Source: Bryobacterales bacterium (GTDB lineage: Bacteria > Acidobacteriota > Terriglobia > Bryobacterales > UBA6623). From it: a stretch of DNA of 24,000 nucleotides. The stretch spans positions 21,176 to 45,175 of the forward strand of contig JAJDZN010000235.1 in the NCBI GenBank assembly GCA_022824585.1, read 5' to 3'. The notes beneath the pieces were generated by a model. That model saw only the letters and a list, made by a program, of their open reading frames with translations, did no database searches and had not been told where the DNA came from. The translations under genes and the position numbers were made by a program. This document shows, piece after piece, positions 1 through 24,000 of the stretch (positions within the stretch are counted from its first letter, which is position 1; every line of letters begins with the position of its first letter).

Positions 1-1578
1 GCGCCGCTGCTAATCCGCACGCCCGACGGGAGCGTTCACTCGATCGCAGGGGTGGGCACGGCGCCGGCCCTGATGACCCTCGAGTTCTTCCTCAACCGGA
101 AGAAGGATCCGCAGCTGGAGCTCGAGGCTGCGCAACGCGACCACAAGACCGGCGAGATCCCGTCTTACGGCACCATGCCGGCGCTAGTGCCCGGCATGGT
201 CGACGCGGCCCTGCTGGCCTTGCAGCGCTTCGGCACGCTGTCCTTCGAGGCGGTCGCGGAACCCGCGGCGGGGCTGGCGCTGGCGCATCCCATCGACAGC
301 ATGCGGTCCCGCTCGATCGGCGAGGCAAGCTCGTTTTTGAACCTGTTCCCCTCCTCGCTGGCCGTGTACGCGCCGGACGGGCGCAGGCCGCGGCCCGGGG
401 ACCTGTTTCGCCAGCGCGACCTGTCCGAAACGATTCGGAGCATGATGCGTGCGGAGCGAGCCGCGCTCGATTCCGGCAAGTCGCGCGAGGGTGCCATCGA
501 CGCCGTGCGCGACTACTTCTACCGCGGGCCGATCGCGCGGGAAATCGCAGACTTCGTCAAGAGCGATGGCGGACTGCTGCGGTACGAAGACTTCGCCGCG
601 TTCCGGCTGGAGGTCGAGCGCCCGTTGGTAACCGAGTTTCACGGCTACCAGATCTACAAGCCTGACTTCTGGACGCAGGGCGCGGTTCTGTTACAGGCCC
701 TGAACATTCTCGAGGGCTATGACCTGGAGGCGCTCGGCTGGAACACGCCAGAATACATCCATCACTTGGTGGAAGCCCTCAAGCTGGCATTCGCGGACCG
801 CGACGCGTGGTACGCGGATCCCAAGTTCGTGTCGGTGCCTGCCGCACTGCTGAGCAAGGAATACGCCGGTGCCAGGCGGACATTGATCAACCCGAAGCGC
901 GCGTCGACCGAGTTTCGCCCGGGCCGGTTCGGGCGGCGCCAGCCAATGCATCCCTCGCGCCACGCGCGCCGACGACCCCTGCCCGACGAACTAGCTTCCA
1001 AGGACACGACGTCGATCAACATCGCCACCGCGGACGGCACGCTCTTCTCTGCCTCGCCCTCGGGCGCTTGGATGCCCGCGGTGATCGCGGGAAGCACCGG
1101 CATCCCGCTGACCCAGCGCGGCCACAGTTTCCTCACCGTCCGCGGCCATCCGAACGTGGTCGAGCCGGGCAAGCGGCCAAGGATCACGCTGACCCCGACG
1201 TTGGTGACGCGCCGGGGGCAGCCGTTCATGGCCCTTTCGACGCCGGGCGGTGACCAGCAAGAGCAAGCCCTGCTGCAAGTGCTGCTGGCAGCCGTGGTCT
1301 TCAATTTCAACTCGCAGGCAGCGGTCGAAGCCCCGCGCTTCCAGAGCAAGCACCTGGTGTCGAGCTTCGACGACCATGCCATGGAACCCAACGTGCTGCT
1401 GCTTGACGAGCGGATGCCGTCGTTCGTCTTCGAAGATCTGGCCGCGCTCGGGCATCAAGTCGAGCTGCGGCGAGCTCGCAACAGCGGCTCGGCGCCGACC
1501 GCGGTGAAGCTGCTCCGCAACGGAGTCATCGAGGCCGGCGCCGACCCCTATGCCTTTCGCTACGCCGCCGGCTGGTAG
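1..1578 (+). CDS. ggt: gamma-glutamyltransferase (GGT) family Ntn hydrolase, 5'-truncated by the window edge
   Basis: Frame 1 is open from nt 1 (APLLIRTPDGSVHSIAGVGTAPA precedes the listed start at 52), so the 5' end lies outside the window. Stop is TAG 1576-1578. Family call rests on the Thr-nucleophile context SKDTTSINIATADG and the small-subunit motif STPGGDQQEQALLQVLL. Confidence 0.8.
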   Translation, partial: APLLIRTPDGSVHSIAGVGTAPALMTLEFFLNRKKDPQLELEAAQRDHKTGEIPSYGTMPALVPGMVDAALLALQRFGTLSFEAVAEPAAGLALAHPIDSMRSRSIGEASSFLNLFPSSLAVYAPDGRRPRPGDLFRQRDLSETIRSMMRAERAALDSGKSREGAIDAVRDYFYRGPIAREIADFVKSDGGLLRYEDFAAFRLEVERPLVTEFHGYQIYKPDFWTQGAVLLQALNILEGYDLEALGWNTPEYIHHLVEALKLAFADRDAWYADPKFVSVPAALLSKEYAGARRTLINPKRASTEFRPGRFGRRQPMHPSRHARRRPLPDELASKDTTSINIATADGTLFSASPSGAWMPAVIAGSTGIPLTQRGHSFLTVRGHPNVVEPGKRPRITLTPTLVTRRGQPFMALSTPGGDQQEQALLQVLLAAVVFNFNSQAAVEAPRFQSKHLVSSFDDHAMEPNVLLLDERMPSFVFEDLAALGHQVELRRARNSGSAPTAVKLLRNGVIEAGADPYAFRYAAGW

Positions 1579-1609
1579 CTCGGCCCCGGGCGCCGGCTCC
1601 GAAAAAGCT

Positions 1610-1619
1610 GCGCTATGAT
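1610..1619 (+). promoter_or_regulatory. GCGCTATGAT motif (-10-like TATGAT) immediately upstream of sulfatase 1
   Basis: The identical 10-mer recurs at 3320-3329 in front of sulfatase 2. TATGAT (1614-1619) lies 10 nt before ATG 1630. No Shine-Dalgarno is evident. Confidence 0.35.
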
Positions 1620-3120
1620 CGCATCTCAGATGGCCACTAGACGCGAATTCATCGGCGGGATCAGCGCTCTGTTAGGAGCCGTCGGCTGCAGCTCCCGGCA
1701 AGACCGCGAGCGACCCATGAACGTCCTGTTCCTGTTCCCCGACCAGATGCGGGCGCAGGCGATGGGCTGCATGGGAAATCCGGACGTAAAGACCCCGAAT
1801 CTGGACCGGCTCGCCGCCGAGGGCGTGCTGTTCCGCAATCACTTCGCGAATTCGCCGGTGTGCTGCCCGGCACGCGCGATCATCCTGACCGGCAAGTACG
1901 CCCACACCAACGGCATGATCGCCAACGATCTGCGCCTCCGCGAATCCGAGACCAGCGTGGCCGAGCTGTTCGCCGAGGCCGGATACCGCACCGGCTTTGT
2001 CGGCAAGTGGCATCTGGACGGGGGCCCGCGCCAGCCGGGCTGGATCCCGCCCGGAGCGAGGCGGCAGGGGTTTGAGTTCTGGGCCGCGAACGAAGTGAGC
2101 CACGCTCACTTCGACACGCACTACTTCCGGGACGATCCCGAACCGATCCCGATCAAGTCCTTCGAAGCCTCGGCTTGGACCGATATCGGCATTGAGTTCT
2201 TGCGCCAGACCGAGCAGGACGCGCGCCCGTTCTTCCTGACGGTCCAAATGGGCCCGCCGCACGATCCATACATCGCCCCGGACGAATACATGGCGCTGTA
2301 CGATCCAGACGCCCTGACGCTGCGGCCGAATTTCGACGGCGACACGAGCGACCGCGAGCTGGAGCCGAGCCCCTATGTGAAGACGCCGGGCCGCAAGGAG
2401 ATCGCAGCCTACTACGCGATGGTGACCGCGGTGGACGATCAAGTCGGAAGGATTCTTGGCGAGCTCGACGAACTCGGACTGCGCGACAACACGATCGTCA
2501 TCGTGTCCTCGGATCACGGCGACATGCTGGGATCCCACGGGACGCGGCTGAAGCGAAAGCCCTGGGAGGAATCGATCCTGGTGCCCGGAATCGTGCGGCA
2601 TCCCGACGCGCCGGCCGGACGCGAAACCGATGCTCTGTTCTCTCACGTGGACATCGCGCCGACACTGCTCTCGCTGTGCGGATTGCCCGTGCCGCCGGAG
2701 ATGCAGGGAGCGAGCCTTGCGCCGGTGGTGCTCGGGCAGGCGGACTCGGGACCGAGCGCAGCCTACTTTCAGATCTTCGGGCCGTTCCTCGCCGGTGGCG
2801 TGGAGCAGGGCTGGCGCGGGCTGCGCACAGACCGCTTCATGTACGCTCGCACGAAGGACGCACCTTGGCTCCTGTACGACCTCGAGGCTGATCCGTACGA
2901 ACTGGAAAATCTTGTCGCAGATCCGGAAGCCGGCCCGACGCTTGCCGAACTCGACGCCGAACTAGCGCGCTGGATGGAGCGAACCGGGGACTCGTGGGAC
3001 TTCGATTGGACGGCTCCGATCGAAGATGGCGGGCGACTCTACAAGCACGAGGCGTTCTACACGGTCGAGGATTTCTTCCAGTGGGCGGCCGAGAACCCCG
3101 AGCTCGCGCAACTGCCGTGA
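1615..3120 (+). CDS. type I (Cys-type) sulfatase with twin-arginine signal peptide
   Basis: 501-aa ORF. The Tat-like leader MATRREFIGGISALLGAVGCSS suggests the true start may be ATG 1630 rather than 1615. Motifs: formylglycine C-x-P-x-R in SPVCCPARAIILTGKY, plus GKWHLDG and VSSDHGDMLGSHG. Confidence 0.9.
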   Translation: MIASQMATRREFIGGISALLGAVGCSSRQDRERPMNVLFLFPDQMRAQAMGCMGNPDVKTPNLDRLAAEGVLFRNHFANSPVCCPARAIILTGKYAHTNGMIANDLRLRESETSVAELFAEAGYRTGFVGKWHLDGGPRQPGWIPPGARRQGFEFWAANEVSHAHFDTHYFRDDPEPIPIKSFEASAWTDIGIEFLRQTEQDARPFFLTVQMGPPHDPYIAPDEYMALYDPDALTLRPNFDGDTSDRELEPSPYVKTPGRKEIAAYYAMVTAVDDQVGRILGELDELGLRDNTIVIVSSDHGDMLGSHGTRLKRKPWEESILVPGIVRHPDAPAGRETDALFSHVDIAPTLLSLCGLPVPPEMQGASLAPVVLGQADSGPSAAYFQIFGPFLAGGVEQGWRGLRTDRFMYARTKDAPWLLYDLEADPYELENLVADPEAGPTLAELDAELARWMERTGDSWDFDWTAPIEDGGRLYKHEAFYTVEDFFQWAAENPELAQLP

Positions 3121-3319
3121 CAGACATCGATCGCTAGCCACCGCATCGGCGGCCGGAAGCGACTACGGCCGGCACCTCGCGGGCGACGCGACAAGGCCTC
3201 GCTGCGAATCGCATCCGGGCTCGACCGGCAGTCCGCGGCTCGCGAGAGTCCCGCTCTGGATCCGACCGGCCAGGCACCCGGCAGGACTGTGCCTCGGCCA
3301 GATCCGACTCTGAGTGCGG

Positions 3320-3329
3320 GCGCTATGAT
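3320..3329 (+). promoter_or_regulatory. GCGCTATGAT motif (-10-like TATGAT) immediately upstream of sulfatase 2
   Basis: Same 10-mer as at 1610-1619. TATGAT (3324-3329) lies 6 nt before GTG 3336. No Shine-Dalgarno is evident. Confidence 0.35.
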
Positions 3330-3335
3330 GTTGCG

Positions 3336-4940
3336 GTGATTTCCTCGAAGCGGATCGGACGCCGGCAGTTCTTGCAACGCTGTAGCGCGGCCGCGCCCCT
3401 AGCAGCTGCCGCCTGCTCCCAGCAAGCTTCCGAGCCGACGCGCAAGCAACCCAACATCGTGATGATCATGTCGGACGACATGGGGTACTCCGACCTTGGC
3501 TGCTATGGCGGGGAGATCGAGACGCCGAATCTTGACCGGCTCGCCGGCCAAGGCCTGCGCTTCACTCGCTACTACACCAACAACATGTGTGTGCCAACCC
3601 GGGCATCGCTGATGAGCGGCTGCTACACGACCAAGGCGCTCAGCTCTGGCAACTCTGGCAACAGCATTTCGCAGGACGTCGTCAGCCTCGCAGAGGTGCT
3701 GCACAGCGGCGGCTATTCGACCTACATGAGCGGAAAGTGGCACCTCTCGAACGGGGGCGAGCACGCCAGCCTGCCCTGCCAGCGCGGCTTCGATAGGTTC
3801 TTCGGCACGACGCTCGGGGCCTGCAGCTTCTGGACGCCGGCCTCGCTGATGCTCGACAACGAGCCGGCCGAACACCTCTACCTCGACCCGGACTTCTACT
3901 ACACGGACGCCACCACCGACTACGCGGCGGACTTCATGCGCGACGGCCTGGCCAAGGACGCGCCGTTCTTCCTCTACGTGGCCTACACCGCGGCGCACTG
4001 GCCGCTGCACGCCTTTGAGAGCGATATCGCCCACTATCAAGGGCGCTACGAGCATGGCTGGGACGCTCTCCGAGCGGACCGGCACGCACGCATGCTGGAG
4101 ATCGGCTCGGTCAACCCGGCTTGGGATCTGTCGCCGCGGAATCCGCAGGTTCCGGCTTGGTCGGACGAGCCCCACAAGGCTTGGCAGCAACGCCGCATGG
4201 AGGTTTACGCCGCCCAGATAACCCGCATGGACGCGGGCATCGGCAGGCTGCTGGACCTGTTGGAGGAATCCGGCGAGGCCGACAACACGCTCGTGGTCTT
4301 CCAGATTGACAACGGCGGGTGCCACGTCGAATATGAGGTCGACCGCAAGGGCCCGTACCTGCCGGAGCGGACTCGGGACGGCCGCCCGGTCATTCCGGGC
4401 AACGTCCCGGAGGTCATGCCCGGCCCCGAGGACACCTACCAGAGCTACGGGTACGGCTGGGCGAATGCTTCCAACACCCCTTTCCGGCTCTACAAGCAGC
4501 ATGATCACGAGGGAGGGATCAACGTGCCGCTGATCGCACGCTGGCCGGCTGTAATCGAGCCTGGCGGCATGACCGACCAGCTGGCCCACGTGATCGACCT
4601 GATGCCAACCTTCGTCGATGCGGCCGGACTCGAGCAGCCATCCGAGTTCCAGCAACGAGCGGTCCACTCGCCCGACGGCAGAAGCCTGCGGCCGGTCTTC
4701 GCGGGCGCGTCTCGCGAGCCGGCATCGGAACTGTACTGGAAATGGAGCCGCGGCCGGGCGATCAGGCAGGGACAGTGGAAGCTCGTAGCAGTGCGCGAGC
4801 GCCCGTGGGAGCTGTACGACATCGAGCGCGACGGCACAGAGTTGCACGACTTGGCCGCTGATCACCCCGGTCGAGTCAGCGAGATGGCTCGGCTTTGGAA
4901 CGCTTGGGCGCAGGGGCCGCCGCGGTTGCCCGGGCATTGA
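3336..4940 (+). CDS. arylsulfatase A-like type I sulfatase with twin-arginine signal peptide
   Basis: 534-aa ORF with GTG start. Leader IGRRQFLQRCSAAAPLAAAACS. Motifs: MSDDMGYSDLGCYG, CVPTRASLMSGCY (C-x-P-x-R), GKWHLS, IDNGG. Confidence 0.9.
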   Translation: MISSKRIGRRQFLQRCSAAAPLAAAACSQQASEPTRKQPNIVMIMSDDMGYSDLGCYGGEIETPNLDRLAGQGLRFTRYYTNNMCVPTRASLMSGCYTTKALSSGNSGNSISQDVVSLAEVLHSGGYSTYMSGKWHLSNGGEHASLPCQRGFDRFFGTTLGACSFWTPASLMLDNEPAEHLYLDPDFYYTDATTDYAADFMRDGLAKDAPFFLYVAYTAAHWPLHAFESDIAHYQGRYEHGWDALRADRHARMLEIGSVNPAWDLSPRNPQVPAWSDEPHKAWQQRRMEVYAAQITRMDAGIGRLLDLLEESGEADNTLVVFQIDNGGCHVEYEVDRKGPYLPERTRDGRPVIPGNVPEVMPGPEDTYQSYGYGWANASNTPFRLYKQHDHEGGINVPLIARWPAVIEPGGMTDQLAHVIDLMPTFVDAAGLEQPSEFQQRAVHSPDGRSLRPVFAGASREPASELYWKWSRGRAIRQGQWKLVAVRERPWELYDIERDGTELHDLAADHPGRVSEMARLWNAWAQGPPRLPGH

Positions 4941-5507
4941 ACTCGGCCGGGCCGAAATCAGATCTGTCTCGGGACCCTGCGCCAAGGCTTCGCGGTTTCC
5001 GCAGGACCGGGCCTACCCGTGGCCAAGGAGCGCACAGCCCCCGCTTCGGCGCGTTCCGGAATCGGCCTCGGTTTCGAGGGTTTCCAGCTCGGATCATCTC
5101 GGTGCCGGCTAGCGACCCGTCACAGATTTGCATCCCGAACACCACCGTCTAGCGGCGGGTGTATCCGCGCCAGAGCACCTCATTGCAGAAAGAGGTCGCC
5201 GCTCGCCGGGCCGGCAACCCGCCATGCGAGCCAGCAGTAGCAACCAGTTGCGGATGTCCGTCCAGACGGCTTCCCGAGTTCCGCGGGCGGCGCTCGACGA
5301 GCGCCCCGACCAGCTCTCGCTCGTGCCCGCTCAGACCGCTGGGCCTCCGGCAACGCCAGCCCCATCTGCTCCGCCAGCCGCGGAACCGCCGTGCGCAGCG
5401 GCGCCGCGCACAGTTTCCCGCGCGCGGCGCCAGCCTAATGGCTCCTGCTAGGATTGGGCAATCGCTCATTTTCGTTATGCCTGCATGAAGGAAAGGAGGA
5501 GTGCAAG

Positions 5508-6110
5508 ATGCGATTACAGTTCACCTACACCACGCTACTGATCCTGTTGACCAGTGTCTGCTTGGGAGGCGCCGTTCCGCTCCGCGCGAACGGGGCCGAG
5601 ACCGCGGACCGGACGGATGACCGCGAGCTTGGCGCCGTAGCCAACCTGATCAGCTGCTCAGACGGCGCGCAGTTGCTGGGCTTGGCGTATCTCCGTGAGA
5701 GACCTTCGCCCGAAGGCGTGAAGGAGGTCGACGTCATGGTCCGGGTCTGGGGCGGGCTCCCGGCCGGGAGCCACGCCGTGCATATCCACGAAACAGCCGC
5801 ATGTCAGCCGTGCTCGGCGGCGGGCGGCCATTTCGATCCGGGCCCGCACAGCAACACCAATCCGGACGGCAACCATCCGTTCCACTCCGGCGACCTGAGG
5901 AATATCCATTTGAACGACAAGGGTGGAGGACTGCTCTCCATGGTGACGAGCAGAGTGAGCCTCTCGGAAGGGCCGCTGTCATTGTTCGATGAGGATGGCA
6001 GTGCCTTCATCATTCATGTCCAGCCCGACTCCTATTGCCCGGACGGAGTGGTGGCAGGGTGCGCAGGCGGTGCCCGCGCTGCCTGCGGAGTGATCCTCCC
6101 GACGCGATAA
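5508..6110 (+). CDS. sodC: periplasmic Cu/Zn superoxide dismutase
   Basis: Listed ORF is 5454-6110. Preferred start is ATG 5508, with AGGAGG at 5494-5499. Signal peptide MRLQFTYTTLLILLTSVCLGGAVPLRANG. Metal-ligand pattern: HAVHIHE, GGHFDPG, HPFHSGDLRNI, FIIHVQPD, and C-terminal GGARAACGVI. Confidence 0.85.
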   Translation: MRLQFTYTTLLILLTSVCLGGAVPLRANGAETADRTDDRELGAVANLISCSDGAQLLGLAYLRERPSPEGVKEVDVMVRVWGGLPAGSHAVHIHETAACQPCSAAGGHFDPGPHSNTNPDGNHPFHSGDLRNIHLNDKGGGLLSMVTSRVSLSEGPLSLFDEDGSAFIIHVQPDSYCPDGVVAGCAGGARAACGVILPTR

Positions 6111-6365
6111 CTCGCCCGGCTAGGCGCGCGGCCTTCGGTCCTACGCCTCGCGCTTGGGCCACCGGCCCGGCAAGTGAGGCCAAGCCAGCGTGCGGCGGCC
6201 TAGCCCAGGTCTCGATTCGACATCGGAACGCCGAATTGAGCGGCCTGCCACCTCCAACCCTCTGGGACTAAGATAGGAATAGTTGCGGCGCCCAGCCCTT
6301 GGGGACTCCGCCGCAGTGCCGCCTCTCCCCCCGGCCCGGGCTTCGGGGCCCCTATTGGAACACCC

Positions 6366-7670
6366 ATGTCGAACCTAGCAGTCTTGGGCCTCCAGTGGGG
6401 CGACGAGGGCAAAGGCAAGCTGATTGACCTGGCGGCCGAGCACTACGACGTGGTGGTTCGCTGCCAAGGTGGCAACAACGCCGGGCACACGGTACAGGTC
6501 GCCGACCGCGTCTACAAGCTCTCGCTGATCCCGAGCGGCGTTCTGAGACCGGGCAAGATCGGGGTGGTCGGCAACGGAGTGGTGATCAATCCGGAAGCTC
6601 TGCTCAGCGAGATCGAGACTCTCCGTTCGCTGGGCGTGGATGTTGAATCGAACCTGCTGGTGAGCAACCGCGCTCATGTTGTGTTCCCCTACCACCCGAT
6701 GCTCGAGCGCTCGTCCGAGGCATCGCCCGGCAAGCGGCGCATCGGCACAACTTCCCGAGGCATCGGCCCGTGCTACGAAGACAAAGTCGCGCGGCGCGGG
6801 ATTCGCGTCGCCGAACTGCTGTCGCCAACCCACTTCCCGGAGCGCTTCCGCGCGATGGCGTCCGAAAAATCCGCAGTGGCTGAAGCGCTGGGCGTTCACG
6901 AGCCCTGGGACGTGGAAGCCGCGCTAGCGCGCTACCAAGAACTCGCCGAGCGCATGCGCCCGTTCGTGACCGAAACCGGAAAGTACCTCAACCAAGCGAT
7001 CCAGGACGGAAAGCGCCTGCTCTTCGAGGGGGCCCAGGCCACGATGCTCGACATCGACTTCGGCACATACCCCTACCTGACCTCTTCGAACGCCACCGCC
7101 GGCGGGCTGTGCACGGGATCGGGCGTTTCGCCGCGATTCCTGCATCACATCGTGGGAGTGGCCAAGGCTTACGCCACGCGTGTCGGCGAGGGCCCGTTCG
7201 TGACAGAAGCGCATGGGCCGGCGGGAGACGATCTCAGGCAGGCCGGAGCCGAGTACGGGACGGTGACCGGACGTCCGCGGCGTTGCGGCTGGTTCGACAT
7301 CCCCCTGCTGCGGTACGCTCACGCGATTAACCACCTGTCCTCCTTGTTCATCACCAAGCTGGACGTGCTCGACCACCTGGACACGGTTCCCGTTTGCACC
7401 GGCTACCGTTACAAGGGAGGGATGCTCGACTGGATGCCGGCGATCGCCGAAGAGTATGCGGAGGTCGAGCCGGTCTACGAGGAACTGCCGGGATGGAACG
7501 GTCCCACGGCGGGGATCACCGAGTTCGAGCGGCTGCCGCGTGCCGCCAAGGACTACATCGCGTTCCTAGAGGACCGCCTCGAGATCGAGATCGGCGGCGT
7601 CTCGACCGGCCCGAAACGCGATGAAACGATCATCCGCGCCGGTTCGACCCTTCAGCGCGTGACCGCGTAA
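6366..7670 (+). CDS. purA: adenylosuccinate synthetase
   Basis: 434 aa, full length. Motifs: P-loop GLQWGDEGKGK, GGNNAGHT, TSRGIGPCYEDK, GTVTGRPRRCGWFD, ITKLDVLD. Confidence 0.95.
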   Translation: MSNLAVLGLQWGDEGKGKLIDLAAEHYDVVVRCQGGNNAGHTVQVADRVYKLSLIPSGVLRPGKIGVVGNGVVINPEALLSEIETLRSLGVDVESNLLVSNRAHVVFPYHPMLERSSEASPGKRRIGTTSRGIGPCYEDKVARRGIRVAELLSPTHFPERFRAMASEKSAVAEALGVHEPWDVEAALARYQELAERMRPFVTETGKYLNQAIQDGKRLLFEGAQATMLDIDFGTYPYLTSSNATAGGLCTGSGVSPRFLHHIVGVAKAYATRVGEGPFVTEAHGPAGDDLRQAGAEYGTVTGRPRRCGWFDIPLLRYAHAINHLSSLFITKLDVLDHLDTVPVCTGYRYKGGMLDWMPAIAEEYAEVEPVYEELPGWNGPTAGITEFERLPRAAKDYIAFLEDRLEIEIGGVSTGPKRDETIIRAGSTLQRVTA

Positions 7671-7772
7671 CAGCCCCGCCGGAGACGGCGTGTCGCTGGC
7701 CTGGCGAGACCCTCTCCGCACGCCGAGCGGCGAGGCCCGGCAGAGGCGCGGCCGCGAAGCCTTGGCGACGCG

Positions 7773-9878
7773 CTAGTCGCCGCTGGTACCGACCGTCTCG
7801 CGCGGCGCCTCGGAAGCCCCGCCAATCTGGACCAACGCCGGCGCCACGGGCTCCTTGAGGACGTCCTGGCGGTACATCTTCATCAGCCGCGCTTCCTCCT
7901 CGGCCGACAGCTTGCGATCGCGCGCGCCGCTTGCAGGCACGTGTTCGCCGCTGGCCTCCGCCGCTTGGAGCTTCTTGTCACGCGCCGCAATCTTCTCTTC
8001 GCGGGCATTCTGCGGACCCTCGGAGACTTGCGCGCCGCGCGCCGCATGCTCGGCATTGATGTGCAGCTGCTCGCTCAGGTGGGTGATCTCGTCCACCTTG
8101 CGGCCGCCGGCATAGATCTTGTGGCGGCCGTGCTCGCCGTACCAGTTCGACAGCGTGGCGGTCATGTGCATCTTCTCGATGATGTTGCGCCAGCCGATGC
8201 CCGTGTTGTAGGCGCAGAACGAGATCTCGCCCTCTTGCGTGCCGTACGGGATCACGCACATCTCGGTGCGCCGGAAGTCGTAGTTGAACAGATCCTGGAA
8301 CCACATGCCCGCCACGAACAGGAAGTTCCACGGATCGTTCCGCCTGGCCGTGCCCTTGCCGTAGCTCTTGCCGCTCAGCGAGAACGACTTGTCGAACTTC
8401 TTCAGCAAGTCGAACATCGAGAAGTCCTTGGGAGCCTTCGCCGGGTTGTAGTTCTTCAACAGCGCCAGCGCCATCTGGACATTGGACGCCAGCTTGCCCC
8501 GGCCCGAATCGGTGACGCGCCGGATGTCCTGCACGAACTGCGGGACGTTGATGAACTCCGCCACGGGCGACATGTCCTTGGTCTGCTTGTTGATCATCAA
8601 GGCGGTGCCGACGCCGCAGTTGGGGTGGCAGCCGCAGCTGACCTGGCCCCACTGGGCCTGCGGCCCGTGCGCCAAGTCGGCCGCGTCGACGAAGCTGCCC
8701 ATCACGGAGATGGGGAACCAGTCGCGCGTCGGCTCGGTGATGCCGACCTGCTTCTTGACGTCGTGCGCCAGGTGGCTCAGCGTGTAGCGCTGGCGCATGC
8801 GGCGCTCGTCGGTGATCTCCTCGTCACGGCCGGTGAACGAAACCGGCTGGAAGGCGATGAAGGCGATCCGGCCGGGGTTGTCCCTGGCGAACTGGATGAT
8901 CGGGCCGACCTCCTCGTTGTTGACGTTATTGACCAGCGTGGTCACCAGCACGATCTCGATGCCGGCATCGTGCATGTTCTCGATCGCCTTGATCTTGACG
9001 TCGAACAGGTTGCCGATCTTGCGGTGCTGGTTCGGCTCGTTGCCGATGCCGTCGATCTGCAGGTAGGCGTAGCGCATGCCCGCGTCCGCGGCGGCCTCGG
9101 CGAACTCGCGGTTCTTGGCGAACTCGATGCCGTTGGTGGCGGCCTGGACCGAGTTGTAGCCGATCTGGCGGCAGTACTGCACGGCCTTGAGGAAGTACGG
9201 CGACATCGTCGGCTCGCCGCCCGAGAACTGCACCGACATCTGGCGGCGCGGCTTGATCTTGATGGCGTTGTCGAGGATCGTCTTGATCTCTTCCCACTCG
9301 AGCTCGTGGACGAAGCCGACCTGGTTGGCGTCCATGAAGCACGGGTCGCACATCATGTTGCAGCGGTTGGTGAGATCGACGGTCAGCACCGCACCGCGGC
9401 CGAACTTCACGCTCGAGGAGCCGTGGTTGTGCAGTTCCTCGTCGTTGTGGGAGCGAATATCGCGTCCGGGGAACTGGGCTTCGATGTGCTCCAAGAACTT
9501 GGCGTCGATCGCCATCACATCTTCGGTCTTGCCGTGAATGGGGCAGTCCTTGACCATCCAGATCTCGTTGCCGCGCTGCACGATCGTGGCCTTGACCTCG
9601 CCGACCTTCTCGGTCTTGAGGATGGAATAGTCGACCTCGCCGCTGAGGATCACCTCGCGAGCCTCGCGCACGCATTTCGGGCACAGGGAGTCAGTCTCCC
9701 GCGGCCAGCCCAGCGGCGGCTTGCTCTTCTCCCACGACTTGAGCATGGGCTTCTCCGACCAAGCGGGCGTGAAGGCAGGGTTGGCCTCCTTGCGGGCGTC
9801 CCACTTGCGGGCCACCTTCCAGCCAGCGCGCGCCACCTCGGTCAGGCCCTTTTCTAGATACTTCACCGGTCGTTGCAC
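7773..9878 (-). CDS. large radical SAM enzyme, COG1964 / Tes (GDGT-MAS)-like architecture
   Basis: 701 aa with GTG start and GAGGAG Shine-Dalgarno about 8 nt upstream. N-terminal Cys knuckles SLCPKC ... DCPIHG. Radical-SAM cluster motif CNMMCDPC (codons at nt 9339-9362). Further motifs: VQFSGGEPT, ATNG, YLQIDG, FQPVSFTGR. C-terminal Cys motifs SCGCHPNCG and CVIPYG...ISFCAYNTG. The radical-SAM call is firm; the subfamily call is from memory of archaeal MJ0619-type sequences. Confidence 0.85.
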   Translation of the reverse strand: MQRPVKYLEKGLTEVARAGWKVARKWDARKEANPAFTPAWSEKPMLKSWEKSKPPLGWPRETDSLCPKCVREAREVILSGEVDYSILKTEKVGEVKATIVQRGNEIWMVKDCPIHGKTEDVMAIDAKFLEHIEAQFPGRDIRSHNDEELHNHGSSSVKFGRGAVLTVDLTNRCNMMCDPCFMDANQVGFVHELEWEEIKTILDNAIKIKPRRQMSVQFSGGEPTMSPYFLKAVQYCRQIGYNSVQAATNGIEFAKNREFAEAAADAGMRYAYLQIDGIGNEPNQHRKIGNLFDVKIKAIENMHDAGIEIVLVTTLVNNVNNEEVGPIIQFARDNPGRIAFIAFQPVSFTGRDEEITDERRMRQRYTLSHLAHDVKKQVGITEPTRDWFPISVMGSFVDAADLAHGPQAQWGQVSCGCHPNCGVGTALMINKQTKDMSPVAEFINVPQFVQDIRRVTDSGRGKLASNVQMALALLKNYNPAKAPKDFSMFDLLKKFDKSFSLSGKSYGKGTARRNDPWNFLFVAGMWFQDLFNYDFRRTEMCVIPYGTQEGEISFCAYNTGIGWRNIIEKMHMTATLSNWYGEHGRHKIYAGGRKVDEITHLSEQLHINAEHAARGAQVSEGPQNAREEKIAARDKKLQAAEASGEHVPASGARDRKLSAEEEARLMKMYRQDVLKEPVAPALVQIGGASEAPRETVGTSGD

Positions 9879-9952
9879 TGGTCTCTCCTCGCTCAGATCT
9901 GCTTGTCGCTGCGCCCGGCCGATTCAGCCCGTCGCGCCAGCAAGCCAAGGAC

Positions 9953-9977
9953 CTGTTGCCGATCGATCCGGCAACAG
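9953..9977. promoter_or_regulatory. 9-bp inverted repeat (CTGTTGCCG-atcgatc-CGGCAACAG) in the divergent radical-SAM / queG intergenic region
   Basis: Read directly from the sequence: stem 9953-9961 pairs perfectly with 9969-9977, with a 7-nt loop. It lies 75-99 nt upstream of the radical-SAM GTG and about 145 nt upstream of the queG ATG. Confidence 0.4.
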
Positions 9978-10120
9978 AATCACACCAAGGTTAATTGTCT
10001 ACAGGGTGCTAGGCTGGCGCAACCAAGAAGTCCGGCAAATTTCCGAATCGCAAGTATTGGCTGCTCTATGGCAGTATTGTGGGCTGAACGGCAGCCTAGC
10101 GGCCGCCTCAGTGCGACGGA

Positions 10121-11212
10121 ATGGCACTGGAATCGTCTTCTCGCCTGAAGCAGCGGGCGCACGAGCTCGGCTTCGAACTCGCGGGCGTGGCCACACCAGG
10201 GCCAACGCTGGAGGCGATGTTCTACCCGCAGTGGCTGGAGCAGGGCTACCACGGCGAGATGGCCTACCTTGCCGGCCGGCGGGGCGAGCTGCGCGCCGAC
10301 GCCCGCTCCCTGCTGCCATCGGCCAGGTCGGTGATCTGCCTGGGAAAGGTCTACAACACGCCGGACCCCTACTCGACCGAATTCGAAGCCGGCGGGCAGG
10401 GCTGGGTCTCCCGGTACGCCTGGGGCGAGGACTACCACGACCTGATGAAGTCCCGCTTGCAGGAGCTGGCGGAATGGATCCGCCGCGAGTACGGCAGCGG
10501 AGTGAAGTGCAAGGTCTGCGTCGACACCTCGCCGTTGCTAGAGCGGGCCTATGCCCGCACCGCGGGGCTGGGCTGGATCGGCAAGAATTGCTGCCTCATC
10601 GACGAGCAGCTCGGCTCATGGTTCTTCCTCGGGGAGATCTTGACTTCGCTAGAGTTCGAGCCCGACGACGACGCGCCTTACCGCTGCGGCACCTGCCGCC
10701 GCTGCATCGACGCCTGCCCGACCGATGCCTTGGTCGAAGTCGAGGCTGATGCCGGTCCCCCGTACGCCCTAGACTCGCGGCTGTGCATCTCGTACTGGAC
10801 CATCGAGCTGCGCGGGCCCATACCGGCGGACCACCGGGAGTCGATCGGTTCGCACGTGTTCGGCTGCGACATCTGCCAAGATGTCTGCCCTTGGAACAGC
10901 CCGCGGCGGGCAGCCACCAGCGAGGAGCCTTCGTTTGCGCCGGAGAACGCGACACCCGGCTTGGCGGAAATTGCCGAACTTAGCGAGGACGAGTTCAACG
11001 CCCGGTTCGGGGGCTCACCGATCCAGCGCAGCCGCTATGCGGGGTTCCTGCGAAACGTTGCAGTAGCAATGGGCAACAGCGGCAACCTGTCTTTCCAAGA
11101 TGCCTTGAAGAAGCTGGCGCAATCCGGCCAGCCGCTCGTGCGCGAACACGCCGAGTGGGCGCTAGCCAAGCTGCAGCGCGAAACCGAAGGAGAATCACCC
11201 GGCGCGGAGTGA
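10121..11212 (+). CDS. queG: tRNA epoxyqueuosine(34) reductase
   Basis: 363 aa. N-terminal LGFELAGVA...WLEQGYHGEMAYL. Two ferredoxin-type motifs, CGTCRRCIDACP and CDICQDVCPWN. HEAT-like C-terminal tail (VREHAEWALAKL). Confidence 0.9.
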   Translation: MALESSSRLKQRAHELGFELAGVATPGPTLEAMFYPQWLEQGYHGEMAYLAGRRGELRADARSLLPSARSVICLGKVYNTPDPYSTEFEAGGQGWVSRYAWGEDYHDLMKSRLQELAEWIRREYGSGVKCKVCVDTSPLLERAYARTAGLGWIGKNCCLIDEQLGSWFFLGEILTSLEFEPDDDAPYRCGTCRRCIDACPTDALVEVEADAGPPYALDSRLCISYWTIELRGPIPADHRESIGSHVFGCDICQDVCPWNSPRRAATSEEPSFAPENATPGLAEIAELSEDEFNARFGGSPIQRSRYAGFLRNVAVAMGNSGNLSFQDALKKLAQSGQPLVREHAEWALAKLQRETEGESPGAE

Positions 11213-11243
11213 GCGCCTAGTTGTTCCTTCTCCCGCGATCGTT

Positions 11244-11666
11244 CTAGGGCTCGGGCTCTTCGGCAGGCTCGGCGTCGATGATCTCGAGTTCGACATCGCC
11301 CTCTTCAGCGCGTTGCTTGGCGGTCGCCTCATCGACGATCTCCAATGCGATCGGCTGCTCCATGTAAGCGGCGCCGGCACCGCCGGTGAGAATCATCAAC
11401 CGATAGCGCTTCATCTCTGTGCCATCGGGCACCTTGAACGTGATCGCGTCAGCGGTCTGCTCGGTAATCTCAACCTCTACATCGGTGCCGCCGGCAGTGA
11501 TGTAGAGCCTGTCCACGGTGGGCTGGGCGAGATCCGAACCCTTGGCCACAGCCGTTCCGCCGGGCGCAACGGCGTCGGGCACAACCTCAGTCAGGCGGGG
11601 CACGGCCAGCGCCATCCCGCACGCCAGCGTAAGCAAGAGGATCGTGAGACGGAATGTACTTTTCAT
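11244..11666 (-). CDS. small secreted protein with IPT/TIG-like beta-sandwich and acidic C-terminal tail
   Basis: Only the 3' part of the listed 236-aa ORF looks real. ATG 11666 is preceded by AAGGAGG (complement of 11674-11680). Signal peptide MKSTFRLTILLLTLACGMALA. IPT/TIG-like pattern PRLTEVVPDAVAPGGTAVAKGSDL...ITFKVPDG. Tail EEGDVELEIIDAEPAEEPEP. Confidence 0.55.
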   Translation of the reverse strand: MKSTFRLTILLLTLACGMALAVPRLTEVVPDAVAPGGTAVAKGSDLAQPTVDRLYITAGGTDVEVEITEQTADAITFKVPDGTEMKRYRLMILTGGAGAAYMEQPIALEIVDEATAKQRAEEGDVELEIIDAEPAEEPEP

Positions 11667-12020
11667 GACCATCCCTCCTTCCGGTGGAACGATATTAAAC
11701 CACACTCGCTCCGGGCGCAACCGAAAATTGCGGGCGGTGGGCGCGACCCCGACCTCACGCGCGCCCAAAATCGACGGCACCCACACAGCACGGCTAGCTA
11801 AGACGGTCTCGCCTCTGTTACAGCGCCACGTAGAGTTACGTTGGCTGCCCGCCACTACAATGGCGAAGGCTTCGCTGATGAGGATCTCGAGGAGTTGTAG
11901 CGCCGCTCGGACCCGCGCTGCTAGATCCCCGCGAGGGGCGTCGCCGCACATCATGGATTACCGGTTCCGGGCTGGCAGCTCTCCGCTGCGCGGAACGGAA
12001 CTCGAACCTGCAGGCCCGCG

Positions 12021-13832
12021 GTGAACTTCAGTACCTCGCTGCTCTCTTTCTTGCGGAGCTTCTTGCGGAGCTTGCCCCGGCGAAAGATGGTTCAGCCAAC
12101 ACACGTCGTCGGGGCCGTCACAGCGCTCGGGTTGCTGCTTGCGGGGGTCGGGCGGGCCGCGAAGCCAAACGTCGTGATCGTGATGACGGACGATCAGGGC
12201 TACGGCGATCTTTCCGTCCACGGGAACCCCGTGTTGCGGACGCCAAACTTAGATCGGCTGCATGCCGAGTCGGTCCGCTTCACCGACTTTCATGTCAGCC
12301 CGTTCTGCACGCCCACCAGGGCGGCGCTGATGACTGGTCGATACGCCGCCAGAACCGGCGCGTACCGCACGTCGCACGGCAGCACCGCCATCCATCCGCG
12401 CGAGGTGACGATGGCGGAGGTCTTCGCCGCCAACGGCTACCGGACCGGACTGTTCGGGAAGTGGCACCTTGGCGACAACTATCCCTCGCGGCCGATGGAC
12501 AAGGGCTTCCAACATGCCGTCTGGCACCGCTGCGGGGGCGTGACGCAGATCTCTGACTACTACGGCAACGACTACTTCGACGACACCTACCTCGTGAACG
12601 ACAGCTGGACATCGTTCGAAGGCTACTGCACGGATGTGTGGTTTCGCGAAGCCACCCGCTTCATAGAGGCCGAGTCTAGCGAGCCGTTCTTCGCCTACAT
12701 CGCCACCAACGCGCCGCACGGCCCGTTTCTGGTAGCCCCGCGCTATAGCGACCCATACGAGCGGGCCGGCGACGAAAAGCAGGACGCGGCGTTCAAGGGG
12801 ATGATTGCCAACTTCGACGAGAACCTCGGCAAGTTCCTCGCCAGGCTAGAGACCCTAGGAATCGCCGACAACACGATCCTCATCTTCCTCACGGACAACG
12901 GCACGGCACGCGGTGCCCGCTTCGAAAGCGGCATCAACGGGCTTCCGGATGAAGGCTTCAACGCCGGAATGCGGGGCCGCAAATCTTCGGCCTTCGACGG
13001 CGGCCACCGGGTCCCCCTGTTCATCCGCTGGCCGGCCGGCGGCCTTGGTCGGCCGCGGGATGTCGATGGCCTCGCCGCCCACATCGATCTCTTCCCCACC
13101 CTGATCGAGCTCTGCGGGTTGGAGCGGCGGAGCGGCCCGCCGCTGGACGGGCGATCGCTTGCCGACACGCTTCGAGGGCACGGCCAGCTACCGGACCGAG
13201 TGCTGTTTGCGCAGATTCACGGCGGCGCGGGATTCGCGAGACCCGGCGACCGCTGGGAAGGATCGGCAGTGATGACTGCCCGTTGGCGCTTGGTCGCAGG
13301 CAGCCTTCTCTATGACATGCAACGGGATCCGTCGCAGATCCGCGACGTCGCGTCGGAGCATCCCGAGACGGTCACACGGCTCAGGGCCGCACACGAGCGC
13401 TGGTACCGCTCCATCAAGCCGGCAATGCGCCCCACTCGGATCGTAATCGGCCACGAGGCCGAGAATCCCGCCGACCTTACCAGCCAGGAGTGGCAAGCGC
13501 CTGGCAGCCACGTGGTCTGGAGCCGCAGTCATCTGGAGCAGCGCAAGATGGAGAGCTGGCCGTGGCTGGTAGACGTAAGCCGTGCGGGAAGTTACCGATT
13601 CACCCTCTCTCGCTGGCCTAGGTACTTAGCCCGCCCGATCACATCGACACGGGCCCGGCTGGAGATCGGCGACATCGTCCGCGAATCAGTGATTCCCGAA
13701 CCGGATACTGTCACGGAAGTCTCGTTTGAAGTCGAACTCTCGGCTGGCCCGGCGGAACTCCAGACATGGCTTACGGAACCGGGCGGTCAGACCCACGGCG
13801 CATACTTCGTGAGCGTCGAGCGACTCGAATAG
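12021..13832 (+). CDS. type I sulfatase with about 150-aa C-terminal beta-rich extension
   Basis: 603-aa ORF. Motifs: VMTDDQGYGDLSVHG, CTPTRAALMTGRY (C-x-P-x-R), GKWHLGDN, FLTDNGTARG. The start is uncertain: GTG 12021 gives a leader containing RRK, and ATG 12087 is the alternative. Confidence 0.9.
   Translation: MNFSTSLLSFLRSFLRSLPRRKMVQPTHVVGAVTALGLLLAGVGRAAKPNVVIVMTDDQGYGDLSVHGNPVLRTPNLDRLHAESVRFTDFHVSPFCTPTRAALMTGRYAARTGAYRTSHGSTAIHPREVTMAEVFAANGYRTGLFGKWHLGDNYPSRPMDKGFQHAVWHRCGGVTQISDYYGNDYFDDTYLVNDSWTSFEGYCTDVWFREATRFIEAESSEPFFAYIATNAPHGPFLVAPRYSDPYERAGDEKQDAAFKGMIANFDENLGKFLARLETLGIADNTILIFLTDNGTARGARFESGINGLPDEGFNAGMRGRKSSAFDGGHRVPLFIRWPAGGLGRPRDVDGLAAHIDLFPTLIELCGLERRSGPPLDGRSLADTLRGHGQLPDRVLFAQIHGGAGFARPGDRWEGSAVMTARWRLVAGSLLYDMQRDPSQIRDVASEHPETVTRLRAAHERWYRSIKPAMRPTRIVIGHEAENPADLTSQEWQAPGSHVVWSRSHLEQRKMESWPWLVDVSRAGSYRFTLSRWPRYLARPITSTRARLEIGDIVRESVIPEPDTVTEVSFEVELSAGPAELQTWLTEPGGQTHGAYFVSVERLE
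12048..12071 (+). repeat. perfect tandem duplication of the 12-mer TTCTTGCGGAGC
   Basis: Units 12048-12059 and 12060-12071 are identical, followed by a partial third copy (ttgcc). If GTG 12021 is the start, this encodes SFLRSFLRS in the sulfatase leader. Confidence 0.8.
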
Positions 13833-14052
13833 TCTCGAGACCCGTTGGACTCTATCGGGGACAGGTGCTCAGCATTGCCCGTGCAGCGCAGTGGAGTAAC
13901 TTGCCCCGGCGCTTGTCACAGCCCGGCCGCTGTTCGACGGAATCTTGTTCGAGGTGCCGTCGCTGTAGGCGGACGAATCTGAACCGTTCATCAGCCATTC
14001 GGGCATCACGATCCAAGGCACTGCCCAAGTTGCGTTGAATCGCAAGTGCAAT

Positions 14053-14076
14053 TTTCAATTATCATGATAATTTAAA
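14053..14076. promoter_or_regulatory. AT-rich palindrome (candidate operator or promoter) in front of the ATPase gene
   Basis: AATTATCATGATAATT (14057-14072) is a perfect 16-bp palindrome. With one mismatched pair it extends to 24 bp (14053-14076). It contains the -10-like GATAAT (14066-14071), 9 nt before ATG 14081. Confidence 0.5.
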
Positions 14077-14080
14077 GTTG

Positions 14081-15235
14081 ATGTTTAAACGGTTGCTCTC
14101 ATTGCCGCAACCCGGAACGGAGACGTTCTTTCTCTGGGGCCCTCGTCAAACAGGCAAGAGCACGCTGCTTCGACAAGCCTATCCGGACAGCCGCTGGATC
14201 GACTTGTTGAAGAGCGATGTCTTCGTACGGTACGCGACTCGCCCCGAACTGCTGCGGCTTGAGATCGAAGAGGAGCCGCCGCTCCCAGGCCAGCAGGTCG
14301 TCATCGACGAGATCCAGAAAGTTCCAGCCCTGCTCGATGAGGTCCACTGGCTGATCGAGAATCGGGGGGTCCACTTCGCCCTATGCGGCTCCAGCGCACG
14401 GAGTGTCCGTCGGGGTGCATCCAATTTGCTCGGAGGGCGCGCCCTGCGGTACGAACTGCGGGGCCTGACAGCAGGCGAGCTTGGAAACGATTTCGACCTC
14501 GACCGAATTCTCAACCGGGGCTACCTGCCCCGAATCTACGAGTCAAACCGGCACAGGAAACGGCTCGACGCGTACGTGAGTGACTACCTCCAGCAGGAAA
14601 TCCTGGCCGAGGGGCTCGTCCGGAGCCTTCCCGTGTTCTCAGGATTCCTAGAGGCTGCGTCGCTCAGCGAAGGGTCGTTCGTCAACTTCTCGAACATTGC
14701 CCGAGAATGCGGCGTGTCGACTCCCACGGCGAAGAGCTACTTCGGAATCTTGGAAGACACGTTGATCGGACGGTGGCTTCCCGCCTATCGGATGCGCCTA
14801 AAGCGAAGGGTGATCGGCGCCCCGAAGTTCTATTTCGCGGACGTTGGCGTCGTGAACTTGCTGGCCAAGCGAGGCGTTCTCGAGTCTGGATCTGCACTGT
14901 ACGGACAGGCGTTCGAGAACTGGGTCTTCCACGAGCTCGCAAGTTACATCAGCTACCGCGGGGTGGAGCTGAATCTGGCGTATTGGCGGCTGCCCAGCGG
15001 CATCGAAGTCGATTTTGTGGCCGGGGATATGCAGGTTGCGCTTGAGGCCAAGGCAGCGAGGAGGATCAACGCGCATCACCTCAAGGGCCTTCGCGCTCTG
15101 AAGACGGAACAGCCCAGGCTCGAGAGACGCATTGTCGTTTGCTTGGAGCCACAGGCTTGGCGGACCAAGGATGGCATCAGCGTTCTTCCTGCATCGGCGT
15201 TCGCGCACCGCCTCTGGCAGGGGGACATTCTGTAG
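14081..15235 (+). CDS. AAA+ ATPase of the AAA_14 / DUF4143 type with PD-(D/E)xK-like C-terminal module
   Basis: Walker A GPRQTGKSTLL and Walker B QQVVIDEIQ. The central region is typical of DUF4143 proteins. C-terminus WRLPSGIEVDFVAGDMQVALEAKAARR shows the D...E-x-K pattern. The listed ORF starts at TTG 14078; ATG 14081 is preferred. Hand counts give a visibly lower G+C than neighbouring genes. Confidence 0.85.
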   Translation: MFKRLLSLPQPGTETFFLWGPRQTGKSTLLRQAYPDSRWIDLLKSDVFVRYATRPELLRLEIEEEPPLPGQQVVIDEIQKVPALLDEVHWLIENRGVHFALCGSSARSVRRGASNLLGGRALRYELRGLTAGELGNDFDLDRILNRGYLPRIYESNRHRKRLDAYVSDYLQQEILAEGLVRSLPVFSGFLEAASLSEGSFVNFSNIARECGVSTPTAKSYFGILEDTLIGRWLPAYRMRLKRRVIGAPKFYFADVGVVNLLAKRGVLESGSALYGQAFENWVFHELASYISYRGVELNLAYWRLPSGIEVDFVAGDMQVALEAKAARRINAHHLKGLRALKTEQPRLERRIVVCLEPQAWRTKDGISVLPASAFAHRLWQGDIL

Positions 15236-15254
15236 AGCCGGGCGGAACACGTCG

Positions 15255-15420
15255 GCCGAGATCACGCAGCTGACGCCATCTGGCGACGCCGCGATCCCGC
15301 AGGGCTTCGTGTCTCACAGGCCAACAAGCCTGCCGGTCTGGACGCTGGCGACCAGTAGCCCGCGAGCCTGGCGGACGAGCCCATGGTGCGTACTGCGCGA
15401 CCGTCGAGCGACTGGAATAG
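15255..15420 (+). pseudogene. decayed 3'-terminal relic of a sulfatase paralogous to the 12021-13832 gene
   Basis: The last 18 codons read EPGGRAHGAYCATVERLE-stop, versus EPGGQTHGAYFVSVERLE-stop at 13776-13832. By hand alignment, 57 of 75 nt are identical ungapped (13776-13850 vs 15364-15438). Upstream similarity continues patchily (AEITQLTPSGD..IP..VS vs ARPITSTRARLEIGD..IPE..VS), but only across three reading frames, with a TGG-to-TAG change at 15356-15358 and deletions. Confidence 0.6.
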
Positions 15421-15449
15421 TGTCGCGAGCGGTTGGAGGCCTCAAGCGT

Positions 15450-17396
15450 TCAGGGCAGGTCCAGCGCGGGGTTGCGGTCAAAGAAGTCGAACGGGCGAAG
15501 CTCGAAGCCGTACCACATCGTCGGCATGACCGGCCAGTCCTCCGCGCGGGGCAGGTGATGCATGCCGATCGTGTGCCAGACGACAATGTCTCTGTCTCGG
15601 ATCGGCCGGTCGGCCGCAGTCCACGCGGGCAGGCCCATTCCCGGCTCGCTCAAGGTCGGGTGATCACCGGCGGCATGGCGTTCCGCATCTCGTTGCGGGG
15701 TAACCCAGAGGTGGTGATCGATGAACCCAGCTCGCCGCCGAGGGTAGTCATCTTCCGATAGGAGCGTGTTCGCATTTCTGCCGGGCAATATTTGAAAGCT
15801 CGTGGGATAGCCAGAGGAGTTGCGCCTGTCGTTGCTAAGGACCCGCCACAAAGCGGGACGCTCGAGGTTGATATCGAGTAGCGCTTCATGCTCGGTGGCC
15901 GGGACGTGCTCCTGCCGGACCCACAGGCTGCGCCGCGGGTGGTCGGCGGGTAGCCGCTGGGTCACCAAGCGGTCCGCAACGAAGCGGTTGGCCGTTCCAT
16001 CGATGTCCAGATCGAGCCTGTAGCTGAAATAGTGGTCATGGTTTACCGCAACGATGTTGCGATCCACAAATCGGCCATAGGCGTCTGCCTCAGATCCCGC
16101 CTGCAATGCGTTCTTGTCCTTGGTTGCCTTTACTTCCAGGATGCCGGTAGCACCCACGCGGACCTCGATCGACCCGTCCTAGCGAAAGATCCAGTCGAGC
16201 AGGTAGTCGTAGTTTCCTACCACGGCACCCACGCGCACGACGAGGTCGCGGCTCTTGCGGCTGTCCGGCATCTCGGAAGACCAGTGGCGCCAAGCCGGAT
16301 CACCGGTCTCTCTCTCAAAGACACAGATCGTGTCCGGCACAGTGCGCGGGCGCCCTTTGTCGTTGCTCATCACGGTTTCGACATAGGTGGCGTAGTCGGG
16401 ACAGTCACGGCCGCGCAGCAGAGCCTTCGCCAGCCCGCCGGACACGAATTCGCCGGCATCGATGAAATTCCGCCGGTACCAACCGAACGAAGGATCCATG
16501 TATGGGACGAAGATTTCGGACAAATGCCCTTGGTACATCACGGACCGAGTCGGACGGCCTGGTTGCTCTTGGTAGCTCACCAAGGAGAGGACCGCTCCGA
16601 GCCGCTGATCGGGCCGCAGGTGGAAACGCCAGTTCTGCCAACTCACCAGATGCCCGTCGAATTCGAATCCGGGGCCGAGTGGCTGGCGTGTATCCAGCGG
16701 GCCTGGAATCTCGCGCGGGCGTTTGAGGGTGGTGCGGTCGAAGTCTCCATCGGTTGCGCTGAGCGGCACGGGGCCATCGTCTACGACCCGCAGAACCTCC
16801 TCGGATTCGAGATCGACCACCGCCGACAGACCCTCGACTTGGCGGGTCCAAGCGTTCCGGACTCCGCGAGGCTCGGCGCACCGGACATTGCCGATGCGGC
16901 GCCCGCGCTCTTCGTCGGTTCCGAAATAGCCTGGCGGCACCGTGTCGCAATCGAGAAACGTTGTATCGGTGATTCCCCGGGCCTTGAGCGCGTCAAGAAA
17001 GTCAGGATGCTCGAGGACCTTGTCCACGACGGCCTCGTAGTCGTCGCCTGACCAGTTTGGCTGGACTCCGGCGAGCGGTGACCATGCTGCAACTCGGTTT
17101 CCGGCAAGATCGACAATCGCTTCAAAGGCATCCTTGCCTTGGCGCACCACGGCGTAGGCCATGCGCGGCGTTGCAGCCCCGGGACGCCAAGCCTGCACGT
17201 CGCGTTTCGGGGGCTCATGCAGCGTCAACTGGGAGAAGCGAGTCTCTCGGTTCATGTGCCCCGCATCGCGGATGAGCTCGAGCGCTCTCCAGATTTCTTG
17301 GTAGCTGAGCGGATCGAGAGGGTGGTCGGACGCGTGCGCCCCGGCAGGGGCGATGACGGCCGCCAAGGCGATGGTGCAGAGGGGTAGCTTGGTCAC
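15450..17396 (-). pseudogene. copper (topaquinone) primary-amine oxidase interrupted by a single in-frame TAG
   Basis: Listed ORFs 16179-17396 and 15450-16157 are in the same frame, separated by one TAG (16179-16181): ...VVGNYDYLLDWIFR*DGSIEVRVGATGILEVKA.... The joined product is about 648 aa. It has signal peptide MTKLPLCTIALAAVIAPAGAHA, TPQ motif NYDY (Tyr codon 16209-16211), and Cu ligands in NHDHYF and WHTIGMHHLPRAEDWPVMP. Confidence 0.85.
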
Positions 17397-17580
17397 GATC
17401 TACACTCCGGCTCGCAGGCTACGAACTGCAGGGCGCAATTGAGCATGGCCTGATTATCCCAATTGTCCGGCCGAAAACCCGGCCATCTGGCATCACCGCA
17501 AACCCTTCGAAATTGCGCTTGCCTGGTGGAAGCTTGGCGCAGGAGCTGACAGTTTGTCGACACGCTCGGGCTGGCCGGCC

Positions 17581-18882
17581 CTACCAGCGCGGCAAGACGC
17601 GCTGCCAGCCCGGGTCGACGTGCCTGCGCATCTCGGCCGCATCGTCGCGGCGGCGATACGGGATCTTGTCATAGCGCTCCTTGAGCCGGGCGAGCTGGTC
17701 TCGGTCGATGTCCACCCCCAATCCGCCGCGCTCGGGCACGCGCAGGCTACCGCCGACAAACTTGAGCCGGCCGCCCACAATCACCTCATCGGATGTCTGC
17801 CACGGATAGTGCGTGTCGCAGGCATAGGTCAGGTTCTTGGTCGCCGCGGCGACATGGGTCATCGCCATCAGAGAGATGCCAAGATGCGAGTTGGAATGCA
17901 TCGACAGGGCCAGGCCGAAGGTCTGGCAGAGCTTTCCGAGGTGCTGCACCTGGCGCATCCCTCCCCAGAAGTGGTGATCGCAAAGCACGACTTGGACGGC
18001 ATCGCGCCGAATTGTCTCTGGCAGGTGGGCAAACGAAGTCACCGCGACATTGCTGGCCAGCGGCGTGTCGATGCCCTTGCCAAGGAGCGCCGCGCGGGCC
18101 TGTGCCATGCCGTCGATTCCTGCCGTGGGGTCTTCGAGGTAGCCGCCGCCGGTCAATTCCTCGCGCAGGGCTTCCCCGACCCGCACGGACGTCTCCACCG
18201 TCCACGCTGAATTGGGATCGATGCGTTGCGGCACTGCAGGGCCGAACTCCTGCCGCAATTGCTGAACAGTTTCGATCTCCTGTTCAGGATCCAGCACACC
18301 GCCTTTGAGCTTGACGTCCCTGAATCCGTATTCGTCGACCATCGACCGCACCTGTTGCACGATCGACGCAGGAGTCAGGCATTCTCCGTATTTGTCCTCG
18401 CGCGCGTCCGAGCCCTCGCCGCCACCGCCGCCGTGCTTGTAGAAGGCGTAGGCAGAAAACGGCACTTCGTCGCGAACGCGCCCGCCCAGCAAGTCGCAGA
18501 CCGGCACGCCGACGCTGCGCCCGATCAGGTCCAAGCTGGCGGTCTCGATGGCTGAATAGGTCCGCGGCCCAGCATCGAGGGGGTTCTCGCCGGGAGTGCT
18601 CATCACATGGGAGCGCTCGCTGCCTCCTCCCTCTCCCTCGGCCACGTCAAGCAGGTCGCCGGTAAGCCGGTAGGCATCCTTGCCGACGACATCCGGCGCG
18701 ATCTTGCGCAAAGCGTCGGCCGGGCCCTCCCCGCCATAGGTCTCGGCGATGCCGACAATGCCGTCCTCGCTCTCCAATTCCACGATGTTGCGCAGCGCAT
18801 ACGGCGCATGCAGCCCGTAGGAGCTGCGCAGGGGCGGGTCGGCGATCGCGATCGAATGCACCCGCAAGTCTTTGATTTTCAT
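17581..18882 (-). CDS. gudD: glucarate dehydratase-like enolase-superfamily enzyme
   Basis: The listed ORF starts at 18921; ATG 18882 (MKIKDLRVHS) is preferred. Motifs match glucarate dehydratase: GLHAPYALRNIV, VKLKGGV, DPNSAW, LEDP, ASNVAV, DHHFWGG, SMHSNSHLGISLMAMTHVAAA. Confidence 0.8.
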   Translation of the reverse strand: MKIKDLRVHSIAIADPPLRSSYGLHAPYALRNIVELESEDGIVGIAETYGGEGPADALRKIAPDVVGKDAYRLTGDLLDVAEGEGGGSERSHVMSTPGENPLDAGPRTYSAIETASLDLIGRSVGVPVCDLLGGRVRDEVPFSAYAFYKHGGGGGEGSDAREDKYGECLTPASIVQQVRSMVDEYGFRDVKLKGGVLDPEQEIETVQQLRQEFGPAVPQRIDPNSAWTVETSVRVGEALREELTGGGYLEDPTAGIDGMAQARAALLGKGIDTPLASNVAVTSFAHLPETIRRDAVQVVLCDHHFWGGMRQVQHLGKLCQTFGLALSMHSNSHLGISLMAMTHVAAATKNLTYACDTHYPWQTSDEVIVGGRLKFVGGSLRVPERGGLGVDIDRDQLARLKERYDKIPYRRRDDAAEMRRHVDPGWQRVLPRW

Positions 18883-18975
18883 GGGACCAAACCCATTGTA
18901 GGAAGCGCGCCAGCGACCCACTCGCCGGGGATTGCACCCCGCTGCGCAAGCTGGCTAGACTAAGAATGTCGCCGT

Positions 18976-19518
18976 GTGGAACGAACTCTCTTCATCGACA
19001 CGGCTAGCTTGGAGCAAAAGCCGTTTCACTTCGAGACCCTGATCAGGCCCGGACTGCTGGATCTGTCCGAACGCTGGTCGGTCGACAAGGAAGTGGAAAC
19101 ATCGGGGTCTGCGGAACTACTCGACAGGGAAGGTGTGCGATCCATCCGGGTCCGAGGCCAGATCAAGGCTTCGATCGAGTACGCTTGCGACCTGTGCCTG
19201 AAGGATCTGCAGCTGGACTTCGACTCCAAGTTCGACCTGTTTTTCTATCCAATGGAGATGCTAGAAGATGGCGGTGAAGCGGCCATCAGCCGCGACGAGA
19301 CCGAAGTCGGCTTTTACGACGGCGACGGGATCGGCCTGGCTGATGTGATCCGCGAGCAGTTGCTGCTGTGGCTGCCGGTTCGCAGCCTGTGCAGCCCGGA
19401 CTGCAATGGCCTCTGCCCGATCTGCGGGATCGACCGCAACTCGGGACGGTGCGACTGCCGGCAGGAATTCGAAGATCCGCGCTGGGACGGCTTGCGTCAA
19501 ATCTCGCTCAAGCATTGA
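18976..19518 (+). CDS. yceD: DUF177 / YceD family protein
   Basis: 180 aa with GTG start. Cys cluster CSPDCNGLCPICGIDRNSGRCDC. It sits in the conserved position directly upstream of rpmF. Confidence 0.85.
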   Translation: MERTLFIDTASLEQKPFHFETLIRPGLLDLSERWSVDKEVETSGSAELLDREGVRSIRVRGQIKASIEYACDLCLKDLQLDFDSKFDLFFYPMEMLEDGGEAAISRDETEVGFYDGDGIGLADVIREQLLLWLPVRSLCSPDCNGLCPICGIDRNSGRCDCRQEFEDPRWDGLRQISLKH

Positions 19519-19546
19519 CGCGCGAATCGACTGGGAGAATACAATC

Positions 19547-19729
19547 ATGCCAAATCCGAAGCGCAGGCATTCCAGGTCCCGCCGGGACAAGCGCCGCACG
19601 CACGACAGCCTCGCTGTCCGGTCGGCGTCGGTCTGCCCGAACTGCGGGGTGAGCGTGCTGCCCCACCGCGTGTGCAAGGAATGCGGCCACTACAAGGGCC
19701 GCGAAGTGATCGAAGTCGACGAAGAGTAG
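19547..19729 (+). CDS. rpmF: 50S ribosomal protein bL32
   Basis: 60 aa from ATG 19547 (GGGAGA 8 nt upstream), inside the longer listed ORF 19406-19729. N-terminus MPNPKRRHSRSRRDKRRTH and zinc ribbon CPNCG...CKECG. Confidence 0.95.
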   Translation: MPNPKRRHSRSRRDKRRTHDSLAVRSASVCPNCGVSVLPHRVCKECGHYKGREVIEVDEE

Positions 19730-19757
19730 CGCCGACCCCTAAGGAGTCCGAACCCGC

Positions 19758-20813
19758 GTGGCAAGTTCAGTCACCGTTGCAGTAGACGCGATGGGCAGCG
19801 ACGACGCGCCCATTGCGGAGGTCGAAGGCTCGCTGTTGGCAGCGGAAGAGTTCGGGGCCAAGATCCTGCTGGTTGGCCGGGAGGAGATCCTGCGCCGCGA
19901 ACTTTCCCGGCATTTCCCCGCTACCGGCCAGATCGAGATCGTCCACGCCGAAGACGTGGTGACGATGCACGATAACACCTCGGCCGCGATACGCACCAAA
20001 AAGGACACGTCGATCCGCGTCGCTGCCGAGCAGGTGCTTTCGGGCCGGGCCGGAGGCATGGTTTCGGCCGGCAACACCGGCGCCGTGATGGCCACGGCCG
20101 TGAAGGTCATGGGCCGCATCCCCGGAGCCAAGCGCCCGGCCGTGGCACAGATCTTCCCGACCGACCGCGGCGGGCGCACGCTGCTGCTCGACGTCGGCGC
20201 AAACGTGGACTGCACGCCGACGATGCTGGTGCAGTTCGCGGCGATGGGCGAAGTCTACACGCGGGTGCTGTTCGGGTGCAAGGAGCCGCGGATCGGGCTG
20301 CTATCCATCGGCGAGGAAGAGCACAAGGGCAACGACCTGACTAGCAAGGCGAGCAACCTGTTCAAGCAGAAGCCGTTCAACTTCGTCGGTAACGTCGAGG
20401 GGCGGGACCTATTCACAGGCAACGTCGACGTGATCGTCTGCGATGGCTTTGTCGGCAACGTGGCCCTGAAGGTCAGCGAGGGCTTGGTGTCAACGATCAA
20501 GACCATGCTGATCCAGTCGCTCGAGGCGACTGTCATGCGCCAGATAGGCTACGGCCTGGCAAAGGGCGCGTTTGACGAATTCAAGAAGCGCGTCGATTAC
20601 GAAGAGTACGGCGGCGCGCCGCTACTCGGAGTGAAGGGCGGCGTGATCATCTGCCATGGCCGGTCCACGCGCCAGGCGATCAAGAATGCGGTGCGGGTAG
20701 CGATTGATTTCGAGACTGGCGGGATCACGCGCAAGATCCAAGAGAACCTAGTAGACGGCCTCGAGAGCATCGGGGGCCGCAGCAGCTCAACCCCTGGCGC
20801 TGCCCAGCGATAG
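19758..20813 (+). CDS. plsX: phosphate acyltransferase PlsX
   Basis: 351 aa with GTG start and AAGGAG at 19741-19746. Motifs: VAVDAMGSDDAP, GNTGA, CDGFVGNVALK, GVKGGVIICHGRS. Confidence 0.95.
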   Translation: MASSVTVAVDAMGSDDAPIAEVEGSLLAAEEFGAKILLVGREEILRRELSRHFPATGQIEIVHAEDVVTMHDNTSAAIRTKKDTSIRVAAEQVLSGRAGGMVSAGNTGAVMATAVKVMGRIPGAKRPAVAQIFPTDRGGRTLLLDVGANVDCTPTMLVQFAAMGEVYTRVLFGCKEPRIGLLSIGEEEHKGNDLTSKASNLFKQKPFNFVGNVEGRDLFTGNVDVIVCDGFVGNVALKVSEGLVSTIKTMLIQSLEATVMRQIGYGLAKGAFDEFKKRVDYEEYGGAPLLGVKGGVIICHGRSTRQAIKNAVRVAIDFETGGITRKIQENLVDGLESIGGRSSSTPGAAQR

Positions 20814-21275
20814 ACATAGGGCGGGCAGGGCGTCGGTGACAGCCCGGCCCAATGCCTCAAGCTGCGGCTGGTCCATGGCCGCTTGCATGGCTTGGAACAG
20901 CACTCGCTCCTCGGTTCGAATGTGATTCACCAATGCGGTGCGCAGCTGGTCCAGCAACGGCCGGAGCTCGCTAGCGGGGGCTCGCTCCAAAGCCTCGAAC
21001 TGCAGGCGGATCCCCTCGTGCTCGGCGATCAGGGTGTCGACCAAGGCGGGCTCGCCAGCCTGCCGCGCGGCGGGGAACACGATCTGCTCCTCAACCTCGA
21101 AGTGGCCCCGAAACTCCAGCTGCCACAGATCGAGCGCCTGCTCGCGCAAGCGCTCGAGTTGGGCTGTGGCTACAGGGCCAGCGCCATCGCGCAGGCCCCG
21201 CTCGACCATCACGCCCAGCGCCAAGCCATCGTGGTGCTGGCGGGACAGCGGCACCAAGGCCGGGTGTCGCTTCAC
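20787..21275 (-). CDS. hemerythrin (HHE cation-binding) domain protein
   Basis: This is the 3' third of the listed 347-aa ORF. GTG 21275 overlaps the MFS stop in a GTGA arrangement. N-terminus KRHPALVPLSRQHHDGLAL. Repeated H-x3-E-E motifs (HFEVEEQIVFP, IAEHEG, HIRTEERVLF). Confidence 0.7.
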   Translation of the reverse strand: MKRHPALVPLSRQHHDGLALGVMVERGLRDGAGPVATAQLERLREQALDLWQLEFRGHFEVEEQIVFPAARQAGEPALVDTLIAEHEGIRLQFEALERAPASELRPLLDQLRTALVNHIRTEERVLFQAMQAAMDQPQLEALGRAVTDALPALCLSLGSARG

Positions 21276-22531
21276 GCCCCGGAATCCAACGTCTCGGGCT
21301 TGTAACCGCCCTTGCTCCTGAAGTACAGGAAGAATGCCCCGAAGAACACCACCAGCAACATCGGCATTACCGACACGTACTGGAAGGCCGCGGCGGCGCC
21401 CTCGTTCTCGTACCAACGGCCCATGAACGGCAGAACGAACGCGATGGCGAGATTGCCGGTGCCACCCATCAGCGCCAGCGCGACCGGGCCGCCCTTGGGG
21501 AAGAGTTCCGAGGTCACGCCCAGCATGGTGGGCCAGAAGTAGGTCTTGCCCACGCCGAAGAGCGTGGCGGCCGCAAACGCGCCCATGACCGTGCTCACCG
21601 AGCCGAGCGAGTACAGGCCGGCTGCGGCCAGCACAGCGGAAATGGTCATCAGGCCGAACGGCGAGAACTTGTGCGCGAGCGGGCCGCCAAAGAAGCGCAG
21701 CACGAACATGATGCCAGCGGTGTAGACCAAGATGAGGACGCCCTGCATTCCGGTCAGGTTGGTGATGAGAGAGGGCACCCACTGGTCGGGCCCCAGCTCG
21801 GTGGCTGACGTGAGCCACATGCAGATCCACAGGGCGATGAACGACGGCCGCAGCAAGTCACGCAGCATGGCGGAATTGCTCACGCCGGCAGCGACGCGCT
21901 CGGTGGCTGGGAACTGCTGGCCGCGGATCAAGAACAGATACGCCACGGCCACCGCCAGGATGGTGAGCATCTTGATGCGCCAGCCTAAGGTGGCCGTCGC
22001 GGCGCTCACGCCCTCGTCGCCAAGACCCATCACCATGGTGATGAGAAAAGCGAGCAGGCCGCCCACGATCAAGCCGCCCGGCCACCAAGCGTGCAGGACG
22101 TTCATTCGGTGCGTCTTGTCTTCCGGGTACAGCGTCGAGCACAGCGGGTTGATGACGCCCTCCACAAGGCCCTGCGCGAGGCCCAGGGTGAGCATCGCGG
22201 CCCACAGCAAGATTGTGATTGGATTGCCGAAGAGGGATTCGATCGGCGCATCGGGGAACGGCGCGAGCACGATCGCCAGAATCGCGCCGATATAGAACAG
22301 TCCGGACAGGGTCAGCAGGCGGCGCATCCCGAACAGGTCGACCAGCGAGCCGCCGATCAGAATCGACAGCGTGAAGCCCAAGAACGCCGGGCTGAGCAAC
22401 TGGCCGAGCTGCTCCTTGTTCAGCTGGAAGTCGTTGCCGAGCGCGTCGAGTACGTCACCGCGTATCGAGAACACCATCGATGTGGTGACGAGCGCTACAC
22501 AACTGGCTATGAAGAGACGGTTTCGATTCAT
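21272..22531 (-). CDS. MFS transporter
   Basis: About 419 aa from ATG 22531, with AAGGAGG 6 nt upstream; the listed ORF starts at 22570. Roughly 12 hydrophobic segments. MFS-like loop LVDLFGMRRLL after the second helix. Confidence 0.8.
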   Translation of the reverse strand: MNRNRLFIASCVALVTTSMVFSIRGDVLDALGNDFQLNKEQLGQLLSPAFLGFTLSILIGGSLVDLFGMRRLLTLSGLFYIGAILAIVLAPFPDAPIESLFGNPITILLWAAMLTLGLAQGLVEGVINPLCSTLYPEDKTHRMNVLHAWWPGGLIVGGLLAFLITMVMGLGDEGVSAATATLGWRIKMLTILAVAVAYLFLIRGQQFPATERVAAGVSNSAMLRDLLRPSFIALWICMWLTSATELGPDQWVPSLITNLTGMQGVLILVYTAGIMFVLRFFGGPLAHKFSPFGLMTISAVLAAAGLYSLGSVSTVMGAFAAATLFGVGKTYFWPTMLGVTSELFPKGGPVALALMGGTGNLAIAFVLPFMGRWYENEGAAAAFQYVSVMPMLLVVFFGAFFLYFRSKGGYKPETLDSGA

Positions 22532-22613
22532 GTGGCCCCTCCTTGCGGGTTCGGGCAGATAGCGTAGCACATAGATAGCTCAGGCGGTTGGACGCGGCAG
22601 CACCGGATCCGAG

Positions 22614-24000
22614 TCAGCGAGCGCCCGGCGGAGCGCAGGCGAACGAAGCGCTTTCGGCCGGGTCGCCCGCGCCGTCATAGACCGCGACTTCGGGGTACGG
22701 GCATAGCGGCCTCGTGAGTTCGGTCTTGCCCTGAACCACGCGCGACGCCTCGATCCGCTGCGGCACCTTGCCGTCTTCGACCCACGCCATCAGGGACGCG
22801 AAATAGTCGGCTTGGGAGACGCCGAGGCCGCCGCTGCAATGGAACATGCCCGGCACCATGAACAGGCGGAAGAAGTCTCGCGTCTCGTCGCCGGTGACGC
22901 GCAAGGCCTCCTCGTAGTAGTTCACTCCCATCAGCGGATTCAGCGCGGTATCGGCCCAGCCGAAATACATCAGCATCTTGCCGCCTGCGTCTCGAAAGCG
23001 GGACAGGTCTGGATCGGTGGCGTCCAAGATCGAGCGGATGAAGTCCATCCGGCCGAGGTCTTCGTCGAAGTCTAGGTCGCGGAGCTCGAATTCGGGATCG
23101 TCCGGTTCGAAAGCCAAATAGCGCAGGAACGTCTCGGCAAAGACCTGCTGCCGGGAGGGTCCGTCCTCGGAAACGATCCAGCCCTGCCAGCCGCTGGTGC
23201 GCCTGCGCCCCGATGGAGGGGCGGCTTCCGCGCCGGCGGGCTGGCCGGGAAAGACCTGCTCGCCTTTGCTGATCACGCCGCCGTAGATCTTTGCGAGGGC
23301 CTCGATCTGGCCGTCGTCGAAGCACTGGTCGGTGGCGACACTGTTACAGCGCGGCAAGTCCCTCGCTGGATCGAAGTCGCATGCACGGGGATCTTCCAGC
23401 AGGCCGTCTTCCAGCCCATCCAGCCCGTCGCACTTTGCGTAAACTTCCTTGGCGACGGCTTCCATCTCGGACAACGTGAGCGGCGCGTCGGCCAGCGCCA
23501 GGGCGTTCCAAGCGCCCCAGATCTGGGTGCCGGTGAAGTCAAGCACGGGAGCGCCGACCAAGATGCCATCGAAGTCCTTCGGAAAGCGCTGAGCCGCCAT
23601 CAGGCCTTGGCGTCCGCCCGTCGAGCATCCTCGCCAGTACGTATAGTTGGGCGGCCGTCCGTAGTAGATGCCCGCCAGCTCCTTGGCCGTCTGGATCGTG
23701 AGGCGGACAGCGCGGAAGCTATAGTCGATCTCCTTCTGGCGATTGTTGAAGGCGAAGGTGCCGAGCGGTTCAGCGGTCCGATCATGCCCGGTGTTGGTGT
23801 AGACCGACACGAACCCATCGGCAACGATCCGCTCCGAGGCGCGGATGCTTCCCGGAGTGTCAGGCGAGTTGCCAGCATAGCCGCCGTTGCCGCGCATCAC
23901 GATGCTCCCGTTCCACTCCGCGGGCAGCACGACCTCAAAGACAATCTCAGGGGGTAGAACACCCAGGACGCGGCAGCGCTCGGGGACGTCGCCCGTCGCT
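22614..24000 (-). CDS. tannase / feruloyl esterase family alpha/beta hydrolase, 5'-truncated by the window edge
   Basis: The frame stays open from 23930 to the window end (…GDVPERCRVLGVLPPEIVFEVVLPAEWNGS). Family motif YWRGCSTGGRQGLMAAQRFPKDFDGILVGAPV, with several conserved Cys. Stop is TGA 22614-22616. Confidence 0.85.
   Translation of the reverse strand, partial: ATGDVPERCRVLGVLPPEIVFEVVLPAEWNGSIVMRGNGGYAGNSPDTPGSIRASERIVADGFVSVYTNTGHDRTAEPLGTFAFNNRQKEIDYSFRAVRLTIQTAKELAGIYYGRPPNYTYWRGCSTGGRQGLMAAQRFPKDFDGILVGAPVLDFTGTQIWGAWNALALADAPLTLSEMEAVAKEVYAKCDGLDGLEDGLLEDPRACDFDPARDLPRCNSVATDQCFDDGQIEALAKIYGGVISKGEQVFPGQPAGAEAAPPSGRRRTSGWQGWIVSEDGPSRQQVFAETFLRYLAFEPDDPEFELRDLDFDEDLGRMDFIRSILDATDPDLSRFRDAGGKMLMYFGWADTALNPLMGVNYYEEALRVTGDETRDFFRLFMVPGMFHCSGGLGVSQADYFASLMAWVEDGKVPQRIEASRVVQGKTELTRPLCPYPEVAVYDGAGDPAESASFACAPPGAR

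What the first reader, a model, noticed from the sequence alone, without database searches (positions are those of the whole stretch)
7773..9878. Stand-alone bacterial radical-SAM enzyme with the architecture of archaeal tetraether lipid synthase (Tes / GDGT-MAS)
Seen in sequence: a rubredoxin-like knuckle pair (C66-P-K-C69 ... C112-P-I-H115-G) and the AdoMet cluster motif CNMMCDPC (aa 173-180). Also a collinear string VQFSGGEPT / ATNG / YLQIDG / LVTTLVNNVNN / FQPVSFTGR, followed by two further Cys groups (SCGCHPNCG; CVIPYG...ISFCAYNTG). From memory, this order of motifs is that of the COG1964 family. That family includes M. jannaschii MJ0619 and the archaeal tetraether synthase Tes / GDGT-MAS, which couples two lipid tails by radical C-C bond formation. 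Bacterial homologues have been proposed, but as far as I know not firmly established, as synthases of membrane-spanning or branched GDGT lipids. This copy also differs from my recollection of the archaeal proteins. The Cys-rich segment just before the radical-SAM motif appears to be missing (HNDEELHNHGSSSVKFGRG instead), and both termini are extended. The gene is monocistronic, with its own Shine-Dalgarno and no partner genes in the window.
Basis: partly seen in the sequence, partly recalled or inferred. Interest (0 to 1): 0.7.

Follow-up and report, generated by a model that had tools for sequence, protein, structure and literature searches.

The report
Acidobacterial Tes-like lipid-coupling radical SAM enzyme
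This gene from a soil acidobacterium encodes a divergent bacterial relative of the archaeal enzyme that joins two membrane-lipid tails end to end, and it is the leading but still untested candidate for making the membrane-spanning lipids (iso-diabolic acid, brGDGTs) used as palaeoclimate proxies.

Summary
It stands alone between convergent purA and divergent queG.

It is a homologue of archaeal tetraether synthase Tes/GDGT-MAS. The PDB 7TOL sequence match has E=2e-59. An AlphaFold model (pLDDT 86) matches 7TOM/7TOL with TM 0.86, against 0.5 for the next fold.

It is not a canonical Tes:
- It scores 318 bits against the NCBIfam Tes equivalog, whose cut-off is 450.
- It sits in a separate clade with 100% bootstrap support, found mainly in Acidobacteriota, with some Gemmatimonadota.
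- All 241 members examined lack the three Cys of the N-terminal [4Fe-4S] cluster.

The clade keeps the rubredoxin-like site, the radical SAM motif, most of the SAM contacts, the catalytic C-terminal cluster ligands, Met439 and Tyr459. It adds clade-invariant H144, H150, C415 and C417, an amphipathic N-terminal helix and a C-terminal tail.

It is the same type as the second Tes homologue of S. usitatus, Acid_2410. That protein was already named as a brGDGT-synthase candidate but has not been tested.

Best reading (about 0.6): omega-omega coupling of iso-C15 lipid tails. This is a new variant of a known kind, and its interest is moderate.

The parts
7773..9878 (-). Complete gene for the 701-aa Tes-like radical SAM protein (GTG start at 9876-9878, stop at 7773-7775)
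   Evidence: ORF list. Pfam, NCBIfam and PDB matches. Full-length homologues up to 96% identical.
9885..9890 (-). Shine-Dalgarno sequence GAGGAG, 6 nt before the GTG start
   Evidence: Sequence read directly.
9795..9869 (-). Clade-specific N-terminal helix (aa 4-28). It is amphipathic with net charge +3. Inferred to be an in-plane membrane anchor.
   Evidence: AlphaFold helix 4-28 with pLDDT 89-97. The highest hydrophobic moment in the protein (0.72), with no transmembrane segment. Absent from archaeal Tes.
9684..9776 (-). Conserved clade-specific N-terminal segment (aa 35-65: FTPAWSEKPMLKSWEKSKPPLGWPRETDSL) leading into the first metal knuckle
   Evidence: W40, K47, P54, G57, P59 and R60 are invariant in 241/241 clade members and are gaps in most archaeal sequences, although archaeal residues do align at 57-60.
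9513..9704 (-). Rubredoxin-like Cys3His mononuclear-iron domain (aa 59-122; C66, C69, C112, H115). It has a 42-residue spacer between the knuckles, where MJ0619 has 20.
   Evidence: Pfam PF23545, E=5e-13. The ligands match C9/C12/C33/H36 of GDGT-MAS and are invariant.
9393..9449 (-). Loop that replaces the [4Fe-4S]N-binding CX3CX2C segment of archaeal Tes (aa 144-162: H-N-D-E-E-L-H-N-H-G-S-S-S-V-K-F-G-R-G). H144, D146, H150 and H152 are invariant.
   Evidence: The three Cys are absent in 241/241 clade members and present in 118/120 archaeal Tes. H152 aligns with H83 of MJ0619. The model is poorly defined at 145-159.
8826..9374 (-). Radical SAM partial-TIM-barrel core (aa 169-351), including the CX3CX2C motif C173/C177/C180 at 9339-9362, GGEP, YLQxDG and FQPVSFTGR
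   Evidence: Pfam PF04055, E=5.5e-20. Of the 11 SAM/5'-dAH contact residues of GDGT-MAS, 10 are conserved: F106, G145, Y195, D199, V236, Q268, S271, T273 and R275 in 121/121 sequences and T238 in 117/121. The R210 position is variable and is K287 here.
8097..8825 (-). C-terminal auxiliary-cluster and lipid-pocket domain (aa 352-594). It carries C421, C541, C555 and M525 (equivalent to C338, C455, C470 and Met439 of GDGT-MAS), Y545 (equivalent to Tyr459) and amphipathic helices at 445-514.
   Evidence: C421, M525, C541, Y545 and C555 are invariant across archaeal Tes and this clade. Fold match to 7TOM/7TOL.
8616..8636 (-). C415-G-C417-H418-P-N-C421 motif. C415 and C417 are clade-specific invariant cysteines beside the C-cluster ligand C421.
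   Evidence: 241/241 in the clade. Archaeal Tes have F/L at 415 and V/C/S at 417.
7776..8096 (-). Clade-specific C-terminal extension (aa 595-701) with two predicted helices (625-642, 659-673) and a disordered end
   Evidence: It has no counterpart in MJ0619. Structure prediction. It is partly conserved.
9953..9977 (.). Inverted repeat CTGTTGCCG-N7-CGGCAACAG in the 242-nt region between the gene and divergent queG, about 75-100 nt upstream of the start. It could be an operator or a 5'-UTR hairpin. Its role is unknown.
   Evidence: Sequence. Found only in the closest relatives L001 and L002.

Best explanation
The gene encodes a peripheral-membrane radical SAM enzyme of the Tes/GDGT-MAS family. 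It most likely joins the terminal (omega) carbons of two iso-C15 acyl or alkyl chains of membrane glycerolipids. The product would be the C30 13,16-dimethyloctacosane unit of iso-diabolic acid lipids and brGDGTs, which turns bilayer lipids into membrane-spanning ones.

The proposed mechanism is taken by analogy with GDGT-MAS:
1. The C173/C177/C180 cluster cleaves SAM to give a 5'-deoxyadenosyl radical.
2. That radical abstracts H from a chain terminus held in a hydrophobic tunnel.
3. The substrate radical is parked on a sulfide of the C-terminal [4Fe-4S] cluster (C421, C541, C555, labile M525).
4. A second SAM cleavage activates the second tail, which attacks to form the C-C bond.

Electrons presumably enter through the retained Cys3His iron site.

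What is shown here: homology, fold, conservation of the catalytic residues, loss of the N-terminal cluster ligands, clade separation and taxonomic distribution.

What is inferred: the substrate, the product, the mechanism, the membrane-anchoring role of the N-terminal helix, and any metal site formed by H144, H150, H152, C415 and C417.
For: Homology:
- PDB 7TOL E=1.9e-59 over aa 94-579.
- The NCBIfam Tes model is covered 2-483 of 486 at 318 bits.

Fold:
- The model has pLDDT 85.8 and pTM 0.86.
- Foldseek to 7TOM gives E=8e-38 and TM 0.86. The next hit is MoaA at E=4e-9 and TM 0.5.

Catalytic apparatus:
- Of the 11 SAM/5'-dAH contact residues, 9 are invariant and T238 is kept in 117/121. The R210 position is variable.
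- The three invariant C-cluster Cys, Met439 and Tyr459 are conserved in 239-241 of 241 clade members.

Literature:
- GDGT-MAS binds diacyl phosphatidic acid in the same pockets as archaeol and binds head groups non-specifically.
- iso-C15 and phytanyl termini are structurally identical.
- Acidobacteria have no mss homologue, yet nearly all species of subdivisions 1, 3, 4 and 6 make iso-diabolic acid.
- E. aggregans, which makes iso-diabolic acid and brGDGT, has a single Tes homologue at 32% identity and E=4e-61, which is the signature of this clade.

Distribution:
- The clade occurs in Acidobacteriaceae/Edaphobacter/Terracidiphilus/Korobacteraceae (SD1), Bryobacterales (SD3), Pyrinomonadaceae/Chloracidobacterium (SD4) and Vicinamibacterales (SD6).
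- iso-Diabolic acid is 27-49% of fatty acids in Occallatibacter/Terracidiphilus and is a primary fatty acid in Chloracidobacterium.
- Conservation is very high, at 83-93% within SD1 and 62% between SD1 and SD3. The gene is abundant in soil metagenomes, as expected for a core membrane enzyme.
Against: - No experiment on any bacterial Tes homologue exists. The co-occurrence evidence rests on taxon labels of MAGs and on published phenotypes, not on a genome-by-genome presence/absence test.
- Sahonero-Canavesi et al. found Tes homologues in only 3 of 14 iso-diabolic-acid-producing acidobacteria and proposed an alternative pathway. I attribute this to their 30% identity threshold, because the clade is 27-36% identical to Methanococcales Tes. 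That is an inference.
- S. usitatus carries this type (Acid_2410) together with a canonical Tes (Acid_5929), and free iso-diabolic acid was not detected there. The two paralogues may divide the work differently.
- The clade also occurs in Gemmatimonadota, for which I know of no membrane-spanning lipid report.
- No lipid-biosynthesis gene is a conserved neighbour.
- The score is below the Tes equivalog cut-off and one metallocofactor site differs.
Confidence: 0.6

Rival explanations
1. A lipid-tail radical SAM enzyme that carries out a different reaction from omega-omega coupling. Possibilities are intramolecular macrocyclisation, a mid-chain cross-link, or another C-H functionalisation of iso-branched lipids or of another hydrophobic substrate. 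The true coupling in Acidobacteria would then be done by the canonical Tes paralogue or by an unidentified enzyme.
For: - The clade is separated from canonical Tes with 100% bootstrap support and scores below the equivalog cut-off.
- The cofactor set is altered and there are clade-specific invariant residues.
- Some acidobacteria (S. usitatus, Koribacter) also carry a canonical Tes at 40-42% identity.
- Gemmatimonadota relatives pair the gene with a second radical SAM gene.
Against: - E. aggregans has only this type, yet it makes the coupled C30 chain.
- The residues around the reaction centre, including the C-cluster ligands, Met and Tyr, are the ones most strictly conserved with GDGT-MAS.
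- GDGT-MAS itself already performs both macrocyclisation and intermolecular coupling in one site.
Confidence: 0.22
2. A non-lipid enzyme. It could be a 'class D' radical SAM methyltransferase acting on a pterin or another cofactor, as MJ0619 was first annotated and as JGI still labels some homologues. Alternatively it could be an RNA or cofactor enzyme linked to the neighbouring queG.
For: - JGI names for clade members include '7,8-dihydro-6-hydroxymethylpterin dimethyltransferase'.
- queG lies divergently upstream in 11 distinct loci from several lineages.
Against: - The pterin-methylase annotation of MJ0619 was overturned by the structure, which shows a long hydrophobic tunnel with bound lipids.
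- The predicted fold matches that lipid enzyme over the whole chain, including the amphipathic-helix pocket domain.
- queG adjacency is absent from most loci, for example those of Pyrinomonadaceae, SD1 and Gemmatimonadota.
- There is no cobalamin or folate domain.
Confidence: 0.08
3. A catalytically degenerate or purely structural or regulatory paralogue that has lost full Tes chemistry along with the N-terminal cluster.
For: - The [4Fe-4S]N ligand triad is lost.
- More divergent relatives in the same super-clade (P0248, P0260, P0288) have also lost C-cluster cysteines.
Against: - In this clade the radical SAM motif, 10 of 11 SAM contacts and every C-cluster ligand are conserved under strong purifying selection.
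- A canonical-scoring Tes (P0348, 584 bits) also lacks the N-cluster motif, so that cluster is not indispensable to the family.
- The roles of the non-catalytic metallocofactors in GDGT-MAS are unknown.
Confidence: 0.04

Closest known systems
Archaeal tetraether synthase Tes / GDGT-MAS (M. jannaschii MJ0619, PDB 7TOL/7TOM; NCBIfam NF045702)
   Same: - Same domain order: a rubredoxin-like Cys3His site, then the radical SAM core, then the C-terminal cluster and lipid-pocket domain.
- Same fold, with TM 0.86.
- Conserved CX3CX2C motif, 10 of 11 SAM contacts, C338/C455/C470 with Met439 as cluster ligands, and Tyr459.
   Different: - About 30% identity, and 318 bits against a cut-off of 450.
- A separate clade with 100% bootstrap support.
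- The C73/C77/C80 triad of [4Fe-4S]N is replaced by an invariant H-x-D-x3-H-x-H loop.
- Two extra invariant Cys (C415, C417).
- A 22-residue insertion in the rubredoxin domain.
- About 57 extra N-terminal residues with an amphipathic helix, and about 120 extra C-terminal residues.
- A bacterial host whose lipids are fatty-acid based rather than isoprenoid.
S. usitatus Ellin6076 Acid_2410 (Q025C7, 714 aa) and the single Tes homologue of Edaphobacter aggregans
   Same: - Same length class and the same roughly 30-32% identity with E of about 1e-61 to M. acetivorans Tes.
- Same order (Bryobacterales) in the case of Solibacter.
- Both were proposed in 2022 as candidate brGDGT tail-coupling enzymes.
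- Clade members of 713-715 aa at 75-78% identity were found.
   Different: I could not retrieve the Acid_2410 sequence itself. Orthology is therefore inferred from length, similarity statistics and taxonomy, not from a direct alignment. Neither protein has been tested experimentally.
Canonical bacterial Tes homologues (S. usitatus Acid_5929, Ca. Koribacter versatilis; representatives P0292-P0384)
   Same: Same family. They are also bacterial, and also only hypothesised to make membrane-spanning lipids.
   Different: They keep the N-cluster CX3CX2C motif, are about 500-550 aa long without the extensions, score 474-593 bits against the Tes equivalog, and group with the archaeal enzymes.
Bacterial membrane-spanning lipid synthase Mss (Thermotoga maritima, Thermoanaerobacter ethanolicus)
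   Same: A radical SAM enzyme shown to couple two fatty-acyl tails into diabolic or iso-diabolic acids. This is the same kind of chemistry and product as proposed here.
   Different: It is a different radical SAM lineage. No Tes homologue was detected in those organisms and no mss was detected in Acidobacteria. It has been found only in anaerobes and is active only anaerobically in E. coli. I did not compare the sequences directly.
TrsS radical SAM (seleno)protein (NCBIfam NF045646)
   Same: It is the second-best NCBIfam hit and shares the N-terminal and radical SAM portions.
   Different: 196 bits against a cut-off of 490. Only aa 94-379 are matched, and the C-terminal domain does not follow that model.

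Membership tests
Tes / GDGT-MAS (tetraether lipid synthase) | Radical SAM CX3CX2C cluster motif and the SAM/5'-dAH contact residues (F106, G145, Y195, D199, R210, V236, T238, Q268, S271, T273, R275) | tested here: met
   C173/C177/C180 are present. Nine contact residues are conserved in 121/121 sequences and T238 in 117/121. The R210 position is variable (K 67, R 24, Q 16, H 11) and is K287 here, with an adjacent Arg.
Tes / GDGT-MAS (tetraether lipid synthase) | Rubredoxin-like mononuclear iron site with Cys3His ligation (C9, C12, C33, H36) | tested here: met
   C66, C69, C112 and H115 are invariant in 241 clade members. Pfam PF23545 has E=5e-13.
Tes / GDGT-MAS (tetraether lipid synthase) | N-terminal auxiliary [4Fe-4S] cluster ligated by C73, C77, C80 and a His | tested here: not met
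   The three Cys are absent in 241/241 clade members and present in 118/120 archaeal Tes. Only the His (H152, equivalent to H83) is retained. One canonical-scoring Tes (P0348) also lacks the motif.
Tes / GDGT-MAS (tetraether lipid synthase) | C-terminal auxiliary [4Fe-4S] cluster (3 Cys plus labile Met439) and invariant Tyr459 at the reaction centre | tested here: met
   C421, C541, C555, M525 and Y545 are invariant across 52 archaeal and 63 clade sequences and are kept in 239-241 of 241 clade members. The assignment of the three Cys as ligands is inferred from invariance, because the paper does not number them.
Tes / GDGT-MAS (tetraether lipid synthase) | Overall four-domain fold with a hydrophobic lipid tunnel | tested here: met
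   Foldseek to 7TOM/7TOL gives E=8e-38 and 1.5e-36, TM 0.86 normalised to the target, and 541-548 aligned columns.
Tes / GDGT-MAS (tetraether lipid synthase) | Score at or above the NCBIfam NF045702 equivalog cut-off (450 bits) | tested here: not met
   The query scores 317.7 bits. Clade relatives P0241 and P0247 score 299 and 414. Canonical forms score 474-744.
Tes / GDGT-MAS (tetraether lipid synthase) | Phylogenetic placement within the clade that contains the characterised enzymes | tested here: not met
   A neighbour-joining tree (36 sequences, 479 columns, 100 bootstraps) splits the N-cluster-less bacterial group from archaeal plus canonical Tes at 100%. This is a distance method only, and the tree has no outgroup.
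Tes / GDGT-MAS (tetraether lipid synthase) | Catalysis of tail-to-tail C(sp3)-C(sp3) coupling of two lipid chains | not testable with these tools
   This needs heterologous expression, gene deletion or an in vitro assay. No such data exist for any bacterial homologue.
Mss (bacterial membrane-spanning lipid synthase) | Sequence homology to T. maritima / T. ethanolicus Mss beyond the radical SAM core | not tested
The literature reports no mss homologue in Acidobacteria.
TrsS radical SAM (seleno)protein | Score at or above the NF045646 cut-off (490 bits) over the full model | tested here: not met
   196 bits, with only model positions 13-296 of 441 matched.
SPASM/twitch radical SAM maturases and cofactor enzymes (NirJ, AhbC/D, MoaA, PqqE, MftC and others) | Full-length match, including the C-terminal SPASM/twitch cluster domain, at the family cut-off | tested here: not met
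   Only the radical SAM core (aa 138-379 at most) matches, at 30-79 bits against cut-offs of 180-650. The fold hits cover only about 200-390 alignment columns (about 230 for the best ones), at TM 0.27-0.71.

The most novel reading that the evidence does not exclude
This clade, rather than Mss or the canonical Tes paralogue, is the long-sought enzyme that makes iso-diabolic acid and the brGDGT carbon skeleton in aerobic soil Acidobacteria. It does so with a re-engineered cofactor set. The surface-exposed N-terminal [4Fe-4S] cluster of the archaeal enzyme is replaced by a different, clade-invariant His/Cys site (H144, H150, H152, C415, C417), possibly as an adaptation to oxygen. An amphipathic N-terminal helix docks the enzyme on the membrane.
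Probability: 0.45. Interest if true: 0.75.

Novelty: new variant of a known kind. Interest (0 to 1): 0.5.

Why it matters
brGDGTs are among the most widely used terrestrial palaeothermometers and pH proxies, but the organisms and enzymes that make them are still poorly constrained. In Acidobacteria, which are the only cultured brGDGT producers and are major iso-diabolic-acid producers, the tail-coupling enzyme has not been identified. They lack Mss, and an earlier screen concluded that most also lack Tes homologues.

The analysis here suggests that conclusion may be a threshold artefact. A distinct and highly conserved Tes-like clade was found in MAGs or genomes assigned to all four iso-diabolic-acid-producing subdivisions. 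A signature that is simple to recognise defines it:
- no CX3CX2C motif before the radical SAM motif;
- an H-x-D-x3-H-x-H loop in its place;
- a C-x-C-H-x-x-C motif;
- a length of about 650-720 aa.

If the function is confirmed, a clade-specific marker would allow brGDGT and iso-diabolic-acid producers to be traced in metagenomes. It would also give enzymologists a natural variant of GDGT-MAS that lacks one auxiliary cluster. The idea itself dates from 2022, and nothing in this window adds experimental weight to it.

Tried and rejected
- **Conserved gene neighbours.** I clustered all ORFs within 7 kb in 80 related loci and ran tblastn with the window's queG and purA. No universal partner emerged. 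queG is divergent in 11 distinct loci, surE-pcm-dedA lie downstream only in Pyrinomonadaceae and related SD4-type loci, and purA is adjacent only in the closest relatives. SD1 and Korobacteraceae loci are also stand-alone.
- **Regulatory RNA and promoters.** Rfam found nothing in the whole window. The sigma-70 scan found no promoter, and the terminator hits were at background level.
- **Organism names for cultured strains.** The listing of cluster members returned no organism names beyond one Terracidiphilus MAG record.
- **Published tables.** The supplement of Sahonero-Canavesi et al. (table S21) is not held. The Zeng et al. supplements contain no acidobacterial names.
- **AlphaFold-database fold search.** This would have given UniProt orthologues such as Q025C7, but the library is not installed.
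- **Suspected intein.** The 3.1-kb 'match' in Gemmatimonadota loci looked like an intein. It is a separate upstream radical SAM gene that the tool merged into the match.
- **First tree attempt.** The Biopython distance calculator timed out. The tree was redone with my own Kimura distances.
- **Distances between C415/C417 and H144/H150/H152.** These could not be measured because the model coordinates are not exposed.
- **Rejected readings.** A SPASM/twitch maturase or MoaA/NirJ-type enzyme is rejected because only the core matches. TrsS is rejected because the score is below its cut-off and the match is partial.


Full report
**1. The observation**

Window 7773-9878 on the minus strand is a single 701-aa ORF with a GTG start. 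GAGGAG lies 6 nt upstream of the start.

The 638-aa ORF on the opposite strand is a shadow ORF typical of a window with 59-68% GC. The minus-strand product matches several libraries:
- Pfam Radical_SAM at aa 169-331, E=5.5e-20.
- Pfam PF23545, the 'HMPTM N-terminal zinc ribbon', at aa 59-122, E=5e-13.
- The NCBIfam Tes model, E=1e-94.
- The solved GDGT-MAS structure 7TOL, E=1.9e-59 over aa 94-579.

More than 8000 homologues exist, and the closest are 96% identical over the full length.

The gene lies between convergent purA (6366-7670) and divergent queG (10121-11212), so it is monocistronic. The rest of the window holds gamma-glutamyltranspeptidase, three sulfatases, SodC, a copper amine oxidase, an enolase-superfamily protein, YceD, PlsX and others. 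None of these is an evident partner.

The window is 97.7% identical in DNA to a Bryobacterales MAG (CBDCOA010000003.1), so the source is a close relative of that acidobacterium.

**2. What it is**

An AlphaFold2 model was built on an alignment of 62 clade members and 52 archaeal Tes. It has mean pLDDT 85.8 and pTM 0.86. Foldseek against the PDB returns 7TOM and 7TOL at E=8e-38 and 1.5e-36, with TM 0.86 relative to the target. The next hit is MoaA at E=4e-9 and TM 0.5, matching only the radical SAM core.

I mapped the functional residues published for GDGT-MAS onto alignments of the query, 240 clade members and 119 archaeal Tes. The following are retained:
- The Cys3His rubredoxin-like site (C66, C69, C112, H115).
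- The CX3CX2C motif (C173, C177, C180).
- Ten of the eleven SAM/5'-dAH contact residues. F181, G221, Y272, D276, V312, Q344, S347, T349 and R351 are invariant, and T314 is kept in 117 of 121 sequences. The R210 position is variable and is K287 here, with an adjacent Arg.
- The labile Met ligand of the C-terminal cluster (M525, equivalent to Met439).
- Tyr459 (Y545).
- The three cysteines of the C-terminal domain that are invariant across both groups (C421, C541, C555).

[quoted passage not shown] They are present in 118 of 120 archaeal Tes.

In its place is a loop with invariant H144, D146, H150 and H152, where H152 aligns with H83 of MJ0619. The model is disordered exactly there, at 145-159. 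Two further cysteines, C415 and C417, are invariant in the clade. Archaeal Tes mostly lack a Cys at these positions, having F/L at 415 and V, C or S at 417.

The protein has only 12 Cys. A third, conventionally ligated [4Fe-4S] cluster is therefore impossible.

**3. A separate subfamily**

- The query scores 318 bits against the NCBIfam Tes equivalog, whose cut-off is 450.
- Its more distant relatives P0241 and P0247 score 299 and 414.
- Canonical forms, bacterial or archaeal, score 474-744.
- A neighbour-joining tree (36 sequences, 479 columns) separates the N-cluster-less group from canonical plus archaeal Tes in 100 of 100 bootstraps. The acidobacterial clade itself also has 100% support.

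Within the same super-clade there are degenerate relatives that have also lost C-cluster cysteines (P0248, P0260, P0288).

The clade carries extensions that archaeal Tes lack:
- An N-terminal helix (aa 4-28) that is confidently predicted and has the highest hydrophobic moment in the protein, with net charge +3. There is no transmembrane segment.
- A conserved W-x6-K...P-P-L-G-W-P-R segment.
- A 22-residue insertion between the rubredoxin knuckles.
- A C-terminal tail of about 120 residues with two helices.

I infer that the N-terminal helix is a membrane-docking element.

**4. Distribution and context**

The 80 best genomic loci come from these groups:
- Bryobacterales and other Terriglobia, including the cultured Acidipila rosea.
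- Pyrinomonadaceae, Blastocatellia and Chloracidobacterium.
- Vicinamibacterales.
- Gemmatimonadota.

A search seeded with the Acidipila protein returns Edaphobacter, Terracidiphilus, Korobacteraceae and many soil-metagenome clusters at 83-93% identity. Some clusters have more than 2000 member sequences.

No gene is a conserved neighbour across lineages. The exception is Gemmatimonadota. All six loci carry a 416-aa radical SAM gene with a Cys-rich C-terminal region directly upstream on the same strand.

**5. What is known**

- Zeng et al. 2022 reported 456 bacterial Tes homologues and hypothesised a role in brGDGT synthesis. They noted one homologue in E. aggregans (32% identity, E=4e-61) and closer ones (40-42%) in Koribacter and Solibacter.
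- Halamka et al. 2022 listed two homologues in S. usitatus. Acid_5929 is 545 aa and 40% identical. Acid_2410 is 714 aa and 30% identical, with E=4e-62. They proposed that one or both perform the coupling. The window protein is of the Acid_2410 type.
- Sahonero-Canavesi et al. 2022 showed that a different radical SAM enzyme, Mss, makes diabolic and iso-diabolic acids in Thermotoga and Thermoanaerobacter. They found no mss in Acidobacteria. They found Tes homologues in only 3 of 14 iso-diabolic-acid producers and concluded that Acidobacteria use another pathway. Their thresholds were E<=1e-50 and identity >=30%.
- Against six Methanococcales Tes sequences, all clade members pass the E-value threshold. 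Their identities range from 27 to 36%, with a median near 30%, so only 24-86% pass the identity threshold depending on the query. This is a plausible reason for the '3 of 14' result, but it is an inference.
- Papers from 2024 to 2026 still state that the function of bacterial Tes homologues is unconfirmed. Searches for functional tests found none.

**6. How it most likely works**

By analogy with GDGT-MAS:
1. The enzyme would take two glycerolipids with iso-C15 chains into two hydrophobic pockets.
2. It would use two sequential SAM cleavages to abstract H from each terminal carbon.
3. It would hold the first radical as a C-S adduct on the C-terminal cluster.
4. It would form the omega-omega C-C bond, giving the C30 unit of iso-diabolic acid and brGDGTs.

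The main supporting points are:
- GDGT-MAS accepts diacyl lipids in its pockets and binds head groups non-specifically.
- The iso-C15 terminus is chemically identical to a phytanyl terminus.
- E. aggregans has only this type of homologue and makes the coupled chain.
- Acidobacteria lack Mss.
- The clade is found in all four iso-diabolic-acid-producing subdivisions.
- iso-Diabolic acid can be 27-49% of fatty acids in SD1 strains, which fits a highly conserved, constitutively placed gene.

I put this reading at about 0.6. The rivals are a different lipid-tail reaction (0.22), a non-lipid function (0.08) and a degenerate protein (0.04).

The points against are:
- No experiment exists.
- The co-occurrence evidence comes from taxon labels and not from a genome-by-genome test.
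- S. usitatus has both paralogues and no detectable free iso-diabolic acid.
- The clade occurs in Gemmatimonadota, for which I know of no membrane-spanning lipid report.
- The cofactor set is altered.

**7. Verdict**

The protein works like, and folds like, Tes/GDGT-MAS. It fails three membership tests for canonical Tes: the N-cluster ligands, the equivalog score and the tree position. It is best described as a distinct bacterial Tes-like subfamily.

It is not a new candidate, because proteins of the same type were flagged in 2022. The features that define the clade, and the possible explanation for the earlier negative screen, are what this analysis adds. Interest is moderate (0.5). The finding bears directly on a long-standing open question and is readily testable, but the hypothesis is already in the literature and this window adds no functional evidence.

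Noticed in passing
window 15450-17396 (-), stop codon at 16179-16181: The copper amine oxidase gene is interrupted by an in-frame TAG. The close relatives L001, L002 and L004 have CAG (Gln) at that codon. This is a nonsense mutation, so the gene is a pseudogene or the base is a sequencing error in this genome.
   Followed up: yes
window 9953-9977: A 9-bp inverted repeat, CTGTTGCCG-N7-CGGCAACAG, lies in the region between the Tes-like gene and queG, about 75-100 nt upstream of the Tes-like start. Only the two closest relatives keep an equivalent repeat, and L002 has changes in the loop. It could be an operator or a 5'-UTR hairpin.
   Followed up: partly
L033 9743-10993 (also L031, L035, L040, L053, L060): In all six Gemmatimonadota loci a 416-aa radical SAM protein lies directly upstream of the Tes-like gene on the same strand, about 60 nt away in L033. 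It has a CX3CX2C motif and a Cys-rich, SPASM/twitch-like C-terminus, and it matches no equivalog family. Published work reports gms (cross-linking synthase) homologues clustered with bacterial tes. Whether this protein is one was not tested.
   Followed up: partly
L089 and L090, 11990-13462 (Korobacteraceae contigs): A B12-binding radical SAM gene (490 aa) lies 2.9 kb downstream of the Tes-like gene. It could be a lipid methylase or a ring-synthase-like enzyme. Ca. Koribacter makes C6-methylated iso-diabolic acid tetraesters.
   Followed up: no
proteins P0248, P0260, P0288 (from the representative library): These relatives are 37-42% identical to the query. They lack the N-cluster motif and have also lost C-cluster cysteines, including the equivalent of C421. 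They form their own branch with 100% support. They may be degenerate or neofunctionalised paralogues, and their hosts are unknown.
   Followed up: partly
protein P0348 (from the representative library): This canonical-scoring Tes (584 bits, grouping with the archaeal enzymes) also lacks the N-terminal CX3CX2C motif, and it has not gained C415/C417 equivalents. The N-terminal cluster has therefore been lost more than once in the family.
   Followed up: partly
window 10121-11212 (+); L081-L085, L015, L032, L061 and others: queG (epoxyqueuosine reductase) lies divergently upstream of the Tes-like gene in 11 distinct loci whose Tes-like proteins are 62-100% identical to the query. It is absent from that position in Pyrinomonadaceae, SD1 and Gemmatimonadota. 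This is probably inherited synteny and not a functional link.
   Followed up: partly
window 1615-4940 and 12021-13832: Three sulfatase paralogues, together with gamma-glutamyltranspeptidase, a tannase/feruloyl esterase and an enolase-superfamily enzyme, point to a lifestyle of degrading sulfated polysaccharides.
   Followed up: no
L081-L084, about 10.9-15.5 kb: In a related Bryobacterales lineage (Tes-like protein P0024, 80% identical) the region downstream of the gene carries variable numbers of DDE transposase genes in different assemblies. This is a local hotspot for insertion sequences.
   Followed up: no
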